From Opitutus sp. GAS368 (GTDB lineage Bacteria; Verrucomicrobiota; Verrucomicrobiia; Opitutales; Opitutaceae), in assembly GCA_945861645.1 (NCBI GenBank), contig CAMAVZ010000002.1:1-64000 (forward strand): a stretch of DNA of 64,000 nucleotides. Direction: 5' to 3'. A program made the translations under genes and the position numbers. Below the pieces are notes generated by a model. The model saw only the letters and a list, made by a program, of their open reading frames with translations. It did no database searches and was not told the DNA's origin. This document shows positions 1-64,000 of the stretch, in pieces (the first letter of the stretch is position 1; each line of letters begins with the position of its first letter).

Positions 1-398
1 GAGTAACCTTCATCCTCCGCGCTAATCAGCTCGATGATGGCCATCTCGGCCGCATCACCAATGCGCTGCGGGCCAAGTTTGTAAATTCGTGTATAGCCAC
101 CTGGACGTTTAGCGAACTGAGCGGCTTTTTCATTGAAAAGCAGCGTAACAGCGGCCTCATCGCGAATATCCTTCAGCGCCATACGGCGCAAATGGATCGC
201 ATCCGCTTTGATGGCGGCCGCGGCAGCATTTTTAGCCTTAGTGATAACCTTTTCAATGAAAGGACGGAGGGCTTTAGCCTTGGTTAGCGTAGTCTCGATG
301 CGACCGTGCTTAATGAGGCTGGCGCCCATGTTAGAAAGCATCGCTTTGCGATGCTCGCGAGTTACGCCCAGTGAGGCGTGATGTTTATTGTGACGCAT
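1..398 (-). CDS. rplQ: 50S ribosomal protein L17 (3' end runs off window)
   Basis: Not in ORF track; manual translation from ATG at 398 gives MRHNKHHASLGVTREHRKAMLSNM...RIETTLTKAKALRPFIEKVIT...RPGGYTRIYK; follows rpoA. Confidence 0.96.
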   Translation of the reverse strand, partial: MRHNKHHASLGVTREHRKAMLSNMGASLIKHGRIETTLTKAKALRPFIEKVITKAKNAAAAAIKADAIHLRRMALKDIRDEAAVTLLFNEKAAQFAKRPGGYTRIYKLGPQRIGDAAEMAIIELISAEDEGY

Positions 399-556
399 TG
401 GTGGTTTGGGTTATTGGCTCCCGATCGGCAATCCGGTCGCAGCGTTGGGCGGCAGCGGACGGCGCGAGAGCCTAATTAAGTGATAAATGGTGGGCAGAAA
501 AGAACCACGGCGTGAGCTTTTACCCACTCACCGCGATTCAATGTTCGCGCCTGAAC

Positions 557-1558
557 TTAGGCTTCTTTTTTAGTGTCCAGGAGACGCTCGTCGAACTTCA
601 TGCCGAGGGACAAGCCAAGGGCCTCAAGCTTCTCTTTGATCTCGTTAAGTGATTTCTTACCGAAGTTACGATACTTGAGCATTTCTTGCTCTGTCTTCAT
701 GGCCAGCTCGCCGACCGTGGTGATATTAGCGTTGTTCAAGCAATTTGCCGCACGCACGGAGAGCTCAATTTCGTTGACCGACATATTCAGCAACTTGCGG
801 AGTTTATTCTGCTCCTCAGAAACTTCTGCAGCCACACTCTCAAACTCATAATTCTCCTGAGAAACGCGATCAAACACATCAAGGTGATGCTTAAGAATCG
901 AGGCTGATTGCTTGAGGGCATCGTCAGGGGTGATCCGACCATCGGTCCAGATTTCGAGCACCAGCTTATCATAGTCCGTGATCTGACCGACGCGGGTATT
1001 TTCTACCGCATAACGAACCAAGCGCACAGGAGAGAAAAGAGAATCAATCGGGATAACGCCAATCGCCTGTTCCTCTTTCTTATTATTTTCGCCAGGGCAA
1101 TAACCGCGGCCGGTTTTGATCTCAATCTCGGCTTCAAAGGTGCGCTTTGTGTCGAGGGTGCAGATAACTTGCTCGGGATTGACGATCTTAATATTTGCGT
1201 CGGCCTGAATATCGGCGGCCGTCACTGGACCTTCGCGGTTAACTTTCAGATGCAGTTTTAGCGTTTCGCGTTTTTCTGAAAGGATAAGCACCTTTTTGAG
1301 ATTAAGCACAATATCAGTCACGTCTTCGACCACGCCGGCCACACTCTGGAATTCGTGGTTCACGCCCTCGATTTTAATCGAGCTGATCGCACTACCCTCA
1401 ATTGAGCTCAGCAGAACTCGACGGAGAGAATTGCCGATGGTGTGTCCATAACCGGCCTCGAAAGGCTCGGCGATAAACTTGGCGTAGGTATTGGTGGAAC
1501 CCTCCTCAATCTTAGTGAGCTTGGAGGGAATTTCGAACTTTCCGAGGCGCTTGGGCAT
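557..1558 (-). CDS. rpoA: RNA polymerase alpha subunit
   Basis: EPFEAGYGHTIGNSLRRVLLSS; C-terminal ELSVRAANCL and RNFGKKSL. Confidence 0.99.
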   Translation of the reverse strand: MPKRLGKFEIPSKLTKIEEGSTNTYAKFIAEPFEAGYGHTIGNSLRRVLLSSIEGSAISSIKIEGVNHEFQSVAGVVEDVTDIVLNLKKVLILSEKRETLKLHLKVNREGPVTAADIQADANIKIVNPEQVICTLDTKRTFEAEIEIKTGRGYCPGENNKKEEQAIGVIPIDSLFSPVRLVRYAVENTRVGQITDYDKLVLEIWTDGRITPDDALKQSASILKHHLDVFDRVSQENYEFESVAAEVSEEQNKLRKLLNMSVNEIELSVRAANCLNNANITTVGELAMKTEQEMLKYRNFGKKSLNEIKEKLEALGLSLGMKFDERLLDTKKEA

Positions 1559-1654
1559 GGCAGGAATGATAGTTGAGTGAGACTGGAACTGGATGAGTGA
1601 AGGAAAAAGATCTGCCGCAGCTCGCAGAGCTTTGGCGAAATGAGCCGAGCAGGC

Positions 1655-2266
1655 TCAGAAGCGGGAATAGTATTCGACGATGAGCTGTTCGTTGATCGAA
1701 GGCTCCATCTCGTCACGAGTGGGCAAGCGCGTGACAGCGCCCTTGAGAGCCTCGTCGTTACGCGTCAACCAAGCCGGCACAACCCGCGCACGATTTTCTT
1801 CGATCGCGCGAGTGGCAAGTTGCCGAGAGGAATTAACGGCCTTCATTTCCACCTCATCGCCCTGCAAAACTGAATAGCTGGCGATATCAACTTTCCGGCC
1901 GTTAACGCGCACATGGCCGTGATTGACCAACTGGCGAGCCGCCGCACGACTCTTAGCAAAACCCAGTAAGTACACCACGCTGTCAAGACGGGTCTCGAGC
2001 AGTTGGAGAAAGCGTTCGCCGGTAACGCCACGTTCTTTCTTGGCAATGGCAAAGGTACGACGGAACTGGCGTTCCAAAAGTCCGTATATAAAACGGAGCT
2101 TCTGCTTTTCAGCGAGGCCAACCGCATATTCGGAAAGCTTACGCCGTGATTTTGGGCCGTGTTGCCCAGGTGGAAAATTGCGGCGTTCGAGCACCTTGGC
2201 CGAGCCAATGATATATTGGCCGAAACGACGGCTGATGCGGGTGGATGGTCCTGTGTAGCGAGCCAT
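1655..2266 (-). CDS. rpsD: 30S ribosomal protein S4 (no Zn cysteines)
   Basis: MARYTGP, PPGQHG, LLETRLD, ARQLVNHGHV, NEQLIVEYYSR. Confidence 0.99.
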   Translation of the reverse strand: MARYTGPSTRISRRFGQYIIGSAKVLERRNFPPGQHGPKSRRKLSEYAVGLAEKQKLRFIYGLLERQFRRTFAIAKKERGVTGERFLQLLETRLDSVVYLLGFAKSRAAARQLVNHGHVRVNGRKVDIASYSVLQGDEVEMKAVNSSRQLATRAIEENRARVVPAWLTRNDEALKGAVTRLPTRDEMEPSINEQLIVEYYSRF

Positions 2267-2298
2267 GGTAAAAAATAGTTAGCGGGTTAAAGGGCAGA

Positions 2299-2913
2299 TT
2301 AGACGCGACGACGTTTACGGGGACGGCAGCCATTATGCGGCACCGGGGTTACGTCGATGATAGACGAAATTTCTAGACCAATCGCCTGAAGACCGCGAAT
2401 GGCCGAGTCACGACCAAGACCAGGGCCACTTACTCGAATTTGGACCTCTTTAAGGCCGTGAGCCATGGCGTTGCGGGCGGCATCCTGAGCCACAACCTGA
2501 GCGGCGTAGGCAGTCGATTTACGCGAGCCGCGGAAGTTGCATTTGCCAGCGCTCGACCATGAGATGACGTTGCCCTTGCCGTCCGTGATAGAGACAATGG
2601 TATTATTGAACGTCGCTGCAATATTCGCGATGCCGGAGGTGATGTTTTTAGACCCCTTGGCCTTGCGGACCTTTATAGAGGATAGCTCCTCCTTAAGGAG
2701 ATCCTCAGCCGTGACGGACTTGGGTACGCCACCGACTAATTCAACGGGTGCGGCGGCGTCGGCCTTAGGGGCCTTTTCCTTACCGCCCTTGGCAGGCGCT
2801 TCAGGACGATTGCCGGCAGGAGCAGCAGAAGCCGCGAGGGCGGCGTCGACGGCAGCAGCGGCGGCCTTCTTAGGCAGCTTTTCCTTCTTGGGCACAGATT
2901 TCTCTTCGGACAT
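2299..2913 (-). CDS. rpsK: 30S ribosomal protein S11 with long Ala/Lys/Pro-rich N-terminal extension
   Basis: [43 protein letters not shown]. Confidence 0.98.
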
Positions 2914-2924
2914 GGAGATAAGTT

Positions 2925-3314
2925 TTAAGATTTAGAGACTTCCTTGACCTTAGTAACCCCAACGGTCTTGCGCGGGCCCTTGCGGGTACGAGCATTGGTG
3001 CTGGTACGTTGACCACGTACCGGCAGGCTCCGACGGTGACGAATGCCTCGATAGCAATTGATGGCCTGAAGGCGCTTCAAATTGCCAGCGATATCGCGGC
3101 GCAAATCGCCCTCCACCACCCATTTATTATCAGTGATAATATGGAGAATTTTATTCAGCTGCTCCTCGGAAAGATCCGAGGCGCGCATGTTGGCATCAAG
3201 GCCGGCGGCCTCAACGATGAGATCGGCCCGAGCGGGACCAATGCCATAGATATAGCGGAGGGAAAAGCCGACTTTCTTTTTGGCGGGGAGTTCGACGCCG
3301 AGGAGACGAGGCAT
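2925..3314 (-). CDS. rpsM: 30S ribosomal protein S13
   Basis: [38 protein letters not shown]. Confidence 0.99.
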
Positions 3315-3363
3315 AGATGTTTTAGTTAAGAGTTAGGAGTTGAGAGTGAACAAAAGGAATAAA

Positions 3364-4137
3364 TTAAAAAGGAGTGGGAAGAATAGTGAGAATCTCTGGA
3401 ACAGAATCAGTGGTCAGCACGGTGTGTTCGAAATGAGCGGAGGGCGAACCATCACGTGTGACGATCGTCCAACCATCAGCTAAGGTCTTTACCTCGAAGC
3501 GGCCGAAATTAACCATCGGCTCGATCGCCAGCGTCATCCCTGCTTTAATTTTCTCGCCGGCGTTGCGCCGGCCAAAATTGGGGATTTGTGGCTCCTCGTG
3601 CATCGCACAACCGACTCCATGACCAACCATATCTCGCACTACGCTGAAACCGTGAGATTCAACAAAGGTCTGGATGGCATTAGAGATATCACCGATTCGA
3701 TTACCGGGTAGCGCTTGCTGGATACCGATACGCAAAGCGGATTCAGTGATTTCCAGTAATTTAGCGGTCTGGGGCGCAATGGCGCCGACTGGGACCGTAA
3801 TAGCATTATCGCCGATGTAGCCGTTATATTCAATAACGACGTCGAGCGAAATAATATCACCGTCACGCAGGATGCGCTTCAGGGACCCGATGCCATGAAC
3901 CACCTCTTCATTAACTGAGAGGCAAGTGTAGGCTGGATAGCGCTGAGCGTGCAACGGGTAGCCGTAGCAGGCGCTGCGAGCGCCAAACGAGGCAATGAGA
4001 TCGCGGCCGATTTGATCCAAGTCGTAAGTCGTGATACCGGGACGGACCTGCTCCTTCAGCCGGGCGAGAACCGTCGCGGCGATGAGGCAGGATTCGCGCA
4101 TCCGCTTGATGGCTTCCGTGTTTTTTATCGGAATCAT
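3364..4137 (-). CDS. map: Type I methionine aminopeptidase
   Basis: SVNEEVVHGI, GHGVG..MHEEP, AIEPM, SAHFEHT; start set at MIPIKN (ATG 4137), which overlaps the upstream TAA as TAATG. Confidence 0.97.
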   Translation of the reverse strand: MIPIKNTEAIKRMRESCLIAATVLARLKEQVRPGITTYDLDQIGRDLIASFGARSACYGYPLHAQRYPAYTCLSVNEEVVHGIGSLKRILRDGDIISLDVVIEYNGYIGDNAITVPVGAIAPQTAKLLEITESALRIGIQQALPGNRIGDISNAIQTFVESHGFSVVRDMVGHGVGCAMHEEPQIPNFGRRNAGEKIKAGMTLAIEPMVNFGRFEVKTLADGWTIVTRDGSPSAHFEHTVLTTDSVPEILTILPTPF

Positions 4138-4604
4138 TAAGCAGCAGCGGGAATGGCTTCTAACAGAAGCCCGTAAGTGCGGTAGTGGGTGACCACGGGT
4201 TCCGCTGAAAGCGGATCTGGCGCGTAGCCGCAAGTGATGATCTCACCGCGTGCTTCGAGCCACTCGTCGAACACCAACGCTTGGAGCAGCGTAGCCGGAA
4301 AATCTTCGAGAAGAAATCCCGCATCGGGTTTGCGCGCCCAAAACCACTTACGCATTACTGCGAGATGAATTTGGTCAGGCACGGCAAAGCCGCGCGTGAT
4401 CGCCCATTGGGCTTGTTGGCCCAGTGACGTGCGTCGCGAAATCTCCTGTTGCACAAAAAACGCAGGAGAGACGTGCTCAAGATTCAAAGAACGGCCTTGG
4501 AGAATCAAACCCGCAAAATGCGAGCCCGACGGACCAAGGAGAATGACCTTCGATTTCGCCGAAGCAAAATTGGAAAAGGGGCTGGAGTGTTCAGCCCTGT
4601 TCAC
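4137..4604 (-). CDS. Adenylate-kinase-fold protein with degenerate catalytic motifs and no LID domain
   Basis: Occupies the adk slot between secY and map; VILLGPSGS, TSLGQQA..GFAVPDQI, GFLLEDFPAT..QA and EPVVTHY align by eye with Adk. Confidence 0.75.
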   Translation of the reverse strand: MNRAEHSSPFSNFASAKSKVILLGPSGSHFAGLILQGRSLNLEHVSPAFFVQQEISRRTSLGQQAQWAITRGFAVPDQIHLAVMRKWFWARKPDAGFLLEDFPATLLQALVFDEWLEARGEIITCGYAPDPLSAEPVVTHYRTYGLLLEAIPAAA

Positions 4605-4616
4605 CGAAGTAAAGTA

Positions 4617-6116
4617 TTAAAGAGCAAAGTGGCGGACGGCCCATGCGGTCAGGCCAACTAAAAGTATAATAACCATAACGGCAGTCAGTTGCATAACTGA
4701 TTTGTCACTGGCCGCTTCACCTATCGCAACATTCGCTGAAGTGGTGCGACCACGAATGCGCCCCTTTTTCAGGAACCCATCATAATGACGCTGCAAGAGA
4801 AAAGTTTCGATTTGACGCATCGTATCCAGAATCACGCCAACGGTGATCAGCATACCCGTGCCACCAAAGAAATAAGCAACGCGGGGCGGTACCGATAATT
4901 GGAATAGCAGTAAGTCGGGCAGAATGGAAATAATGGTTAAGAAAACCGCCCCAGCCAAAGTAAGGCGGGTCATGATGAAGTCGAGAAAGCTAGCTGTCGG
5001 CTCGCCGGGGCGCACGCCGGGAATATAGCCGCCGTATTTCTTGAGGTCATCGGCGATCTGGATCGGCTTGAACATAACCGAGACCCAAAAATAACTGAAG
5101 AAAAGAATGAGTGCCGCCGTAAAGGTATAATACATCCAGTGGCCTTGGAGCAGATTATTGGAAAATTCGACGAGGAAGGGCAGCGCAAAGGCGGCTCCAA
5201 GTTGGGAAAGAATCTGCTGTGGGAAGAGTAGAATCGCGCTAGCGAAGATGACCGGCATGACACCCGAGTAATTGACCTTAAGCGGGAGGAAGGAACTCTG
5301 CCCGCCGTACACCTTCTGCCCGACTACACGCTTGGCGTATTGCACGGGGATTTTCCGCTGACCCTGGGTAACGGCGATGATTCCCATCGTCACAATAATA
5401 AAAAGAGCGATCATCATGGTGGCCTGCGGCAAGCCAAGCTTGGCAACGCCGATCGGGGCAAAAAACAACTGGTAGGTGGCCATCGCAGCCCCCGGGATAT
5501 CGGCCAAAATACCGATGGTAATGAGCAGTGATACACCGTTGCCGATGCCGCGCTGGGTGATCTGCTCGCCGAGCCACATGAGCAACATGGTGCCGGCCGT
5601 CATGAAGATGGTCGACTGCACCATGAACCAAAATTTGCTCACGATGACAATCTGTCCGTACTGGTTGACATCAAATCCAGAAAAGAGCCGGGCAGGATTT
5701 TCGAGAGCTAAAATCAAAAGGACGCCTTGTACTAAGCAAATAATGACAGTCGCATAACGCGTATACTGCGTGAGTTTTTGGCGGCCAACATCTCCCTCTT
5801 GCTGCAAGCGACTGAGCATTGGCACTACCGCGGTCAAAAGCTGGAAGATAATGGAAGCGCTAATGTAGGGCATGATGCCAAGAGCGCAGACGGCTCCCTT
5901 CACGAGAGCTCCGCCAGTAAACATGTTATACAGACCGACAAGAGCGCCGCCCCCATTGGCCGTTTGATCAGCGAAAAATGCCTGTAACGGCTTCGGATCG
6001 ATACCAGGGAGCGGAATGTGCGCCCCAACACGCGCCACAAAAAGCAGCCCAAGGGTATAAAGGATCCGCGAGCGAAGCTCAGGAATCTTCAGGGAGTTCG
6101 TGAAGGCAGAAAACAT
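4617..6116 (-). CDS. secY: Preprotein translocase SecY
   Basis: ALGIMPYISASII, WLGEQIT.RGIGNGVSL, YIPGVRPG, FFGGTGMLITVGV. Confidence 0.99.
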   Translation of the reverse strand: MFSAFTNSLKIPELRSRILYTLGLLFVARVGAHIPLPGIDPKPLQAFFADQTANGGGALVGLYNMFTGGALVKGAVCALGIMPYISASIIFQLLTAVVPMLSRLQQEGDVGRQKLTQYTRYATVIICLVQGVLLILALENPARLFSGFDVNQYGQIVIVSKFWFMVQSTIFMTAGTMLLMWLGEQITQRGIGNGVSLLITIGILADIPGAAMATYQLFFAPIGVAKLGLPQATMMIALFIIVTMGIIAVTQGQRKIPVQYAKRVVGQKVYGGQSSFLPLKVNYSGVMPVIFASAILLFPQQILSQLGAAFALPFLVEFSNNLLQGHWMYYTFTAALILFFSYFWVSVMFKPIQIADDLKKYGGYIPGVRPGEPTASFLDFIMTRLTLAGAVFLTIISILPDLLLFQLSVPPRVAYFFGGTGMLITVGVILDTMRQIETFLLQRHYDGFLKKGRIRGRTTSANVAIGEAASDKSVMQLTAVMVIILLVGLTAWAVRHFAL

Positions 6117-6175
6117 TTTGGAGAATCAGGAAGCAAAGTTACGCAAGAAGCGAGTGATGGCTAACACGGCCCCAC

Positions 6176-6622
6176 TCAGGCCGTGATAGCCTGACCGCCA
6201 GCTTTTTCGAGTTTAGCCTTAGCCGAACCCGTAAATTTCTGCGCAGTCACCTTGAGGGCGCGGGTGATTTCACCATCGCCGAGAATTTTAAGCGTCTTGA
6301 TGCCCCCGCGCACGAGGCCAGCTTGCGCTAATACTTCTGCATTCACTTCAGAAATTGCAGCATCAAGTCGCGCGAGATCGCCGACATTAACAACCGCATA
6401 GCTGGTACGAAATTCGTAGTTGTTGAATCCGCGACGCGGCAATTTACGGTACAGGGGCATCTGGCCGCCCTCAAAACCTGGCCGGATAGAACTGCCGGAG
6501 CGAGCGCTCTGGCCCTTACCACCGCGCGTGGAGGTTTTACCGTGACCGCCGCCTTCGCCGCAGCCAACGCGTTTCTTGCGGTGCACCGCACCGGGGACAT
6601 TTTTGAGATCGTGAAGACGCAT
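6176..6622 (-). CDS. rplO: 50S ribosomal protein L15
   Basis: GKTSTRGGKGQSAR, FEGGQMPLYRKLPRRGF, KILGDG. Confidence 0.99.
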   Translation of the reverse strand: MRLHDLKNVPGAVHRKKRVGCGEGGGHGKTSTRGGKGQSARSGSSIRPGFEGGQMPLYRKLPRRGFNNYEFRTSYAVVNVGDLARLDAAISEVNAEVLAQAGLVRGGIKTLKILGDGEITRALKVTAQKFTGSAKAKLEKAGGQAITA

Positions 6623-6690
6623 GATAGTTATTCCTGATTAGTGCGCCGCACCTCAGCGATGAGGCGCGACTCGGAGTTTGATGAATTAAA

Positions 6691-7203
6691 TTAAGCGCGG
6701 AGGGCTTTGAAATCTTCTTCTAGCCGGAGTTGGCGCAGTCCGTTCAAAGTGGCATGCACAACGGCAATATGATTTTTGGAGCCCATCGATTTTGTCAGAA
6801 CATTGTGGACGCCAGCGGCTTCAAGAACCGCCCGCACCCCGCCGCCAGCAATCAAGCCAGTGCCAGTGGAAGCGGGGCGAAGAAATACTTTACCCCCATC
6901 GTATTCACCGAGGACCTCGTGCGGAATTGTGCTGCCCTTGAGTTTGACCGACACCATCCGCTTTTTGGCTGACTCGGTAGATTTTTTAATCGCATCAGGC
7001 ACTTCGTTAGCCTTGCCGTAGCCGATGCCGACATTGCCCTTGCCGTCGCCCACGACAGATAAAGCCGAGAAGCTAAAGCGGCGACCGCCTTTAACTACTT
7101 TGGCGCAGCGATTGATGAATACGACTTTCTCGTACATGCCGGGCTCAGCCGATTCTTTATTGGAGCGCTGGCCGGAAGACGATCTGGTTGAATTGTAATT
7201 CAT
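6691..7203 (-). CDS. rpsE: 30S ribosomal protein S5
   Basis: [33 protein letters not shown]. Confidence 0.99.
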
Positions 7204-7212
7204 GAGCGGAGA

Positions 7213-7575
7213 TTAAAATTGTAGACCACCCTCACGGGCAGCATCAGCAAAAATTTTGACGCGACCGTGGAAGAGACGACCGTTGCGATCGAAAACCACC
7301 CCAGTGATACCAACGGCTTTGGCTTTGGCCGCAAAAGCAGCGCCGAGCGATTTGGCACCGGCAACATTGCCCTTTACTTGCGATTTCCGGGTCTCGGGAT
7401 CGAGCGTAGAAAGAAATACGAGGGTCGCGCCCGCATCGTCGTTTACCGCCTGCGCGTAAATATGCTTGCCGGAGAATTTGACACTCAGGCGAGGGCGCAC
7501 GGCCGTACCGGTCACTTTCTTGCGAATGCGCCATTTGCGCTTCTGGAGGAGCTGAGCTTTGTAAACTGTTTTCAT
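7213..7575 (-). CDS. rplR: 50S ribosomal protein L18
   Basis: RPRLSV, HIYAQ, VFDRNGRLFHGRV..ADAAREGGLQF. Confidence 0.98.
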   Translation of the reverse strand: MKTVYKAQLLQKRKWRIRKKVTGTAVRPRLSVKFSGKHIYAQAVNDDAGATLVFLSTLDPETRKSQVKGNVAGAKSLGAAFAAKAKAVGITGVVFDRNGRLFHGRVKIFADAAREGGLQF

Positions 7576-7589
7576 GGGTGGTGGTTCGT

Positions 7590-8135
7590 TTAAGCGACGG
7601 TCTTACCTTCCTTACGACGGACCCGTTCAGCGTACTCGCCGACAATACGCACGCCCTTGCCCTTATAAGGCTCTGGCGGATAGTAAGCGCGAATTTCAGC
7701 GGTGACCTGACCGACGAGTTGCTTATCAGCACCTTCAATTTTTAATTTGGTCTGATCGGTAACGGTAATTTTGATGCCTTCAGGAATATCGTGAAGAATC
7801 GGATGCGAATAGCCCAAGGCGAGGTCAAGCTGCTTGCCCTTGAGGATGGCTTTGAAACCAACCCCTTGAATCTCAAGCTCTTTAAGATAACCGACACTAA
7901 CGCCCTTAACCATACCAGCTATGACGGAGCGAGCCGTGCCATACATCGCGCGAGAAAACCGCGTCTCATCGAGCGGTGATACACAAATGGTGTTATCTTT
8001 CTTTTCAATTTTAACGACTGAAGCAAAAGTCTTGGAGACTTTGCCCTTAGGCCCCTCGACAGACACGGTGGTGTCTTTAATGTCGATTTTGACCTTGTCA
8101 GGAATTTGGACGGGTTGTTTGCCGATTCTGCTCAT
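7590..8135 (-). CDS. rplF: 50S ribosomal protein L6
   Basis: MSRIGKQP, GPKG, LGYSHP, PEPYKGKGVR. Confidence 0.99.
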   Translation of the reverse strand: MSRIGKQPVQIPDKVKIDIKDTTVSVEGPKGKVSKTFASVVKIEKKDNTICVSPLDETRFSRAMYGTARSVIAGMVKGVSVGYLKELEIQGVGFKAILKGKQLDLALGYSHPILHDIPEGIKITVTDQTKLKIEGADKQLVGQVTAEIRAYYPPEPYKGKGVRIVGEYAERVRRKEGKTVA

Positions 8136-8149
8136 GGTGGTTATTCTCC

Positions 8150-8542
8150 TTACCAGACGGTGCAGACGAGTTCGCCGCCGAGTTTATGGCGCCGAGCGTC
8201 TTGGTCCTTCATGAGACCCTTGGAAGTGGAAATGATAGAAAGACCGAGGCCATTCAAGACACGCGGGATTTCAGAGTAGCCGGTGTAAATTCGGCGGCCA
8301 GGGGTTGAAGTGCGTTTGAGACCAGTAATAACCGGAGCGCTATCGACATACTTCATCGTTACGATGAGAGTCTTATGCCCGCGCTCTTCAGTCCCGGTGG
8401 CGACTGCACGTACGAAACCTTCGGCTTTAAGAATGCCGGCGAGACTTTCCTTAAGTTTAGAGTGCGGCATGACGCACTCGGCGAGACCGGCCTTCGACGC
8501 ATTGCGTAGGCGGGTCAAAAAATCACTAATCGGATCGGTCAT
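8150..8542 (-). CDS. rpsH: 30S ribosomal protein S8
   Basis: MTDPISDFLTRLRNA, STPGRRIY, ISTSKGLM, LGGELVCTVW. Confidence 0.99.
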   Translation of the reverse strand: MTDPISDFLTRLRNASKAGLAECVMPHSKLKESLAGILKAEGFVRAVATGTEERGHKTLIVTMKYVDSAPVITGLKRTSTPGRRIYTGYSEIPRVLNGLGLSIISTSKGLMKDQDARRHKLGGELVCTVW

Positions 8543-8601
8543 GGATGGATGGAGGTTAGATTGCCCGTCGGATCATATCCGACTTCCGGCGGGAAAGTTT
8601 T

Positions 8602-8907
8602 TTACCAGGAGGATTTAGTGACTCCAGGAATCTTGCCGGCAAGCGCGAGTTCGCGGAGCGTGATGCGGGAGACACCGAAACGGCGATGAAAGCCGCGCGG
8701 TCGACCGCTGAGCGAGCAACGGTTACGAATGCGGATCTTTGAAGAATTACGAGGTAATTTAGCGAGCTGCTTTTGCGCGGCGAAAAATTCTTCGTCGGTA
8801 GTAGCGGGATTGGCGAGAATCGCCTTTAGCTCCGCACGCTTGACAGCATGCTTAGCGGTAAGGCGGATACGCTTCTTGTTGCGTTCGATAGCAGAGGTTT
8901 TCGGCAT
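8602..8907 (-). CDS. rpsN: 30S ribosomal protein S14, 101-aa Zn-independent form
   Basis: LPRNSS, RNRCSLSGRPRG, GKIPGVTKSSW; only one Cys. Confidence 0.98.
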   Translation of the reverse strand: MPKTSAIERNKKRIRLTAKHAVKRAELKAILANPATTDEEFFAAQKQLAKLPRNSSKIRIRNRCSLSGRPRGFHRRFGVSRITLRELALAGKIPGVTKSSW

Positions 8908-8919
8908 GGCGCGATCAGG

Positions 8920-9498
8920 TTAGGCAGCGGTGGATTTGGCAGGCACTGGATCGATCCGGCGGAACGGCATGCCCATGAGTTTTAAAAATTCGCGAGCTTC
9001 ATCATCCGACTCAGCCGAGGTCACAAAAGTAATATCAAGGCCCATCTGGCGCTTGTTATTTTCGACAACGATTTCTGGGAAAATAGTAAAATCGGTGATG
9101 CCGATGGTATAATTCCCCTGCCCATCCAATTTATTAGGCACCCCGCGAAAATCGCGAATAGACGGTAGCGCCACAGCGAGGAGGCGCATAAAGAAATGCC
9201 ACATACTTTCGCCGCGCAGCGTAACGTGGCACCCCGTAATTTGATTGGGCTTAAGCTTGAAATTGGCGATAGCCTTTTTCGAACGATTAAGCACAGGCTT
9301 CTGGCCAGCTATCAGGCCGATATCACGCGCAGTCTCCGCGATGATATTTTTGTCGGCCTCGGAGCTAATGCCGGTATTGATAACAATTTTATCAAGCTTA
9401 GGCACCTGATGCTTATTGGTATAACCGCGAGCGGCAGTCAAAGCGGGAATAACCGTTTCGACGTAGTGTTTTTGTAAAGGGGTGAGTAGTTTGCTCAT
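8920..9498 (-). CDS. rplE: 50S ribosomal protein L5
   Basis: VPKLDKIVIN, GQKP, VTLRG, LPSIRDFRG, FPEI, GMPF. Confidence 0.98.
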   Translation of the reverse strand: MSKLLTPLQKHYVETVIPALTAARGYTNKHQVPKLDKIVINTGISSEADKNIIAETARDIGLIAGQKPVLNRSKKAIANFKLKPNQITGCHVTLRGESMWHFFMRLLAVALPSIRDFRGVPNKLDGQGNYTIGITDFTIFPEIVVENNKRQMGLDITFVTSAESDDEAREFLKLMGMPFRRIDPVPAKSTAA

Positions 9499-9564
9499 GG
9501 GTGCGACCGGGTTTCCGAGCCGGATGCTTAATGGTTAAGATAAATAATCGAGATTCCTGCCGGC

Positions 9565-9846
9565 TCAGGCCTTGGCCACGGTCGTGACTGGCAGTTTAGT
9601 GCGCTTCGACTGCTCATAGCGGGAAAGCAGCATAAGATTTGAGACGTGAATCGTACCCTCACGTTCAGCAATTTTCCCCTGGGGGTTTTCTTGGGATTTC
9701 TTAAGATGTTTTTTGATCATCGCTACGCCCTCAACGACCGCACGATTTTTAGCCGCACGAATCTCGAGAACTTTGCCCTGCTTCCCTTTATGGGAACCAG
9801 CGATGACGATTACCGCATCGTTACGTTTGATATGGAATTGCTGCAT
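9565..9846 (-). CDS. rplX: 50S ribosomal protein L24
   Basis: KOW motif VIVIAGSHKGKQGKV; EGTIHVSN. Confidence 0.97.
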   Translation of the reverse strand: MQQFHIKRNDAVIVIAGSHKGKQGKVLEIRAAKNRAVVEGVAMIKKHLKKSQENPQGKIAEREGTIHVSNLMLLSRYEQSKRTKLPVTTVAKA

Positions 9847-9847
9847 G

Positions 9848-10213
9848 TTAGAGGACCTCCGGAGCGAGCGAGATGATCTTCATGTAATTCTTGGCGCGGA
9901 GCTCGCGAGCAACCGGGCCGAAAATGCGGGTCCCCTTAGGATTGCCATCTTCCCCGATAATAACCACCGCGTTACTGTCAAAACGGAGATAGCTGCCGTC
10001 GGCGCGACGCAGCGGAGCCCGCGTCCGTACGATGACGGCCTTGACGACCTCCCCTTTTTTTACCGTAGCATCGGTGCTGCTCTCTTTAATATTGATTGTA
10101 ATAATATCGCCGACGTGAGCGTAGCGGGAAGGATGCCCGATCTTGCCGATCATGGACGCGCGGCGCGCGCCAGTATTATCGGCAATATCAAGAATAGAAC
10201 GCATTTGAATCAT
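9848..10213 (-). CDS. rplN: 50S ribosomal protein L14
   Basis: [30 protein letters not shown]. Confidence 0.99.
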
Positions 10214-10235
10214 GGTAGTGTCTCCTGGAAATAAA

Positions 10236-10589
10236 TTAGGCCTTCGCAGCCTGATTCAACTTGGTGGTCTTAGTGGGCACAGCAGCGGCGACGTCGTGTT
10301 CAGAGACGGCGAGGAGATTAAGGCCAACCGAGGCCTCAACGATCCGGATAACGCGCCAACGCTTCAATCGACTAATGGGACGGGTTTCCATAACCTCAAT
10401 TTTATCCCCGATTTTGGTTTCATTTTTCTCGTCGTGCACATGCAAGACGGTTTTACGATTGATCACCTTGTGATAAAGCGGATGCGGCGTCTTGTAGGGA
10501 ACGGTAACCTTGACTGATTTGTCGCCCATCTTGGAGCTGACGAAACCAATCACTGTTTTGCGGCGATTTTGGCGGGCGTGAGTGGACAT
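10236..10589 (-). CDS. rpsQ: 30S ribosomal protein S17
   Basis: [29 protein letters not shown]. Confidence 0.98.
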
Positions 10590-10614
10590 GATAATAAGCG
10601 GTTAGCGCTGGGCT

Positions 10615-10815
10615 TTAGGCAACCTGCGGGGTTTGCTTCTGCTTCAAGATGGTCTCAAGGCGGGCGATATCTTTACGATATTCGCGCAGCAAATGAGGCT
10701 TTTCAATTTGGCCGGTGTGCTTGCGCAAGCGCAATTGGAGCAATTTTTCGCGCGACTCGCGAATTTTAGTAATAATCTCAGCTGGGGCGAGATCGCGGAT
10801 TTCTTTGGCATTCAT
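10615..10815 (-). CDS. rpmC: 50S ribosomal protein L29
   Basis: MNAKEIR, GQIEKPH..RKDIAR; between rplP and rpsQ. Confidence 0.97.
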
Positions 10816-10836
10816 GACAGTCGTTCTCCTGTAAAA

Positions 10837-11262
10837 TTAAGCGGCGAAGCCTTCGCGGACGATAAAGCGGCAGCGGAAAGGTAATTTAGCATCGGCTAGG
10901 CGAAATGCCTCCCGAGCAATGGTGAGGGATACGCCGGCCAGTTCGAACAGCACCGCCCCTGGTTTAATCACGGCGACGTAATATTCGACCGGACCTTTAC
11001 CTTGGCCCATACGTACTTCGGCCGGCTTCTTAGTCACTGGCTTATGGGGGAAAATCCGAATCCAGAGTTTACCTTTGCGCTTGAGATGGCGGGCAATGGT
11101 AACGCGAGCAGCTTCAATCTGTTGGCCGGTCATGGGACCGCGCGAGAGAGATTGCAGGCCGAATTCACCGAAGGCGAGAGTGTTGCCGCGCTTGGCATTG
11201 CCAGCGCGGGAACCTTTCATCGACTTGCGGTATTTAGTGCGGGCGGGTGAGAGAGCGGGCAT
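10837..11262 (-). CDS. rplP: 50S ribosomal protein L16
   Basis: QIEAAR, WIRIFP, RMGQGKG, KLP. Confidence 0.99.
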
Positions 11263-11308
11263 GGGAACAGTGGGCGTTGAGCGATAAGCTTAGGGCCAGG
11301 TGAACAGT

Positions 11309-11938
11309 TTAGTTGGCTTCGTCTTTTTTACAGATCCAGCATTTAACGCCGATTTTGCCCCAGACGGTCTGGGCCTCAGCGAATCCGTAATCAATATTCT
11401 CACGCAAAGTCTGCAGCGGGATGCGTCCTTGACGCTGCCACTCACGGCGCGCGATATCTGCACCACCGAGGCGGCCAGAACACTGAATTTTAATCCCGTC
11501 AATACCGAGGGACATTGCAATTTGAATAGATTTTTTAATCGCCCGCCGGAAGGCAATGCGGCGCTCGAGTTGGAGCGCCACGTTCTCGGCGACTAATTGG
11601 GCCTCTACTTCAGGCTTTTTCACTTCCTGAATGTCGAGCAAGACTTCCTTGCCCGTGAGTTTAGCCAGTTGCAGCTTCATCGTTTCGACCTCTTGGCCTT
11701 TCTTGCCGATGACAATACCAGGGCGCGCGGTAAAAATCTTGACGCGAACGCGATTACCCGCGCGCTCAATGAAGATGCGCGGCACGGAAGCTTGCTTCAG
11801 CTTTTCCATCAGCGTGGTGCGGATGACTTGATCCTCATGGAGGAGCTTAGCGAAATCCTTCTTGCGCGCAAACCAGCGTGACTGCCAGTTGCGACGGACG
11901 GCGAGGCGAAAGCCTGTAGGGTTAGTCTTTTGTCCCAT
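11309..11938 (-). CDS. rpsC: 30S ribosomal protein S3
   Basis: MGQKTNPTGFRL, RPGIVIGKKG, SGRLGGADIAR, GRIPLQTLR. Confidence 0.99.
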   Translation of the reverse strand: MGQKTNPTGFRLAVRRNWQSRWFARKKDFAKLLHEDQVIRTTLMEKLKQASVPRIFIERAGNRVRVKIFTARPGIVIGKKGQEVETMKLQLAKLTGKEVLLDIQEVKKPEVEAQLVAENVALQLERRIAFRRAIKKSIQIAMSLGIDGIKIQCSGRLGGADIARREWQRQGRIPLQTLRENIDYGFAEAQTVWGKIGVKCWICKKDEAN

Positions 11939-11947
11939 GGTAAAAAA

Positions 11948-12289
11948 TTAGTTGGTTTTGCCGTCGGATAGAATGATGCGCAGATGCGACATGCGCTTGA
12001 CGCGAGGCTTAGCTGAGCCGCGAGCGCCGGCCTTAAATCGCTTTAAGACTGGACCGTTCTCAACCAAGGCGCGATGGACCACAAGTTGGTCAGCCGAGAT
12101 GCTATTATTATTCTCCGCGTTAGCCACGGCGCTCTTGAGCGTCTTGACGAGCAAGCGGGAAGATTTGCGCGGGATGAGCGTGAGAAAGTCGATCGCTGCG
12201 TTGACGGCACGGCCTTGGATAAGGCGCGCGACTTCGCGAACCTTCTTCGGCGACATGTGCGCGTTGCGGGTGAGAGCTTGAATTTCCAT
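11948..12289 (-). CDS. rplV: 50S ribosomal protein L22
   Basis: SPKKVREVA, LKSAVANAENN, GPVLKRF; start moved to MEIQA (ATG 12289). Confidence 0.97.
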   Translation of the reverse strand: MEIQALTRNAHMSPKKVREVARLIQGRAVNAAIDFLTLIPRKSSRLLVKTLKSAVANAENNNSISADQLVVHRALVENGPVLKRFKAGARGSAKPRVKRMSHLRIILSDGKTN

Positions 12290-12315
12290 GATGGTGTTCC
12301 AGTTAGGCCGAGGCC

Positions 12316-12594
<279 letters not shown>

Positions 12595-12612
12595 GGTACG
12601 AAGTCGTTGGGA

Positions 12613-13479
12613 TTATTTCTTGCCGCGCGGCGGACGACCGTTGGCGCGAATGAGAATGAAGGAACTGGAGAGCTTAGTCCGGCGACGGGTAGGGAAACCT
12701 TTGGCAAGTTGACCCCACGGAGAAACCAAGTGTTGACGACCCCCACCACCCTTGGACTTACCTTGACCACCACCATTGGGGTGATCAACTGGGTTCATGG
12801 CGACACCGCGCACGCGAGGCCGACGACCGAGCCAGCGATTACGACCAGCTTTGCCGAGCTTCCGCTTGCTGTGATCAGCGTTAGAAACCTCGCCAATACT
12901 AGCCCGGCACTGGGCGTTAACGAGACGAGTCTCACCTGAGGCCATCTTGATTTGCGCGTAACCGTCCTCGATCGAGATCAGCTCGACCGAAGTGCCGGCG
13001 GAACGTGCGATTTGAGCACCGCGCCCAGGCATAAGCTCAACAGCATGAAGCTTGGTGGCGGGAGGAATCGCTGACAACAGGAACGAGTTACCTGGGCGAA
13101 AATCATTAGTGTCAGTTTTTAGCGCATTATAAATAGTATCGCCGACGCTTAAACCCTGAGGAGCTAACACGTAGCTTTTTGTGCCATCAGCATAAGCCAG
13201 AAGCGCAAGCAATGCACTGCGGTTAGGATCATACTCGATCGCTTGAACCTTAGCCGGCATGTCGAGCTTGGTGCGCTTGAAGTCGATAATACGATAAAGC
13301 TTTTTATGACCACCGCCACGGCGGCGTGACGTGATGCGACCATACGCATTGCGACCGCCAGTCTTATTCTTCGACTCGACGAGGGAACGCTCGGGGCGCT
13401 TAGTAGAAATGTCATCCGGACGATTCAGGGTAGTGAACCGGAGGGACGCAGTGAGAGGACGGAAAGATTTTAGGGCCAT
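12613..13479 (-). CDS. rplB: 50S ribosomal protein L2
   Basis: RGGGHK..YRIIDF, IEYDPNRS, RGVAMNPVDHPNGGG. Confidence 0.99.
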   Translation of the reverse strand: MALKSFRPLTASLRFTTLNRPDDISTKRPERSLVESKNKTGGRNAYGRITSRRRGGGHKKLYRIIDFKRTKLDMPAKVQAIEYDPNRSALLALLAYADGTKSYVLAPQGLSVGDTIYNALKTDTNDFRPGNSFLLSAIPPATKLHAVELMPGRGAQIARSAGTSVELISIEDGYAQIKMASGETRLVNAQCRASIGEVSNADHSKRKLGKAGRNRWLGRRPRVRGVAMNPVDHPNGGGQGKSKGGGGRQHLVSPWGQLAKGFPTRRRTKLSSSFILIRANGRPPRGKK

Positions 13480-13499
13480 GGTAGATTAATTTCCTGGGC

Positions 13500-13784
13500 T
13501 CAGCTAAGTTCGATCTTATCACCCTGTTTTAGAGTGACGATGGCGCGCTTGCTATCGGAAGTAGTGATCGGTTGACCGCGACGTGATTTTTTCGGCTTAC
13601 CCTTGCGGTTAATGATATTAACGCGAGTAACGGAGACCTTAAAGGTCTGCTCGATGGCCTCGCGCACCGTATATTTGGTGGCAGACGAGAACACGTCGAA
13701 GGTGTATTGCCCGTAATTGGAAGAGAGCTTATTAGACTTCTCCGTCAGACGGAGATGTTTGAGGACTGTATCGGCGTTAATCAT
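13500..13784 (-). CDS. rplW: 50S ribosomal protein L23
   Basis: LTEKS, YTFDV, KRAIVTL; between rplD and rplB. Confidence 0.96.
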   Translation of the reverse strand: MINADTVLKHLRLTEKSNKLSSNYGQYTFDVFSSATKYTVREAIEQTFKVSVTRVNIINRKGKPKKSRRGQPITTSDSKRAIVTLKQGDKIELS

Positions 13785-14413
13785 GACTGGGCTCCGTTGG
13801 CGCGGGTGATGATTTTTTCAAGGGCCTTGGTCGACACAATGATCTTAGCGTAAGTGCAAAGATCGAGCGTGTTGAGTTTAGCAGCCGCCTGAAGTGTGAC
13901 CCGAGCAAGATTGCTCGCGGCGCGAGTGGTCTCGCTCGTAAAGGGATCATCAACAATGAGGACCTTGCCCTTAGGGGCAATACGCGCGATCACCGCATTC
14001 ATGACCTTGGTCTTCATCTCTTTTGAAACAAAAGCCTCGATGACGCTGATGTCACCAGCGAGCGCGCGATCAAACAAAGCGCGGTTGAAAGCGAGATGCT
14101 TAACTTTACCGTTAATTTTCTTGGAATAATCCCGCGGCTTAGGGCCGAAGACAACGCCCCCGCCGCCCCATAAGGGAGAACGAATAGAACCCGCGCGAGC
14201 GCGACCCGTCCCCTTCTGGGCCCAAGGTTTCTTACCGCCACCGCGGACTTCCCCGCGCGTCTTGGTTGAGTGCGTGCCGAGACGCGCATTGGCTTTATGG
14301 GCAACGACGACCTCTTTGACGGCTTGCAGACCTTTGCTGCCCTCAAACGTCGGAAGGTTAAAATCAGCCTCGCGGCTTTGCGTAGCGTCAGGTGTAAAAA
14401 TAGTGAGCTTCAT
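13781..14413 (-). CDS. rplD: 50S ribosomal protein L4
   Basis: TKTRGEVRGGGKKPWAQKGTGRARAGSIRSP; start moved to MKLTIF (ATG 14413). Confidence 0.98.
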   Translation of the reverse strand: MKLTIFTPDATQSREADFNLPTFEGSKGLQAVKEVVVAHKANARLGTHSTKTRGEVRGGGKKPWAQKGTGRARAGSIRSPLWGGGGVVFGPKPRDYSKKINGKVKHLAFNRALFDRALAGDISVIEAFVSKEMKTKVMNAVIARIAPKGKVLIVDDPFTSETTRAASNLARVTLQAAAKLNTLDLCTYAKIIVSTKALEKIITRANGAQS

Positions 14414-14433
14414 GTGATGACGTTCTCCGGTGA

Positions 14434-15075
14434 TCAAGCTTGCTTGGCTTTTTTGCCGGCTCGGATAATTACATCGTCGCCGTTAGCTCCTGGAATGCAG
14501 CCATTGACGAGGATTAGATTCTTGTCGGCGATGATCTGCACCACGCGCAAATTTTGTACGGTGCGAAATTGGCTACCCATATGACCTGGCATGCGCTGAT
14601 TTTTCCATACCCGACCAGGAGTTTGGCGCATACCCACCGAGCCGATGCGACGATGAAACATGGAACCGTGTGCGGCTGGACCGCCGCCAACACGAAAGCG
14701 CTTCACCACACCTTGAAAACCTTTACCCTTAGACACGCCGATCACATCGACGATCTGGCCTTCAGCGAAAATTGCTACGGTGATTACATCGCCGAGCTTT
14801 ACCGCAGGAACCTCCGTGAGACGGACCTCATTTAGAACGCGGGGCGTGGCGTTTAGCCCTGCCTTTTTCGCGTGATTACTTTCCGCCTTGGACGCATTTT
14901 TTATCTTCTGGGCGCCAAAGCCAAGTTGCACAGCGTTATAGCCGTCAGACGAAAGCGTCTTGATTTGAACAACCGGACATGGGCCGGCTTCCACGACGGT
15001 AACCGGGATCAAGACGTTTTGAGCGTCATAGACCTGGGTCATTCCGATTTTTTTTCCTAATAGTGTAGCGATCAT
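14434..15075 (-). CDS. rplC: 50S ribosomal protein L3
   Basis: GKKIGMTQ, PVTV, SKGKGFQGVVKR, MPGHMG. Confidence 0.99.
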   Translation of the reverse strand: MIATLLGKKIGMTQVYDAQNVLIPVTVVEAGPCPVVQIKTLSSDGYNAVQLGFGAQKIKNASKAESNHAKKAGLNATPRVLNEVRLTEVPAVKLGDVITVAIFAEGQIVDVIGVSKGKGFQGVVKRFRVGGGPAAHGSMFHRRIGSVGMRQTPGRVWKNQRMPGHMGSQFRTVQNLRVVQIIADKNLILVNGCIPGANGDDVIIRAGKKAKQA

Positions 15076-15175
15076 GGGCTAAGTGGTAGGTGGCAGTTTA
15101 TTACCGTTTGTTTAGACCTACTTTAACAAGGGCCGGGATTAGCCGGCTGGCTGCTAAGATGGGGAGAAGTGGAGT

Positions 15176-15484
15176 TTAGACGTTGATGGTGATATCGACG
15201 CCCGAAGGTAAATTAAGTTTTTTGAGTTCATCGACGGTTTGAGCGGTGGGCTCAAGAATATCAATGAGGCGCTTGTGAGTGCGTGATTCGAATTGCTCCA
15301 TCGATTTTTTATCGACGTGCGGAGAGCGATTGACCGAAAGCTTTACGATATGAGTGGGAAGCGGGATAGGCCCCGATACACGAGCGCCGGAGCGCTTGGC
15401 GGTTTCCACGATTTCCACAGCGGATTGATCGATTACTCGATAATCGTAGCCTTGGAGTTTGATGCGAATGCGTTGGCCTTTCAT
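15176..15484 (-). CDS. rpsJ: 30S ribosomal protein S10
   Basis: [33 protein letters not shown]. Confidence 0.99.
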
Positions 15485-15511
15485 GGCGATATAAAGAACG
15501 AGGGTTAAAAA

Positions 15512-17704
15512 TTAAGTACGAGCCGGGCCCTTCGCATTGGTCTCGACAATCTTGGCGAGCTGCGAGTTCGGAACCTGGGCGAAGTGAGAAGGCGTGATGG
15601 AGGCGCTAGCTCTACCCTTCGATAATGAGCGAATGTCGGTGACGTAACCGAAGAGTAACTCAAGAGGAACGTGCGCGGTAATGATGCACGCTCCCGATTT
15701 ATTTTCCATGCTCTGAATCTGACCACGACGACGATTGATGTCCCCCAACAGATCGCCTTGATACTCTTCTGGGGTCGTCACCTCGACGCCCATGATGGGC
15801 TCGAGCAAAATTGGTCCAGCCTGCTTCATCGCATCCTTAAAAGCGAAAATGCCAGCCATTTTAAATGCGAGCTCCGACGAATCGACCTCGTGAAAGGAAC
15901 CATCGGTGATGCGAATAATCGCGTCCACAACCGGAAACCCAGCCACAACTCCATTATTTGAGCCTTCCAAAATACCTTCCGTCGCCGGCTTGATAAATTC
16001 CTTAGGAATTGAACCACCGACCGTCTCATTGATAACTTCGACGCCCTTACCTTTTACGTTCGGCTCGAGCTTAATAACAACGTGGCCGTATTGGCCCTTA
16101 CCGCCAGACTGACGGATAAATTTACCTTCGCCATCAGCCGCCTTTGCGATTGTTTCGCGGTAGGCGATCTGCGGCTTACCCGAGGTAGCCTCGACCTTAA
16201 ATTCACGCTTCATGCGATCGCGGATAATATCAAGATGCAGTTCGCCCATGCCGGCGATAATGATCTGACCCGTATCTTGATCGGTTTTAACGCGAAGGGT
16301 AGGATCTTCTGCTACTAAGCGCTGCAAAGCCATGCCCATTTTCTCTTGGTCAGCCTTTGAATTAGGCTCGATCGACATCGCGATGACCGGCTCGGGGAAA
16401 GAAGGTGGCTCCAGACGAATATCAAAATCTTCGTCGCAGAGCGTATCGCCTGTAATAACGTCTTTCACGCCAACGACGGCGCAAATATCGCCCGAGAAAG
16501 CCATATCAATATCTTCGCGCTCGATGGCGCGCATTAATACTAGCCGAGAAACGCGTTCGCTGCGGCGAGTCCGCGGATTATAAACGGCCATACCGCGAGG
16601 CAATGTGCCGGTGTACACACGGAAAAATACCAGCTTACCCACAAAGGGGTCCGTCCAAAGCTTGAAGGCTAGACCAGCGAGCTTGCCCTTATCGTTAACG
16701 ACGGCTTGCACAGGCTGTCCGTCACTATCTTGACCCTGCATCGGAGGAACATCGATAGGGCTTGGAAGATAATTAACCACACAATCAAGGAGACGCTGCA
16801 CCCCTTTTTTCTTAAACGCGGAGCCCGGAATAACCCCGGTAAACTGAAGAGAAATGGTAGCCTTACGTACGCCAAGCAAAAGCTCCAGCACAGAAATTTC
16901 TTGGCCGTTGAGGTATTTTTCCGCAATGACATCATCAAAATCACAAACAGCCTCGATGAGTTTATCTCGGTACTCTTTGACCTGCGCCTTCATATTGGCA
17001 GGAACCTCGCTCGTAATCGGATTCATTCCGAGGGGGTCTGTCGTGTCGTCAAAAATATAGGCAATCTGCTGCACTAAATCAATGAGGCCGGTAAAATTCT
17101 CCTCAGCGCCAATGGGCAGGAAGAGAGGATGAGCGTTAGCTTTGAGCTTCTCGCGCATTTCCTCGACTGCTCGGAAGAAATTAGCCCCAGTGCGGTCCAT
17201 TTTATTAATGAAGGCAACGCGAGGAACTTTGTATTTGTTGGCCTGGCGCCAAACAGTCTCAGACTGAGGCTGCACTCCAGCTACTGCGCAAAATACGGCT
17301 ACCGCCCCATCAAGAACGCGCAAGGAACGCTCGACCTCAGCGGTAAAATCTACGTGGCCTGGTGTGTCGATAATATTGATGCGCTGTTTGATTCCTTTCC
17401 AAGGGCCCCAAGAGGCATTCCAAGCACAAGAAATGGCCGCGGCCGTGATTGTGATTCCGCGCTCGCGCTCTTGCTCCATCCAGTCGGTTACGGTGGTACC
17501 CTCGTGGACTTCGCCCATCTTATGGACGGCCCCAGAATAAAATAAAATACGCTCAGTCGTGGTCGTCTTGCCCGCATCAATGTGCGCAGCGATGCCAATG
17601 TTACGGGTCCACTCGAGAGGGAAAGGACGATCCTTGGAGTTAACCGGCGAGATATTCGCTTTATCGGTAACGACAACAATACTAGGGGAGGCAGCGACAG
17701 ACAT
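15512..17704 (-). CDS. fusA: Elongation factor G
   Basis: AHIDAGKTT, ERGITI, DTPGH, NKMD, GMGELHL, LLEPIM. Confidence 0.99.
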   Translation of the reverse strand: MSVAASPSIVVVTDKANISPVNSKDRPFPLEWTRNIGIAAHIDAGKTTTTERILFYSGAVHKMGEVHEGTTVTDWMEQERERGITITAAAISCAWNASWGPWKGIKQRINIIDTPGHVDFTAEVERSLRVLDGAVAVFCAVAGVQPQSETVWRQANKYKVPRVAFINKMDRTGANFFRAVEEMREKLKANAHPLFLPIGAEENFTGLIDLVQQIAYIFDDTTDPLGMNPITSEVPANMKAQVKEYRDKLIEAVCDFDDVIAEKYLNGQEISVLELLLGVRKATISLQFTGVIPGSAFKKKGVQRLLDCVVNYLPSPIDVPPMQGQDSDGQPVQAVVNDKGKLAGLAFKLWTDPFVGKLVFFRVYTGTLPRGMAVYNPRTRRSERVSRLVLMRAIEREDIDMAFSGDICAVVGVKDVITGDTLCDEDFDIRLEPPSFPEPVIAMSIEPNSKADQEKMGMALQRLVAEDPTLRVKTDQDTGQIIIAGMGELHLDIIRDRMKREFKVEATSGKPQIAYRETIAKAADGEGKFIRQSGGKGQYGHVVIKLEPNVKGKGVEVINETVGGSIPKEFIKPATEGILEGSNNGVVAGFPVVDAIIRITDGSFHEVDSSELAFKMAGIFAFKDAMKQAGPILLEPIMGVEVTTPEEYQGDLLGDINRRRGQIQSMENKSGACIITAHVPLELLFGYVTDIRSLSKGRASASITPSHFAQVPNSQLAKIVETNAKGPART

Positions 17705-17716
17705 GCTTATAATTCC

Positions 17717-18190
17717 TTACCAGCGGAGATGAGCAAAGGCGCGATTCGCCTGGGCCATCTTATGCATCTCTTCCTTCTTCTTAACCACCGAGCCCGTATT
17801 GTTGTACGCGTCGATAATTTCTGCGGCGATAGCATCGCGCATTGGCGTTCCCTTGCGGCCAGTAGCAGCATTAACCATCCAACGGAGAGCCAATGATTCT
17901 TGGCGCTCAAAGGATATTTCTACCGGCACCTGATACGTAGCCCCGCCGACGCGACGGCTCTTAACTTCCAGCTTGGGCCGCGCATTTTCCATCGCCCCCA
18001 TCAATAAATCAACCGGATCGCCCTTCTGCAGCTTTTCGCTTACGCGCTCAAAAGCACCGTAAACAATACGCTCAGCAAGCGTACGCTTACCGCTTTTCAT
18101 AATTACATTAATAAGATGCGTCACCAGCGCGCTATTATAGCGAACATCTGAGACGGGAGGACGATGAGTAGCTCTACGGCGACGTGACAT
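17717..18190 (-). CDS. rpsG: 30S ribosomal protein S7
   Basis: EVKSRRVGGATYQVP, HKMAQANRAFAH. Confidence 0.99.
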   Translation of the reverse strand: MSRRRRATHRPPVSDVRYNSALVTHLINVIMKSGKRTLAERIVYGAFERVSEKLQKGDPVDLLMGAMENARPKLEVKSRRVGGATYQVPVEISFERQESLALRWMVNAATGRKGTPMRDAIAAEIIDAYNNTGSVVKKKEEMHKMAQANRAFAHLRW

Positions 18191-18213
18191 GGCGGCTTAA
18201 AAAAGAACGAGGG

Positions 18214-18600
18214 TTAGGAGGCCTTAACGGCTTTCGGGCGCTTAACGCCATACTTGGAGCGGGACCGACGGCGCTTCTCAACACCAGTAGCGTCGAGAGT
18301 GCCGCGTACGATATGGTAGCGAACGCCGGGAAGATCCTTCACGCGGCCGCCGCGCACGAGCACAATAGAATGCTCCTGCAAATTATGCCCTTCATCAGGG
18401 ATATAGGAAATGACCTCAACGCCGTTAGTTAGGCGAACCTTGGCAACCTTACGGATAGCCGAATTAGGTTTCTTGGGCGTACGGGTCATAACCTGCACGC
18501 AAACGCCGCGCCGGAAGGGATTACCCTGCAACGCCGGAGCCTTGGACTTCGCGACAATCCGGCGACGTCCTTTTCTCACGAGTTGGTTGATGGTTGGCAT
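18214..18600 (-). CDS. rpsL: 30S ribosomal protein S12
   Basis: [12 protein letters not shown] (ATG 18600), [20 protein letters not shown]. Confidence 0.99.
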
Positions 18601-18642
18601 GTGGTGTGATGGCAGGTTTGAAAAAGGGGAAAGGGGCGCGGA

Positions 18643-18670
18643 ACCTACCGGAGGCGAAGCCCCCCGCAAG
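18643..18670 (-). promoter_or_regulatory. Putative sigma70-type promoter of the rpsL operon
   Basis: Minus strand TTGCGG-16 nt-TAGGTT about 40 nt upstream of the rpsL ATG. Confidence 0.4.
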
Positions 18671-19163
18671 CACTATTTCGCGCTTTATATAGAAAACAAA
18701 TTCAAGGAGAAATTACCCAGAATTTATCTCATAGAGACCTACGCAGTTTAGCTGCTGAGGCCGCAAGTAACGAACCGAACGTTAAGAAAAGCATGTCACT
18801 TACTTGCACTTCAAGTGCTAAATTATGAAAAGTGAAGAAAAGTTGTTCACAATCGACTGCAACCCAGCCCAAACCATCATAGCGACTCCCTTCCCAGTCT
18901 ATCGATCGGAATCAAATAAGGCAAATTATCACCCCCCTTTTTATCCCGCTACTACATTCCGTGATTAGATCAGATGTCCCCCCGACAAAAATCATCCAAT
19001 CGCTACGGCTACGATGAAGCAAACGAGCCAAACAAGAGACTCAACCGTTTAGTACTCTGAGCCCTCCGCACGATGACTAAATAGCGGTAGAATGCGCTGA
19101 TTAGCTGCCGGCATTTTTTAAATACCTTAGCGTTCGCTTTGCTTGTAATGCTAAATTTTTACC

Positions 19164-19194
19164 AAAAAAAGCCGCGAACTTTCGTTCGCGGCTT
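19164..19194 (-). terminator. Intrinsic terminator after rpoC
   Basis: AAGCCGCGAAC-GAAA-GTTCGCGGCTT hairpin running into a T tract on the minus strand. Confidence 0.9.
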
Positions 19195-19216
19195 AGAATT
19201 TTTTATCTGCGACCGC

Positions 19217-23344
<4,128 letters not shown>

Positions 23345-23375
23345 TGTGTTTTTTTTCCGAGGATAATGTTATAGG

Positions 23376-26300
23376 TTAGCGACTGCCGCCGAGGGCTTCA
23401 CCAAGCGCGGTACGCTTAGCGAGTTTGATATCGAGGCAAAGGGCTTGCATTTCCTTGACCAAAACGTTGAACGATTCAGGCGTACCAGCACTCAAGGTAT
23501 TATCGCCCTTGACGAGCGATTCATAGATCTTGGTGCGTCCGTTTACGTCATCAGATTTGACCGTGAGGAGCTCTTGCAGCGTATGCGCCGCGCCATAAGC
23601 CTCAAGCGCCCATACTTCCATTTCTCCGAAACGTTGCCCACCGTATTGAGCTTTGCCGCCCAACGGTTGCTGCGTGACTAACGAGTAAGGGCCGACGGCG
23701 CGTGCGTGAATCTTATGCGACACCAGATGGTTCAACTTCATCATGTAGATGTAGCCGACAACCACCTCTTGATCGAGTTTCTCGCCAGTGCGACCATCAT
23801 GAAGCGGGCTCTTGCCCGACATTGGAAGGTTAGCTTCCTTGAGGTAGCCGCGCACCTTACTTTCAGGAATACCGTCAAACACCGGGGTGGCGACCTTGAT
23901 GCCTAATTTTTTACAGGCCCATCCCAGGTGGGTCTCAAGCACTTGGCCTACATTCATCCGTGAAGGCACCCCGAGTGGGTTAAGGCAAATTTCGATGGGG
24001 GTTCCATCAGGCAAAAACGGCATGTCTTCTTCCGGCACAATCTTGGCGACCACCCCCTTGTTCCCATGACGGCCGGCCATTTTATCTCCGACCTCAAGTT
24101 TTTGCTTAGTGGCGATATAAACTTTTACCGTTTTGATCACACCAGGGCCATTTTCGTCGCCCGTTTCAATGGTCGCAATCTTGCGTTCGCGATCGCCTTC
24201 CAGCTCATCGAATTTTGATTGGAAGGAAGCGATAATCTCCATGATCTTAATGCGAACAGGGGAAGGATCGATTTCGATATGCTTCGCCACGGCCGCCAAT
24301 TTACGGAGTAAGGTTTTGGTGATTTTGCGGTTGGCGGGAATGATAATTTCCCCCGTTTGGCCGTTAATTACATCGAGCGGAATTTTTTCGCCGAGCAAGA
24401 TATTGGAAAGCGCTTCGGTTAATTGCTCCCGCAATTTATCCATCTGCGTTTTATAATCTTCCTGAATCTGCTTTACTTGCCGACGACGATCGGACGGAGA
24501 GAGGCGGTCGCGCTCAGCATCGAGACGACTGGTCGAGACTTTCACATCCATGATGATCCCGTTCACCCCTGATGGAACAATGAGTGATGTATCTTTAACG
24601 TCAGCCGCTTTTTCACCGAAGATAGCGCGTAAGAGCTTCTCTTCTGGCGCAAGCTCGGTCTCAGATTTGGGCGTGATTTTACCGACGAGAAGATCGCCAG
24701 GTTTAACTTCAGCCCCGATACGAATAACCCCGTTATGGTCGAGATGCTTAAGCGCTTCTTCCCCAATATTAGGAATATCACGCGTAATTTCCTCCGGCCC
24801 GAGCTTAGTGTCACGGGCAATAACTTCAAATTCCTGAACGTGAATCGAGGTAAAGATATCCTCTTTGAGCACTTTCTCAGAAATTAAAATCGCATCTTCG
24901 AAATTGTAACCATTCCAAGGCATGAAACCAACGAGCACGTTGCGCCCGAGAGCCAATTCTCCGCGATCAGTAGATGGACCATCAGCGATGCACTCGCCTT
25001 TCTTAACTTTCTGGCCCTTCTTTACGATCGGGCGCTGACTAAAACAGGTGCCAGCGTTAGAGCGCATAAACTTACGCAGCTCATAAACAAAAACATGATT
25101 TTTTGGATCATGCTTAGGGTGGCGAGGTAACTCACCATCCTTGGTCACAATGATTTGCTTGGCGTCGACCGAGGCAACTAACCCAGCCTCTTCTGCAATG
25201 ACTACTGTTTTGGAGTCACTAGCGAGACGAGCCTCAAGACCAGTGCCCACGAAGGGTGCTTCAGTCTGCAAAAGTGGAACCCCTTGGCGTTGCATGTTCG
25301 AGCCCATGAGCGCGCGATTAGCGTCATCATGTTCAAGGAACGGGATCAGCCCAGCAGCGACCGAGACTACCTGCTTAGGCGAAACATCCATCAAATCGAC
25401 TTCTTCCGCCGAAACTTCGAGGAAATTGCCCGAATGGCGGGCGGTAACCTTGCCGACATAGTGTCCTTTACTATCAACTTCAGCATTAGCCTGAGCGATC
25501 GTCTTACCTTCCTCTTGGTCGGCTGTGAGGTAGACTACTTTGTCAGAAATTCGGCCTTTCTCCACAACGCGATAAGGAGATTCAATGAAACCGAATTCAT
25601 TAACCCGAGCGTACGTCGAGAGTGAATTGATGAGACCAATATTCGGACCCTCGGGCGTCTCAATCGGACAAATTCGGCCATAGTGAGAAGGATGAACATC
25701 GCGCACTTCAAAGCCTGCGCGCTCACGGTTCAAACCGCCAGGTCCGAGCGCAGATAACCGGCGCTTGTGTGTGAGTTCGGCCAGAGGATTAATCTGGTCC
25801 ATGAATTGAGAAAGCTGACTGCGCGCGAAGAAATCGCGAATAACCGTCGTCAGCGCCTTTGGATTGATCAGCTTCTGCGGCGTGATCGAGTCCACACTCT
25901 GGTCATAAAGCGTCATCCGCTCACGAACCAAGCGTTCCGTACGGGAAAGACCGACCCGACATTGATTGGCGAGTAATTCGCCCACGGTGCGCACGCGGCG
26001 CGAGCCCAGGTGATCGATATCATCGACGATTCCGTCACTTTTCTTCAAGCGCACCAGATATTTGGTAGCGGCAACAATGTCGGCGCTATCCAAAATACGA
26101 TTTTCAAGATCCATCTTCAAATCGAGCTTCTGATTGATCTTGTAACGACCAACCCGACCGAGGTCATAGCGTTTGGGATCAAAAAATAACCGTTTGAGCA
26201 AAGCCTTAGCATTCGCCGGTGTTGGCGGCTCGCCTGGGCGGAGTTTTTTATAAACTTCCTTCAGCGCCTCCTCCTCATTGCGGGTAGGATCTTTTTTGAG

Positions 26301-27170
26301 CGCGCGAATGATCGCACCCTCGTCTGCGGTGGTATCAATGACCCGCATCGACTTGATGTCGTGTTTCTCAAAGGTGCGAACAATTGCCTTGGTTAGCGGC
26401 TCAAAGGCACGCGCCAGCACAACCCCCTTCTGTGCATCGATCACATCCTCAACGAGAGCCAGCGTGGACACATTATCGAGGTCCAGAGCCTTGCTGACCT
26501 TTAAATCTTGAATGGTATAAAACAGATTGAGAATATCGAGATCGTTACTGAAACCGATCGAGCGCAGCAGAGTTGTGATCAAAAATTTACGACGACGACG
26601 ACGACGGTCGAGGTAAACATAAAGCAAATCATTGTTATCAAATTGCACCTCCAACCAAGTCCCGCGGTCAGGAATAATGCGGAAAGAGTGCAACAGCTTG
26701 CCATTGGGATGGGTCGCAACCTCAAAGCAAATACCAGGTGAACGATGAAGCTGAGAAACCACAACCCGCTCAGCGCCATTGATGATAAAAGATCCGCGTT
26801 CGGTAACCATGGGGATATCACCCATGAAAATCTCTTCATCTTTAATGAAATCCTCTTCGCGCAAGCGCAGTTTGACGTAGAGCGGCACGGCGTATGTGAC
26901 CCCCTCGCGCAAACACTCAATCTCAGAGCTCTTAGGCTCGCCGATTGTGTAGGAGACGTATTCGAGCGTTAGACGCTCATCGTAAGAATGGATAGGAAAG
27001 ACCTCCTTAAAAACGGCCTCTAGGCCGTAAGGCTTGCGCTGTTTCTCTGGGGTATCTTTTTGGAGATACTCGAGATAGGAGCTAATCTGCAGCTCAATAA
27101 GGTTGGGCGGCTGAATGACTTCGCGGAGTTTGCCGAAGTTAATGCGTTCGGTATGAGTGCGGTCGGCCAT
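23376..27170 (-). CDS. rpoB: RNA polymerase beta subunit
   Basis: [35 protein letters not shown]. Confidence 0.99.
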
Positions 27171-27282
27171 GGAATTTCCCGTGTAGAGGTGAACTTAAAA
27201 ACAGAGACTTAGCTATTCATGAATGAATAGCTAATTATGCGGCGCACGCGCGTGAGATCACGCTGTGCGGAAAGAACAAATG

Positions 27283-27328
27283 AAAAAAAGCCGAAAGACA
27301 GGTCGCGGTTGGCCGCGACCTGCTTCGG
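27283..27328 (-). terminator. Intrinsic terminator/attenuator between rplL and rpoB
   Basis: CCGAAG-CAGGTCGCGG-CCAA-CCGCGACCTG-TCTTTCGG followed by CTTTTTTT. Confidence 0.85.
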
Positions 27329-27365
27329 TGAATTGAGTTGATAAAGGAGTGAAATCTCCAAGTGG

Positions 27366-27746
27366 TTACTTGAGTTCCACTTTAGCCCCAGCGGCCTCAA
27401 GCTTCTTCTTGATTTCTTCCGCCTCAGCCTTGTTAACGCCTTCCTTGACAGGCTTGGGCGCACCTTCGACCAAATCCTTAGCCTCTTTCAGGCCCAAGCC
27501 GGTGATGGCGCGAACTTCTTTAATCGCGCCGATCTTGTTGGCCCCAGCCTCAAGGAGGACGACGGTGAATTCCGTCTTCTCTTCAGCGGCAGCAGCAGGG
27601 GCCGCGCCAGCGGCAGGGCCAGCGGCTGCGGCGGCGGCGGCGGAAACGCCCCACTTACCCTCGAGGTCTTTAACGAGGGCAGCGAGTTCGAGAATAGGCT
27701 GGGCAGAAAGCCATTCAATGACTTGGTCTTTAGTGATGTTGCTCAT
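27366..27746 (-). CDS. rplL: 50S ribosomal protein L7/L12
   Basis: Ala hinge, [31 protein letters not shown] 27746 preceded by AGGAG. Confidence 0.99.
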
Positions 27747-27879
27747 AGTATTTTCTCCTGAAGCGACTAGCGGTTTCGATGGATGAAACACGTTTAAGGG
27801 ACGTATCCCCTAGCCTACTTCTTTGGATATTTTATTTTCTCGGCTTACACCGAGGAAAAAGGGTTAAAGTAAGTAGGGG

Positions 27880-28377
27880 TTAGGCCGCTGAGGCGGATGA
27901 TTGTTCTTTTTTGACCTTAGCGTCGAGAACGCGAACGAAGGCCGCGCCTTGCATGGTGAGCAAGCCGAGGAACATCGAGCGCAGAGCGTCGAACGAAGGC
28001 AGATCGGCAAGCTTGGCAAGGTCAGCCGCGGTCATGAGCTTCTTGTCTAAGACGCCCACCTTCACTTCGAGCTTCTGTTTTTCTTCGATAAATTTCTTCA
28101 GCACCTTGGCGACGCCAGCAGGATTCTTTCCGCCGACAACGACCGCGGTCTGACCGGTTAAGGACTTCTCTAGGTCCGGCAAGCCGAATGCCTTGGCCGC
28201 AACCCGAAACGAGCTATTCTTAACCACATGAAATTCAGCCTTATCAGGGGATAGGCGCTTACGCAGCTCGGCCGCATCGGCGACTGTCAGCTTGGTAAAA
28301 TTGGTGAGGATGACGTAGTCGGACTTCTTGAGATGCCCGGTGACCTCATCGATCAAATATTTCTTTTCTGCTCTCAT
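27880..28377 (-). CDS. rplJ: 50S ribosomal protein L10
   Basis: LRKRL..FHVVKNS, LADLPS; between rplA and rplL. Confidence 0.96.
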   Translation of the reverse strand: MRAEKKYLIDEVTGHLKKSDYVILTNFTKLTVADAAELRKRLSPDKAEFHVVKNSSFRVAAKAFGLPDLEKSLTGQTAVVVGGKNPAGVAKVLKKFIEEKQKLEVKVGVLDKKLMTAADLAKLADLPSFDALRSMFLGLLTMQGAAFVRVLDAKVKKEQSSASAA

Positions 28378-28394
28378 AGTAGATTGTTTCCGGG

Positions 28395-29090
28395 TTAGAA
28401 TTTATTAAACTCACCGCTTGCCAGCTTGATGCCGGGACTCATCGAGGATGAAAGCGTGACGCTCTTGATATAGTGGCCCTTGAAGGCGGCAGGCTTAGCT
28501 TTACCCACAGCCTCGAGCACCGCGGTCACATTTTCGGTAATTTGATCGACCGTGAATGAACGCTTACCAACGCCGACCCCAATATTGGCAGTCTTGTCGA
28601 CTTTAAACTCTACTCGACCGGCCTTAACGGCCTTGATACCAGCAACGATGTCGTCGGTAACGGTGCCCGATTTTGGATTTGGCATCAGGCCCTTGGGCCC
28701 AAGTACACGCGCCAAGGTTCTTACCTGTTTCATGGCCTCAGTGGTCGAAATCGCCACATCGAAATCAAGCCAGCCCTCATTGATTTTAGCCATCACATCA
28801 GCTAGGCCAGCAGTGTCAGCACCGGCAGCGAGAGCCTTAGCTGGGTCGTCAGTAAAAACAACGATGCGCACTTTCTTGCCGGAGCCATTGGGCAGTGGCG
28901 TCGTGCCACGTACCATTTGGTCACCCTGGGCTGGATCGACGCCTAGGCGGAAGGACAATTCGACCGTCTCATCGAATTTAGCCTTAGGGAATTTAGCCAG
29001 AATTTCTACTGCTGCCTTAAGCGGATATTCTTTGGCGAGATCAGCGGCCGAGGCCGCGCTGCGATAGCGTTTACTTTGTTTTACGGGCAT
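28395..29090 (-). CDS. rplA: 50S ribosomal protein L1
   Basis: KFDETVE, LGPKGLMPNPKSGTVT, SSSMSPG; ATG 29090 preceded by AAGGAG. Confidence 0.99.
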   Translation of the reverse strand: MPVKQSKRYRSAASAADLAKEYPLKAAVEILAKFPKAKFDETVELSFRLGVDPAQGDQMVRGTTPLPNGSGKKVRIVVFTDDPAKALAAGADTAGLADVMAKINEGWLDFDVAISTTEAMKQVRTLARVLGPKGLMPNPKSGTVTDDIVAGIKAVKAGRVEFKVDKTANIGVGVGKRSFTVDQITENVTAVLEAVGKAKPAAFKGHYIKSVTLSSSMSPGIKLASGEFNKF

Positions 29091-29102
29091 TTTTGACTCC
29101 TT

Positions 29103-29133
29103 GCGGTGCAAACGTCTCGAGTGAGACTCCCGC
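29103..29133 (-). promoter_or_regulatory. Candidate L1 autoregulatory RNA site upstream of rplA
   Basis: mRNA GCGG-GA-GUCUC-ACUC-GAGAC-GUUUGCA-CCGC: two stems with an asymmetric internal loop abutting the rplA Shine-Dalgarno. Confidence 0.5.
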
Positions 29134-29157
29134 GGTGAGTGGTGTGGTTTAGGAAAA

Positions 29158-29583
29158 TTAGTCGATGACTTCGATACCCATGTTGCGGGCTGTACCAGCG
29201 ATCATACGTACCGCGGCCTCTTCGCTATTAGCGTTGAGGTCGGCCTTTTTGATTTTGATGATTTCAAGAATTTGTTTTTTTGTCACCTTGCCCACTTTAT
29301 CCATATTGGGCTTAGCGGAACCGCTCGCGATACCAGCAGCTTTCTTCAGCAGCACCGAGGCCGGGGGCGACTTAAGAATAAAGGTGAAGGATTTATCAAC
29401 ATAGACCGTAATGACCACCGGAATGATCATTCCATTTTGGTCTTTTGTCTTGGCATTGAATTCCTTACAGAAGCCCATGATATTGACGCCTTGAGCGCCG
29501 AGAGCGGGCCCAACCGGGGGCGCCGGATTGGCGGCACCGGCAGGAAGTTGCAGACGAACGTAACCTTGGATTTTTTTTGCCAT
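29158..29583 (-). CDS. rplK: 50S ribosomal protein L11
   Basis: [29 protein letters not shown]. Confidence 0.99.
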
Positions 29584-29623
29584 AACGAAAAGGAGTTAAT
29601 TAATAAAATAAAGGGAAGGTTGT

Positions 29624-30205
29624 TCAGCTTTCAGAAGCGCGCTGAACCTGCCAGTATTCGAGTTCAACAGGCGTAAACCGCCCAAAAATAGAAACAGAAA
29701 TTTTAAGCTTACCCCGAGCAGGGTCCACTTCATCGACTCGGCCCGTAAGATTAGCGAACGCCCCATCGGTAATTTTGACTTCCTCACCGACATCGAACGT
29801 GACCTTTGGCACTTCTTTGCCGGAAGCAGCTTCGATGCGGGCGCGTATGTCATCAATTTCAGTCTGGCGAAGTGCGGCGGGTTTATCGCCGCCGACAAAA
29901 CCGATGACGCCAGCTGCATCTTTTACAAAATAGAACGGTTTAATAATGACCTGTTTTTCCAGATCATAGAGGCACATATTGATAAACACGTAACCGGGGT
30001 AAAGCTTGCGAACCTTGGTCGACTTTTTCCCGCTCTTAACTTCGGATACGACCTCGGTCGGCAGCAAAACCTCGAAGATGAAATCATTAAGCTCTTCAGC
30101 TTTTTTGAATTTCTCGATGTAGTTTTTTACCTTGTTCTCCTGCCCGGAGAGAGTGTGAAGGGCGAACCACTGGGCGCTTGTCGGCGTAGAAATTTCGACA
30201 GTCAT
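29624..30205 (-). CDS. nusG: Transcription factor NusG
   Basis: WFALHTLSGQENKV, YPGYVF, KOW GAFANLTG..IFGRFTPVEL; start moved to ATG 30205 because the longer ORF overlaps secE and the tRNA. Confidence 0.97.
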   Translation of the reverse strand: MTVEISTPTSAQWFALHTLSGQENKVKNYIEKFKKAEELNDFIFEVLLPTEVVSEVKSGKKSTKVRKLYPGYVFINMCLYDLEKQVIIKPFYFVKDAAGVIGFVGGDKPAALRQTEIDDIRARIEAASGKEVPKVTFDVGEEVKITDGAFANLTGRVDEVDPARGKLKISVSIFGRFTPVELEYWQVQRASES

Positions 30206-30215
30206 CGGAAAATAT

Positions 30216-30422
30216 TTAGCGACTGATGAGCTCCGTGACAGCATCAACGACGTTATAAAGCGCAAAGTCACTAATGCTGGTGAACAAGCCCAACAGCAAA
30301 CAAGCAACAATGACAACGATTGTTGAATCCTTAAGCTCGGTCCCCGTGGGCCAGCTAGCTTTCTGCAACTCAGCGACCAATTCGCCAAAGAAGACGCGGG
30401 CACTGCGGAATGGATTGGCCAT
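30216..30422 (-). CDS. secE: Preprotein translocase SecE
   Basis: ELQKASWPT..EL..ST plus one TM helix, between tRNA-Trp and nusG. Confidence 0.96.
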   Translation of the reverse strand: MANPFRSARVFFGELVAELQKASWPTGTELKDSTIVVIVACLLLGLFTSISDFALYNVVDAVTELISR

Positions 30423-30441
30423 ATTATAAGTTGGGCGAAAG

Positions 30442-30517
30442 TGGCAGGGGCGGAGGGACTCGAACCCCCAACCAACGGTTTTGGAGACCGCTACTCTACC
30501 AGTTGAGCTACACCCCT
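30442..30517 (-). tRNA. tRNA-Trp (CCA)
   Basis: 76-nt cloverleaf AGGGGTGTAGCTCAACTGGTAGAG...CTCCAAA...GGTTCGAGTCC...CCCTGCCA, with encoded CCA end. Confidence 0.98.
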
Positions 30518-30598
30518 GTGATTATTTCTTTTAGACAACACAGCCGGGAACCCCCAAAGGAGCCCCGGCAGCGTCGGTCGGAAAAGGTTAAAGACGCG

Positions 30599-31789
30599 TT
30601 ATGCGATGATATCGGTGACACGACCGGCACCAATGGTGCGGCCGCCTTCACGGATAGCGAATTTCTGAGTCTTCTCCATGGCGATGGGAACGATTAAATC
30701 AATTTCCACAGCGATATTGTCGCCGGGCATGATCATTTCAACACCAGTCGGAAGATTCACGATACCAGTTACATCCGTTGTGCGGAAGTAAAATTGAGGG
30801 CGGTAGCCATTGAAGAACGGCGTGTGACGGCCGCCCTCGTCTTTTGAGAGAACGTAAATCTCAGCCTTGGCCTTCTTGTGTGGAAGAATCGACTTCGGGG
30901 CGGCAATAACTTGGCCGCGCTCGATGCCTTCTTTGTCAATACCGCGGAGAAGAATACCGACGTTGTCGCCTGCCTGCCCTTGATCGAGCAACTTGCGGAA
31001 CATTTCAATGCCGGTGACAACCGTGTTGGTCGTGTCCTTGAGGCCAACAATTTCAACGGCATCGTTAAGCTTGCAGACGCCGCGTTCGATCCGGCCGGTG
31101 GCAACGGTGCCGCGACCAGTGATCGAGAAGACGTCCTCAACTGACATCAAGAAAGGCTTGTCAAGTTCGCGCTGCGGCTCCGCAATATCATTGTCGATAG
31201 CTTCCATAAGCGCCTGAATAGCAGCTAATCCCTCGGGCTTCCCCTCGAGAGCAGCGGTGGCGGAACCACGGATGATTTTGGCGGCCTTGCCGTCAAATTG
31301 ATACTTGGTGAGCAAGTCGCGAATCTCTTCTTCAACCAGCTCGAGGAGCTCAGGATCATCGATGAGGTCGACCTTGTTAAGGAAAACGACGAGATTCGGA
31401 ACGCCGACTTGGCGAGCGAGCAAAATGTGCTCACGAGTCTGAGGCATCGGGCCATCAGAAGCGGAGACCACGAGAATACCGCCATCCATCTGGGCGGCGC
31501 CGGTGATCATGTTTTTAACGAAATCAGCGTGTCCTGGGCAGTCAACGTGCGCATAGTGGCGCTTGTCTGACTCATACTCTACGTGAGCGACCGAGATCGT
31601 AACGATCTTCGAGGCGTCACGTACCGTGCCACCCTTCGCGATATCCGCGTAAGATTTGACCTCAGCGAGCCCCTTGCGGGCTTGGGTCGACAAGATTGCG
31701 GTGGTCAGCGTGGTCTTGCCGTGGTCGACGTGGCCGATCGTGCCGACGTTAACGTGCGGCTTTTTGCGTTCAAATGTTGCTTTAGCCAT
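30599..31789 (-). CDS. tuf: Elongation factor Tu
   Basis: [34 protein letters not shown]. Confidence 0.99.
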
Positions 31790-31862
31790 GTGGAGTAGGA
31801 GTAGGTTATTAGTGGTTGAAGTTGTTGATCTTTATTAACGTCGGAGATCATCGACGTTGCCC

Positions 31863-31938
31863 TGGAGCCCAGAACCGGATTCGAACCGGCGACCTCGTCC
31901 TTACCAAGAACGTGCTCTACCAACTGAGCTATCTGGGC
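31863..31938 (-). tRNA. tRNA-Thr (GGT)
   Basis: 76-nt cloverleaf GCCCAGATAGCTCAGTTGGTAGAGC...CTTGGTAAG...GGTTCGAATCC...GGGCTCCA. Confidence 0.98.
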
Positions 31939-32030
31939 AGACAAAGGCACAGGCAAAAATTGAAAAGAAGGGTTAGAGAATAGCTGCGAAATTTCGCCGT
32001 CAACTAGATTCTTGCTAAATTCTAAAAAAT

Positions 32031-32774
32031 CTACGGACCGATAACAACCCGATAGCGACCAGCGCTCAAGCGCTCGCCCAACCGAAACGACTTAATCAGG
32101 TATGAGCGGAATAATGCCCCAACCTCATCATCAACGTCATCTCGGCCTAATTCGGGCACAAAAACGGGGTCACCGATGAGACCAGCATTGCTAACAGCCA
32201 CCAAAAAAATCATGGGCTTAATATTCAGTCCCTGTGGATTTAAATCATTATCCTGATTGAAGATAACAGTTTTTCCATTCGATAATTTCACCACTTCTAT
32301 AGAGAGGCTTCTCTGGGTTAATGCCTTGTGGGATGGATCAAGCTGGCCCATCCCAGCAAAAGACCCGGCATTGCCTTGGGCTAGGATATCGCCCAGGCGC
32401 TCTGGGGTCGCAAAGGCATCAGCTCCGTAAAGCTTCATGCCCTGTTCCCCCATCGTAAAATTCGCCTCGAAACTTTCAAAAATCTGGCCAGGTGGCTTGC
32501 GCATGCCCGCCGGCAACGGTCGCTGGCTGAAATTCCATTCGGTAGGGAAAAATAGCGGGGCTGGATCGAAGAGTTCGGATCGCTCGCGCATCAGCTGTTC
32601 ATCGCCCCCCAACCCAACTCCTGCCAGCCGCACAAAAGGCGATTTTATCGCGTGGCTCGGCGCGGCCACGGGCAATTGTACCCCCGTTATAGCCCACCAG
32701 ACTAGCGTCACAACGAGCGCACCGCCGAGCCAAAACCAAATCCGTGACCTTGCTACAATTTTCTCCCGGCTCAT
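32031..32774 (-). CDS. Hypothetical single-pass membrane protein, last gene of the exbBD-like operon (possible TonB/TolA-like transducer)
   Basis: N-terminal TM IWFWLGGALVVTLVWWAI; 9 bp after the exbD-like gene; Pro-containing linker. Confidence 0.6.
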   Translation of the reverse strand: MSREKIVARSRIWFWLGGALVVTLVWWAITGVQLPVAAPSHAIKSPFVRLAGVGLGGDEQLMRERSELFDPAPLFFPTEWNFSQRPLPAGMRKPPGQIFESFEANFTMGEQGMKLYGADAFATPERLGDILAQGNAGSFAGMGQLDPSHKALTQRSLSIEVVKLSNGKTVIFNQDNDLNPQGLNIKPMIFLVAVSNAGLIGDPVFVPELGRDDVDDEVGALFRSYLIKSFRLGERLSAGRYRVVIGP

Positions 32775-32783
32775 GGGATCAGC

Positions 32784-33248
32784 TTAAGGTAATGGACTGG
32801 CTGAAGCTTGGGTTTCAGCGGCGGCCTGAACTCCAGCAAAGCCCGCGGCACGAGCCATATCGCACAGAGAGAAAAAATCCTGAACGGATACCTGTCGATC
32901 GGCGCGCACCAGCATCACCGCGTTGGGATGTTTGTGCGCATATAGCTCGAGATGCTTTCGCAGATCGGAAAGCCCGTACATGCCGCCCTCAAATAAAATC
33001 ACGTTATTACCCCGATAACTCACCACCACTGACGTAGCGGCGCTATGCTGACCGGCCGCACCGATCGATGGTAGATTAAATGTTCCGGCCGCGCCAACCC
33101 CGATAGGCAGTCCTGGCGCCAGCACGAAGCGTGAGCCGAGCAGGCCAAAAAACAGCGCAAGCACACCGACATTAACCCAAGCCATAAAATCAAAATCCCG
33201 CGGTGGGGGGCTCAAGCGAGAGGCTAACTCGAACGGACGGGTAATCAT
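32784..33248 (-). CDS. ExbD/TolR-family protein, atypical TM
   Basis: One N-terminal TM, periplasmic LVRADRQVSVQ..LCDMARAAGF motif; 4-bp overlap with the exbB-like gene. Confidence 0.82.
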   Translation of the reverse strand: MITRPFELASRLSPPPRDFDFMAWVNVGVLALFFGLLGSRFVLAPGLPIGVGAAGTFNLPSIGAAGQHSAATSVVVSYRGNNVILFEGGMYGLSDLRKHLELYAHKHPNAVMLVRADRQVSVQDFFSLCDMARAAGFAGVQAAAETQASASPLP

Positions 33249-33889
33249 TTTAATGGACCGGCTCCATTGCGATATTCCCGCTGTAAGAATCGCATTATTT
33301 CGCTACCCGACCATTCCATGTCCTGAACGAGGGCGCGGACTCGGCCCGAGAGAAAATGTCGAGCTAAGTGCGCCGGTATGGCTACAGCCAGACCGGCGGT
33401 CGCGCTCAGCAAAGCCTCCCACATGCCACCCGCGAGCACAACGGGGGTCGCATAATTTCCCCCTTGGTTAAAGAGCCAGAATGTTTTGATCATCCCCAGC
33501 AAGGTTCCAAGCAAGCCGAGCAGGGGGGCAATTTGCGCAATGGCGGCGAGCGCGTTGATCCGTCGCTCCAGAACAGGAAGCTCTACCAGGGCGGCTTCCT
33601 GCACGGCAAACCGGAGGGCCTGTTCATCATCGGCCGCATGGCGCAAGCCCGCCTTGATTAGCTTAGCCACCGGACCTGGGGTCTCTTCACACAGAGTTAA
33701 AGCCTCCATCAAGCGATTTTTCTGCAGGAGATTTTTGATCCCACTCAAAAATTCCGTCGAACGAATTTGCGCGCGGTGCAGCCACAACGTGCGCTCAATA
33801 AAAATTACGGCTGCGACTAGACCCAGCAATAATAACAACCCCAGGACAGGGCCGCCTTGAGCGAAAATACGGTAACTGAATGTGCTCAT
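33245..33889 (-). CDS. MotA/TolQ/ExbB proton channel family protein
   Basis: GG.V..LL N-terminal TM, IAQIAPLLGLLGTLLGMI, LAGGMWEAL..TAGLAVAIPA. Confidence 0.92.
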   Translation of the reverse strand: MSTFSYRIFAQGGPVLGLLLLLGLVAAVIFIERTLWLHRAQIRSTEFLSGIKNLLQKNRLMEALTLCEETPGPVAKLIKAGLRHAADDEQALRFAVQEAALVELPVLERRINALAAIAQIAPLLGLLGTLLGMIKTFWLFNQGGNYATPVVLAGGMWEALLSATAGLAVAIPAHLARHFLSGRVRALVQDMEWSGSEIMRFLQREYRNGAGPLK

Positions 33890-33940
33890 GAATTTTATTT
33901 TATATAATGCGCGTCCAAGGAAAAGCGTAAATGCGCAAGC

Positions 33941-36550
33941 TCAAGGGCGGCGGCCGCTCGGCAAACGAAAGCGCGCCAATTTTGCCTGCGCCTGGGCGAG
34001 GCCGTATAGCTTGTAGTCTAAAATTAACTGATAACTCCGCTGAGCTTCATCGATCTGGCCCGCATCTTCATGCAACTGGGCCAGCTCGAGCAAAGAGCGC
34101 GAAACCCAGTAACGGCCCTTGGCCCCCAATTGACTGGCTTGCGCGGCATCAAGCAGAAAAGCGTCGGCCACCGACCAAAAAATAATCTGCGCCTTCGCCG
34201 GTTGGGCATGTTTAGCCAAGGCATAGCCCCATTTAAAACCCGCCTCCGCTCGCAAATCGACGGGGGCAGACGGCAAGTCCCGCACGCGCTCAAAAATCGC
34301 CGCCGCGCTTTCATAATTAGTAAAACTATTCGCCCCTTGGGCAAATAGACAATCAGCCAGCGCAATCTCCGCTAGGAGAATATCAAAATGGGCGGGATAA
34401 TTATTAACCAAGTATTCATATACCTGCCGAGCGGCCGCCATATCATTTAAGCGGCGGAGCAGATCGCCTTGCTTAAGCCGCGCATAAAAAACGAGTTCAT
34501 CCTGCGGATAATCTCGGATCAGACGCTCCAACATTTTCTCATAGGCGTCGCGCAGATGTCGATCGAGACCCTGACGCTCTAAATTTAAAGCCGCCTCATA
34601 CAAGGCCAGCGGGGCATATTCGCTGCGCTTGTAATCAGGATGATCGACAAAGCTAACCAGCACTAATTGCGCGGCCGCCATATCGCCACGCTGAGTCAGA
34701 TAGCCCGCCTGCATAATATAAGAATACTGCGCGGCGGCGGTTAGGCGATAGTCAGCGCGTAGTTTCTCCAGAACGGCGAAACCCTCCTGATTTTGATTCC
34801 GCGCCAGAAAAATTTGGGCCTTTAGCAGCTGCGCCATGCTGGCTACGTTACGGCGCAACGCTGGATCAAATGGCTCCACTTGTTGCAAGCGCCCCAGCAA
34901 GTCATCTGTTTGTTGCAGCGCTGCAGCCAATTGATTATTATCAAAAGCTAATTTGGCGCGCAGCCACATCAGACGGACGCGCAAAGTTTCAGGCACGCCG
35001 GACACTTTTTCGCCCAGCAGCCGATCGACACGACTATAAGCGGCGGGGGTCTGCCCGCGAATTTGCAATTCCTTAACTAAATTCCACTCCGCTTGCCAGC
35101 GATTCACCGCATCAAAACCAGGGTTGGGGGCTGATGCGTCCAGCTGTTGAGCAGCCTCGGTGAGCCGATCGGCACGGATATCAGATAAGACCCGCTGAAA
35201 AAGCAAAACGCCGGCGGGCACGACGGCGGGCGTTTCATGCAAGGCGGCGTCATAGGCGTCAGCCGCATTGCGATAATCTTCGGCGCGGAAAAACGCCTCG
35301 GCCAACAGCACCCCCAACTCAGCCCGCTCGCGGCCGGCCTTAGTGACGGCGCGCAGTTGGGCCATGACCTCGGCGGCGGCACGATAACGTTTAAGATCCC
35401 AAGCCACAGCCAAGCGCACGCCAAGCGCCGTTACTTTGAGCGGCGAGCCCGGATAGCGCTCCAGCAAAGCGCGCGCATCCTCCTCGGCTCGAGCATAATC
35501 GTTGTCAGCCAAAGCCAATTGCGCCCGCACTAATAATAAATCCTCAATGACCGTATGCGGCGTGGGCGCGTTAATCAAATCGCTGAGGTCACGGCGCAAT
35601 TGCTCGCGGTCGACCGTTGTTTTACTCCCGCGGGCCAACAATTGAAGTGCGAGGCGCTGAGTTTCCGCCTTCTGGCCATCGCGGAGTAACTGTTTAAAAG
35701 CTTGGCGGCCGGCGATACTCGATTCACCCGCGATTAAACCCAGCATGAGCCGAAATTGGTCCGCCGTATTACGCTCCGAAGGCGGAATAACGGCGAGCTG
35801 GCGTTGCAGTACGGCTTGGGCCTCGGCCGCGCGACCCAAAGCGGCGAGGGCCGCGGCATAAGATCGCACCGCATCAAAACCCGTCGCCCGCCCCTGAAAA
35901 GTTTCCATGGTCTTGCGCAAATTAACCAGCCGCGCCTCATCGAGCGGACCACGCCGCAATAGGGCCTGCTCTCGGCCAAGCGCAAAGCGCGCGCGCGCCA
36001 ACTCAGATACGGCCGCATTGATCGCCTGATTGTAAAATTCATTGGCCGCCAAAATATTCCCTTCGGCATCCGCCACTTGTCCCTGCAGAAAATGCCACCA
36101 CCCTTTATCCGCAGCCGCGAGGCCCTCAATTTTGCCCGCGGCTAAGGCAGCTTTTGCTTGCGGCCACCGGCGCGCGTGCGCGGCGAGTAAGCCAACGCGC
36201 AATTGGTAAGCAGAGGAGCGCGGCCCCGTGTAGGTTGGTAGAACCTTTTCAGCCTCCCCCGTGTCACCAGCATCTAATAAGGCCGTCACCAGAGCGAGGG
36301 TCACGGTTTGCCGAGCCTCTGCGGGCAAACTCTCCTCTTGTAAAATATCGCGATAAATTGCCGCGGCGGTGAAGGAGAAGCCCGCCCGCAAAGCCATCTG
36401 CGCACGACCTTCTGCCATAAGCCAACGACTCGGCTCCATCGCCGCGCCCCCAGGCGCATCCACGAGCGGACTGGGGCTCGCCACTTGCGCGGCGAGCGGC
36501 CCCACCACGAGGGCAAGAGACAGAGAGAGTAGACAACTCAGCTTCATCAT
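33941..36550 (-). CDS. Large exported tetratricopeptide-repeat protein
   Basis: Signal peptide MMKLSCLLSLSLALVVGPLAAQ; repeated helical TPR-like units (LLERYPGS, LIRDYPQD, LVNNYPAH); start uncertain within 36547-36601. Confidence 0.8.
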   Translation of the reverse strand: MMKLSCLLSLSLALVVGPLAAQVASPSPLVDAPGGAAMEPSRWLMAEGRAQMALRAGFSFTAAAIYRDILQEESLPAEARQTVTLALVTALLDAGDTGEAEKVLPTYTGPRSSAYQLRVGLLAAHARRWPQAKAALAAGKIEGLAAADKGWWHFLQGQVADAEGNILAANEFYNQAINAAVSELARARFALGREQALLRRGPLDEARLVNLRKTMETFQGRATGFDAVRSYAAALAALGRAAEAQAVLQRQLAVIPPSERNTADQFRLMLGLIAGESSIAGRQAFKQLLRDGQKAETQRLALQLLARGSKTTVDREQLRRDLSDLINAPTPHTVIEDLLLVRAQLALADNDYARAEEDARALLERYPGSPLKVTALGVRLAVAWDLKRYRAAAEVMAQLRAVTKAGRERAELGVLLAEAFFRAEDYRNAADAYDAALHETPAVVPAGVLLFQRVLSDIRADRLTEAAQQLDASAPNPGFDAVNRWQAEWNLVKELQIRGQTPAAYSRVDRLLGEKVSGVPETLRVRLMWLRAKLAFDNNQLAAALQQTDDLLGRLQQVEPFDPALRRNVASMAQLLKAQIFLARNQNQEGFAVLEKLRADYRLTAAAQYSYIMQAGYLTQRGDMAAAQLVLVSFVDHPDYKRSEYAPLALYEAALNLERQGLDRHLRDAYEKMLERLIRDYPQDELVFYARLKQGDLLRRLNDMAAARQVYEYLVNNYPAHFDILLAEIALADCLFAQGANSFTNYESAAAIFERVRDLPSAPVDLRAEAGFKWGYALAKHAQPAKAQIIFWSVADAFLLDAAQASQLGAKGRYWVSRSLLELAQLHEDAGQIDEAQRSYQLILDYKLYGLAQAQAKLARFRLPSGRRP

Positions 36551-36714
36551 GGAGATAATAACAGTGAGCCAACAGATCATGGTGGCAAGCCTCGCGCGCA
36601 CAGTGGATCCTATCTGAGGGTTGAAATAGAGGGGGGCAGTGTAAGAGGAAATTACTCGCGCCCCATTATCCCCTCCGACAGCGTGTCAGTCTTTAAGTTC
36701 AATCCCCTCCTTCT

Positions 36715-37311
36715 ATGCTACTGATCATCCTTGGTACTGTCCTCGTCCTTGCCATCGTCGGGGCCTTATGGGTCGCCGGTAATTATAATTCCTTGGTTAG
36801 CCTACGCAACCGCTTCAAGAACGCCTTTGCGCAGATTGATGTGCAGCTCAAACGCCGCTACGATCTGATCCCCAATCTCGTGGAAGTGGCCAAAGGTTAT
36901 ATGAAGCATGAGAGCGGCACCTTGGAAGCGGTGATCGCGGCGCGCAATACAGCCTACGCCGCCTCGAAGAACGCGGCGGCCGACCCCGCCGACGCTGGCG
37001 CCATGAAGGGCTTACTCTCAGCGGAATCGGGTCTCGCTGGAGCCATGTCCCGTTTAATGGTCGTCTCTGAGCAATATCCTGACCTCAAGGCCAATCAAAA
37101 CATGATGCAACTGACCGAAGAGATGACCTCCACTGAAAATAAAATCTCCTTTGCGCGCCAAGCTTACAATGATTCCGTTATGACCTACAATACGTCCCGC
37201 GAATCCTTCCCCACCAATCTGCTCGCTGGCCTATTCAATTTTACGGAGGCCCAGTTATTTCAAATTGAAAACGCGGCGGAACGGGCGGTTCCGCAGGTCA
37301 AATTTAGCTAA
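36715..37311 (+). CDS. lemA: LemA family protein
   Basis: N-terminal TM, YNSLV, IDVQLKRRYDLIPNLV, EQYPDLKAN, ARQAYND, FPTN. Confidence 0.96.
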   Translation: MLLIILGTVLVLAIVGALWVAGNYNSLVSLRNRFKNAFAQIDVQLKRRYDLIPNLVEVAKGYMKHESGTLEAVIAARNTAYAASKNAAADPADAGAMKGLLSAESGLAGAMSRLMVVSEQYPDLKANQNMMQLTEEMTSTENKISFARQAYNDSVMTYNTSRESFPTNLLAGLFNFTEAQLFQIENAAERAVPQVKFS

Positions 37312-37381
37312 AGCACCGGAGTAAATTTTGCGCCTGAGCTGTTGAGAGCTTAGCTCCCAACTCGCGCCTCACCCGCCAATC

Positions 37382-39307
37382 ATGGATTTTTTTGCAGCCC
37401 AAGCCCAGGCGCGCAAGCGAACCCACCGGCTCGTGCTCTTATTTATTCTCGCGGTGCTGGGAACTGTGTTGGCTGGCTATGCCGCAGCGGTATTTTTGCT
37501 CAACCAGGACCCGCCTCATGGTTCTCTCATTTGGTGGGATCCGCTACTTTTAGCCTGGACGGCGGGGGCCACCACCGTGGTCGTGGGCATCGCCTCACTC
37601 TATAAATGGTCGCAACTGCGCGCGGGCGGCGCCGCCGTGGCCGAACTCGTCGGTGGACGACTCGTGAGCGGCGCTACCACTGATCTCAAGGAACGGCGTC
37701 TGCTCAATGTCGTTGAGGAAATGGCGATCGCCTCCGGTATTCCGATGCCGGTCGTCTACGTGTTAGAGAATGAGTCCGGCCTCAACGCCTTTGCCGCTGG
37801 GCTTACCACGAGCGATGCCGCCGTCGCCGTGACCCGTGGCCTTCTGGATAAATTATCCCGCGATGAACTGCAGGGAGTGATCGGGCATGAATTTAGTCAC
37901 ATCCTCAACGGCGACATGCGCCTCAATGTGCGCATCACCGCCATCGTGTTCGGCATTCTCGTCATTGGGCTCTTTGGCAGGGGTATTTTGCAATCGATCG
38001 GCCGCAGTCGCGGGCGCAGTCGCAGCGATGATAAAAAAGGGGGCGGGGTTATAGTCTTCCTCGCGGTCGGCTTGGCGCTCCTGATCATTGGCTATATTGG
38101 CTATTTTTTTGGACGGCTCATCCAGGCAGCGGTGTCACGGCAGCGCGAATTCCTGGCCGATGCCTCCGCCGTGCAATTCACGCGTAACCCCGAGGGCATC
38201 AGTGGGGCCCTAAAAAAAATTGGGGGCTATGCGCTGGAGGGTAATATTGCGGACCAACACGCGCCAGAGATAGGTCACTTTTTTTTCGCCCAAGCCTTTA
38301 AAACCAGTTTTAGCGGACTCTGGGCCACCCATCCACCGCTGGCAGAGCGCATCCGCGCGGTTGAGGCCCAGTGGGATGGGGCGCTTTTCTCCCCTCCCGT
38401 AATCGTTGATATCGCCCATGAATCATCCGCGACCGCTGGTTTCGGCGGCAGCGCACTCAACGGCAACCAGACGGCGAGGTCGCCCGCTCCCCTCCGCTTC
38501 AAACCAGTGGCGATAGTCGCTGATATCGGCGCCCTCACCGAAGCCCACTTCCGCCAGGCCCAAACCCTTCTCGCTTCGATTCCCCCTCCACTGCGCGAGG
38601 CGACCCGCGCGGCCTCTGCGGCTCAAGTATTAGTGTACGGATTGCTGCTCAGCGCGAGCCCAGCCTCGCGTGATCAGCAGCACGCGCTCGTCCAAAAACA
38701 TGCCGGGTCCGATTCTGCTACAGTCTTGGCCAGCCTAGACGCCGCCCTGCGCGCCCTCCCTCCTGAAGCTCGGCTACCGCTGCTGCAATTGGCCTTTCCC
38801 GTGCTGCGCGAACTGAAGAGCACCGTACTTGAACGCTTTACGACCACTCTCGACGCGCTCATGCACGCGGACCATCGTGTCACCCTTTTTGAATACGCAT
38901 TACAAAAAACGCTGCAGCGCCAGCTCACCCTCGCCGCCAACCCCCGACCCCAGTTGCAATACGATTCTTTCAATGCCGTTCGCCAGGAGATTGCGATCGT
39001 GCTTTCCGCTTTGGCGCATCTCAGTGCCAAAAATTCTCCCGCGGCTTTTGCGGAAGGCACCGCGCAGATTCCCGTGATTCGCCATCAAATCACTCTGCTC
39101 GAGCCCGCGGCAAGCGGACTCGATCAGCTAGATTCCGCCCTCGATAAACTCGCGGTCAGCGCTTGGCCCATTAAGCAACGCGTTCTCGTGGCGGCCGGCC
39201 ACGTTATCGCTAGCGACAGCACCATCACGGTCGAAGAAGGCGAACTCTATCGCGCGATCGCCGCGACGCTCGACTGCCCCATGCCCATGCTGGGCCTCGC
39301 GAATTAA
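37382..39307 (+). CDS. M48 (HtpX-like) membrane zinc metalloprotease with C-terminal helical extension
   Basis: MDFF start, NVVEEMAIASG, NAFAAG, HEFSH, SRQREFLADA, ATHPPL; usual lemA partner. Confidence 0.93.
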   Translation: MDFFAAQAQARKRTHRLVLLFILAVLGTVLAGYAAAVFLLNQDPPHGSLIWWDPLLLAWTAGATTVVVGIASLYKWSQLRAGGAAVAELVGGRLVSGATTDLKERRLLNVVEEMAIASGIPMPVVYVLENESGLNAFAAGLTTSDAAVAVTRGLLDKLSRDELQGVIGHEFSHILNGDMRLNVRITAIVFGILVIGLFGRGILQSIGRSRGRSRSDDKKGGGVIVFLAVGLALLIIGYIGYFFGRLIQAAVSRQREFLADASAVQFTRNPEGISGALKKIGGYALEGNIADQHAPEIGHFFFAQAFKTSFSGLWATHPPLAERIRAVEAQWDGALFSPPVIVDIAHESSATAGFGGSALNGNQTARSPAPLRFKPVAIVADIGALTEAHFRQAQTLLASIPPPLREATRAASAAQVLVYGLLLSASPASRDQQHALVQKHAGSDSATVLASLDAALRALPPEARLPLLQLAFPVLRELKSTVLERFTTTLDALMHADHRVTLFEYALQKTLQRQLTLAANPRPQLQYDSFNAVRQEIAIVLSALAHLSAKNSPAAFAEGTAQIPVIRHQITLLEPAASGLDQLDSALDKLAVSAWPIKQRVLVAAGHVIASDSTITVEEGELYRAIAATLDCPMPMLGLAN

Positions 39308-39329
39308 TTTTCTAGCTTTGCTTAGTCGC

Positions 39330-39743
39330 GTGACCCTCGCCGAAAAACAGCAGCAACTCATTGCAGATTATGCCATCATTGAAGATGCGCAGGAACGTCT
39401 CGCGGCGATCGTCGACGGCGCCCGCCGCAGTCCACCGCTCGCCGCGACTGAACGCACTGAGAACAACCGCGTGCGAGGCTGTATTTCACAGGCGTGGATC
39501 GTGGCCGAGCAGCGGGAGGGGCTTTGCTACTTTCGCAGCGATGCCGATTCGCCCTTGGTCCGAGGCTTACTCAAGCTACTCTGTGATTTATATAGCGACG
39601 CATTCCCGCGAGAAATCGCCACGACTGAGCCGATGCTCTACGAAGCACTGGGTCTCGCCCGCAATCTCTCCCCCACGCGCCTAAATGGTTTGCGCAGCGT
39701 CCGCGCAAAAATCCGTGAATTTGCCGATAGCTGGAGCGCTTAA
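39330..39743 (+). CDS. SufE/CsdE family sulfur acceptor
   Basis: VRGCISQAW with acceptor Cys, ADSPLVRGL, LSPTRLNGL; GTG start at 39330 assumed. Confidence 0.92.
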   Translation: MTLAEKQQQLIADYAIIEDAQERLAAIVDGARRSPPLAATERTENNRVRGCISQAWIVAEQREGLCYFRSDADSPLVRGLLKLLCDLYSDAFPREIATTEPMLYEALGLARNLSPTRLNGLRSVRAKIREFADSWSA

Positions 39744-39950
39744 ACAAATACGGTAAAAGGCGACAGAAACTTGCAGGCCACCTTTGGCCCCAGCTGTTGC
39801 GCTGGGCATCCGTTCTATTAGTAATAATCCAACGGGCAAAGCCCTGGCGTTGGTCGAGCATGGCGAAAAATTAATCGGCATCCTCCATAACGGCTCTTTT
39901 TGCCGCTCCGTTAGCTTAGGTTTAGCCGCCTACTAGCGAGAAATGGGAGG

Positions 39951-40730
39951 CTATTTTCCTAAAGCAATACGCCGCACCACCTCGCCGGCAGCCGCAAATC
40001 CAAATGCACCCGTGATAAACACCGCGGTGCCAAAGCCCGTAGCACAATCTAGCCGCAAATTTGACCCCTCTTCTGGTTCAGTGGCACAGGTGCCATCAGC
40101 CCAGGGATAGATGGGTTTCTCCTGGGATGAAACGCAGGGGATACCGTAGTCATGCCCCTCGCCTTTCGCGAAACCATAATCGCGCCGCAATTTCTTGCGC
40201 ACCTGTCGCAATAATTCATCCCCGTGCGCCCCACCAAAATCGGTCACGACAATTCGCGTGGCATCACGACGACCACCCGCTGACCCCACGGTTAAGATGG
40301 GTAGCTGCCGCCGGACACACTCTGCAATGATGAGGGCCTTGTTGGACATTAAATCGATACAATCCACCACCCAATCATAGCGCGTGGCCAACAATGGCGC
40401 GGCTGTTTTGGCGGTGAAATATTCGTTCTGCGCAGTGAGGCGGCAAGCGGGATTGATTGACTTCACCCGCTCTGCAATCGCGATGACTTTGGGCCGGCCA
40501 ATGTTGCCATCAAGCGCGGGGAGCTGACGATTAACGTTAGTCAGACAAACATCATCGAGATCGATCAAGGTTAAGGCGCCGACGCCGGAGCGAGCCAAGC
40601 CCTCGGCTACCCATGAACCAACGCCGCCGACGCCGATAATCGCCACGTGCGCGTTGTGTAATCGGGGCAGCGCCGCAGCGCCATAGAGACGCGCGAGACC
40701 GCCGAAGCGTTGGAGATAATCATCAGTCAC
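39951..40730 (-). CDS. tcdA: tRNA threonylcarbamoyladenosine dehydratase (TcdA/CsdL)
   Basis: RFGGLARLYG, GVGGVGSW, DDVCLTNVNRQ, LDCATGFG..TGAFGF; GTG start at 40730 assumed. Confidence 0.92.
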   Translation of the reverse strand: MTDDYLQRFGGLARLYGAAALPRLHNAHVAIIGVGGVGSWVAEGLARSGVGALTLIDLDDVCLTNVNRQLPALDGNIGRPKVIAIAERVKSINPACRLTAQNEYFTAKTAAPLLATRYDWVVDCIDLMSNKALIIAECVRRQLPILTVGSAGGRRDATRIVVTDFGGAHGDELLRQVRKKLRRDYGFAKGEGHDYGIPCVSSQEKPIYPWADGTCATEPEEGSNLRLDCATGFGTAVFITGAFGFAAAGEVVRRIALGK

Positions 40731-40803
40731 GCAGGCAGAGCTAGCTAGGCCCACGCGCAGTGCCACTCATTTATTAACCAACTAGTCATCAGGGCATATT
40801 TTC

Positions 40804-41325
40804 CTAAAAGCCGAGCTGGTTAACCGCCGCGATCGCTTGCTGCTGACGCGCGGGCCAAGCACCGCGGATTAACTGATAAGGCAATTGCCGTCGCTCTAGC
40901 GCCTCCCGCCATAAATTGAAACAGCGAGCGCGGTCAGCGAGATCGGGAAAAGCGCGCTGCGGATCCGGGGCAAAAGGCCCATCAACATCGAGCAAGAGAT
41001 AGAGGGTATAATTTGACGCGCGCCGTTCCGCTTCAGCGCGAATAGCTGCCGGACAAGCACCGTAAAGTAAGTCACTCCAAAGCACCGTCGTCAGCGCCTC
41101 GGTGTCGCAGAGCACTAGCGGCGGCGCCAGCGCCGCGGCCGCGTCTTCCCGTCGCCATTGCTCGCGCGCAATCATTGGGATATTCGCCAAGGTAATCCCG
41201 CCATGTTGGTCCCAAAATTCGCGGGCGTACTCAGCGACCACGGGGGCATGAAAATGCGCCGCCAAGTGCTGCGCGAGTTGCGTTTTCCCCGTGGATTCCG
41301 GCCCAAATAAAGCGACCCGTTTCAT
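40804..41325 (-). CDS. NadR-type ribosylnicotinamide kinase domain (stand-alone P-loop protein)
   Basis: GPESTGKT, EYAR, CDT..TT..WS, DPQR; ATG 41325 overlaps the pnuC stop. Confidence 0.85.
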   Translation of the reverse strand: MKRVALFGPESTGKTQLAQHLAAHFHAPVVAEYAREFWDQHGGITLANIPMIAREQWRREDAAAALAPPLVLCDTEALTTVLWSDLLYGACPAAIRAEAERRASNYTLYLLLDVDGPFAPDPQRAFPDLADRARCFNLWREALERRQLPYQLIRGAWPARQQQAIAAVNQLGF

Positions 41326-41897
41326 GCGGCGACCTTGCATCCTTGGCGCCACTCGCGCCAACCCCACAGCGACATCCACCAAAAGATCAGGTAGAGTCCG
41401 CTCGTCAGCCGCAAATCTTTCACCCAATAAACGCCCACTGCGACCGTATTAACGAGCAGCCAGCCCAGCCAACATTCCAATTTTTTTCGCGCCTGCAGCC
41501 ACTGGGCAATTAAACTAAAAATTAGGATGAAGGCGTCCCACCATGGCAGCGTCGCATCGGTCAGGCGATGCATGCCCCACCCCCAGACGGCCGTCAGGCC
41601 GGCGCCCACGACCAGCCAACCACCCCGCGCGGTCGGACTTAAACACGTCACCGGCAGTACTCCTCGCGGGGACGAGCCCGATGCGCCCCGCCGCGCCCAG
41701 TGCCACCAGCCATAAACCTGAAGGACAAAAAAGAAAAACTGCAGGATTGTATCGGAATAAAGCTTAGCCCCATAAAACACCCACGCATAAATCCCCACCT
41801 GCACTAAGCCAACCGGCCACCCCCAGAGCTGCTGGCGAATCATCAACCCGACGCCGATAACGCCCAGCACCGTGCCAATAATTTCCCAGATGCTCAT
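41322..41897 (-). CDS. pnuC: PnuC-family nicotinamide riboside transporter
   Basis: WGWPVG, LYSD..LQ, YGWWHW, PWWDAF..SLIAQWL.ARK.LECW; start 41897 or 41903. Confidence 0.92.
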   Translation of the reverse strand: MSIWEIIGTVLGVIGVGLMIRQQLWGWPVGLVQVGIYAWVFYGAKLYSDTILQFFFFVLQVYGWWHWARRGASGSSPRGVLPVTCLSPTARGGWLVVGAGLTAVWGWGMHRLTDATLPWWDAFILIFSLIAQWLQARKKLECWLGWLLVNTVAVGVYWVKDLRLTSGLYLIFWWMSLWGWREWRQGCKVAA

Positions 41898-41945
41898 AAT
41901 CAATAAAGGTCAGCGCGGGTGGAATAAATCTCGGGAGCGGTCCGC

Positions 41946-42743
41946 TTAGCCTCCAGCTAAATAAGCCTCCATCGCCTCGCGCGTCAGCCGATGACCAGCG
42001 GCACAACGCGGACATTCCACGCGGATCGATTCCGCCTCGCCAAAAATACCCACGGGATCCGCGCGAAAAGCGGGGGCGATCGCGCCCAGAATTTTTGATT
42101 GAGTGCAACCGCAGTGCCAGCGGTAGAGCCGCTGCTCAATCCGCGTCACGATTTCAGCCGGGGCCAGCGCGCTGAGGCCCGCTGACGCGACGGCGTTAAA
42201 CCAAGGCGCATCATAGTCAGGATGTGAGACGAGCAGCGCATACTCATCGTTCCCGAGGTGAAAATAACGCACCGGGCATTGTTCACTTTGAGCATAATAA
42301 TCCGTGGCCGCGAGCAACGGATCATTCCCAATAAAATTAATCACGCTCCGCCGAGTCTCCGCGCCGCGGCGCGGCACATGGTCGCTGTAGAAGGTATTGT
42401 GCGCGGCGACCTTAACATTTTCCGTAAAAAGCCGCCCGGTGATCGTGCAGTCCTCGTTATCCATCGCGAGAAACACATTGAGCCGCGGCGCTTGAAAATT
42501 AAGCGACCAAGCCAAGTGCCCATGCAGCGGTCGCGCCGCGGCATGCAGCACACCCGCCACGAGCGCCTCTTTAAAAATCGCCGCCTGCTCCGGCGAGTAC
42601 CGCAAATGCTGGTCCGCCAGATGCAGATAATAATCCGTAAACAAAGGGGTTAAGTCTGCCCGTACGAGCAGCACATTGCGGTGACGGATAAAATCCACCG
42701 TGACAACGGCACCTGAATCGGTCGCTAACTGGTCTGGCGGCAT
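41946..42743 (-). CDS. Hsp33-family redox-regulated chaperone (divergent)
   Basis: YYAQSEQ and C-terminal Zn motif HCGC...ECPRC; ATG 42743. Confidence 0.8.
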   Translation of the reverse strand: MPPDQLATDSGAVVTVDFIRHRNVLLVRADLTPLFTDYYLHLADQHLRYSPEQAAIFKEALVAGVLHAAARPLHGHLAWSLNFQAPRLNVFLAMDNEDCTITGRLFTENVKVAAHNTFYSDHVPRRGAETRRSVINFIGNDPLLAATDYYAQSEQCPVRYFHLGNDEYALLVSHPDYDAPWFNAVASAGLSALAPAEIVTRIEQRLYRWHCGCTQSKILGAIAPAFRADPVGIFGEAESIRVECPRCAAGHRLTREAMEAYLAGG

Positions 42744-42863
42744 CCCACCCAGTGTATGAATAATTCCTGAATGTCCAGCGAGGGTCGTGCTCGCACCTAA
42801 GCAGGTTAACTGACCGAAAGAGCGCAACCTTGGGGCCCCTCTGCGCGCCAGCCATTAGCTCCG

Positions 42864-43466
42864 TCAGTTCGCCTTAATCACACCCTTGCTCTGCAGCTTC
42901 TTTACCTTGGGCTTAATCACGAAAGTACAGTAACCGGCATTGGGATTCTGGTTAAAATAATTCTGGTGATAGTCTTCGGCGCGCCAAAATTTCTTGAGCG
43001 GGACAATCTGAGTCACAATGGCGTCACGATAGCTGGCTTGCGCCGCCTGCTGCGCGCGTTGGGCCACTCGGTGCTGCGCCTCATTATGGAAAAATATGAC
43101 CGAGCGATATTGGTCACCGTGATCAGCTCCCTGCCGATTGAGTGTGGTGGGATCGTGCGCCTCAAAGAAAATCTCGAGTAATTTTTCGTAACTGATGATC
43201 GCAGGGCTAAACTCCACTTGGATGACTTCAGCGTGACCCGAGCCATGACTGCAAATATCCTCGTAAGTTGGGTTTTCGGTTTTTCCGCCCGAATATCCAC
43301 TGACACTGTGCCGCACCCCAGGAACGCGCTGAAATACCGCCTCTATGCACCAGAAACATCCGCCTCCCATCGTCGCAAATTCGGTGGAGGACGCCGCGGG
43401 GGATTGAGCTGAAATATTCATAGCAGAAAAAACAAAACCGAAGGCAAGGAGTGCGCGAAGTTTCAT
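42864..43466 (-). CDS. msrA: Peptide methionine sulfoxide reductase A with signal peptide
   Basis: GGGCFWC, GHAEVI, HDPTTLNRQG, QYRS, AEDYHQNY; N-terminal signal MKLRALLAFGFVFSAMNISAQ. Confidence 0.96.
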   Translation of the reverse strand: MKLRALLAFGFVFSAMNISAQSPAASSTEFATMGGGCFWCIEAVFQRVPGVRHSVSGYSGGKTENPTYEDICSHGSGHAEVIQVEFSPAIISYEKLLEIFFEAHDPTTLNRQGADHGDQYRSVIFFHNEAQHRVAQRAQQAAQASYRDAIVTQIVPLKKFWRAEDYHQNYFNQNPNAGYCTFVIKPKVKKLQSKGVIKAN

Positions 43467-43602
43467 TATTAGGCCACTAGGCTAGTCCATTATCGCGCCG
43501 AATCAACCCGCGAGGTTATTTATTCCGTAAATCTTGTCCCTGAGCGGCAACCGTGATTACTTCTTACAAGGCCCCCTTTAATTTCACGACCCGCGGCTAT
43601 CT

Positions 43603-43980
43603 ATGGAAGACTCACGCATCGATAAATGGCTCTGGAGCGTACGGGTTTTCAAGACTCGTCCCCTCGCGATGGAAGCATGTCGCCTCGGCAAGGTTCTCAT
43701 GGGCGAAGTCGCCGCCAAACCCAGCCGAGACCTTCGTATCGGCGATACGGTCACCATTCACCTCGGGACAATCACCCGCACCCTGAAAGTTACCGCGCTG
43801 CCGCCCTCCCGCGTTGCCGCCAAACAGCTCCCCGAATTTATCACCGACCTCACCCCACCGGCTGAATACGCCCGGGCTAAACAAGCCGCCCTCGAGCATC
43901 AACTTGCCCGCCAGCGCGGCCTCGGCCGACCGACCAAAAAAGAGCGGCGCGATATGTCGGACCTTTTCGGCTTTGATTAA
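43603..43980 (+). CDS. hslR: Ribosome-associated heat shock protein Hsp15 (S4 domain)
   Basis: RIDKWLWSVRVFKTR, KPS, GRPTKKERR. Confidence 0.92.
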   Translation: MEDSRIDKWLWSVRVFKTRPLAMEACRLGKVLMGEVAAKPSRDLRIGDTVTIHLGTITRTLKVTALPPSRVAAKQLPEFITDLTPPAEYARAKQAALEHQLARQRGLGRPTKKERRDMSDLFGFD

Positions 43981-44023
43981 AACTCAACGACCGCGCGCCT
44001 GCACAAAGCAAGCTTACGCCCGC

Positions 44024-45709
44024 TTAGCGCGTTAATTTACGGTACTTGATCCGATGCGGCTGATCGGCATCGCGGCCCTTTCGCTTCTTAAAATCCTCGA
44101 GGTAACTGGTATAGTTGCCCGCGAACCAATGCACGTGGCTATCGCCCTCAAAGGCCATGATATGGGTCGCGACTCGGTCGAGAAACCAGCGATCGTGGGA
44201 GATAATAACTGCGCAACCGGCAAAAGTTTCCAGCGCTTCCTCCAATGCGCGAATGGAATTCACATCGAGGTCATTGGTGGGCTCGTCGAGCAGCAGTAGA
44301 TTAGCTTCACTCTTAAGGACGCGGGCCAACAAAACTCGATTGCGCTCGCCCCCAGAAAGCACGCCAACTTTCTTTTGTTGATCCGCTCCGGTGAAGCCAA
44401 ATTGCGCGCAATAGGCGCGACTATTTACACCGCGCGAGCCAAGCGTCATGATTTCTTGGCCGTCGCTGATCACTTCCCAAATCGTCTTGTTACCCTCCAG
44501 CGAATCGCGCGATTGCGCGACGTAGGCAGTTTTTACCGTTTCCCCCACGCGAAAGGCGCCCGCATCGGGCTGTTCTAAATTAGTAATCAATTTAAATAAC
44601 GTCGTCTTGCCGGCACCGTTCGGGCCGATAATGCCGACGATCCCCCCAGGCGGCAGCGAAAAATTAAGCCGATCAAAGAGTAAATTATCACCATACCCCT
44701 TGGCTACTTGCTGTGCCTCGACCACGAGCGCGCCTAGCCGAGGGCCGGGCGGAATAATGATCTCAAAAAGTTTTTCCTGCTCAGCCACATCCGCATTGAG
44801 CATCTGCTCATAAGCGTTGATGCGGGCTTGGCCCTTAGATTGGCGCGCCCGGGCTCCTTGCCTAATCCAAGCCAACTCACGCGCCATGGCCTTCTGCCGC
44901 TTGCTCTCGGTGCGTTCCGCCACCACCGCCATCGCCTGCTTTTGCTCCAGCCATGACGAATAATTTCCCTTAAAAGGCAGGCCCGATCCGTGATCAAGCT
45001 CCAGAATCCAACCGGCGACATTATCCAGAAAATAGCGATCATGCGTGACCGCGATGACGGTGCCTTCGTAACGACTCAAATGCTGCTCGAGCCAATTAAC
45101 CGAATCGGCATCGAGGTGATTAGTCGGTTCGTCCAGCAGCAAGATCGAGGGTTTTTGTAACAGTAAACGGGCCAGCGCAACACGCCGACGCTCACCACCG
45201 GAGAGATGATCAACCATCGCCGCCGCTGAGGGACAGCGTAGCGCGTCCATCGCCTGCTCAATGAGGGGCGCGACATCCCAGGCGCCGAGGTGGTCAATCT
45301 TCTCCTGCAGCTTCGCTTGTTTTTCAGAAATAGCATCCTTGGCCGCATCGTCTTCCGCCGCGGAGAGTTCATCCCAACTCGCATCATAGGCGGCGGTCAG
45401 ATCCGTGAGGTGTTTGACGCCCTCCTCAACGCAGGCTCGCACCGTAGACCCTGGGGTGAGCGCTGGCTCCTGTTGCAAAAAGCCAACCGTGTAGCCCGGC
45501 TCAAAGTGCACGCGACCTTCAATGTCGGTATCAATCCCCGCGAGAATCCGCATCAACGAAGATTTGCCGGAACCGTTCAGACCGAGCACGCCGATCTTGG
45601 CGCCGTAATAAAAAGAGAGCGAGATGTCGCGGAGGATTTCCTTGCGCTCGATTTTTTTCGAGACGCCAAGCATCGAGAAGATAATCTTGGGGGCTTCCGG
45701 AGTGGCCAT
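44024..45709 (-). CDS. ettA: ABC-F translational throttle EttA
   Basis: SFYYGAKIGVLGLNGSGKS, LSGGERRRVAL, second GPNGAGKT, PHRIKYRKL C-terminus; ATG 45709. Confidence 0.94.
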   Translation of the reverse strand: MATPEAPKIIFSMLGVSKKIERKEILRDISLSFYYGAKIGVLGLNGSGKSSLMRILAGIDTDIEGRVHFEPGYTVGFLQQEPALTPGSTVRACVEEGVKHLTDLTAAYDASWDELSAAEDDAAKDAISEKQAKLQEKIDHLGAWDVAPLIEQAMDALRCPSAAAMVDHLSGGERRRVALARLLLQKPSILLLDEPTNHLDADSVNWLEQHLSRYEGTVIAVTHDRYFLDNVAGWILELDHGSGLPFKGNYSSWLEQKQAMAVVAERTESKRQKAMARELAWIRQGARARQSKGQARINAYEQMLNADVAEQEKLFEIIIPPGPRLGALVVEAQQVAKGYGDNLLFDRLNFSLPPGGIVGIIGPNGAGKTTLFKLITNLEQPDAGAFRVGETVKTAYVAQSRDSLEGNKTIWEVISDGQEIMTLGSRGVNSRAYCAQFGFTGADQQKKVGVLSGGERNRVLLARVLKSEANLLLLDEPTNDLDVNSIRALEEALETFAGCAVIISHDRWFLDRVATHIMAFEGDSHVHWFAGNYTSYLEDFKKRKGRDADQPHRIKYRKLTR

Positions 45710-45848
45710 GGAAAGAAAAGCTGGGCGTTGATCGCCAAGAGTCGAGCGCAAGAAAAAATCAGCTAAAAGCCCCCGCGACTATGGTCCAGCCCTCGCCCCA
45801 ACTGGCCGCGGAGCGGTCCGGCACCGCGGCGGCAGTCACCCCATTTGC

Positions 45849-47207
45849 TCAGACCTCATAAAGGTGCAGCGGCACCGGATCGATAATTTTGGCTTTGGGC
45901 AATTGCTCGGCCAGTTGGGACTTGAACCAATCGCGGGCATCGGGATCCCCATGCGTCAGCACCACGCACCGCGCTTTGGTTTGCACGGCAAATTCCAAGA
46001 GCTCGCCCCGCTCCGCATGGCCGCTCAACTCAAAGCGCTCCACGCGAGCCTTAACCTTTGTCTTAACATCGAGGGCCGAAAACAAGAAATTGGCCCCCGG
46101 CTTGGTGGCCAATAATTTTCCGCCCGGCGTGTCCGGATCACAATAACCGACAAAGCCAATCGTGTTATGGGCGTGACCCAACAAGCCCGAAGCGAGCGCA
46201 TAACTTGGCGTGCGCTCCACCAACATACCGGAGCTAACAATATAAAGCCCCTTTTGGTGTGGCTCTTGGCCCGGGGTAATTTTGCGCGGCAACTTACCCA
46301 GTTTGAGGTCCTTCAAAATTCGCCGATCAAATTGCACGTCTTTCGTTTTCCGCGATACTTCATCAAATAATTCGGAGAGCCCGATGCCGAGGCCGCCCGC
46401 AAACATCGGGCAATCTATCAACCGACCGAAGCGGCGCGCATCGTGAAAGACGGCGAGCAATTCTTGCATCCGGCCCAGCGCAAAGACGGGCAACAAAAAG
46501 GAACCGCCGTTTGCAATCGTATCGTTAATGGAGTCGATCAGCCGCGCGATTTCATGCACGCGCTCCTTGCCGTAAGCGCGCTCCGTCATGCCGCGCGTGG
46601 TCTCGATGATCAGAGTATCAAAATGGCCAATCGGGAAGTGCGCCCCCTTCAGTGTGCGGAGATGCTCGAACAATACATCGCCGGTCAGGAATATTTTCCG
46701 CAACCCGTGATGGATTTCGACCGCCGTGGCTCCCGCCACATGACCCGATGGGTGAAACATGAGCTCGATCTCGGTGCGCTTGCCTTTGATTTTTTTGATC
46801 TTCTTGAAATCAAGTCCGTTAAAACGATGCACGAGGCCCTCAATTTCTTGATGGGTAAAAAGCGGGTAGCCGGGGATATTATTCTCCTCTTTTTGCTTCT
46901 GCATCACGTTCGCCGAATTATGCAGCATCTTTTCAATCAACAGGCGACTCGACTGCGTCAGGAGCACGGGGGTCTTGGGGTGTTGGCGCATCACGACGGG
47001 GAGACCACCAATATGATCCAAATGACAATGCGTGATGATGATCAGGTCGAGATGGACGTCGCGCAGTAATTTTAGATCGGGTAAGGCGCCGAGCCCAGGC
47101 GTCTTAGGATTTAGTCCGCAGTCGACTAAAATATTCAAATCGCCGATCTGCAAAAGCAGTGAGTTGGCGCCAATACCGCCTTGGCGGTTGAGATCGGTGA
47201 GTTTCAT
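45849..47207 (-). CDS. Metallo-beta-lactamase/beta-CASP family ribonuclease
   Basis: THCHLDH, GHVAG, TGD, PVFALGRMQE, SSGML, GYCDPDTPG, SGHA, LTHGD; ATG 47207. Confidence 0.9.
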   Translation of the reverse strand: MKLTDLNRQGGIGANSLLLQIGDLNILVDCGLNPKTPGLGALPDLKLLRDVHLDLIIITHCHLDHIGGLPVVMRQHPKTPVLLTQSSRLLIEKMLHNSANVMQKQKEENNIPGYPLFTHQEIEGLVHRFNGLDFKKIKKIKGKRTEIELMFHPSGHVAGATAVEIHHGLRKIFLTGDVLFEHLRTLKGAHFPIGHFDTLIIETTRGMTERAYGKERVHEIARLIDSINDTIANGGSFLLPVFALGRMQELLAVFHDARRFGRLIDCPMFAGGLGIGLSELFDEVSRKTKDVQFDRRILKDLKLGKLPRKITPGQEPHQKGLYIVSSGMLVERTPSYALASGLLGHAHNTIGFVGYCDPDTPGGKLLATKPGANFLFSALDVKTKVKARVERFELSGHAERGELLEFAVQTKARCVVLTHGDPDARDWFKSQLAEQLPKAKIIDPVPLHLYEV

Positions 47208-47300
47208 GAGATGGAACCCGCCATGGAGAGGCGCCAACTCCCCGCAAGCAAGCCCCCAGTTTTTATGTAAAAAGCTAAAGCGCTGAGGGGGCTGAGCAGG

Positions 47301-48515
47301 CTAGGCCAACGCCGGATTCACTGGGCGGGCGTTACGGGGCAACGCCATCGAGATGCAGCCGGCCGCCAGGACAAAGCTGCAGGCCCCCCACAAGCAGCCG
47401 AATATTCCTGCCCACTGATATAATACGCCAGAAAGGAGGCAGCCCACGAGTCGGCCGCCAGCATTGGCCATATAATAAAAACCCACGTTGAGGGCCACTT
47501 TATCGCCATCAGTGTAATCGAGAATCAGATAGGAATGCACGGCAGAGTTAAGAGCGAAAATCACTCCAAAAATTGATAGCCCACTGACAACCACCCAACC
47601 AGCCGGTGCGCCGAGAGTCAAAGCGAGGGGCACTCCTGCCGATACTGCCGCGAGCATAAAGGCCAAAACTAAAGCCGCGCCTCCCGCTGGGGCCCGCCCT
47701 CGCCAAAAAACCGGTGAGGCACCCTGCACCAAGCCATAGCCGATAACCCAAAAGGCCATGAAGGTGCCGACCTCGGTAAAACTCCACCCCAGCACACTGC
47801 GCAGAAAAACGGGCACGCCGACGACGAACCAAATGTCGCGCGCTCCGAAAAGAAAAAATCGCGCCGCGCAGAGCAGGTTAATTTCGTGACTTTTTGCCAA
47901 CAGCTCTTTAAAGCCCGCTCTGACTTTCGCCTTACCTAGTTCTGCTGGCAGCGAAACCCACGCGCCAATCCACACCAGGGCCAGTGCGCCAGCCATGATT
48001 TCCAGGGCCCCAGCAAATCCGGCCAGGGTGAGCAGAAACCCGCCGAGGAAAAACCCCACGCCTTTCAGGGCATTTTTCGAACCCGTCAGCAAGGCCACCC
48101 AGCGAAAGAGCATACCCTGAGCCCCGACCGGAACCAGCAGCTTGATTGCGCTCTTGGAACTCATCTTGGTCAAATCCTTCGCGATGCCTGACAGGGCCTG
48201 CGTTGCCATTACGTAGGCGACCGACCACCCTTCTGGCCAAGCCGGATTCAGCCGCGCGAGCAAGCCTAGCGCTGCCACCTGCAACGCCAAGCCCGCGATC
48301 AGCGTCACGCGCAGCCCAAGCCGACTCGCGAGCCAACCTCCGAACAAATTAGTCAGGATACCGCAAAACTCATAGAGCAGAAACAGCAAGGCTAGCGTCA
48401 CCGGACTATAGCCAAGATGAGAAAAATGCAGCAACACGAGCATGCGCAGCGCCCCATCTGTCAGCGTAAATCCCCAGTAGGCGCCGGTGACAAAAATGTA
48501 ATTACGGATGTTCAT
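47301..48515 (-). CDS. arsJ: Organoarsenical efflux MFS permease ArsJ
   Basis: YWGFTLTDGALRMLVLLHF, SGIAKDLTKMSSKSAIK, LTGSKNALKG, VGFYYMANAGGRL; follows a GAPDH gene. Confidence 0.93.
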   Translation of the reverse strand: MNIRNYIFVTGAYWGFTLTDGALRMLVLLHFSHLGYSPVTLALLFLLYEFCGILTNLFGGWLASRLGLRVTLIAGLALQVAALGLLARLNPAWPEGWSVAYVMATQALSGIAKDLTKMSSKSAIKLLVPVGAQGMLFRWVALLTGSKNALKGVGFFLGGFLLTLAGFAGALEIMAGALALVWIGAWVSLPAELGKAKVRAGFKELLAKSHEINLLCAARFFLFGARDIWFVVGVPVFLRSVLGWSFTEVGTFMAFWVIGYGLVQGASPVFWRGRAPAGGAALVLAFMLAAVSAGVPLALTLGAPAGWVVVSGLSIFGVIFALNSAVHSYLILDYTDGDKVALNVGFYYMANAGGRLVGCLLSGVLYQWAGIFGCLWGACSFVLAAGCISMALPRNARPVNPALA

Positions 48516-48532
48516 GCAGACCAGCGATCAGC

Positions 48533-49561
48533 TTACGCCCCCAGTGATTGCGCGACTTTGCGGGCCAGTTCGGCCATTCGATTAGCATAACCCCACTCGT
48601 TATCATACCATGCGTAAATTTTTACGAGGCGCCGGTTCACCACCATCGTGGACAAAGCATCAATCGTCGCAGAGGCTGGGTTGCCCTTAAAATCAATCGA
48701 GACCAGCGGCCGAGTCTCATAATCAAGGATACCTTTTAGCGGAGCGATTTCGCTGGCGGCTTTAAGCAGGGCATTCACCTCTTCGGCTGTGGTGTCACGC
48801 TTCACTTGAAAAACACAATCGGTGAGCGATCCAGTCAGCAGCGGCACGCGGATAGCGTGCCCGTTGAGCTTGCCCAGCAACTCCGGATAAATAAGACCGA
48901 TGGCGGTCGCGCTACCGGTGGTGGTCGGGATCAGGGAGAGGCCAGCGGCTCGGGCGCGACGCAGATCCTTGTGGGGCGCATCGATGATGGTCTGGGTGTT
49001 GGTCGCATCGTGCACGGTGGTAATTGCCCCATGCTCGATGCCCAAACCTTCGTGGATTACCTTTACAACTGGGGCGAGGCAGTTGGTCGTACACGAGGCG
49101 GCGGTGAGCAGTCGGTGCTTAGCGGAATCGTAGAGGTTGTCGTTAACCCCCATCACGATATTCAAGCTATCCCCGCCTTTAACTGGTGCCGCAACGATCA
49201 CCTTTGAAACACCCCGCTCGAAATAAGGCGCCAGTTGTTCTGGCGTGCGAAACTTGCCGGAGCACTCGAGCACCAGATCAACCCCATAGTCAGACCACGG
49301 CACTTCACCGGGCTTGGGGTGACCCGTGACGCGTATAGGGGTTGGCTCAGTTCCGACGCGAAAGGCGGCCCCCTCGGCCGTCGCAACGTGAGCCCAGCGC
49401 CCCTGCACGGAGTCAAAATTCAGCAAATGAGCGCACGTGGCGGCATCAGCCTTAGGGTCATTGACCAGCACCCATTCAAATTCCGGCCAATGGGCGGCCG
49501 CGCGAAAAACTAGCCGACCGATACGACCAAATCCGTTAATCCCTATTCGCATTTTTTTCAT
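48533..49561 (-). CDS. ArsJ-associated glyceraldehyde-3-phosphate dehydrogenase
   Basis: [36 protein letters not shown]; between arsR and arsJ. Confidence 0.93.
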
Positions 49562-49568
49562 AGATTAA

Positions 49569-49988
49569 TCAACCACAGCCACTGCGGCGACCCAGGACGG
49601 AGCCAGTCGCCCCGCCCCCTAACCGAACGGGCCCGCAACCGCCCAGCCCCCGCGCGACTAAAAATGGCGCCAATTTTGTGAGCCGTGCCCGGTCGCGCAT
49701 AAACAACGGGACGTCGTCCACGCATTTTTCAAGACAGGCTAAGTTGACCTGGAAAGTAGGCGAAGGCTTGGCGGGTAGCATGTAGATCACCCAGTTGCCT
49801 TGGCGCCGACATTGCACTAAACCGCGGGCCCGCAGATAAGCTAAATGCTTGGAGATCTTTACCTGCGGCTCCCCTAGAATTGTTTGAAAATGACAAACAC
49901 AGAGCGGTCCAGGCATCAGCAAATGCAACACCCGCAAGCGCGTTAAATCCTGCAGGCTTTGGTAAATTTTTACTAATTCCACCCCCAA
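49569..49988 (-). CDS. arsR: ArsR/SmtB family repressor
   Basis: DLTRLRVL, GPLCVCH (CxC metalloid site), SKHLAYLR..GLV..RRQGNW; start TTG 49988 or GTG 49982. Confidence 0.88.
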   Translation of the reverse strand: MGVELVKIYQSLQDLTRLRVLHLLMPGPLCVCHFQTILGEPQVKISKHLAYLRARGLVQCRRQGNWVIYMLPAKPSPTFQVNLACLEKCVDDVPLFMRDRARLTKLAPFLVARGLGGCGPVRLGGGATGSVLGRRSGCG

Positions 49989-49989
49989 T

Positions 49990-50013
49990 CTATATTCTCA
50001 TACAAGAATATAG
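49990..50013. promoter_or_regulatory. Probable ArsR operator
   Basis: Perfect inverted repeat CTATATTCT-6 nt-AGAATATAG immediately upstream of arsR, just inside a TTGAGC -35-like hexamer. Confidence 0.75.
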
Positions 50014-50082
50014 CTCAAGTCAGAATATCGGGCGTTACCGCAATGTAACTTCCAGCTTTTCACTTAAACCCCAACCACCACC

Positions 50083-50454
50083 TCAGATGTGCTTAGAATC
50101 GGCTTCGTCTTTTTTGACGTAACCACTTTCCTGCCGTTGGTGATTAACGGCATTTTTCTTAAGATATGCTTGGTAAACATCGTCCGGCGTCATGCCGAGG
50201 GTCTGCGCCAGCGACACCAGAAAGTGGAAAAGATCGACGACTTCTACCTTAGCGTTCTGCTCGTCAAATTTCTGATACTTCGCCCACCACTTCCAAGGCA
50301 CACTATCAATCAGCTCGGCCGTTTCTTGCTGCATGGCACGAGTGTAATTGAGGATCCACTTCGCCTTTTCTTCGTCAGTGGGCGGGGGTAAATTCACTCC
50401 AATGCGCTTATTAAGCGCATCTTGCATACGAAAAATTTCCTCGAGTTTGTCCAT
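50083..50454 (-). CDS. Dimeric all-alpha dUTPase / NTP pyrophosphatase
   Basis: QETAELIDSVPWKWW, KVEVVDLFHF, KNAVNHQRQESGY; ATG 50454. Confidence 0.88.
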   Translation of the reverse strand: MDKLEEIFRMQDALNKRIGVNLPPPTDEEKAKWILNYTRAMQQETAELIDSVPWKWWAKYQKFDEQNAKVEVVDLFHFLVSLAQTLGMTPDDVYQAYLKKNAVNHQRQESGYVKKDEADSKHI

Positions 50455-50645
50455 GATGACTAACTTGAGCGCCACTTCCCCCTCTGGCAAGCCCGTCGCC
50501 CAGGAAAAATTAAGTTGCCCTGCTAGGGTGTATCCGCGACATTAACTAGCTATTGCCGCTGTTGAGCGAGATTTTCGAGCTCCAGCTGGCATCAACAACC
50601 CTGCGCCGCCACTCTTGGCAGGCGCTTACAACCAACAACATAGAC

Positions 50646-51581
50646 ATGTCATCCACAGAATCGTCCAATGCTCCGGCCGAAGCATCTGCGACCACCCCGG
50701 CGTCAAACGCCGAGTCCTCCTTCGGCTCCACGCGCGGCTCTGGCCTAGCCCGCGGGAAAGCTAAGCGTTCGAGTGCCCCTGCTGCCGCTACCGCGGCGTC
50801 TGCCGCGTACACCCCGACCGCAATTGCGGTCGTGACCGCTCCGCGTGAATACCAAAATCCGTTCGCCCCGGTGGAAACACCCGTGGCTGTAACTGAGTCC
50901 GCTGCCCCTGTCGCCCCCGCGCCAGTTGCTGCTGCTCCCGTTGCCCCTGTCAAAGCCCCTGCCGCGGTTATTGCCGCCCCCGTCCAAGTCGCCAACGAAG
51001 AGCCTGCGGAATTAAATATTCTCGAGCCCGAACAGCAGAAAACCGCGCCGGCCCAAACTTGGGAAAGCGAGGGATTCCGACCTGCCCGTGAGTCGCGCAA
51101 TGATCGTCCTCGGCGGGAAGAAGCCCGCCGCGAAGAACCTCGGCGCGCCGCAAGCCCCGCCCAAGAGCCGTTTGATCCAGCCTCGATTCCCGAGAAATTC
51201 ATCTACGTGCGTCCCGGCTACAATTATGTGCCCACACCGTCTAACTTCGGTGGGGCCCCACGCGAGAATCGCTCGACTCGTCCCGCCGCGCCGGATGCTT
51301 CCACAGCTCCACGCAGCCCCGCGCCGGCCCCATCGCGGGGATTTTTCAGCTGGCTGAAATCTCTCTTCACGAGTTCCTCCAGCACCTCGGCTTCTGCCGC
51401 GGCGCCATCAGGGGATCGCGCCTACAACCGCAACCGCGGTGATCGCGGGCGCAGTTCCCATGGTGGCAGCGGTGGTGGTGATGGCCAACGCCGCCGCAGT
51501 CGCGGGGGTCGCGGTCGGAGCCAATCCCGCGGTGACTATCGTGGCGGTGGCGACCAAGGCTCGAGTCAGGGCGGCATCTAA
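50646..51581 (+). CDS. Hypothetical intrinsically disordered protein (Ala/Pro-rich, amphipathic helix, RG-rich tail)
   Basis: Open frame from ATG 50646; upstream TTGCCC-17 nt-GACATT promoter-like site; own terminator downstream. Confidence 0.75.
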   Translation: MSSTESSNAPAEASATTPASNAESSFGSTRGSGLARGKAKRSSAPAAATAASAAYTPTAIAVVTAPREYQNPFAPVETPVAVTESAAPVAPAPVAAAPVAPVKAPAAVIAAPVQVANEEPAELNILEPEQQKTAPAQTWESEGFRPARESRNDRPRREEARREEPRRAASPAQEPFDPASIPEKFIYVRPGYNYVPTPSNFGGAPRENRSTRPAAPDASTAPRSPAPAPSRGFFSWLKSLFTSSSSTSASAAAPSGDRAYNRNRGDRGRSSHGGSGGGDGQRRRSRGGRGRSQSRGDYRGGGDQGSSQGGI

Positions 51582-51624
51582 AGCCACTTAACTCTTGCCA
51601 ACGCGCCCCGCGCGAATCGCATTC

Positions 51625-51655
51625 AAAGCGTCTGCCTTACGGTAGACGCTTTTTT
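51625..51655 (+). terminator. Intrinsic terminator
   Basis: AAAGCGTCTGCC-TTAC-GGTAGACGCTTTTTT. Confidence 0.85.
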
Positions 51656-51708
51656 ATTGTCGCTGACCGCAGCGCGTCACGTTCAACTCGCAATTCTACT
51701 CTCACCCG

Positions 51709-52998
51709 ATGGCTGATCTCATCATTCACGGCGGCAAACCCCTAAGCGGCACGATCACGCCCTCAGGCAATAAGAACTCTATCTTGCCGATTCTCTGTGC
51801 GTCCCTGCTCACCGACGCCAAACTCACGCTGCGGCACGTCCCGTTTATTACGGATGTCGAGAAGCTCGTGAATTTCTTCACGGAACAAGGCTCATGCATT
51901 GTGTGGAATCGCGCCGCTGGCTCAATGAGCATCGATCACTCGACCTTCGATGCTCGCCGCCTCAATGGCGAATTGCCCGCCGGGATGCGCTCTGCCGTGC
52001 TTCTCTTCGCGCCCCTGTTGCAGCGCATGAAGAAAATCACGCTGCCTACCAACGCCAAGGGTTGCTCGCTCGGCATTCGTGAACTGGACCCGCACTTGGA
52101 GATTTTCGAAAAACTAGGGGCCAAGATTTCTCATCAGCGTAAATTAACCATGGCCCTGCGCGGTCGTTTTCGCGCCGGCCGCCACTGGCCTGATTACATG
52201 TCGGTGACGGCGACGGAAAACTTCGTCATGGCCGCGGTGCTGGCGGAGGGTGAATCGGTGCTGCTCAATGCAGCGAGCGAACCTCATGTCCAAGACCTCT
52301 GCGCTGCCCTCGTCACGATGGGGGCAAAGATCACGGGCCTCGGTACCAGCCAACTCACGGTGTCGGGGGTTAAGCAGCTTAAGGGCGGCACGATCACGAT
52401 CAATACCGACCATCATGAGGTCGTCACATTTCTTGCGCTCGGCGCCATCACTGGCGGCGAAGTCCGCGTTAAAAATTCCCTCCCCCACCACTTTGACCTG
52501 ATCAATCGTTCGTTCGCCAAGTTGGGCGTCAAAATCGACTACGAGGGCGACACCGCTATCGTCCGCCGCCGCCAAAAGCTCGTCATCACACAACCCTTCA
52601 CCTCGAACCTACTGCCTAAAATTGAGGCTGCTCCGTGGCCTTACTTTCCGGTTGATCTGCTACCGTGCATGATCGCGCTCGCAGTGCGAGCTGAAGGCAC
52701 CGTGATGTTTTGGAATAAAGTCTACGAAGGTGGCTTCACTTGGATGTCAGAGTTATCTAAATTTGGCGCCCACGTGGTCGTCAGTGATCCGCACCGGATT
52801 ACTGTTTTTGGCGCCCGCCCCCTTCACCCCACGACGGTCGAAGCTCCTTACATCATTCGCGCCGCAGTCGCACTTTACATGGTGGCGGCCAGCATTCCGG
52901 GGAAAAGTGTGGTGAAAAATGCTGATACCATCAAACGCGCCCACCCTCATTTCGTCGAAAACCTGCGGAGCCTCGGCGCAGAGGTTGCATGGAAATAA
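51709..52998 (+). CDS. murA: UDP-N-acetylglucosamine 1-carboxyvinyltransferase
   Basis: SGNKNS.LP, GCSLGIR..DPH with active Cys, SVTATEN, NAASEPHV, PWPYFPVDL. Confidence 0.93.
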   Translation: MADLIIHGGKPLSGTITPSGNKNSILPILCASLLTDAKLTLRHVPFITDVEKLVNFFTEQGSCIVWNRAAGSMSIDHSTFDARRLNGELPAGMRSAVLLFAPLLQRMKKITLPTNAKGCSLGIRELDPHLEIFEKLGAKISHQRKLTMALRGRFRAGRHWPDYMSVTATENFVMAAVLAEGESVLLNAASEPHVQDLCAALVTMGAKITGLGTSQLTVSGVKQLKGGTITINTDHHEVVTFLALGAITGGEVRVKNSLPHHFDLINRSFAKLGVKIDYEGDTAIVRRRQKLVITQPFTSNLLPKIEAAPWPYFPVDLLPCMIALAVRAEGTVMFWNKVYEGGFTWMSELSKFGAHVVVSDPHRITVFGARPLHPTTVEAPYIIRAAVALYMVAASIPGKSVVKNADTIKRAHPHFVENLRSLGAEVAWK

Positions 52999-53070
52999 GT
53001 CTGTTTTTATTCTGAGATCTTAATTTCGCCGAACCCTTCGCTCCGCTCAAAATGCTCATTCTCCTTTCCC

Positions 53071-54144
53071 GTGGCCCAATCTAAAATCGAGTACCAAAAG
53101 CCGAAAGCGGCGACCGCCTCGGTCACTGGTACGGGCTTTTTGACGAGCGCCCTCACCGCGCCGGTCTCACCCGCCGAGGCCGCGCTGCGTCCGCTGTCCT
53201 TCAGTGATTTCGCTGGGCAACCCAAGACCGTGGAACGCCTGCAGGTGATGGTCGGCGCCGCCAAGCGCCGCGGCGAAGCCCTCAATCATATTCTTCTCTC
53301 GGGGCCGCCGGGGCTGGGAAAAACGACGCTGGCTTTCATCCTCGGCCACGAACTCGGCCGCACCGTACGCGTGACCTCTGGGCCGGTCATTGAGAAAGCC
53401 GGCGATCTGGCCGGCCTGCTCACCAACATGGAGGAAGGCGATATTTTGTTTATTGATGAAATTCACCGTATCCCCAAAACGGTGGAAGAGTATCTTTACA
53501 GTGCGATGGAGGATTTCCGGCTCGATATCATGATCGACCAAGGGCCCAACGCCCGCAGCGTGCGCCTTTCCATTCCAAAATTTACTCTCGTCGGAGCCAC
53601 GACCCGTTCGGGCCTGCTCACCGCGCCCCTGCGTTCACGTTTCACCCTGAATACGCGCCTCGATTATTATGACCGCGCCACCCTCGAGGGAATTGTGCTG
53701 CGCAGTTGTGGACTGCTGAAGGTTGCCATCGACGCGGGCGGCGCGCAGGAAATTGCCCGACGCGCCCGCGGGACCCCGCGGATAGCGAATAATCTCGTCA
53801 ACTTTTGCCGCGACTTCGCCTCGGAAAAAGCGGCGGGCAAGATCACGCAAGCCGTAGCCGCCGCCGCCCTTGAACTACTCGAGATTGATGCCGCAGGACT
53901 CGATGAAATGGATAAGCGCATGCTGCGCGTGATGGCAGAAAATTATGCGGGCGGGCCTGTCGGCATGAGCACGATCGCCATCGCGGTAGGCGAAGAGACC
54001 GAAACACTCGAAGAAGTTCATGAGCCATTTCTGATTCAAGAAGGCTACCTCCAGCGCACCGCCCAGGGCCGCCTTTTGACCCCAAAAGGCTACCACGCAG
54101 TAGGCCTGAAAGCCGCGACCGGGGCCCAGCAGTCACTGCTGTAA
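53071..54144 (+). CDS. ruvB: Holliday junction helicase RuvB
   Basis: LRP, GPPGLGKTT, FIDEIHR, GATTR, RGTPR, EPFLIQ.GY.QRT..GR. Confidence 0.98.
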   Translation: MAQSKIEYQKPKAATASVTGTGFLTSALTAPVSPAEAALRPLSFSDFAGQPKTVERLQVMVGAAKRRGEALNHILLSGPPGLGKTTLAFILGHELGRTVRVTSGPVIEKAGDLAGLLTNMEEGDILFIDEIHRIPKTVEEYLYSAMEDFRLDIMIDQGPNARSVRLSIPKFTLVGATTRSGLLTAPLRSRFTLNTRLDYYDRATLEGIVLRSCGLLKVAIDAGGAQEIARRARGTPRIANNLVNFCRDFASEKAAGKITQAVAAAALELLEIDAAGLDEMDKRMLRVMAENYAGGPVGMSTIAIAVGEETETLEEVHEPFLIQEGYLQRTAQGRLLTPKGYHAVGLKAATGAQQSLL

Positions 54145-54861
54145 TTAGAGATCCCCGAGTTGGGGCCGGAGCACAATTTCTTCGACGACGGTCCGTGGAC
54201 CGAGGCTGTAAATATCGTAAACCGCCCGCGCAATATCCGCCGCTGGCATGATTCGTTCCTTTTTAATGCCACTCCCCGACCATGAAGGCGACCACGTCGC
54301 TCCGGGGTGAAGGCAGCAGACCCGGATCCCGCGATTTTTAGTCTCCGCGCGTAGTACCTGCGCTAGGCCCGTTACCCCAAACTTCGCCGCGCAATAAGCA
54401 GCGGCGTTAGGATAAGCCCCGCGCCCCGCGATTGAGCTCATAAAAAAAATACTGCCGCGCTTTCGCTGGAGCATGGCCGGCAAGAAGGCCTGCGTAACTA
54501 AAAATGGGCTGCGAAGATTAACCGCAATCTGACGATCAAACGCTGCAACTGTAGTTTTTACAAAGGGCGCCATCGTAAAGGCACCCGCATTATTGATCAG
54601 CGCATCAAGGGGACCAAAATGTTTGTGCACCGCCCGCGCCATCGCGGTGACCGCGCCCTCATCCGTTACATCACAAGGGAAAATCTCGACCGTGGCTCCT
54701 GCTTGCAGACAAGCGCGCGCGGCCCGCTGAAGATTTTTTTCGCGGCGCGCCACTAAAGCCAAACGTACCCCAGGAATTTGCCCGGCGAAGACGTGGGCAA
54801 TGGCGGCGCCAATGCCCTGAGAGGCGCCCGTGATGAGGATGAGGGGAGGCTTAGAGGCCAT
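54145..54861 (-). CDS. SDR oxidoreductase, probable sepiapterin-reductase-like enzyme
   Basis: TGASQGIG, NNAG, S..YCAAK; C-terminal RTVVEEIVLRP.GDL; downstream of PTPS and folE2. Confidence 0.8.
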   Translation of the reverse strand: MASKPPLILITGASQGIGAAIAHVFAGQIPGVRLALVARREKNLQRAARACLQAGATVEIFPCDVTDEGAVTAMARAVHKHFGPLDALINNAGAFTMAPFVKTTVAAFDRQIAVNLRSPFLVTQAFLPAMLQRKRGSIFFMSSIAGRGAYPNAAAYCAAKFGVTGLAQVLRAETKNRGIRVCCLHPGATWSPSWSGSGIKKERIMPAADIARAVYDIYSLGPRTVVEEIVLRPQLGDL

Positions 54862-54867
54862 AGGATC

Positions 54868-54909
54868 GGTAATTGGTTGGGGGTTATTGGTTATCGGTTA
54901 TGGGTAAAT
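54868..54909. repeat. Six imperfect tandem heptamers
   Basis: GGTAATT GGTTGGG GGTTATT GGTTATC GGTTATG GGTAAAT. Confidence 0.75.
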
Positions 54910-55087
54910 TCAACTTAAAACCTTCATTACGCGGGCGGGAGAGATAGTTCTTAGTTTTATGGTTTAAGCTCGGACCCTGCGCACAGCTTCGGGCTTTTTG
55001 GGGCTGATCCCGCTATGAAATTAAGGCTCAAGGGCGATGACCAGTGGATCAGCCTAGGACCTCTCACCCATGACCGAGCACCTTCCT

Positions 55088-56059
55088 TCAGCACACCAAG
55101 GCGCCGAAGTCCATGAAGTCAGCGGTGAACCCACCTTTGACCCCTTTGCAGATCACGCTGACCGCATCGTGAGAATGCAGCGACTCGAGATGGGAACAAG
55201 CTATGCGGAAATCCTTAATCCGGCGATCGGCATCAAAGGCTTGATAAAGTAAGCGGGCGGCATCTTCGACAAATTTGAGGTTCGCCCCATTCAACTCCGC
55301 AAAGGCCTGCTCATCTTCTCGCTTCACCATCACCTGGGTTTCCGTCTGCAAGGCAGCCAAACAAAGCGCATGCACATCCTCGAGCCAGATTTTTTTTCCG
55401 TCGCTCTCTTCTAATGTAATCCGAGCCTTACTGCGCTGAGAATGCGACACGCCGTACGCACCTCGTTGGTCGCGGGCGTGCTCCGTTAATTCGGCCGAGC
55501 AGGGACACGCAGATGAATAAACAAAATCAAAATGAATGAAGCGACGATAGCGACCATCGCGGGTCACCACCCCCTCAAAGGCCACCGCATAAAACTGAAA
55601 ACCGGCCAGACCGCTGCGCAAGCTGTCGCGCACCATCGGATAGGAGAAAGCAATTTTTAGCCGTGCATCCTTGCTCGCGACCGTGTGCAGATAACTTTTT
55701 AAAATTTTACCCATCCACTCGCCCGTCGTAACGGCATCTTTATGTTCATAAAAAGAACGCATGATACGGCCCATATTGATACCCTTGAGCTCAGCCTCGA
55801 GCGAGACCGTGCCGGTCACACTGGTTTCTAACGTGAGAATCTTGCCGGCTTTAGTGCGATACTTAAGGGGCAACTTGAAGTTATGAATCCCGACCTGTTG
55901 AATGGGCACATTGGCGCCCTGAATGGCCTCATGCGCCACCTCCATCATGTCGGGCATACTTGCGCGATAGGCGGCTGAGGCGCGGAATTTCTGATCATAC
56001 TTTGACTTAACTAAGGGCGGCTGCCCGCTGCTCGAGCGGTGAAGATACATCTGTTTCAT
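55088..56059 (-). CDS. folE2: GTP cyclohydrolase type IB (FolE2)
   Basis: [53 protein letters not shown]. Confidence 0.93.
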
Positions 56060-56118
56060 GGAGAACGGGTCGTTTTTGGTTGGTAGGCCCGCGGGTGACG
56101 TTAACCGCGGTAAATTAA

Positions 56119-56595
56119 TTATTGCGGGTCGGGTCCGAAATACTCGGCAAAATTGCGCGGCGTCTCGTATAAACGCACGCAGTGTAATTGCCCGCTCGTG
56201 ATGTGCGGGGCAATCTCCTGCCAGAAGGCGATGACCAGATTTTCGGTGGAAGGATTTACCCCGCGTAGAAAATCTACCTCTTCGTTGAGGTTGCGATGAT
56301 CACATTTGTCGACGACCGCGCTCATGATAATCTGCTTTAACTTACCTAAATCCATAAGGTACCCCGTTTCTGGGTCGGGCACACCGCGCAGGGTTACCTC
56401 GAGCACATAATTGTGGCCATGCCAGTGGGGATTAGTGCAAAGCCCATAGTGCGAATCATTCCACGCCTGACTCTTACTGGGATTATGCAGGCGGTGCGCC
56501 GAATTAAAATGAACCTGCCGCGTAATATAAACGTTCCCCGCCCGCCCGCGGGTGGGAGCAGCAGATGATGCATGAGGGGAGGCCGATGACGACAT
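56119..56595 (-). CDS. 6-pyruvoyl-tetrahydropterin synthase family protein (PTPS-II-type motif)
   Basis: [18 protein letters not shown] (C-x5-HGH), DHRNLN, STEN, LYET; ATG 56595. Confidence 0.88.
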
Positions 56596-56705
56596 GAGGA
56601 GCAAGCGAAGTCAGATTTTCCTTGGCGTCAACCTCCACGACCCAGCGAGCTATCCGTTAAAATAACGATTGCACGACTTACGCTGGACCCTGTTCATCCC
56701 CCTGC

Positions 56706-57503
56706 ATGGCGATGCGCTTTAGTATTTTAGGCAGCGGGAGTAGCGGGAATGCTGCCTTCCTGCAGACCGATAACACGCGCGTCTTGATTGACGCTGGCTT
56801 CTCGGCGAAACGGTTGGCGGGTATGCTCGAAAGCTTGGGAGAAAAAATCGAATCGATTGATGCGATCCTGTTAACGCACGAGCATAGTGATCATGCCGCT
56901 GGGCTGAAGGGGCTGGCCCGCTATCCGCAGATTAAAGTTTTTGCTAATCGCGCCACCGCGACCAAAGCCCAAACAGGACTCAAGCATCGCATACCCTGGC
57001 AGCTTTTTGAAACGGGGAGCACCTTTCAGTTTCGTGATTTAGAAATTAGCAGCTTCGCCGTGCCGCACGATGCACAGGAGCCGGTGGGATTTTTTATCGC
57101 GCACGGTGAAAATGATCTGCTCTCGCCGCGCCGCAGTTTGGCTTGGCTCACCGATCTGGGCCATGCCCCAGTACACGTGCGGGAACGCATTCGGGCAGCG
57201 GATGTGTTGGTGGTTGAAGCTAATCACTGTGCACAAATGCTTGAGGCTGACACCAAACGCCCCTGGAGCACCAAACAGCGGATCAGCGGGCGACATGGCC
57301 ATCTCTCCAATGCCGCCGCGCGCGAGTTGCTTGAATCCGTCACGGAGTCCCGCTGGCGCCAAGTTTTCTTCGCCCACCTCAGCCAAGATTGCAATTCCCC
57401 TGCGGCGGTGGCGACCGCCTGCGGCCCCGTACTCACGGCCCGCGGCTGCAGTTTTTCGGTCGTCGCCGCCGGCGCCAGCACCCCTTTCTACGAATTCGCT
57501 TAG
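56706..57503 (+). CDS. MBL-fold hydrolase, YycJ/WalJ-like
   Basis: LGSGSSGN, THEHSDH, PHDA, TDLG, EANH, GHLSN, AHLS..CN. Confidence 0.88.
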   Translation: MAMRFSILGSGSSGNAAFLQTDNTRVLIDAGFSAKRLAGMLESLGEKIESIDAILLTHEHSDHAAGLKGLARYPQIKVFANRATATKAQTGLKHRIPWQLFETGSTFQFRDLEISSFAVPHDAQEPVGFFIAHGENDLLSPRRSLAWLTDLGHAPVHVRERIRAADVLVVEANHCAQMLEADTKRPWSTKQRISGRHGHLSNAAARELLESVTESRWRQVFFAHLSQDCNSPAAVATACGPVLTARGCSFSVVAAGASTPFYEFA

Positions 57504-57549
57504 AGCCGGCTCCACTCGGCCACGCGGCAGCGGTAATTAAACGCAGGGC

Positions 57550-59013
57550 TTACTTCGTGGCGGGCTGCTCGTGTTCGGCGATATATTTTCGCGTCGCATC
57601 GGGCAACTCATGCCAAATACGCCAAGCAATCACACTGCCAAGTAGGGCAAAGGGCATTAGAAAAATGGGCCACCACTGCCAGCTGTAACCGGAGAGATAG
57701 CCCACGCTGATTGATTGTACGCTGCTCCCCAGATAAACACAGCCGTCCAAAATACCGGAGCAGGTCGCCGTCGCTTTGCGGCCACCAAAATCGGCCGCCG
57801 CCGTGCCGGACATTAACGAATGGACGCCGGTCACAGCCCCGACGATGAGCAGGGCGGAGACGCCGACCACCAGCGGATGGGAAAAAATCGTCATCGCCAT
57901 CACCGCCGCCATTAAAAACATAAAGAGGCTAAACATCGCCGCCGGGGGGCCACGCCGCGATTGGAATAATTTGTCAGAGATCAATCCGCCGGCGAAGGCG
58001 CCGACGATGCCGAAGATGCACAAGAGCAAGCCCCAGTTGGCGAGAATGCCTTCCGCCCCCACCTGCTTCACATCGTGGGCAAAAACTGAATACCATTGCA
58101 TGATCCCGTTGCGCAGCACCCCCGAGGTGAGCTCCACCCCCGCAAACATCAGCATGAGGGGATTACAGAAAACTTTCTTCAGCAAATCGCGGGTCGAATA
58201 TTCCTCATGCATGTGACCAGACGAGGCATCGTGCGTGTCGAGATGCGGAAAACCCGCTTCCTCCGGAGTATCTTTAATGAGCCAAAAATCCAAGACCACC
58301 CAGATAAGTAAGATGGCGGCAGGAATGAAAAATACGGCCCACGTGGCATCGACGCCCAAGCCCGTCGGCATAAACAAACGGCGAATCAGGACCGGCAACC
58401 AATGATCGGTCGCGAGCGCATTGACCTGGGTCATTTTAATAATTGCCGCGCCCCAATCGAAGGCGAAATAAACGCCGAAGGATATGAGCGTGCCAAAAAT
58501 CGCCCCGAACAAACCGCGCTCCCGTACATGAAACCAGTTGGCTTTGACCTTAATAATGGAGACCGCGCCGTAGCTTTGAAAATACATATTGAGGGCGTAA
58601 AGGACGGAGAACACTCCCACTAACCGCATCTGCAATCGACCGGTCACCACCAGCCAAGTGACCACCCCAAGCCCCAGGTTCGCCAGGGAAGCACCCAACG
58701 CGGCAATAATTATTCCTTTCTTTCCGCCAATTTTATCCACCAGCGGTCCGTTCACGAGAAATGACAGGGCATAAGTTCCCGTGCCGGCCGCAAAGATTAG
58801 CCCAAATTCCTCATTCGTCATCAGGCTGCCGAGCGCCGTTTTTGCCACCGTTAAATTATAGCGCCCCATGTAGAGAAACGCATACGTCATCCCGAGAGGG
58901 AACCAATTGATGAAGCGACGGCTTAAAAACCACGGGCCATGCTTGAGCGGATTATTATAAAAATAAATTCCGATGACAATCAGCAGACAGAAACCGACGA
59001 GGCCGAGATCCAT
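57550..59013 (-). CDS. MFS transporter, organophosphate:Pi antiporter (GlpT/UhpT/PgtP-like) family
   Basis: YAFLYMGRYN, WFHVRERG, DTPEEAG, ISDKLFQSRRGP, ATCSGILDG..YLG; ATG 59013. Confidence 0.82.
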   Translation of the reverse strand: MDLGLVGFCLLIVIGIYFYNNPLKHGPWFLSRRFINWFPLGMTYAFLYMGRYNLTVAKTALGSLMTNEEFGLIFAAGTGTYALSFLVNGPLVDKIGGKKGIIIAALGASLANLGLGVVTWLVVTGRLQMRLVGVFSVLYALNMYFQSYGAVSIIKVKANWFHVRERGLFGAIFGTLISFGVYFAFDWGAAIIKMTQVNALATDHWLPVLIRRLFMPTGLGVDATWAVFFIPAAILLIWVVLDFWLIKDTPEEAGFPHLDTHDASSGHMHEEYSTRDLLKKVFCNPLMLMFAGVELTSGVLRNGIMQWYSVFAHDVKQVGAEGILANWGLLLCIFGIVGAFAGGLISDKLFQSRRGPPAAMFSLFMFLMAAVMAMTIFSHPLVVGVSALLIVGAVTGVHSLMSGTAAADFGGRKATATCSGILDGCVYLGSSVQSISVGYLSGYSWQWWPIFLMPFALLGSVIAWRIWHELPDATRKYIAEHEQPATK

Positions 59014-59311
59014 AAAACTGGGTGGGGGGTGGGAAGAGCGGTTAAGTAGCCGCAATGAAAAGTATTATCCGCTAAAACTAAAGCGCGCGCCAAACAACGC
59101 ACGCCGAAAATCTCGGCCGCCGGTAAATTGATTGGTCGCCACCTGATTGTAACCAAGCGACGGCTAGGTCTGACCCGCCAGCTATCGACGCGACGCTCAG
59201 CAAGTTAAAACCGACGAGACCGCCGCCGCCCTGACTGGATCCACAGACCCTCGGCAGGCCGAGGGGAATAGGCTTTGCTGACTGGCGTGATAGCTGCTTA
59301 ATCCTCTGCCG

Positions 59312-60757
59312 ATGTCTTCCACCACTTCCCTGCGGCGCACCAAAATTATTGCCACCCTGGGGCCGGCCACGGAAAGCGAGGCCATGCTGGTAAAACTCAT
59401 CACCGCAGGCGTCGACGTCGTTCGGCTGAATATGGCGCACGCTAAGCATGACTGGACGCGCCTAATCATTCGCCGCATTCGCGTCGCGGCCCAGCAAGCT
59501 GGACGCGAAGTAGCCATCATGATGGACATTAAAGGTCCCGAAATCCGGACCGGCGATTTAGCGGTACCGCTCGAGCTGCGCGTTGGAGAAATTTTTGACT
59601 TCACCGTCAAACCCGGAGCCGAACGCGCTAGCGGCGAAGAAATCCGCTCCGTCGATGTGAATTATCGCGACCTCGTTAATGACATCAAAATTGGTGATAC
59701 CGTCCTCGTTGATAGCGGTCTCATCCGCCTCGAGGTCCTCACCAAAGATCAGGCACACATTCGCTGCCGCGTGCTCACGCCGGGTTCGCTGACATCGCGC
59801 CGCCACATCAATCTGCCAGGCGTGCATGTTAATCTCCCCTCTTTCACGGAGAAAGATAAGGCGGACACGATCGTCGGCATTGAAGAGGGGGTCGACTTTA
59901 TCGCGCTATCGTTTGTGCGCGAAGCCTCCGACATTGAAAAACTCCGGCTTTTTTTGCAGGAGAGAAATTCCCCCGCGCGCATTGTCGCTAAAATCGAGGA
60001 TCAGTCCGCCATCGATAACCTCGATGACATCATCCGAGCGACCGACGTCTTGATGGTCGCCCGCGGCGATCTGGGCATTGAAGTGCCGCTGCAAGAGCTG
60101 CCGGTGATTCAGCGCCGCGCCGTCCGCACCTGTTTAGCGATCGGCCGACCTGTCATTATTGCCACCCACATGCTGGAATCAATGATCACCCAGCCGATGC
60201 CCAACCGCGCGGAAATTACGGATGTAGCGAACGCGGTTTATGAGCAGGCCGACTGCGTCATGCTCTCAGGGGAAACGACCATCGGGCAATATCCGCTCGA
60301 GTGCGTGCGGATTCTCGACACCATCGCGCGCCGGATTGAGGCGGAGCAGACAACAGATATCCTCGAGCCCGCCGTGTTTATCGGGGAGCGCATGAAGGTA
60401 TTTCGTGCCGCCGTCGTGCTGGCCAACGAAATTCCGCGATCACTGATTGTCGTATTTACGCGGCATGGCACCAATGCCGCTGGCCTCGCCGCCCACCGAC
60501 CACCGCATGCACCTATTCTCGCCATCACTGACTGCGTGGAAACGATGCGTCATTTGCGCATCGTCCGAGCCGTAGAGCCTTTTTTACTCACGCCCTTCAG
60601 CAATCCCGAAGCCACGATCGAACGAGCGATCGCCTCCCTACTAAAATTGGGCCGCATTCGCGAGGGCGACAAATTGATCATTGTTTCCGATATCCAGACG
60701 AAAGATCGGCGCATTGATAGTATTCAACTACGCGAAGTTTTTGCTTCGACTCTGTAA
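59312..60757 (+). CDS. pyk: Pyruvate kinase
   Basis: RRTKIIATLGPA, RLNMAH, DIKGPEIR, AKIE, MVARGDLG, MLSGET. Confidence 0.98.
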   Translation: MSSTTSLRRTKIIATLGPATESEAMLVKLITAGVDVVRLNMAHAKHDWTRLIIRRIRVAAQQAGREVAIMMDIKGPEIRTGDLAVPLELRVGEIFDFTVKPGAERASGEEIRSVDVNYRDLVNDIKIGDTVLVDSGLIRLEVLTKDQAHIRCRVLTPGSLTSRRHINLPGVHVNLPSFTEKDKADTIVGIEEGVDFIALSFVREASDIEKLRLFLQERNSPARIVAKIEDQSAIDNLDDIIRATDVLMVARGDLGIEVPLQELPVIQRRAVRTCLAIGRPVIIATHMLESMITQPMPNRAEITDVANAVYEQADCVMLSGETTIGQYPLECVRILDTIARRIEAEQTTDILEPAVFIGERMKVFRAAVVLANEIPRSLIVVFTRHGTNAAGLAAHRPPHAPILAITDCVETMRHLRIVRAVEPFLLTPFSNPEATIERAIASLLKLGRIREGDKLIIVSDIQTKDRRIDSIQLREVFASTL

Positions 60758-60806
60758 ATTAATTATTGCTCGGCATAATAATTATAAAAAATACCCGCAA
60801 AAACTG

Positions 60807-60844
60807 CTTCAGGCCTCGCCGGCAAGCGACCTGAAGATCTTTTC
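60807..60844 (+). terminator. Probable terminator between convergent pyk and ECF sigma genes
   Basis: CTTCAGG-CC-TCGC-CGGCAA-GCGA-CCTGAAG then ATCTTTTT. Confidence 0.5.
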
Positions 60845-60853
60845 CACAGCCAC

Positions 60854-61435
60854 TTAGTCGGCAGAAAATAAAGTGCGCTTGAGCAGTTGCCGCGCACGAT
60901 AGAGGCGATTCTCCACTGCTTTCGGGGTGCAGTCCAAGGCTGCGGCAATCTCGGCGGTAGTTTGCTCCTCATATTCGAAAAGAATGAGCGCGGTGCGCAA
61001 GTCGAGCGGCAGCGCCGCCACCGCTTGTTGCACGGCTAGAATTTGCTCCTGCCGTAACGCGCTCTGCGCCGCGGAACCCCCTGAACGGGATTCATCGGCG
61101 ATTTCCCCGCCGGCCTCAATCCACGCATCGAGGGAATGCACCGGGTGACGCTGCCACCAACGCAAACGATTCTTAGCTAAATTAGCCGTAATCGCGTAAC
61201 ACCAAGTGGAAAATTTTGCGCCCGGCCGATAATGAGTGCGCTTAGTAAAAATCCGGCAAAAAACTTCCTGCGCGAGATTCTCCGCTTCCGTCGCATTACC
61301 GAGTAGCCTAAAAATAAAACGCTTCACGGGCATCTCCCACCGCTCCATCAGCGCCGCCAAAGCCGCTTCTTCTCCACCCTGTAAGCGGCGCATCAACTCT
61401 TCATCGCTGGCGCCAGTAGCTAGATCAGCAGCCAT
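60854..61435 (-). CDS. ECF RNA polymerase sigma factor
   Basis: SDEELM, AENLAQEVF, FSTWCYAITAN, LP..LR, EIAAAL..VENRLYRAR. Confidence 0.93.
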   Translation of the reverse strand: MAADLATGASDEELMRRLQGGEEAALAALMERWEMPVKRFIFRLLGNATEAENLAQEVFCRIFTKRTHYRPGAKFSTWCYAITANLAKNRLRWWQRHPVHSLDAWIEAGGEIADESRSGGSAAQSALRQEQILAVQQAVAALPLDLRTALILFEYEEQTTAEIAAALDCTPKAVENRLYRARQLLKRTLFSAD

Positions 61436-61438
61436 GAT

Positions 61439-61915
61439 TCAATGCGTATGATTCATCTGCAAATTGGGCGCCGTCGCATGATCAAAAGCGGCAATTTTCG
61501 GCAACATCAGCGCCAGATAGCGGCGGCCATCTTCGGCGGCCATCAGCGCGGCCACTTTTTGTACATGAACCGTAAGCGCTTGTTCGCAAATTGAGCGTAA
61601 TTCTTTGACGGCCAACTCGGCGGCAGCTCGGGGCCCCGGCGAACTGGTCTTAGCCGTCAGCGCATCGCGCACTTTAGTCGCCTCTTGAATTAACCGGCAG
61701 TGCTCAACGCAGCTACCGGCGTAAGCTTGGTGCACGACTTGAATCGCAGCAAACTGCTGATCGGTGAGATGGAAATCTTGCCGCAGCCAATGCCAAGCGT
61801 CTCCCTTTTCAGCCGCAGCATGCAGTGCTGAGTCACAGCTCAGGCGATAACAAACAAAACCAAAAATCGCTGCGCCCAGCACAATCAAAGCTAAGGTGCT
61901 GACTAAATATTTCAT
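61439..61915 (-). CDS. Membrane-anchored periplasmic helical metal-sensor protein (CnrX-like)
   Basis: N-terminal TM, WLRQDFHLTDQQ, H...CVEHC, C....H; 3 bp before the sigma gene. Confidence 0.65.
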   Translation of the reverse strand: MKYLVSTLALIVLGAAIFGFVCYRLSCDSALHAAAEKGDAWHWLRQDFHLTDQQFAAIQVVHQAYAGSCVEHCRLIQEATKVRDALTAKTSSPGPRAAAELAVKELRSICEQALTVHVQKVAALMAAEDGRRYLALMLPKIAAFDHATAPNLQMNHTH

Positions 61916-62223
61916 GGCTGGATCGACAACAGCCCAGCCTGCACTCGAGGGTCGAGCTCTACTAAATAGGTGCTGACCAACACCTCACGATCCATGCGCG
62001 CACGGATGACGGCCGCAGTTCGACCGGTGTAGGCCGCGATCCCGCAGGCCGCGATAGCTGTGAACAGCCAAACCACCGCATGGGGCCGCAAATAATCTGC
62101 CCAGGTATCGTGAGCTGATCGCCGCAGGCGCGCCCAAACCTGCGGCCGAAAGGCTGAATCCGCAGGTGGACTCACCCGCCAAGCACGCAAACGCTCGGTT
62201 AAGCTATCAGGGGGAATAGTCAT
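61912..62223 (-). CDS. Small single-pass membrane protein, probable anti-sigma factor (CnrY-like)
   Basis: L..RLRAW.V.PP...F...VWAR N-terminus, central TM, C-terminal Y..ELDP; ATGA overlap with the sensor gene. Confidence 0.6.
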   Translation of the reverse strand: MTIPPDSLTERLRAWRVSPPADSAFRPQVWARLRRSAHDTWADYLRPHAVVWLFTAIAACGIAAYTGRTAAVIRARMDREVLVSTYLVELDPRVQAGLLSIQP

Positions 62224-62235
62224 AGAGAGTTGTAC

Positions 62236-62266
62236 TTAATACACCGCGACCGGACAAATCACTCAC
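62236..62266 (-). promoter_or_regulatory. Probable ECF promoter for the anti-sigma/sensor/sigma operon
   Basis: GTGAGTGATTTGTCCGGTCGCGGTGTATTAA, sharing both boxes and spacing with the opposite-strand copy. Confidence 0.7.
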
Positions 62267-62281
62267 GAGCACTAAAATATT

Positions 62282-62312
62282 CCGAGGGATTTATGCCTCA
62301 GTGGTGTATTAA
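62282..62312 (+). promoter_or_regulatory. Probable ECF promoter for the metal-efflux genes
   Basis: CCGAGGGATTTATGCCTCAGTGGTGTATTAA. Confidence 0.7.
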
Positions 62313-62368
62313 TCAATGACGCTCGTCTCATCTTTTGTCCAATGCTCAAATTAACCTATCCCGCTATC

Positions 62369-62701
62369 ATGAAAAACATCCGCCCGCTCTTTGCTATTTT
62401 ATTTACGCTCGGCGCCGCCCTGAGCTTTGCCGAAACGAAAGCACCCTCGCCGAATGCCCCCCTAGCGCCCTCGGCGACGTGGCTAGCCCAAGCCCAAAGC
62501 CAGTATCCGCTAAAGACCTGCGTCGTATCGGCAGAAGAGATCGGTGGGGCGATGGGCCCGGGCATCGACTATGTTTATCAACAAGCGGGCCAACCCGATC
62601 GGCTGGTGCGCTTCTGCTGCAAACATTGCCAGCAGGATTTCGATCAAGCACCCGTCAAGTATCTCAAGCTCATCGACGACGCCGCCGCTAAGGCAAAATA
62701 A
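62369..62701 (+). CDS. Exported YHS/TRASH-like Cys-rich metal-binding protein
   Basis: Signal peptide, YPLKTCVVS.E.IG..MG, VRFCCKHC...F...P.KY; ATG 62369. Confidence 0.72.
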   Translation: MKNIRPLFAILFTLGAALSFAETKAPSPNAPLAPSATWLAQAQSQYPLKTCVVSAEEIGGAMGPGIDYVYQQAGQPDRLVRFCCKHCQQDFDQAPVKYLKLIDDAAAKAK

Positions 62702-62793
62702 CCTTCCACGCGCCCTGGCCTGGCTCGTCACGGCGCCGCCATAAGGGCCCGCTTCTTTCCCTCAAAAAACCACCCCCAGACACCCCCGACCCA

Positions 62794-64000
62794 ATGATCA
62801 CACGCTTATGGCTCGTACTCGCGCTGGGCGCGGCAGCGGGAGCAGGCTATTTCTTCGCCGGCTTACCCGTCGCTGCACCGGGCGCTCTGTCCAGCGTCGC
62901 CGCGCGCACCTATCAGTGCCCCATGCACCCGTGGATTAAATTGGATCGACCCGGTAAATGCACAATCTGTGGGATGGATTTGGTTACGACCAATCAGCCG
63001 GGAGGCAACGACTCGACGGCGGCGGACCCTGATCTTGTCACCTTGACGCCAACGAGCGCCGCCATCACGGGCGTCCAAACAGCGATCGTCAAACGCGGTC
63101 CATTAATTCGCACCACCCGGGTGGCTGGCGTGATTGCTGATGACGAAACTCGTCACCGCATTCTGGCCGCACGCGTCCCCGGCCGCGTCGAAAAATTATT
63201 CGTGAATTATGTCGGCGCCGAGGTAACCGCCGGCGCGCCTCTCGTAACCATTTACAGTCCAGAATTGCTCACCGCCCAACGCGTTTACCTCGAGCGGCTA
63301 AAAGCGGGAACTTCGGCCTACACCCAGTCGGAACGTTCCGCCGCCCGCGAACGGTTGCTAGAACTTGGTCTGACCAACGAGGAAATCACGATCTTGGAGC
63401 ACACCCAAGAGCCGACCGCGATTCTCACGGTGCGCGCGCCGATGACTGGCACCGTGGTGACGCGGGCGGCCTACGAAGGGCAATATGTGCAAACCAACGA
63501 CCCGCTCTTTGAGATCGGTGATTTTGCCACGATGTGGTTTGTGTTTGATGCGCACGAAAGCGATTTACCGTGGCTTCAGCTCGGGCAACAGGTGGAAGTA
63601 TCCACCGCCAGTCGGCCTGGGCAGATTTTAACCGCCCCGATCGCCTTCATTAATCCCAACCTCAACGCCGCCACGCGGACTGTCAGTGTGCGGGTCGTCC
63701 TCACGAATACCGATCGCACCTTACTCCACGAACAAACGGCCTTAGGTCGTGTGCGCATCGAACAACCTGACACGCTCATCGTCGAACGCCGAGCCGTGCT
63801 CCAACACAGCGGGGCGCCGATCGTTTATCTAGAACAAGCCAACCATCGTTATATTGCGCGGGCGATTCAGCTCGGACGAATTGGGGACGAATTCGCCGAG
63901 GTACTCGCGGGCCTAGCCGAGGGCGATCGCGTCGTCACCGAAGCGGCGCTGCTACTGGATAGCCAAGCTCAACTCGCTCATGCCGCGACGAGCGCTCCCG
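62794..64000 (+). CDS. CusB-like RND efflux periplasmic adaptor with heavy-metal-binding motif (runs off window)
   Basis: Not in ORF track; manual translation MITRLWLVLALG...YQCPMHPWIKLDRPGKCTICGMDL...PGRVEKLFV...IYSPELLTAQ; the window ends near LLDSQAQL. Confidence 0.9.
   Translation, partial: MITRLWLVLALGAAAGAGYFFAGLPVAAPGALSSVAARTYQCPMHPWIKLDRPGKCTICGMDLVTTNQPGGNDSTAADPDLVTLTPTSAAITGVQTAIVKRGPLIRTTRVAGVIADDETRHRILAARVPGRVEKLFVNYVGAEVTAGAPLVTIYSPELLTAQRVYLERLKAGTSAYTQSERSAARERLLELGLTNEEITILEHTQEPTAILTVRAPMTGTVVTRAAYEGQYVQTNDPLFEIGDFATMWFVFDAHESDLPWLQLGQQVEVSTASRPGQILTAPIAFINPNLNAATRTVSVRVVLTNTDRTLLHEQTALGRVRIEQPDTLIVERRAVLQHSGAPIVYLEQANHRYIARAIQLGRIGDEFAEVLAGLAEGDRVVTEAALLLDSQAQLAHAATSAP

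Follow-up and report, generated by a model that had tools for sequence, protein, structure and literature searches.

A conserved disordered protein of the Opitutales with a candidate membrane helix and an RGG tail, a possible stand-alone analogue of the RNase E non-catalytic region

The open reading frame at positions 50646–51581 (+) of the window, the whole 64,000-nucleotide stretch of Opitutus sp. GAS368 DNA that was analysed, almost certainly encodes a real protein, here called X. X is under purifying selection, and its family is lineage-specific to the order Opitutales and absent from Pfam and NCBIfam. According to structure prediction, X is very probably disordered with one helix. By analogy with RNase E, we tentatively read it as a peripheral-membrane, RNA-binding adaptor that would serve in trans as the counterpart of the RNase E non-catalytic region, with a probability of roughly 0.4. 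The features on which this reading draws are as follows, together with the evidence by which each was delimited.

50563..50645, + strand: conserved 5' leader with two hairpins, then an unpaired CA-rich stretch, AACCAACAACAUAGAC, before the AUG (genus alignment)
50646..51581, + strand: coding sequence of the 311-residue disordered protein X (stop codon 51579–51581)
50646..50669, + strand: N-terminus MSSTESSN, family consensus MS[DE]xxTSG (genus and family alignments)
50721..50768, + strand: island 1, basic patch FGSTRGSGLARGKAKR, residues 26–41 (family alignment)
50808..50876, + strand: island 2, YTPTAIAVVTAPREYQNPFAPVE, residues 55–77 (genus and family alignments, AlphaFold2)
50877..51002, + strand: variable Ala/Pro/Val-rich linker, residues 78–119 (indels abundant between species)
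51006..51089, + strand: island 3, AELNILEPEQQKTAPAQTWESEGFRPAR, residues 121–148 (genus and family alignments)
51090..51146, + strand: Arg/Glu mixed-charge block ESRNDRPRREEARREEPRR, residues 149–167 (family alignment)
51171..51266, + strand: island 4, FDPASIPEKFIYVRPGYNYVPTPSNFGGAPRE, residues 176–207 (conserved in the genus only)
51333..51371, + strand: hydrophobic/amphipathic helix SRGFFSWLKSLFT, residues 230–242, a candidate membrane-targeting sequence (hydrophobic moment, AlphaFold2, alignment)
51414..51545, + strand: RG/RGG-rich basic tail, residues 257–300 (sequence, family alignment, charge)
51558..51578, + strand: C-terminus GSSQGGI, in the family ..EGQQGGGAI or GSSQGG[VI] (genus and family alignments)
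51625..51652, + strand: intrinsic terminator, a hairpin with a 12-bp stem followed by a T-run, 44 nt past the stop

The frame is open from 50553 to 51581 on the plus strand, and translation from its first ATG, at 50646, gives 311 residues with no internal stop. In 5 of 20 genus orthologues the frame opens just two codons 5' of this ATG, and all 20 share the start MSSxE; the short upstream frame in several orthologues and the shared start together indicate that ATG 50646 is the true start. The initial annotation had described an ORF of this length lacking a recognizable folded domain, a description with which the translation, Pfam, NCBIfam, PDB and AlphaFold2 all agree. Every peptide it quoted is found in the translation (FGSTRGSGLARGK, YQNPF, ELNIL, RESRNDRPRREEARREEPRR, IPEKFIYVRP and NRNRGDRGR..RRRSRGGRGR), and GFFSWLKSLF lies, as it stated, at nt 51339–51368, which corresponds to residues 232–241. 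X had also been credited with a terminator and a promoter-like site of its own. The former is borne out, as a hairpin of −10 kcal/mol or below stands directly before a T-run 3' of the stop in 20 of 20 genus orthologues; the structure is kept while the stem sequences differ. The latter was not recovered, since a scan with the sigma-70 consensus gave no promoter-like site upstream on the plus strand, its sole site being at 51722–51693 on the minus strand. A sigma-54-like TGGCA..TTACA upstream, read by eye, was rejected for a spacing one base too short.

That X forms its own transcription unit is supported indirectly by the conserved leader of ~80 nt. Hairpin 1 of this leader is formed by GAGC and GCUC and hairpin 2 by GCGCCGCC and GGCAGGCGC, and the leader carries no Shine-Dalgarno-like sequence. 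Using nhmmer, we obtained 50 matches to the leader, representing 43 distinct sequences. RNAalifold and pair counts put pairing at 98.7% for helix 2 and 73.7% for helix 1, with double changes at 6 of the 16 pairs. The fold of the single sequence has a z-score of only −1.66, and an Rfam scan of 50300–51900 returned no match. RNA-library contigs from two studies start at 50566 and 50572, which is a weak hint of a separate transcription unit.

Among 41 related genomes searched, 23 of the 24 from the genus carry X, each once and with 59–97% identity. A profile built from 22 diverse homologues detected one copy in each of the 26 other Opitutaceae genomes sampled. Beyond this family, the profile gave weak partial matches in 4 of 21 sister-family genomes and in one further genome when 301 genomes of the phylum were searched; the sole match outside the Opitutales is to the C-terminal tail of a PolyA_pol-family RNA enzyme. 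A phmmer search against 1.84 billion representatives found 121 clusters (50% identity) at E ≤ 1e-3 and 61 at E ≤ 1e-10. In the 90% collection 457 proteins match X, and a Pfam domain is absent from all 120 of these that were listed. Named records with X come from Lacunisphaera, Oleiharenicola, Opitutus, Didemnitutus, Cephaloticoccus and Nibricoccus, all of them Opitutaceae. Homologues are called "hypothetical protein", "YgcG" or, automatically, "translation initiation factor IF-2" in the databases. The last name was rejected, as GTP-binding and IF-2 domains are absent by Pfam and NCBIfam; it most likely reflects low-complexity similarity to the N-terminal region of IF-2. In the full-text literature, subscription journals lying outside its scope, we found no paper that treats the X family or describes an RNase E-like scaffold encoded on its own in Verrucomicrobia.

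The purifying selection on X is evident from dN/dS values of 0.09–0.33 in 11 of 11 pairs. It is also evident from the 226 ungapped codon columns, of which 205 vary at position 3, compared with 121 at position 1 and 107 at position 2. Contigs assembled from RNA libraries cover X in four of four runs from four studies (50739–51536, 50572–51311, 50566–51412 and 49862–52639), the last being from a relative with 139 differences. These contigs support expression and do not amount to proof, because RNA libraries may contain DNA. In three of the RNA runs the contigs over X are deeper than those over its neighbours; contig depth cannot rank genes.

To describe the protein itself, we compared X and its relatives with domain and structure collections. 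Pfam gave no family for X at E ≤ 1 and no match for the 22 family members at E ≤ 0.01, NCBIfam gave nothing at E ≤ 10, and PDB gave chance-level matches alone, whether whole X, the helix region or the profile was used. AlphaFold2 on the family alignment returned a mean pLDDT of 50.3 and a pTM of 0.17, with a helix at residues 233–241 as the sole secondary-structure element; the disorder proposed earlier thus withstands the check. Within this largely unstructured chain, short conserved islands alternate with Ala/Pro/Val linkers that vary by indels in both the genus and the family alignments. Island 1 follows the family pattern FGxxRGSGLARGKR, in which seven residues (R30, G31, G33, L34, R36, K38 and R41) are invariant across 22 family sequences. 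Island 2, with the pattern Y[KT]PTxxEV..EYxNPF, keeps P57, N71, P72 and F73 invariant and reaches a pLDDT of up to ~65, and pLDDT is ~60–66 across islands 2, 3 and 4. In island 3 (ELNILPP..WE), I125 and W139 are invariant and L123, L126, P127, P128 and E140 nearly so. The charged block that follows is longer and of PRE/RDD type in other genera. All 20 genus sequences carry island 4 (IPxxF[LI]YVRPG..VPTP); among the other 21 in the family alignment it recurs solely in P0210, itself a member of the genus. Conservation of the motifs listed in the initial annotation holds within the genus, where all are kept in the orthologues; the N-terminal islands among them are not shared with the sister families. 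Elsewhere in the same genome no X-specific motif was found that could indicate motif mimicry; the motifs occur in X alone.

The predicted helix has a pLDDT of ~82 and follows the family pattern GGF[FL]GWLKxLFGG, with G232, W236, L240 and F241 invariant in the 22 family sequences. It has a Phe/Trp/Leu face and one Lys, the opposite side being occupied by small residues. No other part of X has as high a hydrophobic moment as the 11-residue window RGFFSWLKSLF (0.646, mean hydrophobicity +0.24); 64 of 2000 shuffles of X equal or exceed this moment. The amphipathic helix noted at the outset is thus predicted and conserved, while taken alone it is only moderately unusual, its moment being modestly above chance. 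The weight of the helix comes from its conservation, not from its moment. In most relatives the moment is 0.29–0.53, owing to Gly in place of Ser/Arg on the polar face, and this lower value means that a protein-docking role could be possible instead. Interfacial membrane helices typically combine Trp, Phe and Leu with one Lys, small residues lining one face. On the basis of the prediction and the alignment, we regard the helix as probably a membrane anchor.

Fifteen residues separate the helix from the Arg/Gly-rich tail, which has a net charge of +7 over residues 281–300 and the family motif RRRxRGGRGR, often present twice. Judged from its sequence, the tail probably binds RNA. The densest genuine RG tail in the genome besides that of X is on an RRM_1 protein, and DEAD-box helicases in the same genomes have shorter R/G tails. 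Together with the PolyA_pol-family enzyme, these cases show that RG tails here accompany RNA proteins. Language-model features of residues 140–311 lie nearest to clusters named as RNase E C-terminal fragments (0.81), RhlB tails (0.79) and 'putative ribonuclease E' (0.76), scores that all fall below 0.9, in a range that shuffled proteins also reach, and that serve as a lead only.

The same architecture recurs outside the family. In the sister families f18, f14 and f10 of the Opitutales, the genomic slot of X is occupied by a disordered protein of 220–290 residues. Its N-terminal motifs differ (MPEFEE.., YTPS.., RRRSGGFK and a charged helical ER/K stretch), and its Gly-flanked, hydrophobic/amphipathic helix (GGLIASILKLFGLG, KGFFGRFIAGIIAFFKG, SLWRKFANWLTSLF) stands at ~0.65–0.75 of the length and is followed by an RGG/RGGQNRR tail. 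X and the sister proteins thus share a plan of basic patch, charged block, hydrophobic/amphipathic helix and RGG tail. When the profiles of the families were compared with each other by hhalign, the helix alone aligned (23 columns, probability 90%, E = 1.6e-6). This indicates that the helix and basic tail form the order-wide core and that the islands are family-specific. The unlike N-terminal islands of the sister families argue against one ancient fixed partner. Whatever its role, X offers a natural example of a bacterial disordered protein in which motifs, helix and tail are kept order-wide while linkers drift.

On the adaptor reading, the helix GGF[FL]GWLKxLFGG would lie in the plane of the cytoplasmic membrane and tether X there, and the RG/RGG tail and the Arg/Glu block would bind RNA non-specifically. 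The N-terminal islands (the basic patch, YxPT..EYxNPF and ELNILPP..WE) may fold upon binding one or more folded partners. With a tether, RNA binding and islands combined, X would concentrate RNA and partner enzymes at the membrane, a role done in cis by the RNase E region and here performed in trans, in a cell with a tail-less RNase E/G. The single RNase E/G homologue of this genome, encoded on another contig than X, has 583 residues and scores 467 bits with TIGR00757, below the equivalog cut-offs for RNase G and RNase E. As the initial annotation had anticipated, it lacks a tail: in 5 of 5 genus genomes the protein stops directly after the catalytic domain. It counts against the reading that, according to Table 2 of PMC3071783, RNase E/G generally has no tail outside Proteobacteria and Actinobacteria. 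Most non-proteobacterial phyla have a tail-less RNase E/G. X would be, if the reading is true, a testable case of a separately encoded scaffold.

A more specific version would make X a trans-acting organizer of the degradosome or of RNA decay, that is, the RNase E scaffold as a separate gene. X would then sit on the membrane beside the tail-less RNase E/G and RNase Y, its RGG tail would hold RNA, its islands would recruit decay enzymes, and the gene might be autoregulated via its structured 5' leader, like rne, which autoregulates through such a leader. We consider it improbable that the partners of X are RNA-decay enzymes, and this organizer role as a whole is slightly less probable again. 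Several observations weigh against the adaptor reading in either form. In 5 of 5 genomes there is an RNase Y, an enzyme anchored to the membrane in Firmicutes, so that no scaffold is obviously missing, and RNase E/G carries a conserved N-terminal candidate amphipathic segment of its own; with both in place there is no obvious need for a separate scaffold. Moreover, none of the conserved neighbours (murA, ruvB and a dUTPase-like gene) is an RNA gene.

The adaptor reading has to be weighed against a soluble cytoplasmic RNA chaperone or condensate protein, in which the helix would be a docking or self-association element. Such a protein would suit a helix that is short (9–11 residues), Gly-flanked and mostly more hydrophobic than amphipathic in relatives; the Arg, Tyr and Phe content, like the mixed-charge block, is in keeping with a disordered region that phase-separates, and the RG tails of this genome, as described above, accompany RNA-binding proteins. 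However, the Trp/Phe/Leu composition of the helix with its one Lys is of the kind typical of interfacial membrane helices, and we consider a soluble role unlikely.

The genomic slot of X suggests other partners. Wherever the contig reaches, the gene order is dUTPase_2-like (−), X (+), murA (+) and ruvB (+); over 80 loci in named genomes, the dUTPase-like gene is present in 71, X in 76, MurA in 74 and RuvB in 66. The other neighbours in the window (an MFS transporter, a GAPDH-like gene and ArsR) are not kept across these loci, and beyond these Opitutales families the dUTPase-like gene has different neighbours. X might accordingly be a cell-envelope adaptor tied to MurA, for example one tethering or regulating the first peptidoglycan enzyme at the membrane, an idea for which the direct upstream position on the same strand, found in the sister families too, would speak. 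X and MurA also both diverge sharply between f1 and f18, whereas RuvB and the dUTPase-like protein do not (31–33% identity for MurA, 71–76% for RuvB and 77–80% for the dUTPase-like protein), and the MurA of Opitutaceae is unusual: with TIGR01072 it reaches 341.5 bits, below the cut-off of 392.7. Nevertheless, the terminator between X and murA is conserved in 20 of 20 genus genomes, it is not evident what an RGG tail and an Arg/Glu block would do in controlling MurA, and the gene order is perhaps merely inherited, so a link to MurA is in our judgement a long shot. A complex prediction with MurA, two copies of the dUTPase-like protein and X 1–245 gave no answer (scores 0.00 and 0.00, mark 0.32) and counts neither for nor against such a link; the calibration was on pairs, while this prediction contained three kinds of chain.

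Little credence likewise goes to X as a nucleoid- or DNA-to-membrane tether like Noc, possibly serving recombination via ruvB. RG-rich tails bind DNA as well as RNA, and ruvB is a neighbour at most of the loci counted above. X has, however, no DNA-binding fold, ruvB lies two genes off and past the terminator, and tails of this type are found here on RNA enzymes and RRM proteins. Quite improbable, too, is a membrane tether for ribosomes or translation resembling YqjD/ElaB, or a hibernation-type factor, with the basic segments binding rRNA. In composition the RGSGLARGKR patch and the RGG tail do resemble rRNA-binding extensions, and the gene occurs universally, once per genome, and is transcribed separately, ending in a strong terminator. 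On the other side, Pfam and NCBIfam revealed no similarity to YqjD/ElaB or to ribosomal families, and FtsY has the normal short form and an N-terminal amphipathic segment of its own. The same form of FtsY led us to reject X as a split FtsY A-domain. A tether for FtsZ was rejected because FtsA was found in every one of 5 genomes, so that no such tether is missing. Finally, that X is a non-coding, chance open frame can be dismissed: the G+C content of 0.62–0.64 along the ORF and the long antisense ORFs overlapping it would allow this, but it is refuted by the dN/dS range and third-position variation given above and by a start codon, motifs and a frame kept across an order, as seen in the genus and family alignments and the codon statistics.

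Several known systems share parts of the design of X. Noc of Bacillus subtilis combines an amphipathic helix with DNA binding, and YqjD/ElaB of E. coli are membrane-tethered ribosome binders. They have folded domains or a transmembrane helix and no sequence relation to X; the shared concept is a membrane element and a nucleic-acid-binding element in one small protein. MinD, FtsA, RNase E and FtsY use amphipathic in-plane helices as peripheral membrane anchors, and X is alike in having a short helix with a Phe/Trp/Leu face, one Lys, small residues on the other face and flexible flanks. Its helix differs in being internal, at ~0.7 of the length, and joined to no folded domain; compared with anchors of the MinD/FtsA type, it is more hydrophobic than amphipathic in most relatives. 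RhlE-type helicases carry RGG/Q tails, and the tails of DEAD-box helicases (RhlB PF12300; RhlE-type RGG/Q) resemble that of X in being unstructured and rich in Arg/Gly(/Gln), the sister-family tails (RGGQNRRGGKGGNRGG) being especially near to RhlB/RhlE-type tails in composition. X differs from RhlB in lacking a helicase core and a match to PF12300, and in adding the helix and the N-terminal motifs.

The closest comparison is with RNase E. The proteobacterial enzyme is, to our knowledge, almost the only known case in which a disordered, membrane-tethered region scaffolds RNA decay. In E. coli, the non-catalytic region (residues 530–1061) contains MTS 565–582, AR1 604–644, HBS, AR2, EBS and PBS, and shows A/E/P/V-rich and R-rich composition biases, as set out in PMC4435900. 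X is no homologue of it: neither PF12111 nor PF12300 matched X at E ≤ 1 or its 22 relatives at E ≤ 0.01, and X could not be aligned to AR1 or AR2. Pfam detected no PF10150 catalytic domain joined to X or to the 22 relatives, and a weak search found no fused form of 546–2000 residues among 7999 candidates. X also differs in being a stand-alone protein of 311 residues, restricted to the Opitutales and without a nuclease domain, and in the order of its elements, as its islands and charged block are N-terminal to the helix. The RNase E scaffold architecture proposed at first is thus partly supported as an analogy, but X cannot be classed as an RNase E region; what stands is the resemblance in plan, composition and mode of evolution. 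Both are intrinsically disordered with A/E/P/V-rich linkers and R-rich segments (for X, a pLDDT of 50 and 18% A, 11.6% P, 10.6% R, 6.8% E and 4.5% V). Both have one short helix, a candidate amphipathic one in X, followed within ~15–22 residues by an Arg-rich segment, and both place short conserved islands in fast-evolving linkers, with turnover of motifs between lineages.

The intergenic stretch immediately 5' of X (window 50491-50645), the 311-aa disordered protein with an RGG tail encoded at 50646-51581 (+) of the window, shows unusually high conservation across genera at the nucleotide level. The features in and around this slot are as follows.

Window 50086-50454, (-): dUTPase_2/MazG-like protein, extremely conserved.
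Window 50563-50645, (+): leader of X, about 80 nt, with two hairpins, after which the invariant, CA-rich sequence AACCAACAACATAGAC precedes the ATG.
Window 50546-51202, (-): long antisense open frame over X, 218 aa, one of several.
Window 51709-52998, (+): MurA-like gene, atypical and the only one of its kind in this genome.

Upstream of the leader lie the conserved blocks GAAAAATTAAGTTGCCCT and ATTGCCGCTGT, in that order, and in many species a 26-nt insertion separates two of the conserved blocks of this region. A comparison of the upstream region and leader with Rfam returned no match. The leader may be a cis-regulatory element, perhaps an autoregulatory one, or else a translation enhancer.

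The database protein P0111 (873 aa) begins with about 90 residues that correspond to the start of an X homologue, while its remainder is unrelated and rich in Asn, Lys and Glu; it is probably an assembly chimera rather than a true fusion. The X homologue of one genome of the genus (G272:C1:2914190-2915212) contains a TAA; this copy could be a pseudogene or frameshifted, or the TAA a sequencing error. The long antisense frames overlapping X are not genes; coding sequence that is G+C-rich and rich in Ala, Pro and Arg usually produces such frames.

The dUTPase_2/MazG-like neighbour is far more conserved than either MurA or X, with a mean column identity of 94% over 29 Opitutaceae sequences; identity is 72-82% at the level of the order and 54-67% at that of the phylum. 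Its true start is most likely the ATG of MDKLEEIF, giving 123 aa, rather than the TTG further upstream at which the 135-aa ORF begins. Only residues 13-95 match dUTPase profiles, and only over the first half of these profiles.

The MurA-like protein scores 341.5 bits against TIGR01072, below the equivalog cut-off of 392.7, and passes the cut-off of the PRK09369 subfamily. Judged by eye, its GCSLGIRELDPH segment seems to keep the active-site Cys position. The bona fide MurA that sister families carry at this position (549 bits) is only 31-33% identical to the Opitutaceae protein; in the same comparison between families, RuvB, encoded by the adjoining gene, shows 71-76% identity. Either the Opitutaceae murA has diverged fast or it has been displaced in situ.

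Two further genes of the genome under study (G000) are as follows.

G000:C3:50045-50452, locus L149, (-): RRM_1 protein, 135 aa, with a Gly/Arg/Tyr-rich tail (GGGYRGGGGGRGGRGG..).
G000:C16, locus L024, 895-2646, (+): RNase E/G homologue, whose N-terminal extension carries an amphipathic segment.

With X set aside, no genuine RG tail of this genome is denser than that of the RRM_1 protein. The RNase E/G gene is preceded by a RodA/FtsW-like ORF and shares its contig with the RNase Y gene, 2-10 kb away. The extension of its product comprises about 70 residues of low-complexity appearance, and the amphipathic segment, RPILQKIL[SNG][IV]FRKEKG, is conserved, and its hydrophobic moment is 0.71-0.82 in the five genomes of the genus compared (5/5). 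This segment is a candidate N-terminal membrane-targeting sequence.
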